Positions 1-39,513 of a stretch of 39,513 nt of DNA are shown one piece after another. The number at the start of each line of letters is the position of its first letter. Within the stretch, counting starts at the first letter, position 1. The stretch spans positions 1 through 39,513 of the forward strand of contig QNVF01000007.1 of the NCBI GenBank assembly GCA_004347965.1, in the 5' to 3' direction. This DNA comes from Candidatus Nezhaarchaeota archaeon WYZ-LMO8. GTDB lineage: Archaea; Thermoproteota; Methanomethylicia; Nezhaarchaeales; WYZ-LMO8. The position numbers and the translations under genes are program-made. The notes beneath the pieces were generated by a model. It was not told the DNA's origin. It did not search any database and saw only the letters and a list, made by a program, of their open reading frames with translations.

Positions 1-571
1 ACCAACCATCCGCGAACTTTGCCGTCATTTCTCTTGTTTTCGGTGAGTTGGCTCCGAAGTATATTGGTACAGGTTTTCTCTTTGGTTTTATTTGAAGAAA
101 AGCGTCTTTAAGGTGCCAGAACTTTCCTTGATAGTCAAGCCTATCCTTTAGCCAAAGCTCTCGAATGATCTTTGTGAACTCCATCATTCTTGAGAGCGGT
201 TTGTCCCACGTTATGCCGAACTGATTGAGATTCATGACCTCACCCGCTCCTAGACCTACTATTATTCTTCCTTGCGATATCTGGTCAATGGTTGCCACTA
301 GTTGAGCAAAGACTGCTGGATGTATTCTATGAGGGTCTGATACGCAAGTTCCTAACTCTATCTTTTCGGTTTGAGAAGCTATTACACTGAGGATCGGCCA
401 TACGTTTGGAACTATGCCCGTTGGTATCATTAATAAGTGGTCAGCAGCCCATATGGAGTCAAACCCTGCTTTTTCCGTTCTCACCCCAATTCTAATTAAC
501 GCATCAATAGGAGATACGGGGATCGGTAAAAGTTGTCCAAACTTTACTCGCTCCTCGCCCATAATTCTCAT
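1..571 (-). CDS. LLM-class (luciferase-like) flavin/F420-dependent oxidoreductase, 3' end runs off the window
   Basis: Absent from the ORF track; hand translation of the minus strand gives MRIMGEERVKFG...AGFDSIWAADHL...IELGTCVSDPHRIHPAVFAQLVATIDQISQGRIIVGLGAGE...PIYFGANSPKTREMTAKFADGW, which are typical LLM motifs. Start is 571 or 562, with GAGGT upstream. Confidence 0.88.
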   Translation of the reverse strand, partial: MRIMGEERVKFGQLLPIPVSPIDALIRIGVRTEKAGFDSIWAADHLLMIPTGIVPNVWPILSVIASQTEKIELGTCVSDPHRIHPAVFAQLVATIDQISQGRIIVGLGAGEVMNLNQFGITWDKPLSRMMEFTKIIRELWLKDRLDYQGKFWHLKDAFLQIKPKRKPVPIYFGANSPKTREMTAKFADGW

Positions 572-729
572 CTACCTCTTAATTTTTCTCGATACCACTT
601 AGATATCACTTACTATTACTATACAATTAACCCGTATATCTTTTGGTAAGGCTCTTAAACTATTAGATAGTTCACGTCGTTTATACCTCCATTGTAGAAC
701 ACCGCTGGTAACAACATTCTAAGTAAGTG

Positions 730-737
730 TTATAAAG
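730..737 (+). promoter_or_regulatory. Probable TATA box of the PiT gene
   Basis: TTATAAAG about 26 nt upstream of the ATG at 763. Confidence 0.4.
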
Positions 738-762
738 CGAGGCTCAAGAGAAAGAGAGTGAA

Positions 763-1797
763 ATGATAGAGATAGCACTCTACATAGCTGGATTAGCGGC
801 CTCAGCCTTCATGGCTTTCTGCATAGGGGCCAATGATGCTGCAAACCCAGTAGATCAGGCTGTTGGTGCAGGTACCTTAACTTTGAAGAGAGCACTCTTC
901 CTATTCTCACTCTTCACCATGACAGGAGCTTTAGTTCAAGGAAGATGTGTAATCAAGACTTTAGGAGCAGGAATAGTTCCGAAGATAGACATCATAGCTG
1001 CTTTAATAGCAGTTGTAGCTGCTGGAGCATGGGTGCTTACTGCCACTCTTCTCGGCTTACCCATTTCTACTTCACAAAGCATAACTGGAGCTGTAATAGG
1101 AGTGGGCTTGGCTTACGCTCTAAGGGGGTTGATAAGATTTGATGACATCAATTGGAGCGTTATGATAAGAATATTGCTAAGCTGGATTACGTCACCAGTT
1201 GTAGCCATAAGTTTAGTGGTTATCTTTTACTCCCTCTTCGTTAAGCTTGAAAGGTTTTTGAGAGCTAGGAGGTATGATTCTGAGAAACTCTTCTTAATCC
1301 TTCACGTAGTGTCAGTAGCTTTTGCTGCTTATGCGTTTGGTGCAAATGACGTTGCTAATGCTACCGGAGTATACCTTGCAGTAACACAAGAATACCTTGG
1401 ACTACCAACAGAGGAAGCAATGTTCATGCTCTCTGCACTTGGAGGTGTTTTTATAGCTATAGGTGGCTTTACGTTAGGGTATAGGGTTATAAGAACAACG
1501 GCTTTTAGGGTAACTAGGCTGGATCGTCCAAGCGGAGCTGCAGCAGGCTTCTCATTGGCACTAACAGTCTGGCTTTTCACCACAATACCTTACATGATAT
1601 GGGGCTTCGGAATGCCAATCTCGACAACTCACGTAAGTGTCTCATCGATAATAGGTGTTGGTATAGCAAGAGCTAAGAGTTTAAGAGGGCTAAACTTTAA
1701 GGTTGTGGCTGCCATCATAATCTCATGGCTTTTAACTGTTCCAATGACTATCGGGATAGCTTCATGCCTATATCTTGTAGTTCGAGTTTCCATGTAA
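763..1797 (+). CDS. Inorganic phosphate transporter, PiT family
   Basis: Two GANDxAN signatures (GANDAAN, GANDVAN), PISTSQ/PISTTH motifs and many transmembrane helices. Confidence 0.95.
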   Translation: MIEIALYIAGLAASAFMAFCIGANDAANPVDQAVGAGTLTLKRALFLFSLFTMTGALVQGRCVIKTLGAGIVPKIDIIAALIAVVAAGAWVLTATLLGLPISTSQSITGAVIGVGLAYALRGLIRFDDINWSVMIRILLSWITSPVVAISLVVIFYSLFVKLERFLRARRYDSEKLFLILHVVSVAFAAYAFGANDVANATGVYLAVTQEYLGLPTEEAMFMLSALGGVFIAIGGFTLGYRVIRTTAFRVTRLDRPSGAAAGFSLALTVWLFTTIPYMIWGFGMPISTTHVSVSSIIGVGIARAKSLRGLNFKVVAAIIISWLLTVPMTIGIASCLYLVVRVSM

Positions 1798-1859
1798 TCG
1801 TACAGCTTATTTAAAATAAAAATATATTTTGGGTTAAGTGTAGTAAAGTCTCAATAAGT

Positions 1860-2540
1860 GTGGTGAACTTTTTGGTTACTTGGATATGGGCGTCTAAGAG
1901 AATCGAAAAAGGCATAATGTCGAAGTGCATGGAGCATGGAACTAAAGTGTCAAATGTTGTTGAAGGTCTCGTTTCAGTACTTAAAGCTATAGATGAAGGG
2001 CGACTTAATGAAGTAGCTTCGATTTTTTCTAAGGTGTTTAAAGCAGAAAGAGAGGCTGATGAGATTAAGAGGGGGTTAATATACGATTTATCAAGGGCTA
2101 CCCTATTACCGCTTGACAGAGACTTCATAATGAGACTCACGCTAAGGTTAGACGATGTAGCTGACTACTCTAAAGCTGCGGCTAGAAGATTACTGATAGC
2201 TATACAGATAGGGATTATCTTAGACAAAGAGATTACATCAAGTCTTTTGAACATGGCGTCTAAACTTCATGAGGCCATGAACCTGATAAATCGAGCATTT
2301 AAGGAGTTAGCTGAAAGTCCTCAGAAGGCATTGAGCACAGCCGATGCGATAGAGCGAGTAGAGGAGGAAGTCGATGATTTAAGAACCTCGCTCTTAGAGT
2401 ACATATTCTTAAGGTGCGATGAGAAGGGACCTAAATGGTGCACAATAGTCAAAGAGATAGTAGATGAAATAGAGAACTCTGTTGATAGGTGCGAAAACGT
2501 TGCCGACATGATAAGGTACATAAGCGTTAGCTTGAGCTAA
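1860..2540 (+). CDS. DUF47/PhoU-like phosphate transport regulator
   Basis: All-helical repeats EREADEIKR...LLPLDRDFI..L...LDDVAD and EEEVDDLR...IENSVDRCENVAD; lies directly after PiT. Real start may be TTG 1872, after GGTGA. Confidence 0.9.
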   Translation: MVNFLVTWIWASKRIEKGIMSKCMEHGTKVSNVVEGLVSVLKAIDEGRLNEVASIFSKVFKAEREADEIKRGLIYDLSRATLLPLDRDFIMRLTLRLDDVADYSKAAARRLLIAIQIGIILDKEITSSLLNMASKLHEAMNLINRAFKELAESPQKALSTADAIERVEEEVDDLRTSLLEYIFLRCDEKGPKWCTIVKEIVDEIENSVDRCENVADMIRYISVSLS

Positions 2541-2587
2541 GAAGTTTTCTCCACGTAACCCTTTAATTGTCGGGTCATCACATATCG

Positions 2588-2642
2588 GGATGACGAGAGG
2601 GTCACGACATGAACCTATATACAATTGAATGTCCCTCCGACA
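2588..2642 (+). ncRNA. Candidate C/D-box sRNA
   Basis: ATGACGA (2590-2596), 12 nt, ATGA (2609-2612), then CCGA (2637-2640). The C' box is poor. Confidence 0.25.
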
Positions 2643-3131
2643 TCAGCTCTAAGTTACGGCTAATATAAACTCCTTATATCAAGTCATAGGTAGTTCATGA
2701 GTTACGAGGATCTCTCTACGTCTGGGGAATGTTCAAGCCCCATTGGAAACATAACTATTAGAAAGAACTTGAATAACTTAAGATCAGGGGTAAAAGCTTA
2801 GAACGAATAGCTTATGATCTAGCAAGGCATCGCTTATGGGGGTATGGTCGTTAATTGTAGAGTTATATCTACGGCCTTTAATTCAAAAAGTTACTGACGA
2901 ATAAGAAATCAAGCTTCACAGCTACGTACTCATCGGCTAAAAAGTTATGGTTGCTTGAACTCAGTTGCCGTAATTCGTGCGATGCATCAGATAGAGATGG
3001 AAGACTAGACGTCGATAATCACTTGCAAAGACTTAGCCTGTAGCCTAGCTTTTTAACTTTAAGCCAAGTAATTATTCTCCGATATTCAATTGCATGTTCC
3101 ATCATTTCTTGGCTAAACGCTAAGACGTATC

Positions 3132-3590
3132 TTATCGACTCCTCAAATACTCATTTCTTAACCTGTCTATCAAGCTCAAAAGTGCACTACTAAGCTCTAT
3201 GATGAGCTTATGAGGTACTACGTGGGCTTTTGGACATAATGGATCGACCACAATGCTATCTTTCTCTTCATCATATATAAGTGGGTATAAGCGGCAACCC
3301 TCAGGTCTATCTGGATAAATAATACAAGCATTAGTTCTTGGGTCAAGGAAGACGCAGTGCCCCTTCATGTTCTTCAACCTCGGTATTCGACCTCGACGAT
3401 CAACAAAGTACTCTTCAGGATAGCCAATCTTCTTAATTCTCTCTACGTCTCTCTTTGTAAGAGGCATTTTGGTGTCGTAACAGCACTTGCCGCATAACTC
3501 CTCATTGATCCTGCAATTAATGTAGAGAGTCGGATACATGCAGTTCAAAAGAAGTTGAGGGAACAAGTTAAAAATCTCTCCGGTCTTCAC
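3132..3590 (-). CDS. YkgJ-family cysteine-cluster (Fe-S/Zn) protein
   Basis: CGKCC...GHCVFLD...CIIYPDRPEGCRLYP motifs. Start is probably ATG 3542. Confidence 0.88.
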   Translation of the reverse strand: MKTGEIFNLFPQLLLNCMYPTLYINCRINEELCGKCCYDTKMPLTKRDVERIKKIGYPEEYFVDRRGRIPRLKNMKGHCVFLDPRTNACIIYPDRPEGCRLYPLIYDEEKDSIVVDPLCPKAHVVPHKLIIELSSALLSLIDRLRNEYLRSR

Positions 3591-3609
3591 ATTTTTTTGG
3601 GTTGCTAAA

Positions 3610-4380
3610 GTGGTCTTCGAAAGCAGTGTACGTTATGTAGCGGAGATGATTATTGAATCTAAGAAAACTGTAGCATTAACTGGGGCTGGAATATCAACTG
3701 AAAGTGGTATACCTGATTTCAGGGGTCCTGAAGGGCTGTGGAAGAAAATAGATCCTAGACTTGTAACCATACAATCCTTTAGGATGTTTCCAGAAGTTTT
3801 TTGGTACTTCATAGCTGAAAGATTCGAGAGCTTGATGAAGGCTCAACCAAATAAAGCACACTACGCCTTAGCTGAGCTTGAGAAAATTGGCAAACTTAGC
3901 TCAATAATAACTCAAAACGTCGATGGTCTCCACTTTAAAGCTGGGTCTAAAAACGTAATAGAGCTGCACGGTAACATGAGGGAAGCCATATGTATGAACT
4001 GCAGTACTATCGTGCCCATGGATGAGGCCCTAAAGATGGCCAAGAGGAATTACTACCTTCCGATGTGTAAAAGCTGTGGAGGAATCTTAAAGGCAAACGT
4101 CATACTATTCAATGAGCCTTTACCAAAAGAAGCGATCGAGAAAGCTCTTTGTGAGAGCAGAACATGCGACTTGATGTTGGTTATAGGAACATCATTACAA
4201 GTGTACCCAGCTGCATATATGCCAGCTATTGCGAAGCAGAGAGGGGCAAAGCTTGCGATAATAAACATGGAGCCAACACCGTTAGATGATAGCGCTGATG
4301 TAGTGATTCATGCAAAAGCTGGTGAAGTCCTGCCAGTAATAGTTGGGATCATTAAAGAAAAGCTTATGAGAGCATCCTAG
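3610..4380 (+). CDS. cobB: NAD-dependent protein deacylase, Sir2/CobB family
   Basis: TGAGISTESGIPDFRG, ITQNVDGLH, ELHGN, CxxC...CxxC zinc ribbon, GTSLQVYPA. Confidence 0.96.
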   Translation: MVFESSVRYVAEMIIESKKTVALTGAGISTESGIPDFRGPEGLWKKIDPRLVTIQSFRMFPEVFWYFIAERFESLMKAQPNKAHYALAELEKIGKLSSIITQNVDGLHFKAGSKNVIELHGNMREAICMNCSTIVPMDEALKMAKRNYYLPMCKSCGGILKANVILFNEPLPKEAIEKALCESRTCDLMLVIGTSLQVYPAAYMPAIAKQRGAKLAIINMEPTPLDDSADVVIHAKAGEVLPVIVGIIKEKLMRAS

Positions 4381-4475
4381 TTAATGCCTAACTTAAGAGG
4401 TCTTTCTATAGTAAAGCTTAAAGAGACATAATCTTATTTTGAAACACACTAACGATACACATTTTGAAGTAATGT

Positions 4476-4539
4476 CGATGATGAGTACTGTTTTTATTAA
4501 TTTAGATTAATTAGTGGGAGAAGCCAAGCGCCTCCGAGA
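4476..4539 (+). ncRNA. Candidate C/D-box sRNA
   Basis: Perfect C box ATGATGA (4478-4484), D-like CCGA (4534-4537) preceded by a 12-nt AGCCAAGCGCCT, and a short TC/GA terminal pair. Internal boxes are degenerate. Confidence 0.3.
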
Positions 4540-4662
4540 TTTTTAACCCTTTAATCCATATCCTCAAGACATGATAACCGCTTTCGCTATCAGTGCTTTG
4601 ATTTATTCTCACATGCTGAGGATCGATGAGACTCTACTTCACCGAGATAAATTTAAGTATTT

Positions 4663-5163
4663 GTGCGCTACGCTCTCCCAAGAGAAGTAATGAATACTTC
4701 AGGTGAGGACTTAATAGAGGTCAAAGTTACTGGAATAGCGATGACCACAACTCCTCAAGGACCCATACCTGTAGCCTTCTTAGAAGATTCTCAAGAGAGA
4801 GTTTTACTTCTAGCAATGGACGGGGCTCAGGCCATGAGCATTAAGTGTATGCTTGATAGAGAATCAATACAAACAATCCACGGCTTTATGCTAGACGTTC
4901 TAAATCAGCTACACGTAAAAGTTAAGAGGGCGATTATTTACGGTATGAGTGGTCCAAGATTTCTAACAAAGATAGCTCTAGAGACTAGTGAAGGTCTTAA
5001 AGAAATAGAAGGTAGGACGGGTGACATAGTAACTTTAGCTTCTATAGCCAATGCACCCATATTAGTGTCTAGTGAAATAATGAATGAAATTGCACTTGAT
5101 AAAGCGGAGCTTTATAAGCCATTACCGGAACCAGAAGAAGAGGAGGAAGGAGAAGAAACCTAA
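4663..5163 (+). CDS. Bifunctional nuclease family protein (DUF151/BFN)
   Basis: VKVTGI...PVAFLED..RVLLLAMD..QAMSI...TIHGFM...EIEGRTGDIVTLA..ANAPILV follows the DUF151 layout; acidic C-terminal tail. Start is probably ATG 4690. Confidence 0.75.
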   Translation: MRYALPREVMNTSGEDLIEVKVTGIAMTTTPQGPIPVAFLEDSQERVLLLAMDGAQAMSIKCMLDRESIQTIHGFMLDVLNQLHVKVKRAIIYGMSGPRFLTKIALETSEGLKEIEGRTGDIVTLASIANAPILVSSEIMNEIALDKAELYKPLPEPEEEEEGEET

Positions 5164-5188
5164 ACTTTCTTCTTCATTTTTGTTGTTG
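5164..5188 (+). terminator. Pyrimidine/T-rich terminator-like tract
   Basis: ACTTTCTTCTTCATTTTTGTTGTTG right after the stop, between convergent genes. Confidence 0.4.
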
Positions 5189-5283
5189 TAAAGATAGTAC
5201 AAAGTGAGCTGATTAACCCCCTTAGAAGGGCTAGAGAACGTAGTGAAGGCTATAGGGCTTCAAGATTTAGCAAGCTTCAATAT

Positions 5284-5742
5284 CTATTTGCTATCAACTT
5301 CACCCTTAATCATGTTTAGGGATCTTCTAATGCTTATTGCCACGTTTTCGAGCTCGTCGAGGTTACTTAACTTCGCTGGCCAGTATACGTAAATTTCGTC
5401 GCCAACCCATCTAGGTATCACGTGCACATGGACATGGAAAACGTGTTGCCAGGCTGCTCTACCATTGTTTTGAAGTATGTTTACCCCTTCAGCTCCAAGA
5501 GCCTTCTTGACTGCTTTGGCTATAAGACATGCTACGCCAAAGATGTGGGCTGCTTCCTTGAAAGGCATTTCGAGTACAGTTTCATAGTGTTTTTTAGGTA
5601 TAACTAGTAAGTGTCCTCTGTTTACTGGAGCTATGTCCATAATGGCGATGCATAGGTCATCCTCATACACCTTTACTGTCCTTTCAGTACCAGCTATGAT
5701 TTTGCAGAAAACGCACTTTGTACCATTGTTATGCATCTTCAT
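5284..5742 (-). CDS. HIT (histidine triad) family hydrolase
   Basis: CVFCKII, GHLLVIPKKH, HVFHVHVHVIPR. Start moved from 5826 to ATG 5742 (or 5736), which follows GGAGG. Confidence 0.95.
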   Translation of the reverse strand: MKMHNNGTKCVFCKIIAGTERTVKVYEDDLCIAIMDIAPVNRGHLLVIPKKHYETVLEMPFKEAAHIFGVACLIAKAVKKALGAEGVNILQNNGRAAWQHVFHVHVHVIPRWVGDEIYVYWPAKLSNLDELENVAISIRRSLNMIKGEVDSK

Positions 5743-5962
5743 TAACCTCCTTAAGGCATTACTTAAGCTAAATAACTTCAATCCTCTGAGCGAATAAGAT
5801 TTTATCAACACCACAGCATACGTCAACCCTCAAAGATTGATGTGTAAATCTAAGTTTACGATTTATTAGCAATTAAGCTCATGCCTTTGCCAAAGCATTT
5901 ACCTGGGACCTTAGGGAAGAGTTTTAATGCAATACTTAGTCACTTATTGTCGGTGTAATTAA

Positions 5963-6778
5963 TTGCTCAGAAACGTCATAGTCGAGGCTTTAATGTCTGC
6001 TAAGACTCGTTTTGCAGAACTTAAAGGATCTGATGAGGCTTACAAGGAGCTCGGTATTGGTGCTGGCGGTGACGTTATGAGACTTCTAGACTTTGAACTT
6101 GAAAAGGTGATAGTGGAATCCGTAACCAAAGATCTAGGAGACTTCACCCTAGTAAGTGAAGAAAGTGGGGTTAAAGAATGTGGGAAAGGAGAGTACGTAG
6201 TGGTAGTCGACCCATTAGATGGAAGCACGAATGCTTTAAGGGGTTATCCTGCTTGCAGCACAGCAATAGCGATAGCTAAAGGAGGATGCTTGGAGGACGT
6301 TGTCGCTGCAGGGGTCATTAACCTCGTGACTGGTGACCTCTATTATGCTGAGAAAGGCTTAGGAGCCTACATGAATAACTCGAAGATAAAGCCTCGCAAC
6401 ATAAGTAAGGTGGAGGAAGCCCTCATTGCTTTCGAACTAAACGTTAGAGGACAAATAAATGGCTATGTATCTAGAATTGCAGAGATCATTGAGAAGGCAA
6501 GGCATGTGAGGCTGATAGGTTCAGATGCTCTTGAAATATGCTTCATAGCTTCGGGAACCTCTGATGCCTTCATTGATTTAAGAGGTTTTCTAAGGGCACC
6601 AGACTTTGCTGCTTCGACATTCATTCTTAAGGAGGCTGGTGGGGTTGTAACTGACGCTTATGGGAACATGTTAAACTGCAAGCTAGACCCTAAAGCTAGA
6701 TCGACCATAATAGCTGCATGCACGATGGAGCTTCACAGGAACATAGTAAGTAGATTAAGAGAGATAAAGGAGAGGTGA
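5963..6778 (+). CDS. Inositol monophosphatase / fructose-1,6-bisphosphatase family
   Basis: GAGGD, LVSEESG, VVVDPLDGSTNA, RLIGSDALE, DFAASTFILKEAGG. Confidence 0.92.
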   Translation: MLRNVIVEALMSAKTRFAELKGSDEAYKELGIGAGGDVMRLLDFELEKVIVESVTKDLGDFTLVSEESGVKECGKGEYVVVVDPLDGSTNALRGYPACSTAIAIAKGGCLEDVVAAGVINLVTGDLYYAEKGLGAYMNNSKIKPRNISKVEEALIAFELNVRGQINGYVSRIAEIIEKARHVRLIGSDALEICFIASGTSDAFIDLRGFLRAPDFAASTFILKEAGGVVTDAYGNMLNCKLDPKARSTIIAACTMELHRNIVSRLREIKER

Positions 6779-6931
6779 TGCCCGCATAGTTTATGTAAAA
6801 TATTTTTCTTAGACTGTGTACGCTTAATAGTACTGAGATAAAATTCTAGTCTGGGTCTTGATGGTAAAGACAAGCATTAACCTCTTTAGCAGCAAGCGAC
6901 CTCAAGTTATCTACTGAAGTGAATCACTACC

Positions 6932-6960
6932 TTTATATCATTTAAACTTTGAAAGTTTAA
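6932..6960 (+). promoter_or_regulatory. TATA box followed by a perfect 19-bp palindrome (candidate operator)
   Basis: TTTATA at 6932-6937; TTAAACTTT-G-AAAGTTTAA at 6942-6960; ATG at 6976. Confidence 0.55.
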
Positions 6961-6975
6961 TGAGGGGTAGAACCC

Positions 6976-7797
6976 ATGCTGATCTGGCCTATCGAGCAAG
7001 TAGGGCTCTTGCCATTGCAAGCTATTACTATATTCTTCTTAGTTATCGTGGCAATCATAATCTTAGCATCATCGATAAAGATGGTTTATGAGTACGAGAG
7101 AGCAGTTATATTCAGGCTTGGAAGGCTTCTTGGAGCTAAGGGCCCAGGTCTCTTCTTTAGGATACCAATAGTTGACAGGTTCGTAAAGGTAGATTTGAGG
7201 GTTGTGACCATAGATGTCCCTAAGCAGAGGATAGTCACAAAAGACAACGTTACAGTTGACGTTGATGCAGTTATATACTACAGGGTATTTGATCCAGTAA
7301 AGGCAGTAACAGCAGTCGAAAACTACATATATGCGACAAGTCTCCTTGGACAGACCGTTTTAAGAGACATACTTGGACAATCAGAGCTTGACGAGCTGCT
7401 TGCTAAGAGAGAAGAGCTGAATAGGAAGCTAACTCAGACGCTGGACATACTTACTGATCCATGGGGCATTAAGGTTACGGCGGTCTCAATAAAGGACGTA
7501 AGCCTTCCTGAAAGCATGTTGAGGGCCATGGCTAAGCAAGCAGAGGCTGAGAGAGAAAGAAGATCCAGAATAATAGTTGCCGAGGGTGAATATCAGGCTT
7601 CTAAGATAATGGCTGAAGCAGCTAAAGCATATCAAGAGCAACCCGTGGCTCTCAGACTTAGGGAGCTTCAAACCCTCCTCGACATAGCTAGAGAAAGGAA
7701 CCTGATAATAATAGCTCCTCAATCACTAGGTGAAATGGGAACGATAATAGGTTTAGCATCAAGCATTAAGGAGAGGGAGAGAGGAAAAGGTGAATGA
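6976..7797 (+). CDS. Stomatin/SPFH (band 7, slipin) family membrane protein
   Basis: N-terminal TM helix, EYERAVIFRLGR, KGPGLFF, TKDNVTVDVDAV, DPWGIKVTAV, QAEAERERR. Confidence 0.96.
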   Translation: MLIWPIEQVGLLPLQAITIFFLVIVAIIILASSIKMVYEYERAVIFRLGRLLGAKGPGLFFRIPIVDRFVKVDLRVVTIDVPKQRIVTKDNVTVDVDAVIYYRVFDPVKAVTAVENYIYATSLLGQTVLRDILGQSELDELLAKREELNRKLTQTLDILTDPWGIKVTAVSIKDVSLPESMLRAMAKQAEAERERRSRIIVAEGEYQASKIMAEAAKAYQEQPVALRLRELQTLLDIARERNLIIIAPQSLGEMGTIIGLASSIKERERGKGE

Positions 7798-9127
7798 ACT
7801 ACCGGGGCTTAGGAATCTAAGCCCCCTCCTAATTTTTTCAGTACTTTTGGTGTTGAACTTTTTGACACCATATCCTATGATGTTGAGTGGACATGGCTCA
7901 ATAGCCTACGTTTTGAGGATTGAGGGAACCATAACCCCAGCTACTGCTATATACGTTGAAGAGGGCATTAAAGCTGCTATCGATGCGAGGGCATCAGCTA
8001 TTGTATTGCTATTAAACACTCCAGGAGGACTTCTTGATTCCACCATTAAGATTCTGGATAGCATAGAATTATCTCCCATACCAGTCATAGCTTATGTTTA
8101 TCCTAGAGGTGCTAGAGCTTGGTCCGCTGGAACCTACATACTAATAGGCTCGCATCTAGCAGCCATGGCACCCTACACGATTATAGGCTCTTGCCAGCCG
8201 GTTGATTTCACTGGTCAACTTATCAACGATACGAAGATAATCAATGCTTTAATGACATTAATGGAGCAGAAGGCCAAGGAGCGTGGTAGGAACGTTGATG
8301 TTGCAATCAGGTTCGTAACTGAGAACCTTAACCTAGGAGCTGACAAGGCTTACGAGCTTGGAGTAGTTGATGTACCGCCGGTTGACGGCTTGAGAGAACT
8401 CCTAAGTATGGTACATGGTATGAAAGTGAGCACGATAGCTGGGCTAGTAACGCTAGAAACAAGTAGCGCAGAATTAGTTGAGTACAGCCCCTCTCTAAGG
8501 GTTGCTTTATTAAGCGCAATATCGGACCCACAGATTGCTTACATACTAATGACCGTCGGGGTATTGGCCTTAATATTTGGGCTTGCCTCGGCCATCTATC
8601 CTTCGGCCATCATAGGTGCAATAATGACTATTCTTGGCATAATTGGGTTGGGAGCTACACCTCTAAACCTAGGATCCCTAGCACTCATAGCCTTAGGGCT
8701 GATACTCTTACTCATAGAAGCTTTAACGCCCGGTTTTGGTCTCTTCGGTGTATCAGGTATAATATCTATTGTGTTAGGAGGATTGCTTATGATAACTCTT
8801 GAACCTGCTAAGTGGGCAGTAAGCCCAGAATGGATGACATCATTTATGTGGACCATAGTTGCTACGATAACTCCCATAACGGTCTTTGCAGCCTTCGTGG
8901 CTTACAAGGTCATTAAGGTTAGAAGAAGAAAGCCAAGCATAGGAGCAATAGTTGGTGAAATAGCTGAAGCTCTAGATGATATAGAGGAAGGAGGTATCGG
9001 CTTTGTGCGTTTTCATGGAGAGCTTTGGATGGCAAAGGCTACGAGGAAGGTCTCTAAGGGCTCTATGGTGAGGATAATAGGCAAAGAAGGTCCAAGACTC
9101 ATAGTTGAACCTCAAGAGCAGAAGTGA
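7790..9127 (+). CDS. nfeD: NfeD long form (membrane-bound ClpP-class serine protease)
   Basis: LNTPGG, AWSAGTYI, AAMAP, a TM block with EALTPGFG, and a C-terminal OB domain with FHGELWMA. Overlaps the stomatin stop. Confidence 0.93.
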   Translation: MNELPGLRNLSPLLIFSVLLVLNFLTPYPMMLSGHGSIAYVLRIEGTITPATAIYVEEGIKAAIDARASAIVLLLNTPGGLLDSTIKILDSIELSPIPVIAYVYPRGARAWSAGTYILIGSHLAAMAPYTIIGSCQPVDFTGQLINDTKIINALMTLMEQKAKERGRNVDVAIRFVTENLNLGADKAYELGVVDVPPVDGLRELLSMVHGMKVSTIAGLVTLETSSAELVEYSPSLRVALLSAISDPQIAYILMTVGVLALIFGLASAIYPSAIIGAIMTILGIIGLGATPLNLGSLALIALGLILLLIEALTPGFGLFGVSGIISIVLGGLLMITLEPAKWAVSPEWMTSFMWTIVATITPITVFAAFVAYKVIKVRRRKPSIGAIVGEIAEALDDIEEGGIGFVRFHGELWMAKATRKVSKGSMVRIIGKEGPRLIVEPQEQK

Positions 9128-9383
9128 TATGATTGTTCGCAGAGGTCATTAGAGCTTAGAGCAGCATGACGTGGATTAAACTACGTAGTAGAAATTATGA
9201 GGTACATGAGCATCGAAGATTCGGGGTTCGAAGTGAAGGTCTCATCAATAAATCGATGAGGGCCAAAGTACATGCGTTGAAGTGTAGCGAATCACATGAT
9301 AACAATAGAGAGATACTCCACAGAATCTCGAGGTTAATTCGATGGTTGTACGTCAATGAGACATCATTTGTAAAGGTAAGAGT

Positions 9384-10613
9384 TTAGGTAGAGCCTTCTC
9401 CTCGCCTCCAAAGCTCTTTTTGGACGATATCTAAAACCCTTCTTAGTGGCATTCCAAGCTCTCTCGATATTCTCTTGAGGTCCTCGTACTCAGGCTTAAT
9501 TCTCAATAATTTGTTGCCTGGCGTTTTAGACTCCTTAACCAGGATTTCGAACCTTCTCCCTTGAACTTCAACCTCAACGCGTTTTTGAACTCGCTCAACT
9601 ACGATTCTAGGGACTTCAAGGACTCTAACGCCTAATGTTCCAAGTTCATCGATCAATGCTTCAGCTAGCTCGGCATGGTTTTCAAGTTTGGTTAGCACTT
9701 TAACAATGCATACTGGTCTACCTTTCTTTCCAATACCTTGAAGAATCGTAACGTCGAGGGCTCCAAGCTCAACTAGCCTTTCAATGACATTGCCTAGAAC
9801 TTCTCCAGCAACGTCATCGACTGTTGTCTCAAGGACCACGATTCTATCCGTGGCTTTCAAGCTTGAGCTCTCTCCTAAAACCACTCTAAGCACATTAGGT
9901 ATTAATGGGGGGTCCTTTGATCCGGCTCCATAACCAACCCTACTAACCTTCATTGGTGGATAGAAGTCGATAGCCTTTTTAGCTAAATTGACGAGCAAAG
10001 CTGCGCCTGTCGGCGTTGTAAGCTCCTGATCTATTGAAATATTGGAGTAAGTGAAGTTATGCTTACGTAGGATTTCTAGAGTAACTGGTGCTGGAACTGG
10101 AAGAACGCCATGACATGTCTCAATAAATCCTGAGCCCAGGGCTGGTGGAGTTGTGTAGATCTCAGAGTTGAAGAGTTTCAGCTTATCTAATAGTAGAGCG
10201 ACACCTACAACATCGAAGATTGTATCTACTGATGCCACTTCAAGTAGATCGTGCCCCACATGAACCCTTGCTTCAGCCTCACAAATTTCTTCAACAACTT
10301 TCCTAGAGAAGCTCTTAGCCTCATCGGATAGATCTAGCGCCCCCAAGACCTTCTCAACATTGTACTTAAACTTGCTGGGAGTGATGTTCTCAAGTCTCTC
10401 CTTAACCTTAAGCTCAACTCTCTTTGCTCTAATTCCTCTTCTATGAACATCGTGGATTTCAAGTTCAACCTCCTCACAGTAATCGACCTCCCTCTCGATT
10501 ATTGACGCTAATCGATGTAGAGGATCGGTCTCTCCAGACATGTCAACTAAAGCTGATAACAACATGTCCCCCGATATTCCAGCCAATCTTGGGTCTATTA
10601 TCAACATCTTCAT
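9384..10613 (-). CDS. larC: Nickel-pincer cofactor biosynthesis nickel insertase LarC
   Basis: AGISGDMLLSAL, HGVLPVPAP, ELTTPTGAAL, GYGAG, LETTVDD, KKGRP, GTLGVR, KPEYED. Confidence 0.93.
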   Translation of the reverse strand: MKMLIIDPRLAGISGDMLLSALVDMSGETDPLHRLASIIEREVDYCEEVELEIHDVHRRGIRAKRVELKVKERLENITPSKFKYNVEKVLGALDLSDEAKSFSRKVVEEICEAEARVHVGHDLLEVASVDTIFDVVGVALLLDKLKLFNSEIYTTPPALGSGFIETCHGVLPVPAPVTLEILRKHNFTYSNISIDQELTTPTGAALLVNLAKKAIDFYPPMKVSRVGYGAGSKDPPLIPNVLRVVLGESSSLKATDRIVVLETTVDDVAGEVLGNVIERLVELGALDVTILQGIGKKGRPVCIVKVLTKLENHAELAEALIDELGTLGVRVLEVPRIVVERVQKRVEVEVQGRRFEILVKESKTPGNKLLRIKPEYEDLKRISRELGMPLRRVLDIVQKELWRRGEGST

Positions 10614-11395
10614 TTGTTCATCCTCCTAAACTTAGCAACCCTATTGGCTATCAGAGCTGCTGCGACGGCTGCTCCCACGCTGTTATCTATGTTTACTACT
10701 AGTAAACCAGGAGAGCAAGATTGAAGCATGCATAAGAGCGCCGTAACCCCCTTCCCACCTAAACCATAGCCAATCGACGTCGGGAGACCTATCACCGGGA
10801 CATCCAAGATTGAAGCTAAGATTGATGGTAGAGCACCCTCCATACCTGCTATTGCAACAACAACGTCAACGTCCTCCTCCAAAAGCTTCTTAGCAGCATC
10901 GATTGTTCTGTGAAGACCAGCTACTCCCACATCGTAGATGGTAATTGCGTCGCAGCCAAGTTCTTCGGTTATCAGCTTCACTTCGTCAGCTATGGAGACG
11001 TCAGCCGTACCAGCAGTAACTATTCCAACTATTCCGCCACTCTTGATGGTCTTGTAGTCTCTCCTCTTTACAACAGCTACTCTACGTGATGTACTTAAAG
11101 TAACATTGTACTCTTGCTCAAACTTCTTCAATACTTCAAGCTGGTCCTCTCTCAACCTAGATGCTATTGCTCTTCCACGAACCCTCAAAAGCACTCGTAT
11201 AGCTTGCTCTAATTGATTTAGGCTCTTATGCTCGCTAAAAATTATTTCAGGAACGCTTTTACGAAGTTCTCTTCCAACATCTAGCTTCAAGACGTTGGCG
11301 ATTTCTTCAAGTGCTAGCAACCTTAATTGCTGTTCAGCCTCCTCAATGCTCATGGAGCCCTCAGCAACCCTCTTCAAGAGCTCTCTTAGCGTCAT
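10610..11395 (-). CDS. larB: Nickel-pincer cofactor biosynthesis carboxylase LarB (PurE-like)
   Basis: PEII, TAGTAD, DVGVAGLHR, AGMEGALPS, PTSIGYG, CSPGLLVVNIDN. Confidence 0.94.
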   Translation of the reverse strand: MTLRELLKRVAEGSMSIEEAEQQLRLLALEEIANVLKLDVGRELRKSVPEIIFSEHKSLNQLEQAIRVLLRVRGRAIASRLREDQLEVLKKFEQEYNVTLSTSRRVAVVKRRDYKTIKSGGIVGIVTAGTADVSIADEVKLITEELGCDAITIYDVGVAGLHRTIDAAKKLLEEDVDVVVAIAGMEGALPSILASILDVPVIGLPTSIGYGLGGKGVTALLCMLQSCSPGLLVVNIDNSVGAAVAAALIANRVAKFRRMNK

Positions 11396-11514
11396 GTAAT
11401 CTCCTCAGGAAGAAAGTCAGTAATTAACTTGAAAAACTTGCTCTTATGCTATGCACTTCTTTGGCTATGTGGATATACAAATTTAGGTTTATTACCTTAA
11501 GCATTGAGTAATTA

Positions 11515-12564
11515 ATGGAGATCGCAATGCGCTCCTTTAGAGATAGAGACTACGTGGAGACGGTTGAAGGGCTGTTCTTTACGGTCATTGGCAATGTCCA
11601 CCCAACAAGCCACGTAATAGCTTACCTGAAGTATGTTCCAAGCCCTGAGGGCAAGTGGGGGAGGGAGAAGAGGTTTAAGAGAGCTCTTCCATATTACACG
11701 GTGCCCATGCTCCTCGATACTATAAGCTACTTGAAGCAGCACTATCCCCACTACGTCACCTTCTTCGATGAACTTGGAATAGAAATGTCCGCCATACCCT
11801 TAAGTAAGTTACTTAAACACTACTGCCCCGAACGCAGACTGCAAGAGATGTTTGAGAAGCCCAAAGATAATTTAGAGGCAATAGCTATTGATTTAGCTCA
11901 AGTAATAGCTGATGAAGCTGGCATATCGATCAACGACTTAGGCATAACGGGCTCTCTACTGATAGATATTCACCAACCATTCTCCGACATAGATCTCATA
12001 GTTTACGGTAGAGATGGTGCTATGAAGGTTAAAGAAGCTCTCCTCAAACTTTACGAGGAACCTAAGAAGAGGATAGAGAGGTTACCCAAAGATCGACTCG
12101 AAGAGTTAATGGAGAGGAGACAGAGACTCTTTTACCTCTCTAGAAATGATGTGGAGGTCATATGTTCAAGGAAGTGGAATAGGGGCTTCTTTAAGGGAAA
12201 GGAGTTCTCAATTCATCCAGTAAAGAGGGATGATGAAGTGGAAGAGGTTTTTGGTGAGTTCACGTACAAGCCCATAGGACTAGCTATCATCAGGGGAATC
12301 ATAGTTGACTCCTCAGAGTCCATGTTCATGCCGTCAAGATGGTTAGTAAGCGAGGTTAAAAGCTTGTGCGGAGTAAAAGTTGAAGGTTTAACAGAGCTGT
12401 GTAGTTATGAGGGGCTCTACGTGGGGGTCGTGAATGAGGGTGAGATGTTCGAAGCTAAAGGTAAGGTGGAGGCTGTCTATCATAGGGGCAAGCTCGATCA
12501 CTACAGGCTTTTGATAGGCTCGCCAGAGGCACGAGGCCAAGACTATTTAAAGCCCATAATTTAG
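11515..12564 (+). CDS. Predicted archaeal nucleotidyltransferase (Pol-beta fold, COG1665-like)
   Basis: RDRDY...FFTVIGNVHP...IAYLKY N-terminus; GITGS...SDIDLIVYG catalytic motif; probable OB-like C-terminus. Confidence 0.8.
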   Translation: MEIAMRSFRDRDYVETVEGLFFTVIGNVHPTSHVIAYLKYVPSPEGKWGREKRFKRALPYYTVPMLLDTISYLKQHYPHYVTFFDELGIEMSAIPLSKLLKHYCPERRLQEMFEKPKDNLEAIAIDLAQVIADEAGISINDLGITGSLLIDIHQPFSDIDLIVYGRDGAMKVKEALLKLYEEPKKRIERLPKDRLEELMERRQRLFYLSRNDVEVICSRKWNRGFFKGKEFSIHPVKRDDEVEEVFGEFTYKPIGLAIIRGIIVDSSESMFMPSRWLVSEVKSLCGVKVEGLTELCSYEGLYVGVVNEGEMFEAKGKVEAVYHRGKLDHYRLLIGSPEARGQDYLKPII

Positions 12565-12643
12565 ACTTAGCGTTACGAACTTGAGATAGATTTAATTAAC
12601 TAGGTCTCCTTCTTCTTGCGAAACCCTAAGCGAGGGTCGTACG

Positions 12644-13819
12644 TTGAAGAGACTTAAAGAGCTTAGCTTTAGAACTAAGGCCATAACCCCCTCGGGCATT
12701 AGAAGACTTTTTGACTTAGCTCAGAAGATGTCGGGCGTAATAAACTTTGGGATAGGAGAGCCAGACCTTGAAACCCCTCTATGCGTTAGAGAAGCAGGTA
12801 AGAGAGCTATAGATCTCGGTTACACACACTATACACCAAATGCTGGCTACCCCGAGCTTAGAGAGGCAATAGCTAAGAAGCTTAAAGTCGAAAACGGAAT
12901 TGACGTTACAGCTGAAAACATAATAGTTACTACCGGGGCCTCAACCGGCCTTTTACTATCTGCTCTAACGCTGATTGAACCGGGCGACGAGGTTCTGATT
13001 CCCGATCCTGGCTTTGTGATATATGAGGCGATAGTAAACATGGCCGGCGGTAAGTCAGTAAGGGTACCCCTCATCGAGGAAGAAGATTTCAGGATGACTC
13101 CGGAGAAAGTGAATGAGCTAGTGACAAAAAACACGAAGTGCATATTTCTAAACAGCCCTCATAACCCTACAGGAGCAGTCTTAGAGTTCAGTGACATCAA
13201 GGGAATAGCTGAGGTAGCTATGGATAACGGGATATACGTCATCTCGGATGAGGTTTACGAGAAGTTAGTCTACGATGGAGCTAAGCACTACAGTATAGCA
13301 TCGATACCCGGCATGGAGGATTTAGCGATTACAGTCAACTCCTTCTCTAAGACCTTTGCCATGTGCGGTTGGAGGATAGGCTATGTAGCTGCGAGTAGAA
13401 GGTTAATAAACGAGATGATAAAGCTACAACAGTACACGGTAGTTAATGCTCCAAGCATTTCTCAGATGGCTGTGCTTGAGGGCTTAAAGAATCCTAAGGT
13501 AAAGACATTCATAGATGAGATGGTTAGGGAGTACGATAAGCGGAGGCGTTTCATGGTCGAGAGGATAAACAAGATAACCGGGTTTAAGGCGAAGTTACCT
13601 AAAGGTGCATTTTATATCTTCGCTAACGTGAAGGAGCTAGGGTTAAAGTCAACAGACCTAGCAGAGCTCATATTGGAGAAAGCAGCTGTGGCAACAGTTC
13701 CAGGTTCAGCCTTTGGACCTAATGGTGAAGGGTACTTAAGGTTCTGCTATGCTACCTCCTTAGCTAACATAGAGCTTGGGTTAGAGAGGATCAAGAAAGT
13801 TATTGAGGATATTAGGTGA
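12644..13819 (+). CDS. PLP-dependent aminotransferase class I/II (aspartate aminotransferase-like)
   Basis: GIGEPD, THYTPNAG, NSPHNPTG, SDEVY, SFSKTFAMCGWRIG, GEGYLRF. Confidence 0.95.
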   Translation: MKRLKELSFRTKAITPSGIRRLFDLAQKMSGVINFGIGEPDLETPLCVREAGKRAIDLGYTHYTPNAGYPELREAIAKKLKVENGIDVTAENIIVTTGASTGLLLSALTLIEPGDEVLIPDPGFVIYEAIVNMAGGKSVRVPLIEEEDFRMTPEKVNELVTKNTKCIFLNSPHNPTGAVLEFSDIKGIAEVAMDNGIYVISDEVYEKLVYDGAKHYSIASIPGMEDLAITVNSFSKTFAMCGWRIGYVAASRRLINEMIKLQQYTVVNAPSISQMAVLEGLKNPKVKTFIDEMVREYDKRRRFMVERINKITGFKAKLPKGAFYIFANVKELGLKSTDLAELILEKAAVATVPGSAFGPNGEGYLRFCYATSLANIELGLERIKKVIEDIR

Positions 13820-13831
13820 GGAAGTCTAAAC

Positions 13832-14371
13832 CTAAGACGCGAGAATCTTGAATATGTAAGCTGCTACAAGCCAAAGTATTAGCCAAAAGACTCTAAACAG
13901 TATCTCAACATTCGTAGCTATGAGCCCCAGCAGGCCTAAGGCTATGCAGCCAATTGATAGCGAGTACAAGATGATTCTCTTGAAACCAGCCCTCCTAACG
14001 ATGTAAGTGAGATTTAAGATAGACCCCCTAGCACGAACCCTCACTTCGGTCTTCTCACGCTCCATGGAGCTATTGATGTTGGCAGGCTCGGTCTTAACTT
14101 TCAAGAACGTTATCGCTAAAATCCCCTTATCGGTTATGCAATACTTGGGCTTCTTATGGTTGGTCCTAGCTATAAAGCCATGGTCTATGAGCTCCTTTAA
14201 GTGTCTCTTAACAGTACTTTCGTCACGCTGAACTTCGTCTACAAGATCTTTTAGCGTGCAAGGACCCTTTTCGTGAATCCTCACTAAAAGCTTGAGTCTC
14301 GTTGGGTTACTTAGGACGCCAAAGTCGCATGCCATGTCCTCAACCTTAGTTCTTTCTCCTTCCTCACTCAA
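13832..14371 (-). CDS. ArsR-like winged-helix protein with two C-terminal TM helices
   Basis: LSNPTRLKLL...STVKRHLKELIDHGFI...YCITDKG, followed by two hydrophobic segments. Confidence 0.8.
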   Translation of the reverse strand: MSEEGERTKVEDMACDFGVLSNPTRLKLLVRIHEKGPCTLKDLVDEVQRDESTVKRHLKELIDHGFIARTNHKKPKYCITDKGILAITFLKVKTEPANINSSMEREKTEVRVRARGSILNLTYIVRRAGFKRIILYSLSIGCIALGLLGLIATNVEILFRVFWLILWLVAAYIFKILAS

Positions 14372-14489
14372 GTTAACAACCTAATATCGAATAGCAGAAG
14401 AGAACTTAATTAAGATTGCTTGATGACTGAAGATCACAAAGAATAATTTTTAGTCGAATTAATAAGTTAAGAATCGAAGATCCTAACAA

Positions 14490-15218
14490 TCACGACGTGA
14501 CTTTAAAGAAGCTTGCTACACCGTGACACTTACATGCAGTTGTTAGGGCTATGCTAACGTCTCTTCCATCAACACTAGTCTCAACTTCGTGTATGAAGTT
14601 TCATAGAGTCTCAAAGTCGAATCCACCAGCAAAGTTTCCTGTCTTCCTACTCTCTAACACTAAAGCTAGGTCAGTGAAGCATAGGATCTCTTCAGCCATT
14701 TTTGTGATGGGCTTAAGCTTTAATCGACCAGTAACCGGACAAACGCCCGGTTGATTACATGGGACTATGCATCGAGACCATGAAGGCATACAGCTAAACG
14801 TGAATGTTGAGCTCTCAAAATCTAAGTTAAGGATCAATTCTTTTGGGAATAGCTTTAAAGCTTTCTTGATGCCATCAGGTGAAGGGATCACCTTAAGTCT
14901 TCGCATCTCAAGCTCACGTTTCAAGAAGTCAGCAGCAAAATGTCTTGGAATTGCTGGAACTACGATTTCTGGCTTTAAGCCTAAGCGAATCACTTTGCTT
15001 AAAGCATCTGACGCATTGCCTACGATAAGGATGGACTTGAACTTACCAAGATGCTCTCTATCTAACTTATCTAGTGGAATTACTAAGTCAACGTCTTTAC
15101 TAGCAGGGCATCTACCCTCAACGTCAGCTACTAGAACTAAGGAGTAGCTTGAAGCTTCATGCAAAGCCTTGAATCCAAAGAAACCTCCACCAGCTATGAA
15201 CAGCATACTCCCCCTCAT
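14490..15218 (-). pseudogene. Rossmann-fold, Cys-rich protein interrupted by an in-frame TGA at 14601-14603 (pseudogene, sequence error or readthrough)
   Basis: N-terminal IAGGGFFG dinucleotide-binding loop and CIVPCNQPGVCPVTG. After ...FDFETL* the same frame continues 36 codons (NFIHEVETSVDGRDVSIALTTACKCHGVASFFKVTS) to TGA at 14490-14492. Likely start is ATG 15206. Confidence 0.65.
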
Positions 15219-15221
15219 AGT

Positions 15222-15276
15222 GGTCAGTCCCGCGGATTTCGAGCACTAGGAGCTCCTCATCCCTTCTTCATCATCC
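15222..15276 (-). ncRNA. Candidate C/D-box sRNA
   Basis: Minus strand reads GG-ATGATGA-(40 nt)-CTGA-CC: perfect C and D boxes, a GG/CC terminal stem, 55 nt long, intergenic. D' and C' boxes are unclear. Confidence 0.4.
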
Positions 15277-15314
15277 CGAGACATTCAATACACAGTTTAG
15301 CTAATAGCTGAGCG

Positions 15315-15932
15315 TTAAACATCCACGCCCCTCTCACGAATGCCCCTTACAACCTTACCTATTAAGATGAAGTCATTAATCAGCATATTCTTCAATTTAG
15401 GATTATAGAGCCCAGCAGCTGGGTGATAGGTGGGTACGACTAGGAGGCTAAGATCTTCGAAGTTTATTTTAAATACTTGACCTCTAACAGTTGATATTCT
15501 CCCCCTATACGTCTTTACTCCACCTTTGAGAAGTATGTAGTTTGTTGAGTATCTGCCGAGACACACAATTAACTTGGGCTTTATAACTGCTACTTGCTTA
15601 TCAAGGTAGGGAGTACAGGCATCAACTTCATCAGGCAGGGGGTCTCTATTACCTGGAGGTCTACACTTCAAGATATTGGTTATGAAGACCTCATCTCTCC
15701 TAAAACCAGCCATTTCTAGGAGTTTATCTAGAAATTTTCCAGCAGCTCCAACAAAGGGTCTTCCCTCCACATCCTCATTGTACCCCGGGGCCTCCCCTAC
15801 GAGCATGACGTCAGCATATACGTCTCCTTGACCTGGAACTGGCTTCATCCTTGAAGACCATAACCTACACTTTCTACAACTAGCTACCTCCCTCGCTACC
15901 TCTTCTAATATCCTGACCCTCTCGTTTTCCAT
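15315..15932 (-). CDS. udg: Family-4 uracil-DNA glycosylase (4Fe-4S)
   Basis: CRKC, VGEAPG..ED..GRPFVGAAG, TNILKCRPPGNRDP, TYHPAA. Confidence 0.96.
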   Translation of the reverse strand: MENERVRILEEVAREVASCRKCRLWSSRMKPVPGQGDVYADVMLVGEAPGYNEDVEGRPFVGAAGKFLDKLLEMAGFRRDEVFITNILKCRPPGNRDPLPDEVDACTPYLDKQVAVIKPKLIVCLGRYSTNYILLKGGVKTYRGRISTVRGQVFKINFEDLSLLVVPTYHPAAGLYNPKLKNMLINDFILIGKVVRGIRERGVDV

Positions 15933-15980
15933 AACAGCTATAGAAGATTACTGAGAAGAGGCATCTTTAAGCTTTGCAGT

Positions 15981-16063
15981 ATAGATCCATAGATCCACCA
16001 CGACGTTGCTAGTAGGGGTGTGCACCTCTGCAATGTCGTTTCAAGGACCTCTAAGTGCACCTC
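15981..16063. repeat. Short direct repeats in the divergent udg/operon intergenic region
   Basis: ATAGATCC twice in tandem (15981-15996); GTGCACCTC at 16020-16028 and 16055-16063. Confidence 0.45.
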
Positions 16064-16114
16064 GATGATCCGAGTGTTTATCAGAAGCCAAGTTGATGTC
16101 GAGACGATGAGCCT

Positions 16115-16750
16115 ATGATAAGGACCTTAGGTGGGACTTTGTTCTTAAGAAGAGGAATGATGAGTTTAAGAATAATATTATTTCTGCTATTATTACTATT
16201 GCTATCAACCATACTTCCTTGGCTCCTCATACCTATAGCCGCTTACATTGCTTACAAAGTTGGGAGATGGCTCTACAAGCTTGTTAAGAGCCTTAAATGG
16301 CCTAAGGCAGGAGGGAAGAGGAAGGAGCGCGTGAGCAGCGTTTCAACGGTTGGTGACATTCAAGTTTATGAAGTTGAAGGTATTGGACAAGCTCTCGTTG
16401 TGAAGAACGGTCTCGAAGCCCTAGGTTTAGGATGCTTAGAGGTAAGGTCTCTTGGTGGAGGTCGACTTGCTGAGCTTCTTAGTGCTATCGATGCGACGGT
16501 GAAGACAGGATTCGAGAGTAGCTTAATAGTTTCTAAGAGAACGTCGGGGGATGCTTGCTTCATGATCATGATCAAGGTCCGTAAGCCAATGATTAAGGAC
16601 TTCCTGGAGACGGCCAAGGAGGTCGTAGATGACGTGGTTAAGGGGCTTACAGCAGCCATGGGAGCAATTAAGGCTAGGTTGCCGAGGTCTGAGGTTCACG
16701 TATTGGAGTTCGATGACCTCTTAAAAGCTATTAGAGGTGTTGTAGCGTGA
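16115..16750 (+). CDS. Membrane-anchored hypothetical protein, first gene of the operon
   Basis: Long hydrophobic N-terminus (IILFLLLLLLLSTILPWLLIPIAAYIAY), a basic linker, then an alpha/beta domain. Start is probably ATG 16157/16160. GTGA overlap with the next gene. Confidence 0.7.
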   Translation: MIRTLGGTLFLRRGMMSLRIILFLLLLLLLSTILPWLLIPIAAYIAYKVGRWLYKLVKSLKWPKAGGKRKERVSSVSTVGDIQVYEVEGIGQALVVKNGLEALGLGCLEVRSLGGGRLAELLSAIDATVKTGFESSLIVSKRTSGDACFMIMIKVRKPMIKDFLETAKEVVDDVVKGLTAAMGAIKARLPRSEVHVLEFDDLLKAIRGVVA

Positions 16751-18030
16751 GCACCATAGTGGAGGTTGGGTGGATTGTTGATGGGGATGCGGATGCGCTG
16801 GTGGACACATTGAGGATCGATCTCTCTAACGTACATTTGCTAACGGTCAGCGGCGCCTGGAGCTTAAACGCTACTTGCCACTTATTGGGTCAAGTAGCGG
16901 GCTCAGTGAATTTAGTAGTAGTATCTCCTTACACAGCTGAGGGGCCTCAATGGCTTCGGCACTTGAGCCTTGGCTTGAACGCCTCGTTCAACCCCTTTAA
17001 ACCCGTTGGAGACAAGCTAGCATACTCACATTTCATTGCCGACATCTTCAAGGGAGCCTTTAGTCTGAACAATGCGCAAACCTCAGCTTTGAGGAGAGCG
17101 CTGATGAGAGCCTATCTAAGCAGTAAGGAGCCAACCGCTGAGGACGTTCTATCCGCATTAGAGATAGAATCAACCGAACTAACAAACCGAGATTCCATCG
17201 AGCTGATAGAGATCGTGGAGGCGATGTGTAGAGGTAGACTTGGAGCTGCGTGTACTAATCGATTAGAGCTCACGGATCTTCAAGCCATAATCTCGATGTC
17301 TGAGCTGCCACCAAGCTATGCCTCAATTCTATCCATGGCTATGTTAATGTATTTGGTGAAGAATGGCTTTAAAGGGGTCGTAGTACTATGCAACCTCGAT
17401 GTTCTCAGAGAATTCATTGGTTCCGCTTGGAGAAATTTCGTATACCTGGTTAATAAAATGAAGGTCGAACCTTTGACAATCATCGCCTGCACGAGCAGCG
17501 CATCGTTCACGCCACTAGAGTTGAGGACTAGAGCTCACATGATTATTGTCGGCTCACCTTTAACTCCTGAAGATGCCAAGTACGTTAGTGCTATGGTTGG
17601 CCGAAAACGTCTTAAGCTACTCAATAGCAAGGAGAGGTTCGCCTATAACCTCATTTCCTCAAGCGGAGTCATCGAGATACCGCTTGAAGAGACAGTGAAG
17701 ATGCATGTGGAAGAGGAGCTGAAAGCTCTTCTGGAAGCTCCTCGATCAATGCTTCACGCAAAGCTTGGCAATAAAGCTAAGATGGCATACGATATCTTAA
17801 GCTTCTTAAGGGATGGAGCGTCGACGAGAGACTCCGTGATATCTTATGCAATGCATAGGCTCGACGTATCATCGTTGGAGGCCTCAAGGCTTGTTAACAC
17901 ACTACTGATCCATGGACTTGCAAGTGAGGTTGTTGGGGCTGACGGTAAGTATTGGCTCAAGATTACAGTTCGAGGGCTCAACGCTTTAGAGGAGCTTGAA
18001 GCGTTAGAGGGGTGGTTGACACGAGAATAG
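16747..18030 (+). CDS. HerA/VirB4-like (DUF87-type) protein with degenerate Walker motifs and a C-terminal winged helix
   Basis: Helical-insert pattern SFNPFKP...IADIFKGAFSLNNAQTSALRRALMRAY...PTAEDVL. The Walker A position reads HLLTVSGAWSLN and the Walker B position VVVLCNLD. C-terminal AYDILSFLRDG..TRDSVI...EASRLVNTLLIHGL...YWLKITVRG resembles a wHTH. Confidence 0.6.
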   Translation: MSTIVEVGWIVDGDADALVDTLRIDLSNVHLLTVSGAWSLNATCHLLGQVAGSVNLVVVSPYTAEGPQWLRHLSLGLNASFNPFKPVGDKLAYSHFIADIFKGAFSLNNAQTSALRRALMRAYLSSKEPTAEDVLSALEIESTELTNRDSIELIEIVEAMCRGRLGAACTNRLELTDLQAIISMSELPPSYASILSMAMLMYLVKNGFKGVVVLCNLDVLREFIGSAWRNFVYLVNKMKVEPLTIIACTSSASFTPLELRTRAHMIIVGSPLTPEDAKYVSAMVGRKRLKLLNSKERFAYNLISSSGVIEIPLEETVKMHVEEELKALLEAPRSMLHAKLGNKAKMAYDILSFLRDGASTRDSVISYAMHRLDVSSLEASRLVNTLLIHGLASEVVGADGKYWLKITVRGLNALEELEALEGWLTRE

Positions 18031-18350
18031 AGAGAAGGGGTAGCTCATTAACTTGGGTTGTGGGAGTATCGTGTAAAGGGCTCTATACAGTCTCATTAAC
18101 ATTGTATAAATCAAGTAGTGGTTGGAGGGTGAAGAGAGAGTTAAGATTGAAGATTAAAAGAGCAGAGGATGAGAGGACCTTATTCATTGAGGATTACAGC
18201 CTACCAGAGTTCCAAGCCATTTTAGAGGCCTTCCAGTCCATGACGTCAGAGATCGACGTCGATGAAAGTGCTCGACGTCTTACCCTCGCTCTTAGAGCAT
18301 CAACGATCATCAACCTTCTCGTTCAAGAGCTCGGAGGTGTCTCTAGGTGA
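18012..18350 (+). CDS. Small hypothetical protein, possible PC4/PUR/Whirly-like ssDNA-binding fold
   Basis: Overlaps both neighbours. Four predicted beta strands with aromatic and basic residues, then the helix SLPEFQAILEAF. The fold call is inference. Confidence 0.55.
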   Translation: MVDTRIERRGSSLTWVVGVSCKGLYTVSLTLYKSSSGWRVKRELRLKIKRAEDERTLFIEDYSLPEFQAILEAFQSMTSEIDVDESARRLTLALRASTIINLLVQELGGVSR

Positions 18351-19309
18351 AGGGTGAAGTGAAGCTTGAGGACCTAGAGGGTATAGGACCCAAAACCGCA
18401 GAAAAACTTCGAAGCATTGGTATATGCTCAGCTAAGCACTTATCGCTTTTCAACGTTGATGAGCTCCTCAACTTAGTTGACGTCGATGAGAGGACTTTAA
18501 GGAGAGCTCTAGCTCACGCTAGAAGCATTTTCATGCCGTTAAGGGCTATTAAGGCCTTAGATAACTTGGCTCAAAAGTCTCTACCGCAATTAACAACTGG
18601 TGTCAAGAGCATAGATCTCCTCCTCAATGGTGGTCTAAGGCCTAGAGCAATCTACGAACTGTGTGGGCAACCAGGAGCTGGGAAGACTCAGCTTTGTCTA
18701 CAGCTATCAGTTACAATTCAGCTCTCAGCCAATAAGGGAGGTATTGGAGGTAAATGCTACTTCATGGATACTGAGGGAACCTTCAGCCTCAGCAGGGTCA
18801 AGGTCATAGCCGAGAGGTTTGGGCTCGACTCCGAGTACGCGTTAAGCAACATCTACGTCATAGACGTCATAAACACGGATCATCTACTTCAAGTGATAAC
18901 CTCAGACCTCGTTAGGGCTGTGGAGGATGGAGTGAAGTTAGTGATCGTGGACTCTTTGATGTCGAGGTTTAGAACTGAGTATGCTGGAAGAGAGTCTTTA
19001 GCTTTAAGGCAGAGTAGACTTGGTTATGCGCTTGACTGGCTTGTAAGGATAGCTAGGCTCTATGAGGTCATAGTGATCGTAACAACTCCAGTAATGGAAG
19101 TGCCAGTAGCATTTGTAAGCATAAATGAAAGACTAAGACCTGTTGGAGGCACGACATTAGCTCACGCTACGACTCACAGATTCTTCCTGACCACTAGAAG
19201 TGAAAGGGGCGTGCTTAGAGGTACCATGACCGTCCTAGATAGTCCATCTCTACCTCATGGAGCTATAGCAAGCTACTTGATAACCGACAAAGGGATTGAA
19301 GATGCGTAA
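18347..19309 (+). CDS. Divergent full-length RadA/Rad51 paralog
   Basis: N-terminal HhH (LEDLEGIGPKTAEKL), TTGVKSIDLLLNGG, Walker A GQPGAGKT, MDTEGTF, Walker B LVIVDS, FRTEY.GR..L..RQ, GG..LAH, DSPSLP, ITDKGIED. GGAGGTG ribosome-binding site. Confidence 0.9.
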   Translation: MKGEVKLEDLEGIGPKTAEKLRSIGICSAKHLSLFNVDELLNLVDVDERTLRRALAHARSIFMPLRAIKALDNLAQKSLPQLTTGVKSIDLLLNGGLRPRAIYELCGQPGAGKTQLCLQLSVTIQLSANKGGIGGKCYFMDTEGTFSLSRVKVIAERFGLDSEYALSNIYVIDVINTDHLLQVITSDLVRAVEDGVKLVIVDSLMSRFRTEYAGRESLALRQSRLGYALDWLVRIARLYEVIVIVTTPVMEVPVAFVSINERLRPVGGTTLAHATTHRFFLTTRSERGVLRGTMTVLDSPSLPHGAIASYLITDKGIEDA

Positions 19310-19631
19310 TAGAGAGCCTCGTATGAACGCTAAGATCTTAGACGATCGCATAATAGAGAAGCTCTTAGCGCTAATGGAGAACAAAGGATCTTCCTGGATC
19401 AAGAGGAGCATGAAGAGGGTGCATGATGTTTATGAATGCGACAGGAATACATGGATCGTTAGAGGGAGAAAAAGTCTCGGAGATGAAGAGACAATATACG
19501 TGGTTGAGTATGATGAAGAAAAAGGAAGCTTCAAGTGTACTTGTCACCAACCCTACAAACCCTACGCTAGGAGTAGGAGACGAGCATGCACTCACGTGGG
19601 TGCATGTCTCTTTCATCACATATTTTTCTAA
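19296..19631 (+). CDS. Stand-alone SWIM zinc-finger protein
   Basis: WIVRG...YVVEY...FKCTC...ACTHVGA matches CxC-x(14)-CxH preceded by beta strands. Overlaps the stop of the radA-like gene; start is 19296 or 19302. Confidence 0.85.
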   Translation: MKMRNREPRMNAKILDDRIIEKLLALMENKGSSWIKRSMKRVHDVYECDRNTWIVRGRKSLGDEETIYVVEYDEEKGSFKCTCHQPYKPYARSRRRACTHVGACLFHHIFF

Positions 19632-19655
19632 CTTCTTAGCATCGAGGTAAGAAAA

Positions 19656-20048
19656 GTGGGAAGATCTTATCTAGTAGTTGGCGACGGCAACAAACCCTTA
19701 CTGAAGTCGCTGGAGATCGCAAAGGGTAAGAGGATTGTGGTCTCTGACAAGCCATTAGAGGTTGATGGTTTCATCGAAATTTTAGATATATTTAAACAGT
19801 TCAATCAAATAGCTTCATTACCTCTAGAGCTTTCAGAGAACGATAGTCTTGTACTAGACCTGTATGCTCACGTCTCTAGACTATCTGCTTTAAGTAGGTA
19901 CGCTAGCGTGAAGTTGTACTTGAGGTTGTGCAGGATGTTGATTGCGTCAGCTAAAGCTAAGTGCTTTAATATCTACATTAATTGTAATAGGAGCTCGAAA
20001 CTTTATGTGAAGCTAAGGGCTACTGTTGACGAGGAGGTGCCTTGCTAA
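19656..20048 (+). CDS. Small hypothetical protein, probable minimal degenerate RecA/KaiC-fold
   Basis: SYLVVGDG (P-loop strand without GKT), IVVSD, SLVLD (Walker B-like), a long helix, NIYIN and LRATVDEEV follow RecA-core order. GAGGT ribosome-binding site. Confidence 0.55.
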   Translation: MGRSYLVVGDGNKPLLKSLEIAKGKRIVVSDKPLEVDGFIEILDIFKQFNQIASLPLELSENDSLVLDLYAHVSRLSALSRYASVKLYLRLCRMLIASAKAKCFNIYINCNRSSKLYVKLRATVDEEVPC

Positions 20049-20806
20049 TGGAGGTGAAGATCATACCGATAAGAGGCATACCAGTACCAGTCAAACCTGG
20101 AGATGACATAGCGAAACTCATATGCGAAGCAGCAGAAAGGCAGGGGACACCGCTGCTTGACGGCGACATCCTCGTCGTCTCCCAGAAGATAGTTTCGAAA
20201 GCTTGTGGTCACATATTCAGGCTAAGTGAGGTGAAGCCATCAGAAGAGGCAGTTAAGATATCAAGGATCTTGGAGAAGTCTCCAGAGCTTGTAGAAATAA
20301 TACTTAGAGAAACCAATAGAATAGTCAGGCTTAAGAACAAGCACATAATATGCGAAACCAAACATGGCTTTGTTTGCGCCAATGCTGGAGTGGATGTCTC
20401 CAACGTTGATGGAGGTTTAAGTGCGGTGACCTTACCCCTAGACCCTGACAAGGAGGCATCTAAGATAAGAGAGACAGTAAAGAAAATGAAGGGAGTGGAC
20501 ATTGCGGTCATAATTAGTGACACTCATGGCAGAGCTTTCAGGAGAGGTCAAGTGAATGTGGCGATAGGCGTAGCTGGGATGAAACCTTTGAGGGACAGGA
20601 GGGGGGAGAGAGACCTCTTCGGCTACATCCTCAAGTTCAAATTCATAGCCATAGTCGATGAGATAGCATCTGCAGCTGAGCTAGTAATGGGTCAAGCCGA
20701 TGAAGGTGTTCCAGCAGCAATCATAAGAGGACTAAGGTATGAAAGAGACGAGTCTGCATCAATTAAGGATCTTGTAATGTCTCCAGAGGAGGACTTGTTC
20801 CGTTAA
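20042..20806 (+). CDS. cofE: Coenzyme F420-0:L-glutamate ligase
   Basis: DGDILVVSQKIVSKA, CANAGVDVSN, LPLDPD, ISDTHGRAFRRG, DEIASAAELVMGQADEG.P. Likely start is ATG 20048 (TAATG overlap, after GAGGAGGTG). Confidence 0.95.
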   Translation: MLMEVKIIPIRGIPVPVKPGDDIAKLICEAAERQGTPLLDGDILVVSQKIVSKACGHIFRLSEVKPSEEAVKISRILEKSPELVEIILRETNRIVRLKNKHIICETKHGFVCANAGVDVSNVDGGLSAVTLPLDPDKEASKIRETVKKMKGVDIAVIISDTHGRAFRRGQVNVAIGVAGMKPLRDRRGERDLFGYILKFKFIAIVDEIASAAELVMGQADEGVPAAIIRGLRYERDESASIKDLVMSPEEDLFR

Positions 20807-20891
20807 TTTAAGCCTAAGCGAAGAGTTTAAAACTGACCAGCTACAGAAGTAGCAGACTACCACGAGGTCAGCGATTCGGAGGTAGCAAGAA

Positions 20892-21182
20892 ATGAGCAAA
20901 CCAAGACCTGGAGAGAATGTTGTCCTTGTTGGGAACAAACCAACTATGAATTATGTGCTTGCAACAGTAATACAATTCAACCAAGGAGCTGACAAGGTCG
21001 TCATAAAGGCTAGAGGAAGGGCTATATCGAAGGCTGTCGATGCAGCTGAGATAGTTAAGACGAGGTTCCTCATGAACCAGGTAGAGATAACTGATGTAAA
21101 GATAGGGACAGAGAAAGTCGGTGAAGGCGAGCAGTCCAGAAACGTCTCCACAATAGAGATAACGTTGGAGAGAAAGAAGTAG
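20892..21182 (+). CDS. albA: DNA/RNA-binding protein Alba
   Basis: [39 protein letters not shown] ribosome-binding site and TTTAAAA at 20826-20832. Confidence 0.97.
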
Positions 21183-21202
21183 ATCAAAGCAAAAGTTCTA
21201 GA

Positions 21203-21230
21203 CTTCAACTTTTTTATCCCCCTTTATTTC
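21203..21230 (+). terminator. Oligo-T terminator-like tract after alba
   Basis: CTTCAACTTTTTTATCCCCCTTTATTTC. Confidence 0.45.
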
Positions 21231-21344
21231 AATACAATTACCTACTTTAGACCAAATTACCTGGTGTAAATGGAAATTGCTCACCATGACGAAAAGACAT
21301 CGGAGGTAGGAACATCATAAAATTTCTGTGGAAGGAGATGATCT

Positions 21345-22592
21345 CTAGAGCTCCTTAACTTCAAATCCTCTCTCTGCTAAAGCTCTTTTAACTTCTGTTG
21401 AACCAACTTGAACTGCTAGAACTGCATGCCCACTAGGCCACTCAGATAGGACATCTAATGCCTTGGACTTGAGCTTAATGGTTACCTGAGTTCTGCACAA
21501 GTTCTTAAGTTCAAGCTGACTTCTATCGACATAGCATTCGACTACGTAGGCATTTTTGAGTTGATGATCACACCCAATCATGACCGCTCTTCCTCGTCTT
21601 ATTGGTACGTCGACAGCAACGCTCTTACCAGTCTCAAAGTGGCTCTTTAACTTCAAATCACCTTCGTTAGAAGCTAGTGTAATTGGTGCAGTACAGTGAG
21701 CTAATATCAATGTGTCTTCTGATTCTACTGCGGCTATGTTGCCCATGAATGGTTGTGTGAGCTCCCTTATTGTCATCATGCATGCTGCTGCCTGAACATC
21801 GGCTTCGCATACTCCTAAAATTTCATTTGCAGAAAGTAGGGATATGGCTAAGCAAGGAGTGACGTTAATTCTCTTTATGACCTCGAAACAATCAATGGTA
21901 AACACGTCACATTTAAATCTTTTAAGGACATCATTTACAGCTTCCTTCAAAGCCAGGCTTAGTTGAAGCTCCCGCATTGGCACATCAACCTTGCCTCTAA
22001 ACCATGAGAAGAACTTGTGGATAAGCTCGGTATCCTGCTTATGCTTTTCAAGATATCTTTCAAGCTCCTCCTGCGTTAAGTGTTTGACTTTGACCTTGAA
22101 CCTTCGCGCTATGATTGCTGGACAAGTAACATCAAAGGTTCTCGGAGAAACCTCGCCCAAGATAGTCATGCTTTTCTTAAAGTCAGGGCCTTCACTCTTA
22201 ATCTTGATCTTGCCGTTAATTAAATCAATTGTTGCTAGTTCAACATCAAGTCCTAGACGTCTGATACGAGAACGAGCTTCTAAACTCGATGGAAGTGAAT
22301 TACTCTCATCGTGGGCAATGAGTGTAATGGTGGAGTTACACCACTTCGCTACTTCAACTGCTGATTTAGATGTACCACCAGTAAGATGTAATACGGCTAA
22401 CGGTCCATCAAGGTCCAGGATCCTATGTTTAATAGCCCATACCTCCTCGATTGATGATACTGGCTCAGCTACCATGTTTATTTCAAGTCCCGAATCCTCC
22501 ATGGCCTTTAAGATCCTCTTTAGGATTATTGTTTGCTGCATTTGTGGGTGAACCCGAGAGACGAGAGCAATAACGAATACCTTTCTGCTCAT
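21345..22592 (-). CDS. L-fucose/L-arabinose isomerase-like protein
   Basis: LTGGT, NSLPSSLE, FTIDCF, TPCLAISLL, CEADV, LAHCTAP, SHFETG, NLCRTQV. Confidence 0.75.
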   Translation of the reverse strand: MSRKVFVIALVSRVHPQMQQTIILKRILKAMEDSGLEINMVAEPVSSIEEVWAIKHRILDLDGPLAVLHLTGGTSKSAVEVAKWCNSTITLIAHDESNSLPSSLEARSRIRRLGLDVELATIDLINGKIKIKSEGPDFKKSMTILGEVSPRTFDVTCPAIIARRFKVKVKHLTQEELERYLEKHKQDTELIHKFFSWFRGKVDVPMRELQLSLALKEAVNDVLKRFKCDVFTIDCFEVIKRINVTPCLAISLLSANEILGVCEADVQAAACMMTIRELTQPFMGNIAAVESEDTLILAHCTAPITLASNEGDLKLKSHFETGKSVAVDVPIRRGRAVMIGCDHQLKNAYVVECYVDRSQLELKNLCRTQVTIKLKSKALDVLSEWPSGHAVLAVQVGSTEVKRALAERGFEVKEL

Positions 22593-22869
22593 TAACTAGC
22601 CTCCTAGCCACACCTCTAAGCCTTCCAAATATGAATTTAAGCTATTCAAGACGTGCCTCCATAGAACAAGAAGGCTTAAGGGAAAAAGGTAATTTCTGCA
22701 TCTCAATCCTTGAAAAGCTCATTACATAATAGGAAGCGTTGAAAAATGTTGTAGACTTCATTTTAGAGATCATTAGAATAGCTAGCATCTAAAATGAGCT
22801 TGAATTTGAGCTATGAAAACAACAATGCAATCAACGAATACTTTTGTAGTTACAACTCTGTTTAATATT

Positions 22870-23172
22870 TTAACCCTGTGGAGCCCCTTCAGATCCCTTA
22901 AGTATCTTGCTTATTTTCGAGTAGCCCATTAACACTAGTAGCACTGTTAAGTCATTGACGTTTATCTTGCCTTTAACCCCCATCTTCTTCAATCTCTTAG
23001 TGAATTCTTTAAGCATTGCGAATATCTCGTCGGGCATAGATATTTGATGAGTTTTCCCCGTTAGGGCTATGGTCTTAAGGGCATAGGTCCTCGCATAAAC
23101 TTCCTTAAGATCTTCCAATGTTGAAATCTCCTTTGTTTCTAATTCGTTTATTAACTGCTCGATCTTGGGCAT
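22870..23172 (-). CDS. Hypothetical protein with a ribbon-helix-helix-like segment
   Basis: THQISMPDEIFAMLKEF...NVNDLTVLLVLMG; GAGGTGA ribosome-binding site. Confidence 0.6.
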   Translation of the reverse strand: MPKIEQLINELETKEISTLEDLKEVYARTYALKTIALTGKTHQISMPDEIFAMLKEFTKRLKKMGVKGKINVNDLTVLLVLMGYSKISKILKGSEGAPQG

Positions 23173-23352
23173 ACCAAATCACCTCGAAGTGAACGCTTAG
23201 CTACTAGAATGAGTCTACTTATAAGATTTTCACTTTGTGGAAGTAATATTAGTTGCTAAAATTATTTGTTATAATGCACGATAAAAATGAAAGGTTTAAG
23301 GTACTAATATGGAGAGCTCAATCACCGTGTTGTGCTAACTGTTTGTTGAGCC

Positions 23353-23901
23353 TTACCTCAAATCAATAAGTTCTTCTAACCCCTCTTTTGAACCAAACTT
23401 GTTTACGTAAACAAGCTCTCTCAAATCTATTCTACTTGAGTAAGACTTTTCATCCGGATACCCTAAAGCTATTATTGATAACAATATCCAGTCACTCGGT
23501 ACTCCAAGTAACCTCTTAACTTCCTCCTCGTAAGATGAACCATAACTACCTATCCAACAAGCACCGAGACCAAGTGCATGTGCAGCTAAGAGAATGTTCA
23601 TGGTTGAAGCGGCACCATCCTCTACTGGGTGTCTAGTTAACTTTGTATTCACAGTTATTGCTATCCCTAAAGGAGCTTCAGCCAAGAACTTACCTGCAGT
23701 TGTAGCATCTGCTATTCTTCTCTTTAAATCCTCGTCGACTATCAATATGAATTTCCAAGGTTGGCTATTTCTAGATGAAGGCGCCCATCGTCCAGCATCT
23801 AGAACTTCCTTTAATATATTAGGGGCTACTTTTCCCTTCTTAAACCTCCTTATGCTTCTCCTAGTCTTGATGGCTTCAAGTGCATCCACACTCAACACCA
23901 A
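23353..23901 (-). CDS. Nitroreductase family protein
   Basis: RRSIRRF, APSSRNSQPW, NILLAAHALGLGACW, IALGYP. Confidence 0.95.
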   Translation of the reverse strand: MVLSVDALEAIKTRRSIRRFKKGKVAPNILKEVLDAGRWAPSSRNSQPWKFILIVDEDLKRRIADATTAGKFLAEAPLGIAITVNTKLTRHPVEDGAASTMNILLAAHALGLGACWIGSYGSSYEEEVKRLLGVPSDWILLSIIALGYPDEKSYSSRIDLRELVYVNKFGSKEGLEELIDLR

Positions 23902-24063
23902 CTTTCCTCAACTTATGGCACTCTTAAAGAGATAAGACTTTTGGCTGGTATAGGTTAATCTTGTAATGTGAAGGCTGGAACAGCTGACCCTAAGTGACCT
24001 CTCAATTAACTTTGTAGGTTGTACTTGAGGAGAATTGGTCTTATTGAAGAAACGTTTTATAGT

Positions 24064-24864
24064 TCAGCTAAGGAGTTGAGAGGTCCTCCACGTCTTTAAT
24101 TGCTCTCCACGCCTTAATGCTTGAACCTCAATTAAATGAGCTATCCCTGAGCTCTTTATCTTAGCACCCAAGACTTGTTCTACTTGAAAAATCCCAGCCT
24201 CATTATCCATGTCCACGATTATCTTAACTGGCCTATCCTCACCTCTATCTATCTCAACTCTCTTAATTGCTAAGGCAGAGAACCCGTGAATATCGCTCTT
24301 ACCAAGCTTGTATGGTATTCTAGCTCTACCTTCAGCCATATCGGTTCCATCAGCAACTTTGACTACTCCAGCCTCAATCGTTAGAGGAACCACGTTCTCG
24401 TCGTGAGAGAATATCGCATGGAGAATCTCCTGCTTTACGATAATTGCCTTGTGTTTATCGTCAGTATAGAGCTTTAGTAAGAGCTTCCTTAAGATCCTAT
24501 CGGACACGTAGACTCCATGTAGATGATGTTCATCTCTATGAACAGCGTTTCCTATGTCATGTAGGTATGCACCGCCAACTGTGACGATCTTGGAGTCCTC
24601 TACATCACCTTCTCCATCCTTAACTATGGTAGGCTTAATTCCCCTCTCCATCAAGATGTCCAGTATCTCCAACGCAGAGCCACTTACTATCCTGGAGTGA
24701 ACAACGCCGTGGTCATTGTAGAATAGTCTCGTAACGGCCATGGTGTTGGCCATTCTAAGTAGTGATTGTACTTCATAATTGTCCTCCAACATCTCAAAGA
24801 ACTTAGCTATCTTAGGGCCTTCTCTGACCTTAGAGTATACTAACTTAGAGCTTATAATCACCAA
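24064..24864 (-). CDS. HD-domain metal-dependent phosphohydrolase (COG3294-like)
   Basis: YNDHGVVH, YLHDIGN, VADGTDMAEGRAR, DIHGFSA, AGIFQVE. Confidence 0.9.
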   Translation of the reverse strand: MVIISSKLVYSKVREGPKIAKFFEMLEDNYEVQSLLRMANTMAVTRLFYNDHGVVHSRIVSGSALEILDILMERGIKPTIVKDGEGDVEDSKIVTVGGAYLHDIGNAVHRDEHHLHGVYVSDRILRKLLLKLYTDDKHKAIIVKQEILHAIFSHDENVVPLTIEAGVVKVADGTDMAEGRARIPYKLGKSDIHGFSALAIKRVEIDRGEDRPVKIIVDMDNEAGIFQVEQVLGAKIKSSGIAHLIEVQALRRGEQLKTWRTSQLLS

Positions 24865-25035
24865 ACATCACGCACCCAATAAGTTCTACGGCATGGAATT
24901 AGAAAAGTGTTGCCCAATACCTATCACCTAACATGGTTCGACGAACGCTGGCTGAGCAGTAGGTATAAAAAGATATAATTATAAATATGAAGAAGCACAA
25001 TCAATAAACCTAAGCTTGAACTTCTCGGTGAGCCT

Positions 25036-26070
25036 ATGAAGAGGCTAAACCTGCTTTTTATTGGTTTCGGGATTGTTGGAAGGGGACTTGCCGAGCTTCT
25101 CCTAGAGAAGGAGGGCATGCTTAAATCAAGGTTCGATCTTGAGGTTAAGACAGTAGGTATATGCGACTTAAGGTGGGGTACCATAGTTAACGACGATGGG
25201 ATAAACCTTTCAAAGGCTTTAAAACTTGTGAACTCAGGTAAGGCCTTAACTAATTACGATTCACCAGCTAAGCGCGACCTCACCAGCCTTGAAGCTATAA
25301 GGGAGACGACGTCAAACGTGGTGGTCGAGGCCACGTGGACAAACATCGAGACCGGGGAGCCAGGCTTAACACACATAAGAGAGGCATTGAAGTTGGGGAA
25401 GCATGTTGCCACCACGAATAAGGGCCCAATAGCTTTGGCCTACAAGGAGCTCATAAGCTTAGCTAAAGTGAAGGGGGCTCAGTTAAGGTTCGAGGGAACA
25501 GTCATGAGTGGTACGCCAACCTTCAACTTGAAGTGGTCTTGCTTAGCAGCTGCTGAAGTAAGAAGAATCGTCGGGATATTGAATGGAACCACCAACTTCA
25601 TACTAACAGAGATGGAGAAGGGATTGAGCTACGAAGAGGCGCTACACAATGCTCAAGAACTTGGTTATGCCGAAGCCGACCCAACACTAGACGTTGATGG
25701 ATGGGATGCAGCAATAAAAGCCGTGATACTTGCTAACGTGTTAATGGATGGAAATTTGAGTTTGAAAGACGTGAAGAGGAGAGGGATAAGGGGTATAAGT
25801 CTCGAAGAAGTACTAAGCCCGATCAAGCAGGGCTGTAGACTAAAGCTACTCGTTGAGGTGAGAAGGGAAAGAAGTGATATCGTAGCTAAGGTGGACCTAA
25901 CACCTGTACCAACAACGAGTATCCTGGCAGGAGTATCAGGGCCCCTCAATGCCATGGTGATGGAGACCGACGTTTTAGGCGACGTTACAATAATAGGTCC
26001 CGGAGCTGGGAGGAGACCTACAGGCTACGCCTTATTAAATGACATCCTTGAAATCTCAAAGCATCTATGA
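25036..26070 (+). CDS. hom: Homoserine dehydrogenase
   Basis: GFGIVG, TTNKGP, FEGTVMSGTP, GILNGTTNFIL, GYAEADP..DVDGWD, GPGAG. Confidence 0.95.
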   Translation: MKRLNLLFIGFGIVGRGLAELLLEKEGMLKSRFDLEVKTVGICDLRWGTIVNDDGINLSKALKLVNSGKALTNYDSPAKRDLTSLEAIRETTSNVVVEATWTNIETGEPGLTHIREALKLGKHVATTNKGPIALAYKELISLAKVKGAQLRFEGTVMSGTPTFNLKWSCLAAAEVRRIVGILNGTTNFILTEMEKGLSYEEALHNAQELGYAEADPTLDVDGWDAAIKAVILANVLMDGNLSLKDVKRRGIRGISLEEVLSPIKQGCRLKLLVEVRRERSDIVAKVDLTPVPTTSILAGVSGPLNAMVMETDVLGDVTIIGPGAGRRPTGYALLNDILEISKHL

Positions 26071-26163
26071 TCTCTAAGAGAATTCATCTTATTAATAAGC
26101 CTACCTTGATCCCTATGGAGGCTGCAAAGCTTTCTATTAGAGTTATGTAGTAAAGTTTTTAGT

Positions 26164-27645
26164 TTGACCTTCAACTATTCAATTGGCGAGACGTTCTTGA
26201 GCGTTAAAAGCTTACTGCAAGTCATCAGATTAATCCTTGGGAACACGCTCTCTCGCTCCTTCATACGCCACATGTCATCTTCGTGCCCTCATGGGCGTAA
26301 AAGCAAGCTGGAGCATGTTTTGGAGTATATAGCTGGTGACGCTAAAATCCCTCTAAGCTCGTGTAAAGTTGAAGGGTTGATCCTTAAATCCATGATATCT
26401 ATGACAAGTAGGGCTATTCGTGCAGACCCTGATGCTTTTAGAGAGTACGTTAAAAACCCGTCCGTAAGGCGAGGATTAGCTTTAGTTCTTAAGGGAATAG
26501 CTGAGTACGGCATTACCGTCCCACAAAGATTACCGGCACCTTTCTTAGTGGTCTGGAACTTCACGAACATGTGCAACTTGAGGTGTAAGCACTGCTATCA
26601 AAAAGCCGAAAAGTCTCTACCAGATGAGCTCACATTGAACGAAAAACTTGCGGTTCTAGATCAACTTGATAGAGCGTACGTAGCAGCAGTAGCTTTTTCA
26701 GGTGGTGAACCCCTCATTCATCCAGACTTCTTAAAGGTAGCACGCGAAGCATCTTTAAGAGGAATGTACGTCTCTGTTGCAACTAATGGAACAATGATAA
26801 CAAGGGAGCTAGCCAAGAAGTTAAAGGAAGTGGGGGTTAACTACGTCGAGATAAGCTTGGATTCCTCGAATTCGAGGAGACACGACAGCTTTAGAGGAGT
26901 TTCAGGTGCATGGGAGAGAGCTGTTAGAGGTATAAGGATCTGCGTTGAGGAGGGCCTCGTAACCGGTGTCGCAACGACCTTGACGAAGATGAACTACGAC
27001 GAGATAGAGGATATCGTGGATCTATGCGAAGATCTTGGAGTGAAGAGGGTAATATTCTTCAACTTCATTCCAACCGGTAGAGGATCAGACATAGTTAACT
27101 GGGACTTAACCTGTGACGAGAGGGAGGAAGCTCTTAAGACAATATACAAGCTTGCCACGAGTAGGAAGCTGGAGGTAGTGTCAACAGCCCCTCAACTTGC
27201 TAGAGTTGCGCTACAAGAAAGTCGTGGCTGTACAGTGGCTCCAACACATTTTGCAATGGGATCTGATCCCGGAACCTTAGCATTAGCAGAGTTCATAGGC
27301 GGTTGTGGAGCTGGTAGAATCTACGCTGCAATAGAGCCCAATGGAGACCTCACTCCTTGCGTTTTCATGCCAATTAAAGTTGGAAACCTAAGGCAAGAAA
27401 GCTTCGAAGACCTCTGGAGCAAGTCTCCTATATTCCTGAAGTTGAGAGACAGAAATGCATTCCAAGAGCCTTGTGGAAAGTGTCAATACAGATTTGTATG
27501 TGGTGGCTGTAGAGCAAGAGCATATGCCTACACAGGTTGCATAACTGGACCAGATCCTGGATGCATAAACTTTAAGCTTTCAACATGCTTGGAGTCCAAG
27601 ATCTTAAAGTGCGATGCGATTAAGTTAGGCGAAGAGCAACGTTAA
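26164..27645 (+). CDS. Radical SAM/SPASM domain protein
   Basis: CNLRCKHC, FSGGEP and a SPASM region CGAG...GDLTPC...CGKC....CGGCRARA...DPGC; long N-terminal extension. Confidence 0.92.
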   Translation: MTFNYSIGETFLSVKSLLQVIRLILGNTLSRSFIRHMSSSCPHGRKSKLEHVLEYIAGDAKIPLSSCKVEGLILKSMISMTSRAIRADPDAFREYVKNPSVRRGLALVLKGIAEYGITVPQRLPAPFLVVWNFTNMCNLRCKHCYQKAEKSLPDELTLNEKLAVLDQLDRAYVAAVAFSGGEPLIHPDFLKVAREASLRGMYVSVATNGTMITRELAKKLKEVGVNYVEISLDSSNSRRHDSFRGVSGAWERAVRGIRICVEEGLVTGVATTLTKMNYDEIEDIVDLCEDLGVKRVIFFNFIPTGRGSDIVNWDLTCDEREEALKTIYKLATSRKLEVVSTAPQLARVALQESRGCTVAPTHFAMGSDPGTLALAEFIGGCGAGRIYAAIEPNGDLTPCVFMPIKVGNLRQESFEDLWSKSPIFLKLRDRNAFQEPCGKCQYRFVCGGCRARAYAYTGCITGPDPGCINFKLSTCLESKILKCDAIKLGEEQR

Positions 27646-28383
27646 GAAGAGAGCCATTATGCCACTCAAGTAAATGCCATCAAACGTCCCAGCACCACCA
27701 ATACTAATTAGGGGCGATCTAAGTTCATCAAAGTGCTTAATTAAGTTTACCACGTCTGCACCTATGAGCACTCCAATAACAGCTCCTGAGTATGCTATGG
27801 CAGGAGCTAGCTCCACTAAACCCATAAAGCTAGACAGTATGATGGTCGATAGCGCAGCCGTCAAAGGGGGGATGAAGGCAGGTGCGACTATGCCTAACCC
27901 TGGAACAATCCTAGAAGAAGAGTAAGAGACTAGCGATACAAGCAAGATAACTAACGTTTCAACGAAGAGAGCTTGTAGAGCCTTGGTGGTCGTTGACATG
28001 AGGAAGATCATTAAGAGTGATATAGTAAGCGGCACGATGGCTCCGCCAACGTTTATAGCAACCAAGGTCTTAGAGGTCACAAGTCGAAGCCTTGGAACTG
28101 GATAGTATATTCCGAAGAAGGAGATGTACTCCACATCTGGTATGAGAATTTGGTGTGGTATCTCTACAATAGCTATGTTAACGAAGCTCAAAGTTAACGA
28201 CAGTAGTACCATTACGAGAGCTACGACGTAACCAATGGAATGATTTAAACCTAAAGGCTGAAAAGCGTAAGCTAGAGCGCTCGGTGTGAAAAGCAGCCAA
28301 ATTAGTGGCGCAAAAGCTAGGAATAAGAAGGATAGCAGAAATATTGGGTGAAGCGGTACTTGCACGATTATCTTTTTACCCAT
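27625..28383 (-). CDS. DUF1614 family membrane protein
   Basis: AINVGGAIVP, VPGLGI, GVLIGAD, SIGGAGTFDGIYL. Confidence 0.88.
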   Translation of the reverse strand: MGKKIIVQVPLHPIFLLSFLFLAFAPLIWLLFTPSALAYAFQPLGLNHSIGYVVALVMVLLSLTLSFVNIAIVEIPHQILIPDVEYISFFGIYYPVPRLRLVTSKTLVAINVGGAIVPLTISLLMIFLMSTTTKALQALFVETLVILLVSLVSYSSSRIVPGLGIVAPAFIPPLTAALSTIILSSFMGLVELAPAIAYSGAVIGVLIGADVVNLIKHFDELRSPLISIGGAGTFDGIYLSGIMALFLTLLFA

Positions 28384-28588
28384 GCTTACAGCTCCTAGTT
28401 TTGCTGCAAACAGTAATGCTTACACCATATAGAAAACTATTTTCTTACATGCTATAGCCACATCAATAATAGTGCATGAGCCAAAATAATGTCCCCTGCT
28501 CATGTCTAACACGTTATTCAGCCCATCTAAGCCATGAAGACTAGGGCATTAACTTAAGAGCTTAATTCAAATTCTAACAACTATCAAA

Positions 28589-29215
28589 TTGTGTATGTAT
28601 AGCTCTACAAGCAATGCAAGCAAAATAGTAGGTAAGCATTTCTATCGTCGAGATCCTGCAGTAGTAGCTGTTGAGCTCTTAGGTCAAAAACTTGTCAGAA
28701 TGTATGAAGGAACCAGGCTTTCTGGGATAATAATTGAAACTGAGGCTTACTATGGTAGGTGGGATCCTGCTTCAAGAGCTTATAGAAGTTTTAGGGGTGA
28801 TTTAGCTCAAACCCTTTATGGTGAAGTGGGCCATGCGCTCGTGTACGGAGTTCATGGTCAATGGCTCCTAAACGTGGTTGCACATGTGGATGGTGATGGT
28901 GGAGCAGTGCTCATAAGAGCGTTGGAGCCATGCGAGGGCGTGGAGGTGATGAAGAATATTACAGGTACCAGGAACGTTTACATGCTCACTAATGGTCCTG
29001 GAAAGTTGACTAGAGCTTTAATGATAGACAAGAGCTTTCATAAGAAGCCCATTTACACAATAGAGCATGGACTTTGGGTTGAAGAGTATGTAAAATTGGG
29101 TCCAAGTCAGATAGCTAAGAGTAGGAGGATAGGTGTTTCAAGGGATCTTCCTCAAGAACTGAGGTTCTACGTACATGGCAACCCTTTCGTCTCTAAGAAG
29201 ACCTCCATCAGATAG
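28589..29215 (+). CDS. mpg: 3-methyladenine DNA glycosylase (MPG/AAG family)
   Basis: IIETEAY, LNVV, AVLIRALEP, LTNGPGKL, RIGVS, RFY. Confidence 0.93.
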   Translation: MCMYSSTSNASKIVGKHFYRRDPAVVAVELLGQKLVRMYEGTRLSGIIIETEAYYGRWDPASRAYRSFRGDLAQTLYGEVGHALVYGVHGQWLLNVVAHVDGDGGAVLIRALEPCEGVEVMKNITGTRNVYMLTNGPGKLTRALMIDKSFHKKPIYTIEHGLWVEEYVKLGPSQIAKSRRIGVSRDLPQELRFYVHGNPFVSKKTSIR

Positions 29216-29273
29216 CTATCCTTTAGCAGCAAACAACATATTCTTAATAGAGAAAAGTAAGGGTTGAAATGCT

Positions 29274-29681
29274 GTGACTGGACCAGGCGAGGGTAAGTTA
29301 AAGATTGAAGCTCAGGTTTACGTTAATGGAGAGCTTTTAAGGGATGTAGATGTCTACGTGCACGTTAAAGGTTACTCTCTCGCTCGCGTTACTCATCTCG
29401 ACATAGAGCACCCAGATGTGAATAAGTACGTGAAACCTCATGGTGGGAGGTTCCTAAAGATCGTTGGGATCAAGGGGGGCTTTATGGTTAAGGATAGCTC
29501 GTGGGTCATGATCGTTAAGAGCACATTCCTTGAAGACCTCCTTAAAATAGGCGAGGAGACCTATGCCTGGGTCGGGGGAAAGCTTGGAGGTATGTACATA
29601 GGCTTCAAGAAGACGTATATAGAGAAGTTGGAAGAGAAGGCTATCAAGCTCTACAACATAATCCCACGACGAGCACGTTAA
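29274..29681 (+). CDS. Hypothetical protein
   Basis: Clean 135-aa ORF, beta-rich, with YVHVKGYSLARVTHLDIE and WVGGKLGGMYIGF segments. No family recognised. Confidence 0.7.
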   Translation: MTGPGEGKLKIEAQVYVNGELLRDVDVYVHVKGYSLARVTHLDIEHPDVNKYVKPHGGRFLKIVGIKGGFMVKDSSWVMIVKSTFLEDLLKIGEETYAWVGGKLGGMYIGFKKTYIEKLEEKAIKLYNIIPRRAR

Positions 29682-29835
29682 ATTGAGTTCTTAGTGGCTT
29701 GCTTCGTGTACTTTCCCATTTCTTAGCACTCACCTTCGCATGAAGCATACGTTCTAAGTTCTTGGCACTCTAAGAACCACATGATTTGATACTAGTATCA
29801 TTGACTCTTAATAAAAATGATAAGCGAGGAGAGAG

Positions 29836-30279
29836 ATGAACTATACTGGTGCTTACGTCTTGTGTAGTCGAGAAGGGATTCTCGAAAGGATACGTGAGAA
29901 AATTAATCGAGATCCCTACGCAAACCTACTGGGAATAGAGGTTCTTGAAGTTAAAGAAGGTTATTCAAGAGCATCAGTAACAGTTAAAGGAGAGATGGTG
30001 AACTTTCATGGAATGGCACATGGAGGCTTAATAGCGTCACTAGCTGACGTAGCCTTTGCAGCAGCAAGTAATTCACATAACAAGAAAGCTCTTGCCCTCA
30101 ACTTAAATATAAGTTATCGAAGACCGGTCAAGGTAGGTGAAACTCTGGTAGCAGAGGCATTTGAGGAAAGTCTTGGTGACACTACGGCTCTCTATAGGAT
30201 TGTAGTTAAGAACTTTAAGGGCGTTTTAGTTGCAGTATGCCAAGGTCTTGCTTATAGAATAGACGAACCTGTTACATGA
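29836..30279 (+). CDS. PaaI-family hotdog thioesterase
   Basis: DPYANLLGIE, NFHGMAHGG...LADVAF, ISYRRP. Confidence 0.92.
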   Translation: MNYTGAYVLCSREGILERIREKINRDPYANLLGIEVLEVKEGYSRASVTVKGEMVNFHGMAHGGLIASLADVAFAAASNSHNKKALALNLNISYRRPVKVGETLVAEAFEESLGDTTALYRIVVKNFKGVLVAVCQGLAYRIDEPVT

Positions 30280-30618
30280 AACTTATGAGCTCACCTCATC
30301 AGGGCCTCTTCATTTCTCTACATTTCGGGTTAAAGCATTTGTAAGGTCATAGCGATAACGTAAGCTACTACTTCAACTATTAGCATTAGCCCTTAACGAA
30401 ATCTTTAGTTCTGTTGGTAATAGGTCTCTAACTTAATTATGACTGTGGTCACTGCTAAGACACCATACTTTATTGCTAAGATTATGTCTGGTGACATGTT
30501 TTACCTGCATAAATCATGTTCGTACGGTGAAGGCTGGAATGTTTGGGATAAGCTTAACAGCAAGACAAGAGTTAAAGGCTCACTTTACATAAGAAATCCA
30601 GTGGAGGGTAATGAGGTT

Positions 30619-31464
30619 TTGAAAAAAGTAATTAATGGGCTACTTTTTGGAACGGCTGGTATACCCCTAAGTACTCCAAAGCCTGCTACGAGCGTTAATG
30701 GCGTTTTAAGAGTTAGAGAATTGGGGCTCAATGCCATGGAGCTTGAGTTCGTTAGAGGGGTCAAGATGAGCGACGACTTAGCCTACAAGGTTAGAAGCGT
30801 TAGCGAAGCTGCTAAAGTAGTTCTAACAGCACACGCACCTTACTACATAAATCTGAACTCTCCCGAGAAGGCTAAGGTTGAAGCAAGTATCAATAGGATA
30901 CTTGAGACAGCAAGAGTTGCTTACAAGGCTGGTGGATGGTCCATAGTATTTCATCCAGCTTACTACGGCAAGGACTCAGCGGAGCTGGTCTACGAGAGGG
31001 TTAAGGAGGCTCTTAAGGTTATAGTCAGAACCTTGAGCGATGAAGGAGTAAGCGTGTGGATTAGACCTGAAACCTCTGGTGGACTAGCAGAGTTCGGTAG
31101 CCTAGAAGAGGTTGTGAGACTTAGCCAAGAAGTTGAAGGAGTGCTACCATGCATAGACTTCGCACACATGCATGCTAGGAGCAGGGGAGAGTATAACAGC
31201 TACGAGGAGTTTATGAAAGTGTTCAACTATGTAGAGAAAGAGCTGGGCAAAGATATCTTGAAGAACATGCACATGCACTTCTCAGGAATAGAGTATGGAG
31301 AGAAGGGGGAGATAAGGCATTTGAACATCCAAGAATCTGATTTCAAGTACGTTGATCTTGCCAAGGCCTTGAAGGACTATTCGATTGAGGGAATAATAAT
31401 AAGCGAGTCGCCAAACATAGAAGACGATGCATTACTTCTAAAGAAGGCTTACGATCTATCCTGA
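30619..31464 (+). CDS. nfo: Endonuclease IV-like TIM-barrel AP endonuclease (archaeal type)
   Basis: FGTAGIP, ELEFVRG, HAPYYINLNS, FHP, PETSG, DFAHMHAR, HMHFSGI, HL, ESP. Start moved from 30439 to TTG 30619, which follows GAGGT. Confidence 0.88.
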   Translation: MKKVINGLLFGTAGIPLSTPKPATSVNGVLRVRELGLNAMELEFVRGVKMSDDLAYKVRSVSEAAKVVLTAHAPYYINLNSPEKAKVEASINRILETARVAYKAGGWSIVFHPAYYGKDSAELVYERVKEALKVIVRTLSDEGVSVWIRPETSGGLAEFGSLEEVVRLSQEVEGVLPCIDFAHMHARSRGEYNSYEEFMKVFNYVEKELGKDILKNMHMHFSGIEYGEKGEIRHLNIQESDFKYVDLAKALKDYSIEGIIISESPNIEDDALLLKKAYDLS

Positions 31465-31716
31465 AGCGTTCGTGACTTAAGGTCTCATGAAAGCCTTCAA
31501 GCGAGAATGTAGCTAAAAGCCCTCATTATCAAGCGAAGAGAGAGTGAAGTCACATGCTAATCGAAGTAATCTGAGATTAAATTATAGTGTAACCCTCTTT
31601 TTACTAAACTGCCTAGCATCGTTAATGAGTGAACCCTCTGGCTTCGCCTTGCTTGTAAGATGACCAGCATACAACTTTTTTAGCGGCACCTATTACTACT
31701 TAAACGGGTAGGAGGG

Positions 31717-32844
31717 ATGCCCAAGATTAGTAAGAAAATACTAGCTGCTATCGTTGCTGTAATCGTGATAGTCATAGCTGTTGCTGCTTATACGGCTCTA
31801 ACACCAAAAGGGCCTGAGCTTAAAGAGAAGGTTTCTTGGGTGATCGGTACATCAGATCCAGGCTCTGTAGGATACATAGCTCACGCTACAATAGCTGATA
31901 TACTCACGAGAACCTATCCCGAGTACTTTGCAATCTCGATAAGTGTTGTTGGTGGCGCTGCTGCAGGTCACGCTGCTTGGGATGCTGGAAAATGCGATAT
32001 AGGGTATTCAGCTATGAACATAGTTTACCAGTATGTCACGAAGACTGGACGATGGGATCCCGCGAAAGCGACGGCAAAAAGGTACGATGAGATGACGGTC
32101 ATAGTTTACCAATACCCGCTGATATATACGCTGTTTGTAACGGAGGATTTAAAGGATCAGGTCACGTGCTGGAGCGACCTCAAGAAGTTCGGTAAGACAA
32201 TAGGAGTTTACGCTACTCCGGCTGCCTATGCAAGCCACGAGGTGTTTAGAGAAGCTTTCTCGATATTGTTCGACTGCAAGCCCGAAGAATTAGACCAAAT
32301 ACTCGCCATCGATGCATCTGGCGTCGCTGCTGTGCCAGACCTGTTAATCACAGGCAGGGTCAAGGCTGTTTGGGGTTATGGTGATCCAGGTGGCCCTGCA
32401 TCGTGGGTTTCAGATGCCTTCGCTAGGTATGGATATAGACTGGTTGCGGTCCCACCATCGAAAAGTGAGCTAGAAAAGATATTGGGTAAGTCACCAGATC
32501 TCGTAAAATTCAAAATGGATTTAACCCCCTACAATGTGAGGACGAGGGCTGGAGAGACATCCATTGACACAATAGCTGTTGGCTTCGGGCTCGTTGGGAG
32601 CAAAAACCTCAGTAAGGATCATGTTTATGTGCTCTTTGAGGTGCACATAAAGAATGCAAAGGATCTTGAGGCAACAGGTGTAGCAACCTTCAAGAACTAC
32701 AGTAAGTGGTTCTTGGACTTCTGTGTAGAGTGCTTCAAGAAGCAATCCACCTTTGGAGCTAAGATACACCCCGGTGTGGCTGAAGTTCTAAAGAATTACG
32801 GCTACGATCCGGAGAGGTTGGGAATACTTATAGCTAAGTCATAA
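31717..32844 (+). CDS. TRAP transporter solute-binding subunit, TAXI family
   Basis: N-terminal membrane anchor, IGTSDPGSVGY, WSDL, C-terminal IHPGVAE; next to a fused TRAP permease. Confidence 0.8.
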   Translation: MPKISKKILAAIVAVIVIVIAVAAYTALTPKGPELKEKVSWVIGTSDPGSVGYIAHATIADILTRTYPEYFAISISVVGGAAAGHAAWDAGKCDIGYSAMNIVYQYVTKTGRWDPAKATAKRYDEMTVIVYQYPLIYTLFVTEDLKDQVTCWSDLKKFGKTIGVYATPAAYASHEVFREAFSILFDCKPEELDQILAIDASGVAAVPDLLITGRVKAVWGYGDPGGPASWVSDAFARYGYRLVAVPPSKSELEKILGKSPDLVKFKMDLTPYNVRTRAGETSIDTIAVGFGLVGSKNLSKDHVYVLFEVHIKNAKDLEATGVATFKNYSKWFLDFCVECFKKQSTFGAKIHPGVAEVLKNYGYDPERLGILIAKS

Positions 32845-32884
32845 GCACAACTTCGACACAACAAACCTTTTATACTCTTTTTTC

Positions 32885-32908
32885 CTTCTAAAAGTCTTCT
32901 TTTAGAAG
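32885..32908 (+). terminator. Perfect 10-bp hairpin after a T-tract, between the binding-protein and permease genes
   Basis: CTTCTAAAAG-TCTT-CTTTTAGAAG. Confidence 0.55.
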
Positions 32909-32941
32909 AGCAGCACTTAACAGCTTAGGTAGGGTGGCATT

Positions 32942-34957
32942 ATGAGTGATGCTTCAGGCAGAAAAGACGTGTTTTTAAGGGCCCTTTACATTGCCCTTTG
33001 CCTGCTACTGATATGCTACGTTATGTGGTATGCTGGTACTCTCTATATTGAGAGGGAGAGGGCTGCTACATTGTACTTAGCGTTTTCGTGTATGATTTTG
33101 CTTCTTCACTCACTCATGGGACGCAATAAACTGTTCAACCTAAAGAGTCCGCTATTAAATAAAGCATTGTCCTCGATCTTCATCTTATCCGTAATCATGA
33201 GTGGCATCTACTTCTTCGCTGAGTACTACAACATAATATACTACAGGATGGGTATAGGGAATGTGTATGACATAATCTTCGGGGCCATCATGCTGATAGC
33301 AGTGCTTGAGTGTTGTAGAAAGGATGTTGAGAAATGGTTGCTCATAGTAGCGCTAGCCTTCATGGTCTACGCGCTCTTAGGTCCCTATATACCCCATCCG
33401 CTCTTAGGTCATAGGGGGCTGGATGTGCCATCCCTTGTAAGATCTCTTTCAGCAGACATACCATTAGGCATCTTTGGGCTGCTGACTCAGATAGCATTCA
33501 CATGGATTTCAGCATTCATAATATTTGCAGCATTCCTCAGAGCTCTTGGAGGCTACGACACGCTCTTCAGCCTAGCAAGATACATGGTCACGAGAAGCCC
33601 GTATATGGTACCTCAAACTGGCGTCGTTATGAGCGCCCTCTTCGGAATGTTTAGTGGTAGCGCACCTGCAAACGTTGCTGGCACAGGCGTCTTCACGATA
33701 CCCATGAATAAACGCGTTGGGGTTCCAGCATACTTTGCAGGTGCAATAGAAAGTGTGGCTTCAAGTGGAGGTTTAATAGTCCCACCAGTCATGGGTGCAG
33801 CAGCCTTCATTATGGCATCACTTCTAGGGGTGCCCTACATATACGTATGTGCTGTCGCTGTGATCCCTGCTATAATTTACTATTTGGCTGCGTCGATCGC
33901 CGTATTTTGCATTACGCGTCAATACTTAGATGTTCAAAAAGCTCAAGCCCTCTTAAAAGAGACTGCTGCTGTAAGGGCTATCGACATTGTAAGGATTGGC
34001 ATACCGTTTTTCCTTGCACTAGCAATCCTCATATTCCTGATGGCTTACTATAGAATGGATCCATTGCTTGCATGCTTCCGAACAGTAATAATATACTTAC
34101 CATTCGCCTTCGTTTACAACTACTTAGTGGTGTTTAGAAGAACCTCAAAAAGTGGATCGCTCAAAGAGTACCTTAAGGATTTTGCAAAACGCCTTCGTGA
34201 TTCGATAGAGGAAGGTGGTTCGCTCGCCGCAAATGCTGGAGTTATGTTAGCTACCATCGGCATAATCACAGGCGTCTTAACAGTTACGGGCTCCGCTCTA
34301 AAGTGGTCGATGGCCCTCGTACATCTAGTAGGCTACAATCTGGTGCTTCTGGTCGTAGCTGCATGGATCATTACCTTTCTCCTAGGATTCGGAGTTTCAG
34401 CTACAGGTGTATACGTAATAGCAATATCCATACTGCTTCTGCCTTTCGGGAAGTTAGGCGTTGAACCTATTGTAACTCACTTCTTCGTGTTCTGGATGGC
34501 AGTCCTCTCCGCCATAACACCGCCTGTTGCAATAGCTTGCGCCACAGCTGCGAAGATAGCTCAAGAAAGCTTCGGCAAGATCTCATGGGAGTCCGTAAAG
34601 ATAGGGCTACCGCTATTCATGTTATGCTTCTCGTTCTTCGTGTGGCCAGAGCTGCTAGTGTGGTCTTCAGAGACCATTGCGGCAGCCATACTATTAATCG
34701 TGGCTGCTATGTCGATGCCGATAGCCATATATGGTGTTGGAGCTTTAAGAGATGTCGTTAAATCGAGGACCCTTCAATACGCCATTAGAGTGTTGCTGGG
34801 AGTGACGTCATTACTCATATTCCTTGGAAGGCCACTGATCCCGATATACATATCGTACTTAATGGCTGCATTAGCAGCCGCCATAGCAATCTATCTAATA
34901 GCTTTTGAGGTCAGAGCCTACGGACTACGAATTAGGGCTTTAGGCTTCACAAGATGA
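32942..34957 (+). CDS. TRAP transporter fused (4TM/12TM) permease
   Basis: SGSAPANVAGTGVFTIP, AGAIESVASSGG.IVPPVMGAAAFIMA, SAITPPVA. Confidence 0.94.
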   Translation: MSDASGRKDVFLRALYIALCLLLICYVMWYAGTLYIERERAATLYLAFSCMILLLHSLMGRNKLFNLKSPLLNKALSSIFILSVIMSGIYFFAEYYNIIYYRMGIGNVYDIIFGAIMLIAVLECCRKDVEKWLLIVALAFMVYALLGPYIPHPLLGHRGLDVPSLVRSLSADIPLGIFGLLTQIAFTWISAFIIFAAFLRALGGYDTLFSLARYMVTRSPYMVPQTGVVMSALFGMFSGSAPANVAGTGVFTIPMNKRVGVPAYFAGAIESVASSGGLIVPPVMGAAAFIMASLLGVPYIYVCAVAVIPAIIYYLAASIAVFCITRQYLDVQKAQALLKETAAVRAIDIVRIGIPFFLALAILIFLMAYYRMDPLLACFRTVIIYLPFAFVYNYLVVFRRTSKSGSLKEYLKDFAKRLRDSIEEGGSLAANAGVMLATIGIITGVLTVTGSALKWSMALVHLVGYNLVLLVVAAWIITFLLGFGVSATGVYVIAISILLLPFGKLGVEPIVTHFFVFWMAVLSAITPPVAIACATAAKIAQESFGKISWESVKIGLPLFMLCFSFFVWPELLVWSSETIAAAILLIVAAMSMPIAIYGVGALRDVVKSRTLQYAIRVLLGVTSLLIFLGRPLIPIYISYLMAALAAAIAIYLIAFEVRAYGLRIRALGFTR

Positions 34958-35049
34958 ACCTAGCCACTTTCTTTAACATTGATGACTGGCAGTGGTAAGA
35001 CATATATTTCTGATTTTTAGGAGTCTCAGCGTTTAAGGAGGATTACTAG

Positions 35050-36678
35050 ATGGTTAGGCTCTATGAGTATCAGGGGAAGCAGATATTGAAAGATAATGGC
35101 GTTCCAGTACCTGAAGGCTATGTGATCTTCAGAGCAAATGACGTGGCAACGGTCTTGGATAGAATAGGTAAAAATGTTGCGATAAAGGCTCAGTTGCTTA
35201 CGACTGGGAGGCTTAAGGCCGGCGGTATAAGGTTCGCCTCGTCAATTAATGAAGTTGTATCCATAGTAAACGACATGATCGGTAAGGAGATTAAGGGCAC
35301 GCGTGTTGATAAGGTCTTAATTGAAGAGAAGCTTGAAATAGTCAAGGAGTTCTTCATTAGCATTACGGTGTCAGATTCCTACAAGATCAAGGGCCCCATC
35401 ATCCTTTTTAGCACAGAAGGCGGCGTTAACATTGAGGAGGTTGCGGAGAAGCATCCTGAAAAAATACTCGCAATGCCAATAGACTACCTTAAAGGTATCG
35501 ATAGGGATGACGTCAAGAAGGGAATCATGAGATTAGGCGTGCCAGAAAACTTGGCTGAGCAGCTCGCTGACTTTGTAGCAAAGCTTTACGATGTGTTTAA
35601 GAAGTACGATGCTCACACGGTTGAGGTCAACCCACTAGTCTTGACGAAAGATGGAAGGCTCCTAGCAGCTGACTGCAGGATAACGATTGACGATAGCTCA
35701 ATGTACAGACACCCTGAACTGGGCATTGAGGTTCCACGCGATATTGCAAGGCCGATAACTGAGTTTGAGAAGATGGCATGGAAGATAGAGGAGAGCGATT
35801 ATAGAGGTGTGTGCTACTTCATGCAGTTTGTTAGTGACGTTAACGAGATTGCGAGAGGTGGCTACATAGCTTTCCATGGTATAGGTGGAGGAGCTTGTAT
35901 GTTAGCTTCCGAGGTTCTTCTTAGGCGAGGCTTCAAACTGGCGACTTACCTTGACACGAGTGGAAACCCAACAGCATTTAAAGTATATCGGGGCATGAAG
36001 GTCTCTCTGTCACTGCCTAACATTGATGGATACTACTTGGCTGGAGCAGTAATAGCTAATCAAGAGCAATGGTATCATGGATTCGCCATAGTCAAAGCAT
36101 TTAGAGAGTACTCAAAGTACAAGCCGGGATTTCCAGTTGTAATATTGATAGCCGGTAATAAGGAGGCTGAAACCCATAGGATAATAACGGAAGGCTTAAA
36201 GGATGTTCCGCTGAGGTGGGAACTGTATGGGAGGGAGAAGGTTCTCGATATAGACTTCATAACCGATAGGTTCTCTAAATTAGTCGAGGGTTACAAAGGA
36301 GGGGATGCGAAAGCTGTTGGAAGCGTAATGGATTTCGTTGAGGCGAAAGGACCATCTGAAGACGAGTTAAGGGACTATTTGTGGTTCAAGACGTCGACTG
36401 GAGGAGAGGTGTACGTAAACCTTAAGAGGTGTGTGGCACCCAACTGTGGCTTTGCCTGCGTTAAGGCGTGCAGGTGGATGGGTACCGGGGCTCTTAAGGT
36501 GGAGAGGGGCAAGCCAAGCCTTGCTTCTAGAGACCCTGAATCTCTACGAAGATTGTGTAGTGAGTGTCTTGCTTGTGAGTTCTACTGCATGGTCAGAGGA
36601 AGCAATGCCATAAGGATAGTAGTCCCAGTGCAAGGTCTAGTTGACGTTGTAAGCAAGTACTTACATCTGTATAGGTGA
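35050..36678 (+). CDS. ADP-forming acyl-CoA ligase beta subunit (SucC/ATP-citrate lyase/citryl-CoA synthetase-like) with a C-terminal ferredoxin-like domain
   Basis: RLYEYQGK, IKAQ...GRLKAGG, STEGGVNIEEV, EVNPL, GGGA, DTSGNP, VIAN. C-terminus has CVAPNCGFACVKAC and CSECLACEFYC. Confidence 0.88.
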   Translation: MVRLYEYQGKQILKDNGVPVPEGYVIFRANDVATVLDRIGKNVAIKAQLLTTGRLKAGGIRFASSINEVVSIVNDMIGKEIKGTRVDKVLIEEKLEIVKEFFISITVSDSYKIKGPIILFSTEGGVNIEEVAEKHPEKILAMPIDYLKGIDRDDVKKGIMRLGVPENLAEQLADFVAKLYDVFKKYDAHTVEVNPLVLTKDGRLLAADCRITIDDSSMYRHPELGIEVPRDIARPITEFEKMAWKIEESDYRGVCYFMQFVSDVNEIARGGYIAFHGIGGGACMLASEVLLRRGFKLATYLDTSGNPTAFKVYRGMKVSLSLPNIDGYYLAGAVIANQEQWYHGFAIVKAFREYSKYKPGFPVVILIAGNKEAETHRIITEGLKDVPLRWELYGREKVLDIDFITDRFSKLVEGYKGGDAKAVGSVMDFVEAKGPSEDELRDYLWFKTSTGGEVYVNLKRCVAPNCGFACVKACRWMGTGALKVERGKPSLASRDPESLRRLCSECLACEFYCMVRGSNAIRIVVPVQGLVDVVSKYLHLYR

Positions 36679-36684
36679 TGATGC

Positions 36685-37581
36685 ATGGCGATATTAGTGA
36701 ACGAGAAAACAAGGGTTCTTGTGCAAGGTATTACTGGTAGAACCGGGGCCTTCGGTACGAGAGCTATGCTGGAGTACGGTACAAAAGTCGTTGCGGGGGT
36801 CACTCCTGGTCGAAGAGGAGAGAATGTGTGGGGCGTTCCAGTGTTCAATACCGTCAAGGAAGCCATAGATGAGGTGGGCCCCATAGATCTTAGCGTGACG
36901 TTCGTACCTGCTCCTCAAGTGAAGGATGCCGTAATTGAGGCTCTAGAAGCAGGGATCAAAACTATAGTCGTACCTGCAGAGAGGGTTCCCTTACACGACA
37001 TCCTCGCGATGGTGGGCCGAGCAAAAGCTTTGAATGCCAGGATTATTGGTCCAGGTTCTCTAGGTCTCATAAGCCCTGGCAAGGCATCGGTTGGATGGAT
37101 AGGTGGTGCTAGAGAGCTTATTGAGGATTCTTTTAGGCCAGGTGACATAGGAGTCATCTCTAGAAGTGGTGGAGGAGTGACGACCATTTGTTGGCTACTA
37201 TCTCAAGCTGGGCTGGGTATAAGCACGGCTGTCCATGTGGGCACAGAACCTGTAGTAGGTACGACAGGTGCTGAGCTCTTACGTGAGTTTCAAAAGGATG
37301 ATGAAACGCATGCGGTAGTAGTTTTTGGCGAAGTTGGCGGCCTAATGGAGCTCGAGATGGCAGAGATCATGAGGAAGGGGGAGTATGAAAAACCAATAGT
37401 CTTCTACATAGCAGGAAGGATGTTGCCGTCGGGAATGCGTTTCTCTCACGCTAGCGCCATTATAGAGAGAAGATCGGATACGGCTGAGTACAAAGAGAAG
37501 CTCTTAGAGGAAGCAGGTGGCTTCATTGCGAAGAGGCCCATGGAGATAGCTGAAATCGTCAAGAAGATATTAAGGAGGTAG
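36685..37581 (+). CDS. ADP-forming acyl-CoA ligase alpha subunit (SucD-like)
   Basis: VLVQGITG, YGTKVVAGVTPG, ISRSGG, GEVGG, phospho-histidine region RFSHASAII. Confidence 0.92.
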   Translation: MAILVNEKTRVLVQGITGRTGAFGTRAMLEYGTKVVAGVTPGRRGENVWGVPVFNTVKEAIDEVGPIDLSVTFVPAPQVKDAVIEALEAGIKTIVVPAERVPLHDILAMVGRAKALNARIIGPGSLGLISPGKASVGWIGGARELIEDSFRPGDIGVISRSGGGVTTICWLLSQAGLGISTAVHVGTEPVVGTTGAELLREFQKDDETHAVVVFGEVGGLMELEMAEIMRKGEYEKPIVFYIAGRMLPSGMRFSHASAIIERRSDTAEYKEKLLEEAGGFIAKRPMEIAEIVKKILRR

Positions 37582-38483
37582 TGAATATGAGACCCATATT
37601 GCTTAGGTCCTTGCTATTCGTCCCTGGGAACAATTGGAGGTTGATAGAGAGCGCGAAGAAGATCGTTGAAGCTGATGCAATAATCTTGGATATGGAGGAT
37701 GCCGTCCCTATAGACGATAAGGAGACCGCTCGATGGTTCGTTCGTGATGCTGTTAGAGAATTGAAAGATGCAGGGCACTTTGTCGTGGTTAGGGTCAATA
37801 GTATTTCATCGAATCTAATGGAAGAGGACCTCAAACACGTAGTGCAGGAGGGTGTTGATGCCATAATGTTGCCAAAAGCTGAATCTAGAGAAGATGTAGT
37901 AAAGCTGGAGGAGCTGCTTGCAAAGGAAGAGGGGCTCAAAGGCTTAGCTTCAATAAGCGTAATACCACTAATCGAGAGCGCTCGTGGAGTTCTAAATGCT
38001 TGTGAGATAGCGTTAGCAAGTAAAAGGATTATAGCTTTGGCATTCGGAGCTGCAGATTATCTTAGAGACCTTGGCCGCAGCTACTTTACGCTATCACCTG
38101 AAGAGTACGAACTGCTGTTTCCCCGCTCTCAGCTAGTGTTGGCATCGAGAAATGCTGGCATAGCCGCCATAGATACACCATATCTAGGCTTAATAATAGA
38201 TCTTGAAGGAGTTGCTAGAGAATCAAAATTAGCCTTAAGCTTAGGTTTCAGAGGTAAGATGTGCATCCATCCATCACACGTAAGGATAATAAATGAAGTT
38301 TTCACGCCATCAGAAAAAGAAGTTGAGTCAGCTAAGAAGATCGTTGACGCATACGAGAAAGCTGCGGAGCAAGGTTTGGGCGCAACATCTGTGGAAGGTA
38401 GAATGATCGACAAAGCAACGTACGATCAGGCAAAAGAGCTATTGACTTTAATCGAAATGCTAAGGAGGAAGAGAAGAACTTAG
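37581..38483 (+). CDS. citE: CitE/HpcH-family acyl-CoA lyase (citryl-/malyl-/citramalyl-CoA lyase-like)
   Basis: RSLLFVPGN, ILDMEDAV, VVRVN, MLPKAE, LIESARG, FGAADY, AIDTP, GKMCIHP, GRMID. Confidence 0.88.
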   Translation: MNMRPILLRSLLFVPGNNWRLIESAKKIVEADAIILDMEDAVPIDDKETARWFVRDAVRELKDAGHFVVVRVNSISSNLMEEDLKHVVQEGVDAIMLPKAESREDVVKLEELLAKEEGLKGLASISVIPLIESARGVLNACEIALASKRIIALAFGAADYLRDLGRSYFTLSPEEYELLFPRSQLVLASRNAGIAAIDTPYLGLIIDLEGVARESKLALSLGFRGKMCIHPSHVRIINEVFTPSEKEVESAKKIVDAYEKAAEQGLGATSVEGRMIDKATYDQAKELLTLIEMLRRKRRT

Positions 38484-38670
38484 CTCTTTCCATTATATTA
38501 TTGGATTTACTTAGTCAGAAACTCTTCCCAACAATTTGTCATATCATCTAGCATGAGCTTTTACTATGCACTTGATTAGGTCGCCGTATCGTATATTAAG
38601 GGGAGATCCACGTTGAGAGTTCGAGAATGTATGAGAATACGTTGTAAGATCTCGCTAAGAGTTCTAAGAG

Positions 38671-39513
38671 CTACAGGAGATTAGCTCCTGATAGTAGAGC
38701 TAAGAATATTGATGCGGCAGTTAGGTCGGCGGTTGTACCTGGATTGTAGGCGGGTCCCTTAGCTTCAAGCTCCTCATCTAAATCTTTGATGACCTTCCTT
38801 CCTTCAATTGTTGTAAGTCCTCCAGCTTCAAGGGCTTCCCTAGCTCTCTCCGATATCCTTCTAGCTTCCTGCATCCCTAGCTCAACGGCCTTATCTATCG
38901 AGGCGTTAGGTGCCTTAGCCAGCCCAACATTCCTAGCTATGAACGTATCAGGTTTGTGAGATAGTATGCTTAAGAAGCAGTGAACTATAGCGATGTTTAA
39001 GTCCTTGGTCTTCTCGTAAGTCTTAATCAATGATGGAAGACCTACTTTCAAGCTGGTCCTCAATCCACTTACCAGCTCTCCAGCAACTCCATCCCACCTC
39101 GATGAGGATTCCAAAATCTCGTAGAGGGTCATGTCGATTCTCTGCTTCTCTTTCAAGGCATCTGGCAGCCCTTTAGGAGGTCTACCTAATCCACTGGGCT
39201 TTGCAAGCTTAATACCTCTCATCAATGCAACTGCGTCCGCCAAAGTTGTGGTCTTTAGGACCTCAAGTGTTGCTACGCCTAAGTCGCTTATGTCTCTACT
39301 ACCTGCAATCCACATAGGTATTGAGGATGCTATTGGGATAAATAACATGATTACTCCAAGATGAGTATTGCCAGCACTATGAACCTTTAACTGATGCTTT
39401 ACGGCTTTCTCTATTAGCTTTCCGATATTAATCGAGCTCAAGTCTCCTTGGAGCCACGCCCTATACCCCCTCATGAAGGCTTCTTTGACGATTGGTCCTA
39501 TGGCAACGGAGCC
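38671..39513 (-). CDS. citG: Triphosphoribosyl-dephospho-CoA synthase (CitG/MdcB family), 5' end outside the window
   Basis: GNTHLG, PDTFIAR, NPGTTADL. The frame stays open from 39474 to the window edge (GSVAIGPIVKEAFMRG). Confidence 0.88.
   Translation of the reverse strand, partial: GSVAIGPIVKEAFMRGYRAWLQGDLSSINIGKLIEKAVKHQLKVHSAGNTHLGVIMLFIPIASSIPMWIAGSRDISDLGVATLEVLKTTTLADAVALMRGIKLAKPSGLGRPPKGLPDALKEKQRIDMTLYEILESSSRWDGVAGELVSGLRTSLKVGLPSLIKTYEKTKDLNIAIVHCFLSILSHKPDTFIARNVGLAKAPNASIDKAVELGMQEARRISERAREALEAGGLTTIEGRKVIKDLDEELEAKGPAYNPGTTADLTAASIFLALLSGANLL

Follow-up and report, generated by a model that had tools for sequence, protein, structure and literature searches.

A run of six co-oriented open reading frames, p1 to p6, occupies positions 16115 to 20048 on the forward strand of the window, the whole 39.5-kb stretch of DNA that was analyzed (Table 1). 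All six were present at the coordinates given by an earlier note on this DNA, and the chained operon that it had described was borne out at each junction. Five of its six protein assignments were verified, that of p6 in generic terms only. Overlaps of 4 nt (GTGA) join p1 to p2 at 16747 and p3 to p4 at 18347, p2 and p3 overlap by 19 nt at 18012, p4 and p5 overlap by 14 nt at 19296, and a 24-nt gap precedes p6 at 19656. GAGG-type motifs were found 5 to 14 nt upstream of p2, p3, p4, p6, and cofE, in agreement with the ribosome-binding sites noted before several of the genes. The operon is also divergent from udg as noted, with a spacer of 182 nt.

Table 1. Genes of the operon and its immediate neighbors
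Gene	Position	Strand	Length	Description and supporting matches
ArsR/MarR-type regulator	13832..14371	-		Winged helix; Pfam MarR 2.6e-11, HTH_20 2.6e-10; C-terminal hydrophobic (membrane) segments
udg	15315..15932	-		Family-4 uracil-DNA glycosylase; Pfam UDG 2.7e-35; NCBIfam Arch_udg 256.6 vs cutoff 250
p1	16115..16750	+	211 aa	N-terminal membrane anchor and ~140-aa cytoplasmic alpha/beta domain
p2	16747..18030	+	427 aa	HerA/VirB4-type ATPase domain, dead as judged from its motifs, and C-terminal winged helix
p3	18012..18350	+	112 aa	Small conserved protein
p4 (RadA2)	18347..19309	+	320 aa	Full-length RadA paralog
p5	19296..19631	+	111 aa	Stand-alone SWIM zinc-finger protein
p6	19656..20048	+	130 aa	Small alpha/beta protein, P-loop-NTPase-like (Rossmann-type), without Walker motifs
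cofE	20042/20048..20806	+		F420-0:L-glutamate ligase; Pfam F420_ligase 8.5e-76; TIGR01916 288 vs cutoff 180.65

The gene cofE, which the earlier note had missed, followed p6 in the window's own family alone (L016 to L018), and udg was likewise a neighbor of the cluster in these loci only. Because cofE overlaps or abuts p6, the transcription unit in this family may comprise seven genes; cofE is probably cotranscribed with the operon there and is outside the conserved module. Other repair genes adjoining the cluster in particular lineages were Rad50 (L038), TatD, Nre, and AP_endonuc_2, which, like udg, were sporadic and limited to one family or one locus each. A protein matching HTH_5, HTH_20, or MarR adjoins the cluster in 10 of the 14 other loci with scanned flanks. 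With the ArsR/MarR-type protein of the window counted in, C-terminal hydrophobic stretches were present in all 11 such cluster-adjoining proteins, and the window's own representative is a possible regulator of the operon.

RadA2 and the proteins encoded with it

The identification of p4 as a RadA paralog was upheld by matches to Pfam Rad51 (5.9e-60) and HHH_5 (1.2e-7), corresponding to a RecA core and an N-terminal HhH domain. Among the NCBIfam models, NF003301 scored 259.4 against a cutoff of 259 and TIGR02236 scored 245.8 against 361, while scores for the RadB models were below their cutoffs (TIGR02237, 105.3 against 172.4). Walker A (G107, G112, and K113), E143, and Walker B (D202) were invariant in 16/16 sequences, and the sequence stays RadA-like across L1 and L2; both the ATPase motifs and the DNA-loop motifs are intact. 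The RadA2 profile gave 260 to 313 bits on solved RadA, Rad51, and Dmc1 structures versus 115 to 145 bits on XRCC3, RAD51B, and RAD51C. The FxxA motif is the route by which RadA/Rad51 protomers polymerize, and its Phe is lost in RadA2: the linker F..A was observed in 0/23 cluster RadA2 and 0/5 Vulcanisaeta RadA2 sequences versus 52/57 canonical RadA sequences. RadA2 formed its own clade inside Thermoproteota RadA (28 rows, SH-aLRT 90; inner clade of 25 rows, SH-aLRT 97), in a tree that groups by taxon. A canonical RadA, 35% identical to RadA2 (308.7 versus 203.6 bits), is encoded elsewhere in the same genome, where a short third RadA paralog adjoins canonical radA. RadA2 was never found to replace canonical RadA where this was checked, namely, in the window's own genome, Vulcanisaeta sp. 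AZ3 (L039 and L099), UBA163 (L040 and L110), and Culexmicrobium (L046 and L091).

RadA2 retains the look of a competent recombinase and so may work independently instead of serving as a mediator. In that case it could be an alternative, stand-alone recombinase reserved for a particular substrate or condition (replication restart, for example, or repair at high temperature or in stationary phase), and the other genes would encode its regulators or localization factors. The retained HhH domain and motifs, the scores resembling those of RadA/Rad51/Dmc1 and not of the eukaryotic paralogs, the label "RadA" already attached to it in databases, and its persistence in Vulcanisaeta without the other genes are consistent with such a role. 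However, the loss of F..A in 28/28 RadA2 sequences argues against normal self-polymerization, RadA2 is strictly tied to the dead HerA paralog in all lineages but Vulcanisaeta, and canonical RadA is retained beside it in the genomes checked, so that this explanation is judged rather unlikely.

The earlier description of p2 as a Walker-degenerate HerA/VirB4-like protein with a winged helix also held. An ATPase-type domain of the HerA/VirB4 type (FtsK-HerA superfamily, DUF87 clade) spans approximately residues 15 to 320, and a MarR/RosR-like winged helix spans approximately residues 333 to 427. Structure comparison matched the fold to VirB4, DndH-C, HerA, and TrwB, and the p2 profile links to DUF87. 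In VIA-align, p2 from about residue 15 onward paired with HerA chains only from residue 124 to 160 onward, so that p2 seems to have no equivalent of the HerA region ahead of the ATPase domain. Walker A was absent from 38/38 cluster-linked p2 sequences versus present in 8/8 solo relatives; on these motifs, the ATPase domain is catalytically dead. A separate nurA-herA pair is encoded elsewhere in the genome, which makes p2 an additional, inactivated paralog.

For p1, the proposal of a HerA/VirB4-like membrane protein was retained in part. A single N-terminal hydrophobic stretch of 30 to 40 aa, present in 15/16 members of the family, supports the membrane anchor. The HerA/VirB4 relationship was not confirmed by profile comparison, with no match in Pfam or NCBIfam and a negative hhalign comparison with two DUF87/HerA_C-type ATPases. 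An Atlas model of residues 71 to 211 gave TM scores of ~0.5 both to the N-terminal part of a 609-aa DUF87/HerA_C archaeal ATPase cluster and to YbjN/CesT/DUF2299-like proteins, each of which is a lead only. A p3 protein (112 to 151 aa) is encoded between p2 and RadA2 in all core loci, and its sole invariant residues are K49 and F58. It had no match in Pfam, NCBIfam, or the Atlas, and a PDB sequence-profile search returned no convincing match (best E value of 0.0022, to a helical stretch of UPF0342 YheA).

The assignment of p5 as a SWIM protein rests on the CxC...CxH motif, in which C81, C83, C98, and H100 were invariant in 16/16 sequences; Pfam SWIM matched just 2/16 members (E value of 0.16), and a PDB profile search gave 0 matches at E≤10. 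The p5 gene is single-copy in its genome. Vulcanisaeta carries the SWIM family in unrelated multicopy modules, which shows that this family is not tied to RadA2 specifically. The p6 protein had been described as a degenerate RecA fold. A P-loop-like alpha/beta fold without Walker motifs was indeed found, but not RecA specifically: the best structural match was the Wzc kinase domain, with RecA-family chains not among the top matches; hhalign against RadA2 indicated no profile similarity (probability, 0.2%); and no sequence similarity of p6 to any Rad51 paralog was found. In one lineage, a 265-aa protein (L164:7705-8502) consists of SWIM fused to a p6-like domain, and hhalign of A6 against this fusion gave an E value of 2.4e-4 over 139 columns, covering fusion residues 121 to 259. 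The p6 protein is likely to be a partner of the SWIM protein.

A DNA-uptake role had been suggested for the operon, in which p1-p2-p3 would form a membrane machine resembling Ced/Ted or a type IV secretion system coupling protein and pass DNA to RadA2, the SWIM protein, and p6. The Ced and Ted systems of Crenarchaeota (CedA/A1/A2/B and TedA/B/C) do share with the cluster a membrane-associated VirB4/HerA-like component, and the available part of one study describes a genomic link of Ted loci to recombination genes (PMC9905601). However, a translocation motor needs ATP hydrolysis, and the ATPase of the cluster is, by its missing Walker A, inactive. The cluster also has no 6- to 7-TM, CedA/TedA-like polytopic channel protein and no pilin gene, as p1 has its single hydrophobic stretch and p3, p5, and p6 have none. 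DprA, a check proposed with the uptake model, was not found in the genome, which is 93% complete, and RadA and SWIM receive 0 mentions each in the available part of the Ced/Ted paper (PMC9905601). DNA import is accordingly considered quite improbable.

Conservation of a four-gene core

The gene order was repeated in 15/15 relatives' loci fetched first, in 17/80 loci found via the RadA2 alignment, in 11/11 further loci from a phylum-wide p2 profile search, and in L161 (G329). These syntenic loci cover Nezhaarchaeales, Culexarchaeum, Culexmicrobium, other Methanomethylicia, and several Thermoprotei MAG lineages, and the arrangement is far beyond chance. The core consists of the p1 anchor, the apparently dead HerA protein p2, p3, and RadA2, whose order was kept in all examined RadA2-linked loci except those of Vulcanisaeta, where RadA2 is kept alone without p2. 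It spans many Thermoproteota families of hot-spring archaea.

In most lineages RadA2 is followed by the SWIM protein and p6, yet these are variable accessories. The SWIM gene was present in 4/9 further loci with a visible downstream region; the remaining five had an AbrB-like protein (L163 and L165), a KaiC/RadB-like protein with Walker A (L166), or nothing recognizable (L167 and L161) downstream of the core. SWIM and p6 are therefore dispensable to the core, and since other lineages replace them, the "six-gene system" is better described as a four-gene core with variable partners. Literature searches found no published description of the module, in keeping with the earlier note, which knew of no described operon of this composition; it is conserved and, in the literature searched, undescribed.

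A HerA-type scaffold also underlies Sir2-HerA and DUF4297-HerA, and the operon could likewise be an antivirus or antiplasmid defense system or a domesticated mobile-element module. Against this, PADLOC gave no match for 5/6 proteins and generic P-loop matches only for RadA2, and neither a nuclease, Sir2, nor any other effector is encoded in the cluster. The genome carries one copy of the module (one p2-profile match and one SWIM-profile match), the RadA2 tree follows taxonomy, the flanks are housekeeping genes, and the 39.5-kb window contains no integrase or transposase. The HerA-like subunit moreover appears ATPase-dead, unlike defense HerAs, and a defense system or domesticated mobile-element module is very doubtful.

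Proposed role and comparison with known systems

In our judgment, there is about an even chance that the locus is a chromosomal, vertically inherited accessory module for recombination in Thermoproteota, with RadA2 at its center; it would most likely help in recombinational DNA repair. RadA2 would be a paralog-type mediator rather than the main recombinase, binding single-stranded DNA and nucleating, capping, or stabilizing filaments of canonical RadA. A heterodimer of the SWIM protein and p6 may work on RadA2, as SWS1-SWSAP1 or Shu2-Shu1-Psy3-Csm2 does on Rad51. Without ATP hydrolysis, p2 could serve as a scaffold that binds DNA, perhaps as a ring, and that p1 tethers to the membrane; p3 would be a putative adaptor to RadA2, and recombination intermediates would then be handled close to the membrane. 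The neighboring membrane-anchored ArsR-type regulator would probably control the operon.

The module differs from HerA-NurA and from the FtsK-HerA ATPases (VirB4, VirD4/TrwB, and DndH) in its loss of Walker A and in the winged helix appended to p2; there is also no NurA partner in the cluster, the genuine nurA-herA pair being elsewhere. Known archaeal RadA paralogs include RadB of Euryarchaeota and aRadC/RadC1-2 of Sulfolobales, which are thought to modulate recombination. RadA2 too is an extra RecA-family gene beside canonical RadA, but RadB and aRadC are without the N-terminal HhH domain that RadA2 has, and RadA2 stands in its own clade and is accompanied by a fixed set of four or five partner genes.

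By analogy, the module is best read as resembling the Shu and Rad51-paralog complexes of eukaryotes, with a location at the membrane. Differences from Shu (human SWS1-SWSAP1-SPIDR; yeast Shu2-Shu1-Psy3-Csm2) are that no sequence similarity of p5 to Shu2/SWS1 was found in the PDB and Pfam searches described above, that a RecA fold of p6 is not demonstrable, that RadA2 is full-length with intact catalytic motifs, unlike Csm2, Psy3, or SWSAP1, and that the archaeal membrane anchor and dead HerA-type protein have no Shu counterpart. The likeness lies in a small SWIM protein and RecA-superfamily-like proteins without catalytic motifs that would stand beside or act on a Rad51/RadA-type protein. The extended SWIM signature is CxHxxA in the available part of PMC6316741, and its Ala was present in 9/16 p5 sequences, with Ser in 7/16. 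The archaeal SWIM-p6 gene fusion, finally, mirrors the obligate SWS1-SWSAP1 partnership.

Operon layout and genomic setting

The earlier note had described, from the sequence, six co-oriented genes chained by overlaps and divergent from udg, and this arrangement was recovered. All six ORFs (p1 to p6, of which p4 is RadA2) lie on the + strand, with GTGA overlaps at 16747 and 18347, overlaps of 19 nt at 18012 and 14 nt at 19296, and a 24-nt gap between p5 and p6, before 19656. The claimed GAGGT-type ribosome-binding sites were found as GAGG-type motifs upstream of p2, p3, p4, and p6. The list of parts was also largely right, the gene missed being cofE, whose position against p6 indicates that the transcription unit in this genome probably comprises seven genes.

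Features of the operon and its surroundings in the window
Feature	Coordinates	Strand	Length	Remark
Sir2 deacetylase	3610-4380
ArsR/MarR-type winged-helix protein	13832-14371			C-terminal hydrophobic segments
205-aa ORF	14601-15218	-	205 aa	Between ArsR-type regulator and udg
udg	15315-15932	-		Family-4 uracil-DNA glycosylase, divergent from operon, 182 nt between
p1	16115-16750	+	211 aa	Putative membrane anchor
p2	16747-18030	+	427 aa	HerA/VirB4-type, without Walker A
p3	18012-18350	+	112 aa
p4 (RadA2)	18347-19309	+	320 aa	RadA paralog
p5	19296-19631	+	111 aa	SWIM protein
p6	19656-20048	+	130 aa	P-loop-like
cofE	start 20042 or 20048			Overlaps or abuts p6
Alba	20892-21182
Methylpurine-DNA glycosylase	28589-29215
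AP_endonuc_2-type TIM barrel	30439-31464

The window corresponds to contig C67 of an assembly of 1.35 Mb with 93% completeness, and the sequencing runs containing the operon stretch (window 15900-20900) were all DNA runs from hot-spring metagenomes. The ArsR/MarR-type winged-helix protein adjoins the cluster in 10 of 14 flank-scanned loci and is a candidate membrane-bound regulator. DNA-repair genes were also observed beside the cluster. The window's family has udg, and a Thermoprotei locus has rad50 immediately 5' of p1 and in its orientation (L038:933-3353, SMC_N plus zinc hook); L024 has TatD, L163 and L165 each have Nre, and L164 has an AP_endonuc_2-type TIM barrel. Each of these neighbours comes from a single lineage, and the repair link to which they point is only suggestive. 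Within the window itself, the Sir2, Alba, methylpurine-DNA glycosylase, and AP_endonuc_2-type genes place chromatin and base-excision-repair genes within 12 kb of the operon. The 205-aa ORF is Cys-rich near its C-terminus, has no Pfam match, and keeps its position within the genus.

No integrase or transposase was found in the 39.5-kb window, the remaining genes of which are housekeeping genes. Such flanks, together with the single copy of the cluster and a phylogeny congruent with the taxa, argue against a defence system or mobile element. PADLOC was likewise negative, with no family matching p1, p2, p3, p5, or p6 at E<=0.1 and P-loop-level matches only for RadA2, and the cluster holds no effector gene (Sir2, nuclease) of the kind that marks HerA-based anti-phage defence (Sir2-HerA, DUF4297-HerA). 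A defence or mobile origin was therefore judged very improbable.

Distribution of the cluster and identity of RadA2

A single-query search with p2 matched 23 of 41 relatives, and the six-gene order was identical in all 15 loci then fetched. When the RadA2 alignment was scanned against one genome per species, 80 loci were returned. The RadA2 match had p2 and/or SWIM beside it in 17 of these, from Nezhaarchaeales, Culexarchaeum, Culexmicrobium, other Methanomethylicia, and four Thermoprotei/Thermoproteales MAG contigs (L035-L038); six were Vulcanisaeta RadA2 genes without partners, and the remainder were canonical RadA. A p2 profile search of 401 Thermoproteota genomes gave a p2-like match in 64 at E<=1e-5. 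Among 21 matched genomes examined beyond the first 15, 12 (11 plus G329) carried p1/p2-p3-RadA2 in order; the other nine had a DUF87-like gene with Walker A, solo and in an operon unrelated to the cluster, so that 64 is an upper bound for cluster-bearing genomes. The true core of the cluster is p1-p2-p3-RadA2, and the conserved synteny to which the earlier note had looked for support was thus borne out.

SWIM and p6 followed RadA2 in each of the 15 loci fetched first and in six new full loci of the RadA2 scan. In L163 and L165, RadA2 is followed by an AbrB-like protein; in L167 and L161, nothing 3' of it was recognised. In a genome of Methanomethylicia family f5, the SWIM/p6 position is occupied by a KaiC/RadB-like protein of 184 aa that has a Walker A motif (L166:7265-7819, G346); this small RecA-type ATPase may be an alternative RadA2 partner. 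A similarity between it and p6 was considered and rejected (probability 2.9%). Three Thermoprotei loci have a C2H2 zinc-finger and coiled-coil protein after p6 (L036:7680-8048, L037:3680-4177, L038:7745-8242). Among the cultured organisms examined, none carried the full cluster; cultured Vulcanisaeta species, among them V. distributa and V. moutnovskia, have RadA2 alone.

The earlier identification of p4 as a RadA paralog was upheld by a Pfam Rad51 match (5.9e-60), by a separate clade in the tree, and by a canonical RadA on contig C17 of the same genome. RadA2 also has an N-terminal HHH_5 domain (1.2e-7, residues 6-59). In 16/16 orthologs, Walker A residues G107, G112, and K113, E143, and Walker B D202 are invariant, as are many residues of the L1 and L2 regions. 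RadA2 passed NF003301 by 0.4 bits (259.4 versus 259, aligned over residues 3-319), missed the TIGR02236 cut-off of 361.15 (245.8), and failed the RadB models likewise. The C17 copy, to which it is 35% identical, scored 308.7 bits against 203.6 for RadA2. With the equivalog cut-off missed, a separate clade, and a better copy on C17, RadA2 was not orthologous to the single housekeeping RadA. Public records list it as "DNA repair and recombination protein RadA" and give p2 as "hypothetical protein"; with RadA2 annotated simply as RadA, genome surveys conflate two different genes.

The linker F..A was absent from all 23 cluster RadA2 sequences and all five from Vulcanisaeta, and present in 52 of 57 canonical RadA; V, I, A, L, or Y takes the position of the FxxA Phe. 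The RadA2 family profile scored 260-313 bits on solved RadA, Rad51, and Dmc1 and 115-145 bits on XRCC3, RAD51B, and RAD51C. By these sequence scores, RadA2 is a recombinase-type (RAD-alpha-like) protein and no relative of the eukaryotic paralogs. A stand-alone alternative recombinase would fit the motifs that RadA2 retains and its solo occurrence in Vulcanisaeta; the loss of F..A speaks against this, and such a role is considered unlikely.

In a maximum-likelihood tree of 89 sequences, built with a quick search, the 23 cluster-linked and five Vulcanisaeta RadA2 sequences formed one clade (SH-aLRT 90; inner 25-row clade, 97) nested inside Thermoproteota RadA, with sub-clades that match taxonomy; the quick search and long stem branches leave its sister group uncertain. 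In Thermoprotei MAGs, a canonical RadA is followed by a tandem divergent full-length paralog (L053:1891-2805, L083:2765-3688, L092:7298-8239). Against the RadA2 HMM these paralogs reach 192-199 bits, and in one of them Arg replaces the Walker A Lys. In the same tree they are sister to the RadA2 clade, the exact sister being uncertain. Two contigs from MAGs labelled bacterial (L061 and L080; Methylomirabilota and Dormiibacterota) have RadA nested in Bathyarchaeia RadA and are probably binning errors. On C17, a short third RecA-family paralog of ~194 aa, weakly Rad51-like, lies ~700 bp from canonical radA (L001:1483-2451 for canonical radA and L001:3122-3706 for the paralog, minus strand), separated from it by a same-strand ORF for a 167-aa membrane protein. 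Read by eye, canonical radA is close to EF-1alpha- and ribosomal protein S10-like translations.

The proteins encoded around RadA2

The ATPase part of p2 was not matched by Pfam, NCBIfam, or PDB sequence searches: a single-sequence PDB search gave 0 matches, and the p2 profile gave weak winged-helix matches only (E 0.1). An AlphaFold2 model was built from the 16-row p2 alignment (mean pLDDT 76.8), and Foldseek matched it to VirB4 of Thermoanaerobacter (E 1.8e-7) and also to DndH-C, TrwB, and HerA. VIA-align scores were 21.0 for VirB4 (288 residues, rmsd 3.6), 20.6 for DndH-C, 17.3 and 15.9 for HerA, and about 16 for TrwB and Cagbeta; residues ~333-427 scored about 12 against RosR/MarR-type winged helices. 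The p2 model thus has the ATPase-domain fold of the FtsK-HerA superfamily. Searched against 1.84 billion representatives, the p2 profile matched 167 proteins at E<=1e-3 and 22 at <=1e-30. Among the 72 matches scanned, the top 26 had no Pfam domain, and from E 4.5e-16 downward most carried PF01935 (DUF87, the HerA central domain), often with HerA_C, TrwB_AAD_bind, or P-loop_TraG.

The Walker A motif GxxxxGK[ST] was found in 0 of 38 distinct cluster-linked p2 proteins and in 8/8 solo DUF87-like relatives not beside RadA2; the p2 consensus at this place is GxFGPLxxR. A Walker-B-like pair of E[DEN] or D[DE] type after a hydrophobic strand was read from the alignment in 12/16 members, and the window's own family has C-N/D-L/V-D or R-D-V-D there. 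The reading of p2 as a Walker-degenerate HerA/VirB4-like protein with a winged helix was thus confirmed. Since an adjacent nurA-herA pair of the genome's own lies on contig C23, p2 is an additional HerA-clade paralog that has been inactivated and has gained a winged helix.

The DNA uptake proposed in the earlier note, with the operon as an import machine feeding recombination, was not supported. In its favour are the closest fold matches of p2, which are VirB4 and coupling proteins, and the known occurrence of Ted loci beside HerA-like and rad50 genes (PMC9905601, portion available). Against this, the ATPase of p2 is dead, the cluster contains neither a channel nor a pilin gene, and dprA was not found elsewhere in the 93%-complete genome. 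Import was accordingly rated improbable, more so than a stand-alone recombinase.

The same note had ascribed HerA/VirB4 similarity to the first two proteins, which holds for the fold of p2 and is only a lead for p1. In 15/16 members, the N-terminus of p1 carries a single hydrophobic stretch, 30-40 residues long, ahead of a ~140-aa domain. At a TM of about 0.5, the Atlas model of this domain is similar to the N-terminal region of an archaeal DUF87/HerA_C ATPase cluster (609 aa) and equally to YbjN/CesT/DUF2299-like proteins. An origin as the split-off N-terminal domain of a longer DUF87 ATPase was rejected on hhalign comparisons with P0084 and P0037 (probability <1%), and the structural likeness to DUF87/HerA remains a lead for that reason. 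In Culexmicrobium-type loci, two ORFs encode p1, one of ~193 aa with the membrane part and the other of ~137 aa (L019:7316-8307, L044:3308-4308, L046:3317-4308), owing to either a real split or a frameshift. For p3, no relatives outside the cluster were detected by Pfam, NCBIfam, Atlas, or PDB profile search; the best PDB-profile match, a helical UPF0342 protein (E 0.0022), was judged unconvincing.

The SWIM finger claimed for p5 was confirmed by the CxC...CxH residues C81, C83, C98, and H100, invariant in 16/16 members. At the Ala of the extended CxHxxA form, three residues past the His, nine of the 16 have Ala and seven have Ser. Pfam SWIM was matched by 2/16 members (E 0.16), and the p5 profile gave 0 matches at E<=10 among all PDB chain sequences. 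In Vulcanisaeta (G041-G043, L117-L124), the p5 SWIM family occurs in 1-8 copies per genome as proteins of ~190 aa with a C-terminal extension, most with a CopG/RHH protein 5' and another conserved small protein flanking; this set looks like a multi-copy (mobile or toxin-antitoxin-like) module unrelated to RadA2. A short C-terminal motif, NPW-L/V-x-I-L/I, is common to the AbrB-like SWIM replacements (L163:7317-7796, L165:2708-3169) and the RHH proteins preceding Vulcanisaeta SWIM paralogs (L117:1152-1520, L118:1796-2128, L124:1784-2125).

The model of p6 (pLDDT 75.4) is a five-stranded alpha/beta sandwich of P-loop-NTPase type, with KaiC CI as its best Foldseek match (E 8e-3) and a TMq of 0.65 to RAD51. 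No profile similarity to RadA2 and no conserved Walker motif were found, and the best match of the p6 profile in a PDB search had E 0.67. The "mini-RecA" of the earlier note is accordingly no more than possible. In one lineage, SWIM and p6 are fused in a single 265-aa protein (L164:7705-8502), to residues 121-259 of which the p6 profile aligned in hhalign (E 2.4e-4). Complex prediction for RadA2, p6, and SWIM, with SWIM scored, gave a score of 0.01 and a mark of 0.32, evidence in neither direction.

Proposed function and comparison with known systems

That the operon is a recombination-accessory module around RadA2, acting by the mechanism set out here, was considered an evenly balanced proposition; the general reading of a recombination or repair helper is likelier than the full mechanism, and each specific contact is less likely. 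RadA2 is predicted from its intact motifs to bind ATP and DNA. Without the Phe by which each protomer docks into its neighbour, it should not build normal homofilaments. Eukaryotic Rad51 paralogs sit on, cap, or nucleate recombinase filaments (PMC6316741, in the portion available), and RadA2 could by analogy do the same to filaments of canonical RadA. Since their genes lie side by side in most lineages and form a single gene in one, SWIM and p6 are best read as a putative heterodimer, formally like SWS1-SWSAP1 or like Shu2 with stripped RecA-like partners. To judge from its motifs, p2 cannot be a motor; a dead ring-ATPase paralog with a winged helix would most simply be a DNA- or protein-binding scaffold, which p1 would tether to the membrane. 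Always located between p2 and RadA2, p3 is a candidate adaptor.

A bolder form of this reading, which we consider unlikely, is that the operon encodes a prokaryotic counterpart of the Shu/Rad51-paralog mediators, docked on a membrane-anchored dead HerA/VirB4-type ring. SWIM and its stripped P-loop partner would then act on a dedicated, non-polymerising RadA paralog, and this membrane-sited recombination mediator might share SWIM-plus-paralog ancestry with eukaryotes or hand imported or broken DNA to RadA. If true, it would be a type of machine undescribed in any domain. To our knowledge, the assembly and control of archaeal recombinase filaments are poorly known, RadB and aRadC being the only studied helpers. 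The module unites conserved, thermostable proteins in a compact set amenable to biochemistry: an intact RadA from which specifically the polymerisation Phe has been lost, a SWIM protein whose stripped nucleotide-binding-like partner is fused to it or encoded next to it, and a membrane-tied HerA/VirB4-clade pseudo-ATPase. Should the predicted complexes form, it would offer a simple model for paralog-type mediation, a documented dead HerA as scaffold, and a first connection of the archaeal membrane to homologous recombination.

Known systems resemble the operon in part. Ced and Ted encode a polytopic CedA/TedA channel of 6-7 TM and a CedA1/TedC pilin with their ATPase (PMC9905601, portion available), whereas the cluster has one hydrophobic stretch, in p1 only, and no further membrane-protein gene in 16115-20048. 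CedB/TedB is an active VirB4/HerA-like ATPase, in contrast to p2, which lacks Walker A. A likeness to Shu lies in the motif, since p5 carries CxC...CxH, the defining SWIM motif with the extended form CxHxxA (PMC6316741). A partnership is suggested indirectly by SWIM-p6 adjacency and the one-lineage fusion, the complex itself being a prediction. Shu2 orthologs are said in the accessible text of PMC5727457 to be conserved "from archaea to humans." A 2025 survey of how RadA/Rad51/Dmc1 evolved deals with the RadA duplicates of Asgard archaea, and its available portion does not mention the RadA2 clade (PMC12722695).

In the literature searched on archaeal SWIM proteins, RadA paralogs, and HerA, no description of an operon of this composition was found, as the earlier note had suspected. 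The operon is real and conserved as well as undescribed in that literature, and its function is one that we infer. Its parts belong to known superfamilies; what distinguishes it from the systems described is the combination of a membrane anchor, a pseudo-HerA, a putatively non-polymerising RadA, and a SWIM protein with a stripped P-loop protein.

Follow-up and report, generated by a model that had tools for sequence, protein, structure and literature searches.

A full-length RadA paralog family with a dedicated operon in Thermoproteota, and its candidate role in recombination mediation

The recombination mediators of archaea are poorly understood, and two kinds of them have been known, RadB and aRadC, neither of which has an N-terminal domain. 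Both (including SsoRal1 and the Sulfolobus RadC proteins) have been described as RecA-family proteins and as proposed recombination mediators (PMC4080772, PMC5480776); the missing domain is the one that binds double-stranded DNA, and the aRadC clade is distinct from RadA (PMC4080772). Eukaryotic Shu complexes pair a SWIM zinc-finger protein with degenerate proteins of the Rad51/RadA family, some of them ATPase-dead (PMC5727457, PMC6316741), and Shu2 orthologs are stated to be conserved "from archaea to humans" (PMC5727457). Additional RadA-family paralogs beside RadA, forming a second RadA clade, occur in some Asgard archaea, and the available text of that report mentions no FxxA loss, operon or SWIM partner for them (PMC12722695).

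Here we describe a protein, named RadA2, encoded in a window of 39,513 nucleotides, the whole stretch of DNA analyzed, from Candidatus Nezhaarchaeota archaeon WYZ-LMO8. Like RadB and aRadC, RadA2 is a RecA-family protein that coexists with RadA. Unlike them, it has an N-terminal domain, and at 320 amino acids it is longer than RadB, which consists of a RecA core of about 210 to 240 amino acids. Its family would be a third kind, a full-length RadA paralog defined by loss of the polymerization Phe and fixed in an operon with SWIM-like, degenerate RecA-like and putatively dead HerA-fold proteins. The second Asgard clade resembles it in coexisting with RadA, but belongs to a different phylum; the one Asgard paralog included in our tree, Heimdall RadA P0113, groups with the canonical rows. 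We found no published description of the RadA2 paralog or its operon in the literature searched on archaeal RadA paralogs and SWIM/SWS1 proteins.

RadA2 beside a canonical RadA

RadA2 (gene 4 in Table 1) matches the Pfam Rad51 model with 203 bits over residues 77 to 320 and HHH_5 with 32.5 bits (cut-off, 27) over residues 6 to 59, and it aligns with solved RadA structures (1pzn and 2bke; HMMER) at an E value of 1.4e-56 over residues 6 to 320. It thus shares with canonical archaeal RadA the HhH N-terminal domain, the linker and the RecA core, along with the P-loop, the catalytic Glu, Walker B and the L1 arginines. The Walker A Lys and Thr and the P-loop glycines are intact, the catalytic DTE lies at residues 141 to 143 (DTEG), Walker B reads LVIVDS, and the L1 region, residues 208 to 222 (FRTEYAGRESLALRQ), retains its arginines. 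All of the motifs quoted in an initial annotation of this DNA, namely, GQPGAGKT, TTPV, GGTTLAH, the retained L1 and DTE, are present in the translation. That annotation also had the FxxA motif missing from the linker, which is half of what we find: residues 61 to 72 read IFMPLRAIKALD, and their AIKA aligns to FMRA in 1pzn and FKTA in 2bke (HMMER), so that only the Phe is gone and the Ala remains. RadA2 is a real, conserved gene and no chance pattern. Its dN/dS of 0.058 against the same-genus ortholog rules out a pseudogene or a decaying duplicate.

As had been surmised, RadA2 is not the main recombinase of this organism. The strand-exchange enzyme is a canonical RadA encoded on another contig (G000:C17:11970-12893), a protein of 322 amino acids with FKTA, GEYGSGKT, TNQV and GGHVLFH that scores 460.9 bits against the RadA equivalog model TIGR02236. 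RadA2 reaches 245.4 to 245.8 bits with the same model, below the cut-off of 361.15. One could still imagine that RadA2 is simply the RadA of the organism, a fast-evolving main recombinase, given that it attains 259.4 bits with the NCBIfam RadA model NF003301, barely above the cut-off of 259, and that some databases give its relatives the name RadA. This reading is refuted by the canonical gene in the same genome, the failure at TIGR02236 and the absence of the invariant Phe. Nor is RadA2 the sole radA among its relatives, a case that the initial annotation had raised against itself: a RadA match (E value of 1e-30 or better) was found in 41/41 related genomes searched, 39 of them over the model cut-off. 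Since databases label RadA2 relatives either RadA or AAA family ATPase, counts of recombinases in surveys of genomes may be off.

The assignment to neither RadB nor aRadC also stands, given the N-terminal domain and scores of 105.3 bits with the RadB model TIGR02237 (cut-off, 172.4) and 70.9 bits with NF006861 (cut-off, 278); KaiC models gave at most 29 bits. A separate short RadB-like gene (248 amino acids) is present in the same genome. A likeness to Rad51B/C/D had been suggested as well. Taken as relatedness, it finds no support: the eukaryotic paralogs in the PDB match RadA2 at E values of 1e-20 (Rad57), 3.5e-20 (XRCC3) and 1.8e-19 (RAD51B), compared to about 1e-56 for RadA.

The RadA2 clade and the states of its motifs

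Within Thermoproteota, full-length paralogs of RadA form an old family, to which RadA2 belongs. Their clade, with 44 rows and no canonical RadA among them, is supported by a UFBoot value of 98 and an SH-aLRT value of 97, and a quick tree also recovers it (SH-aLRT, 94). Among its members is P0027, a protein labeled RadA from a cultured relative that its source names Vulcanisaeta thermophila. It falls within the archaeal RadA radiation in a tree built without aRadC or eukaryotic paralogs, and its rows cluster by family code. A recent, lineage-specific duplication was considered as the origin of RadA2 and is ruled out because the clade spans many families.

Two kinds of motif loss have to be kept apart here. 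The polymerization Phe is found in 0/44 rows of the clade, compared to 34/35 canonical RadA rows. TTPV (TP), GGT and GQP, on the other hand, are confined to the window's own family, f1, which accounts for 4 of the 44 rows. N[QHE] is kept in 40/44 and GG[NHM] in 40/44 (M in one), and the full set of catalytic Glu, GxxGxGK[ST], TN[QH] and GG[NH] is likewise kept in 40/44. In the window's family, RadA2 therefore differs from canonical RadA not only in the missing Phe and the replaced socket Ala but also in lacking the Gln of TNQ and the GG[HN] residue and in having an L2 loop longer by a 4-residue insertion. We take the Gln of TNQV to be the gamma-phosphate sensor and, with the His/Asn of GG[HN], to be one of the ATP-sensor residues. 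Degeneration of these residues is a late change specific to f1, and so the statement in the initial annotation that polymerization and sensor residues are both lost is correct for the window, but its second half does not extend to the family at large. The Walker A Gln by itself is not diagnostic of RadA2, since Gln at this position (position 2) is also found in 2/29 canonical "c" rows. The series from motif-intact RadA2 in most families to sensor-dead RadA2 in the window's family amounts to a natural experiment on the need for ATP turnover. The initial annotation had missed the lateness of the sensor decay, as well as the conserved operon and the SWIM-like partner described below.

With intact motifs in 40/44 members, most RadA2 proteins could be active ATPases, or even recombinases. 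This brings up the possibility that RadA2 is a second, self-assembling recombinase, which polymerizes through a remodeled, smaller ball-and-socket contact (Val/Ile/Ala-x-x-Ala with a filled-in pocket), is insulated from canonical RadA, and serves a specialized, operon-encoded DNA transaction. Ball and socket do change jointly. While the Phe is lost in 44/44 rows, the socket position equivalent to Pfu Ala203, which is Ala in 29/35 canonical rows, is mostly replaced in RadA2 (I in 10, V in 9, F in 6, Y in 3 and S in 6; n = 44), and nearby positions of the socket carry bulkier residues (F/Y at q138; Y/F/L at q170). The replaced residue may thus reflect a remodeled self-contact rather than a free socket for RadA. 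The retained HhH domain and L1 arginines would also suit a recombinase. However, socket positions other than Pfu Ala203 were assigned from the human RAD51 literature, and polymerization is not known to occur when a small hydrophobic residue replaces the Phe. Both this invariant residue and the socket have been described, and changing the Phe of RAD51 to Glu is reported to abolish polymerization (PMC5480776). Moreover, the loss of Gln and His/Asn and the gain of the L2 insertion in f1 are hard to square with ATP-driven strand exchange. We consider a second recombinase unlikely.

The six-gene cassette and its HerA-fold protein

Across the 26 RadA2 loci examined, the window included, RadA2 lies in a cassette of codirectional, overlapping or abutting genes, in the order membrane-anchored protein, HerA/VirB4-fold protein, small protein, RadA2, SWIM-like protein and gene 6 (Table 1). 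This dedicated operon further distinguishes it from canonical RadA, with which it coexists. The HerA-like profile matches upstream of RadA2 in 25/26 loci; the SWIM-like profile adjoins RadA2 in 23/26. In 22 of these the match is directly downstream; in the remaining one (L107), in which the gene order deviates from that of the others, it lies just upstream. Among 401 sampled genomes of Thermoproteota, 24, from 11 family codes, carry HerA-like and SWIM-like markers no more than about 3 kb apart, as judged by comparing marker coordinates by eye. Both markers are present in all sampled genomes of families f4 (5/5) and f7 (4/4); in f3, the SWIM-like marker was found in 4/4 and the HerA-like marker in 3/4. 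All six genes are under purifying selection, with dN/dS values between 0.056 and 0.123 against a same-genus genome (gene 1, 0.091; gene 3, 0.123; gene 6, 0.056). Reads from the operon in four hot-spring metatranscriptome runs numbered 0, 0, 1 and 0, too few to gauge expression.

Table 1. Genes and motifs of the RadA2 cassette, with the adjoining cofE gene, in coordinates of the window
Feature	Position	Strand	Remarks
Gene 1	16115..16750	+	211 aa; N-terminal hydrophobic (membrane) segment
Gene 2	16747..18030	+	427 aa; predicted HerA/VirB4/TrwB (FtsK-HerA superfamily) fold
Gene 3	18012..18350	+	112 aa; always between gene 2 and RadA2
Gene 4 (RadA2)	18347..19309	+	GTG start; 320 aa; HhH N-terminal domain and RecA core
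AIKA at the FxxA polymerization-motif position	18545..18556	+	RadA2 residues 67-70; Ala replaces Phe
Walker A GQPGAGKT	18665..18688	+	RadA2 residues 107-114
TTPV in place of TNQV	19082..19093	+	RadA2 residues 246-249; Gln lost
GGTTLAH in place of GG[HN]xxAH, end of L2	19145..19165	+	RadA2 residues 267-273
Gene 5 (SWIM-like zinc-finger protein)	19296..19631	+	111 aa; alternative start ATG at 19302
CxCx14CxHxxA motif of gene 5	19536..19604	+	Gene 5 residues 81-103
Gene 6	19656..20048	+	130 aa; follows gene 5
cofE (F420-0:gamma-glutamyl ligase)	20042..20806	+	Overlaps gene 6 stop

All 25 positional homologs of gene 1 have a 19-residue Kyte-Doolittle window of at least 1.6 starting within the first 70 residues; Pfam matched 0/14 gene 1 homologs scanned and 0/10 of gene 3, and the window's own versions of both genes drew no Pfam match. 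For gene 2, an AlphaFold2 model (pLDDT, 79.2) points to a HerA/VirB4 fold. The best Foldseek match is VirB4 (4ag5; E value, 1.2e-9; TMq, 0.58), and DndH, HerA (4d2i) and TrwB are also matched (E values from 1.2e-9 to 1e-6; probability, 1.00). A profile search of the gene 2 alignment against PDB sequences gave nothing meaningful (best E value, 0.3), while among eight homologs scanned with Pfam, the one from family f5 reached the DUF87/HerA model with 24.8 bits (cut-off, 23.2). Gene 2 shares its fold with HerA, VirB4 and other FtsK-HerA ATPases but differs in lacking the Walker A GxxxxGK[ST], absent from 25/25 aligned homologs, and in having an additional C-terminal helical domain, which from its secondary structure and by inspection looks like a winged helix. 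In archaea, HerA takes part in end resection, ahead of RadA. Unlike HerA-NurA systems, the cassette contains no NurA, Mre11 or Rad50 gene.

Given VirB4 as the best fold match and a small membrane-anchored gene directly upstream of gene 2 in 25/25 loci, just as VirB3 sits upstream of VirB4, one can envision a membrane-associated apparatus for DNA import or transfer, derived from a VirB4/type IV secretion ancestor, in which RadA2 would process single-stranded DNA at the membrane. We find this improbable: HerA, DndH and TrwB match gene 2 about as well as VirB4 does, the gene 2 product cannot be a motor because the P-loop is absent from all of its aligned homologs, and none of the 26 loci has a pilin, a VirB6-like polytopic protein or a second ATPase.

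Many of the gene 2 fold matches are HerA subunits of defense complexes (SIR2-HerA and DUF4297-HerA), and SWIM-like open reading frames are multicopy in some families, with up to nine matches per genome. Both would fit a HerA-associated system for antivirus defense or a mobile-element module of that type. Against this, the cassette occurs in one copy per genome and, for several families, in every genome sampled, the RadA2 tree groups by family code, the flanks are housekeeping genes (cofE, Alba and type 4 UDG), and domain scans of the cassette turned up neither a nuclease nor Sir2 nor any other effector. A defense or mobile-element role thus appears very improbable. Of the flanking genes, cofE adjoins the cassette only in family f1 and is outside the conserved cassette.

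A proposed Shu-like mediator module

The reading that we favor, at roughly even odds (about 0.5), is that RadA2 does not polymerize and serves, with its operon partners, as an accessory subunit in a Shu-like module that mediates recombination. A RadA or Rad51 protomer inserts a Phe "ball" into its neighbor; with this ball lost across the clade, a normal RadA filament should not grow by the addition of RadA2. In f1, the loss of the TNQV Gln and the GG[HN] His/Asn suggests that ATP sensing has become uncoupled from the DNA-binding loop. RadA2 would be made together with the SWIM-type protein, the gene 6 product, a HerA/VirB4-fold protein without a P-loop and a membrane-anchored protein, and we picture a DNA-binding module that would assist, position or restrain canonical RadA, much as eukaryotic Shu and Rad51-paralog complexes do. 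What we infer is mutual binding among the products, a lack of polymerization by RadA2 and an effect of the module on recombination that depends on RadA. Several observations weigh against this mediator reading. Every ATPase and sensor motif is kept in 40 of the 44 clade members, the altered socket may signal a remodeled self-contact, and a membrane protein next to a VirB4-like fold suits a DNA-transfer context equally well. Other difficulties concern genes 5 and 6 and are taken up below.

The comparison with Shu complexes (Shu2/SWS1 with SWSAP1 or with Shu1-Psy3-Csm2), in which a SWIM protein with the motif CxCxnCxHxxA accompanies a degenerate RadA-family paralog, is one of gene order: the SWIM-like gene adjoins RadA2, and in some families a degenerate RecA-core gene follows it. 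Shu1, Csm2, Psy3 and SWSAP1 have no N-terminal domain, whereas RadA2 keeps one; the archaeal cassette also encodes two further components, one HerA-like and one in the membrane. A bolder and, to us, doubtful extension is that the partnership of a SWIM protein with a degenerate Rad51/RadA paralog, the core of Shu, is already there in the form of an archaeal operon, whose RadA2, SWIM-like and minimal RecA-like products would form a mediator complex tethered by a membrane anchor together with a ring of the dead HerA-like protein. If such a complex is real, it would offer a prokaryotic model of the Rad51-paralog machinery of eukaryotes, and perhaps its ancestor. If the products do form a complex and act on RadA, the mechanism of Rad51-paralog and Shu mediators could be tested with thermostable, operon-encoded proteins, as could the question of why SWIM proteins accompany the paralogs and whether this pairing originated before eukaryotes.

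How far gene 5 is a SWIM protein bears directly on this. Its true start may be the internal ATG (Table 1). C81, C83, C98 and H100 are invariant in 14/14 sequences, and a CxCx13-15CxH motif is present in 22/22, followed at H+3 by Ala (14) or Ser (8). In the ESM Atlas, 18/30 hits fall in clusters of the Pfam SWIM family, PF04434, with a score of 0.94. However, the PF04434 model itself matches 0/14 members of the gene 5 family at E values up to 10, and 37/37 clusters of database relatives have no Pfam domain. VIA-align of the structure model (pLDDT, 79.6) ranks ZSWIM8 (9rwz_M) first among 48,161 chains, with a Z score of 7.1 over 99 residues and an rmsd of 6.3; by the tool's own guide, best hits between unrelated proteins commonly reach Z scores in this range, and the match covers ZSWIM8 residues 71 to 210, not necessarily its SWIM domain. 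The next row has a Z score of 3.9, and the Shu1:Shu2 structure (6dex_B) is at rank 7 with 3.3, a weak match. Foldseek with the same model found no match at an E value of 0.001 or better, and a profile search against PDB sequences gave nothing meaningful (best E value, 0.36). A predicted complex of RadA2 with the SWIM-like protein, modeled without controls, gave scores of 0.26 and 0.19, short of the 0.32 mark. In the cassette of family f5, a profile search did not detect a SWIM gene.

Gene 6 differs in kind from family to family. Its equivalents in f2, f3 and f9 have a RecA core (hhalign against RadA2: probability, 96.5; E value, 7.5e-10). The window's own gene 6, which Pfam does not match, is not detectably RecA-like (hhalign probability, 1.2), a further point against the mediator reading, and its family shows a probability of 0.2 against the RecA-like versions of f2, f3 and f9. 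The C-terminal half of a 265-residue SWIM protein at locus L102 resembles gene 6 by eye only, the hhalign comparison with gene 6 alignments not being significant. The homolog at locus L106 has GEAGAGKT in its sequence and matches a RadB model with 51 bits, below the cut-off. In the ESM Atlas, the leads for gene 6 are DUF7504, KaiC and ELP6 (scores, 0.84 to 0.85), and the window's gene 6 family matches the f4 and f7 versions with an hhalign probability of 32 (E value, 5e-4).

RadA2, a RadA paralog lacking the polymerization phenylalanine

RadA2 is gene 4 in a run of six, all in one direction and overlapping or abutting, and its product is a Rad51-family protein (Pfam Rad51, 203 bits, residues 77-320) with an N-terminal helix-hairpin-helix domain (HHH_5, 32.5 bits against a cut-off of 27, residues 6-59). 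In this it differs from RadB and aRadC, the archaeal RadA paralogs listed in two reviews, where both are described as being without the dsDNA-binding N-terminal domain (PMC4080772, PMC5480776). The closest solved structures, aligned over nearly the full length, are P. furiosus Rad51/RadA (1pzn, E 1.4e-56) and S. solfataricus RadA (2bke, E 3e-56). HMMER pairs AIKA of RadA2 (residues 67-70) with FMRA in 1pzn and FKTA in 2bke, so that the Phe of the polymerization motif is replaced while the Ala is kept. The motif strings quoted in the initial annotation are all found in the translation, and its report of a missing FxxA motif holds for the Phe and not for the Ala. RadA2 barely reaches one NCBI curated RadA equivalog (NF003301, 259.4 bits, cut-off 259), fails the other (TIGR02236, 245.8 bits, cut-off 361.15), and scores far under the curated RadB models. 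Its database relatives are 78-87% identical within Candidatus Nezhaarchaeales/Nezhaarchaeota and about 50% or lower beyond.

The sequences used for trees were database hits, RadA-like genes of relatives, and the canonical RadA of this genome. In a FastTree phylogeny of 148 rows, RadA2 fell within a 63-row group (support 99). From this set, 84 rows were chosen: 25 operon-linked, 19 Phe-less database hits, 35 from two canonical RadA lineages (29 "c" and 6 "b"), and 5 of another RadA-like paralog type ("d"). With IQ-TREE (LG+C20), all 44 operon-linked and Phe-less rows formed a single clade containing no canonical row (SH-aLRT 94 in a quick search; UFBoot 98 and SH-aLRT 97 in a careful one), in a tree that is unrooted and leaves out RadB, aRadC, and the eukaryotic paralogs.

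The motifs divide into those that mark the whole clade and those confined to one family. The Phe of FxxA is found in none of the 44 RadA2 rows versus 34 of the 35 canonical ones; thus, loss of this "ball" defines the family. The Walker A Lys/Thr(Ser), Walker B Asp, and catalytic Glu are present in every row of both groups (44/44 and 35/35). TTP for TNQ, GGT for GG[HN], and a Walker A beginning with GQP are seen in only four RadA2 rows, all from the window's own family (f1), and in none of the 35 canonical rows. The TNQ and GG[HN] residues are the putative ATP sensors of the RecA/RadA literature; with only one family affected, their loss came late, within Nezhaarchaeales.

RadA2 is a conserved paralog family unable to donate the canonical polymerization Phe. 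Polymerization is described as the insertion of this invariant residue (Phe97 in P. furiosus) into a hydrophobic socket on the adjacent protomer that includes Ala203, and human RAD51 no longer polymerizes once Glu replaces the Phe (PMC5480776). At the Ala203 column, 29 of the 35 canonical rows have Ala; in RadA2 proteins the usual residue is Ile, Val, Phe, Tyr, or Ser, and in the window it is Ile. Nine further positions, assigned to the socket on the basis of studies of human RAD51 and located here by alignment, remain hydrophobic in RadA2, several of them bulkier. Judging from these residues, the socket could either be kept for the Phe of RadA or be a remodeled self-contact; RadA2 may, in the latter case, be a self-assembling second recombinase.

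Canonical RadA in the same and related genomes

The initial annotation held that RadA2 is not the main recombinase, and this is supported by the presence of a second full-length radA in the window's assembly (1.35 Mb, 78 contigs, 93% complete). Its 322-aa product, with FKTA, GEYGSGKT, TNQV, and GGHVLFH, scores 460.9 bits on TIGR02236. A short RecA-family gene lies two genes away; its best model is RadB (79.9 bits, under the 172.4 cut-off), and it may be the RadB/aRadC-type paralog of this genome.

Features of the window and of the canonical radA contig of the same assembly
Feature	Location	Strand	Remarks
Type-4 uracil-DNA glycosylase (UDG)	15315..15932	-	256.6 bits, cut-off 250; divergent from cassette; neighbor in family f1 only
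Gene 1	16115..16750	+	211 aa; N-terminal hydrophobic segment
Gene 2	16747..18030	+	427 aa
Gene 3	18012..18350	+	112 aa
RadA2	18347..19309	+	GTG start; 320 residues
Gene 5	19296..19631	+	111 aa
Gene 6	19656..20048	+	130 aa
Alba gene	20892..21182	+	127.9 bits; downstream of cofE; neighbor in family f1 only
Canonical radA	G000:C17:11970-12893		
Short RecA-family gene	L004:3122-3868 (G000 contig C17)	-	248 aa; GEAGSGKT

All 41 genomes searched, the window's own and 40 relatives, matched TIGR02236 at E 1e-30 or better, 39 of them above the cut-off. Many have between two and four full-length RadA-like genes, whose scores fall into distinct tiers. RadA2 coexists with canonical RadA and is under purifying selection: dN/dS was 0.056-0.123 for all six window genes against a same-genus genome (G006), at a dS of about 0.9-1.1.

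Same-genus and same-family genomes (L058, L060, and L061 on G006:C2, G004:C1, and G009:C6) carry a third full-length RadA that keeps FxxA and passes the curated cut-offs at 456-474 bits. With the sole high-scoring RadA of family f5, it forms the separate "b" clade (UFBoot 94, SH-aLRT 88), implying two canonical RadA lineages in the class. The window's 93%-complete assembly has one canonical RadA, and no "b" copy was found in it. The "d" paralogs of families f2 and f3 (L022-L026; about 300 aa, 185-232 bits on TIGR02236) retain neither the Phe nor the Ala of FxxA; their L1 is shortened, they read GG[FPV] in place of GG[HN], and they are unlinked to the cassette. Two RadA clades are also described for some Asgard archaea in a 2025 paper (PMC12722695).

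The RadA2 operon

RadA2 is co-inherited with a SWIM-like protein (gene 5) and a HerA-fold protein without a P-loop (gene 2). BLASTP found homologs of both flanking the RadA2 ortholog in 13 of the 18 loci first fetched, the remaining 5 holding the "d" paralog. In a profile HMM survey of 28 loci, a RadA2-type gene was present in 26; upstream of it, 25 of these matched the gene 2 profile, the exception having a 453-aa ORF in that place, and the gene 5 profile adjoined RadA2 in 23, the three exceptions all belonging to family f5. Gene order was altered at one locus (L107). Among 401 sampled Thermoproteota genomes, the gene 5 profile matched in 65 and the gene 2 profile in 51; comparing the coordinate lists by eye placed the two on one contig, at most about 3 kb apart, in 24 genomes from 11 family codes (f1, f2, f3, f4, f6, f7, f9, f22, f41, f55, and f61).

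Gene 2 has an FtsK-HerA superfamily fold (Foldseek: VirB4, E 1.2e-9, and also DndH, HerA, and TrwB); one homolog reaches Pfam DUF87/HerA, and none of 25 has a GK[ST] P-loop. The split of one HerA-like gene into 232-aa and 349-aa ORFs (L099, G010:C14, ~3035-4668) is a record artifact of masked bases, seen as a run of X in the translation. In families f2, f3, and f9, gene 6 encodes a RecA-core protein (hhalign versus RadA2, probability 96.5, E 7.5e-10), with an intact GEAGAGKT in one member. Hhalign detected no relation of the window's gene 6 to RadA2 or to these RecA-core versions, and ESM Atlas gave weak leads to RecA-like families. Genes 1 and 3 matched no Pfam family.

The most likely reading is that the operon products would assemble into a mediator, comparable to Rad51-paralog and Shu complexes, that modulates recombination by RadA and has RadA2 as its DNA-binding, nonpolymerizing subunit. 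The filament-capping or -nucleating role first suggested for RadA2 would be one version of this idea; the observation behind it is confirmed, and the interpretation is partly supported. Alternatively, the cassette, with its VirB4-like fold and hydrophobic segment, may be a membrane-linked DNA transfer module. A defense system is the least likely reading, since the cassette is single copy, is shared by all the genomes sampled in several families, contains no effector domain, and is flanked by housekeeping genes (cofE, Alba, and type-4 UDG). RadA2 would be a RecA-family accessory paralog, with unusually informative gene context; a full-text literature search found no description of it or of its operon.

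The SWIM-like partner

Gene 5 is, with moderate confidence, a divergent SWIM-type finger. Its ligands C81, C83, C98, and H100 are invariant in 14 of 14 sequences, and all 22 examined have CxCx13-15CxH, where H+3 is Ala (14) or Ser (8); two sources give this as the SWIM signature (PMC5727457, PMC6316741). Against 48,161 representative chains, its AF2 model (pLDDT 79.6) ranked ZSWIM8 first (9rwz_M, Z 7.1, 99 aligned residues; runner-up 3.9) and the Shu1:Shu2 complex seventh (6dex_B, Z 3.3). ESM Atlas features related it at 0.94 to clusters carrying PF04434 (18 of 30 hits). The Pfam SWIM model matched none of 14 members, Foldseek gave no match to the model at E 0.001 or better, and the 37 database clusters consist entirely of unnamed "hypothetical" proteins with no Pfam domain.

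In one f22 genome (G131), the SWIM-like protein has 265 aa (L102:5971-6768) with no separate gene 6 after it; on visual inspection, the C-terminal half of this protein looks like the beginning of gene 6 proteins, which suggests a gene 5-gene 6 fusion, although hhalign gave this no statistical support. In other families, the domain occurs in longer, multicopy ORFs without RadA2: in f19, f31, and f33 (L052-L056, L083-L085, L095, and other profile matches), it is N-terminal in ORFs of 190-260 aa that do not adjoin RadA2. These ORFs, with as many as 6 matches in G057 and 9 in G234, may represent a family that is mobile or expanded. In two f49 genomes, a KaiC-family gene (KaiC_arch_4, 378 bits; L049:728-1525 and L050:1924-2718) lies directly upstream of the SWIM-like gene, indicating that the RecA-superfamily proteins paired with this family are of more than one kind.
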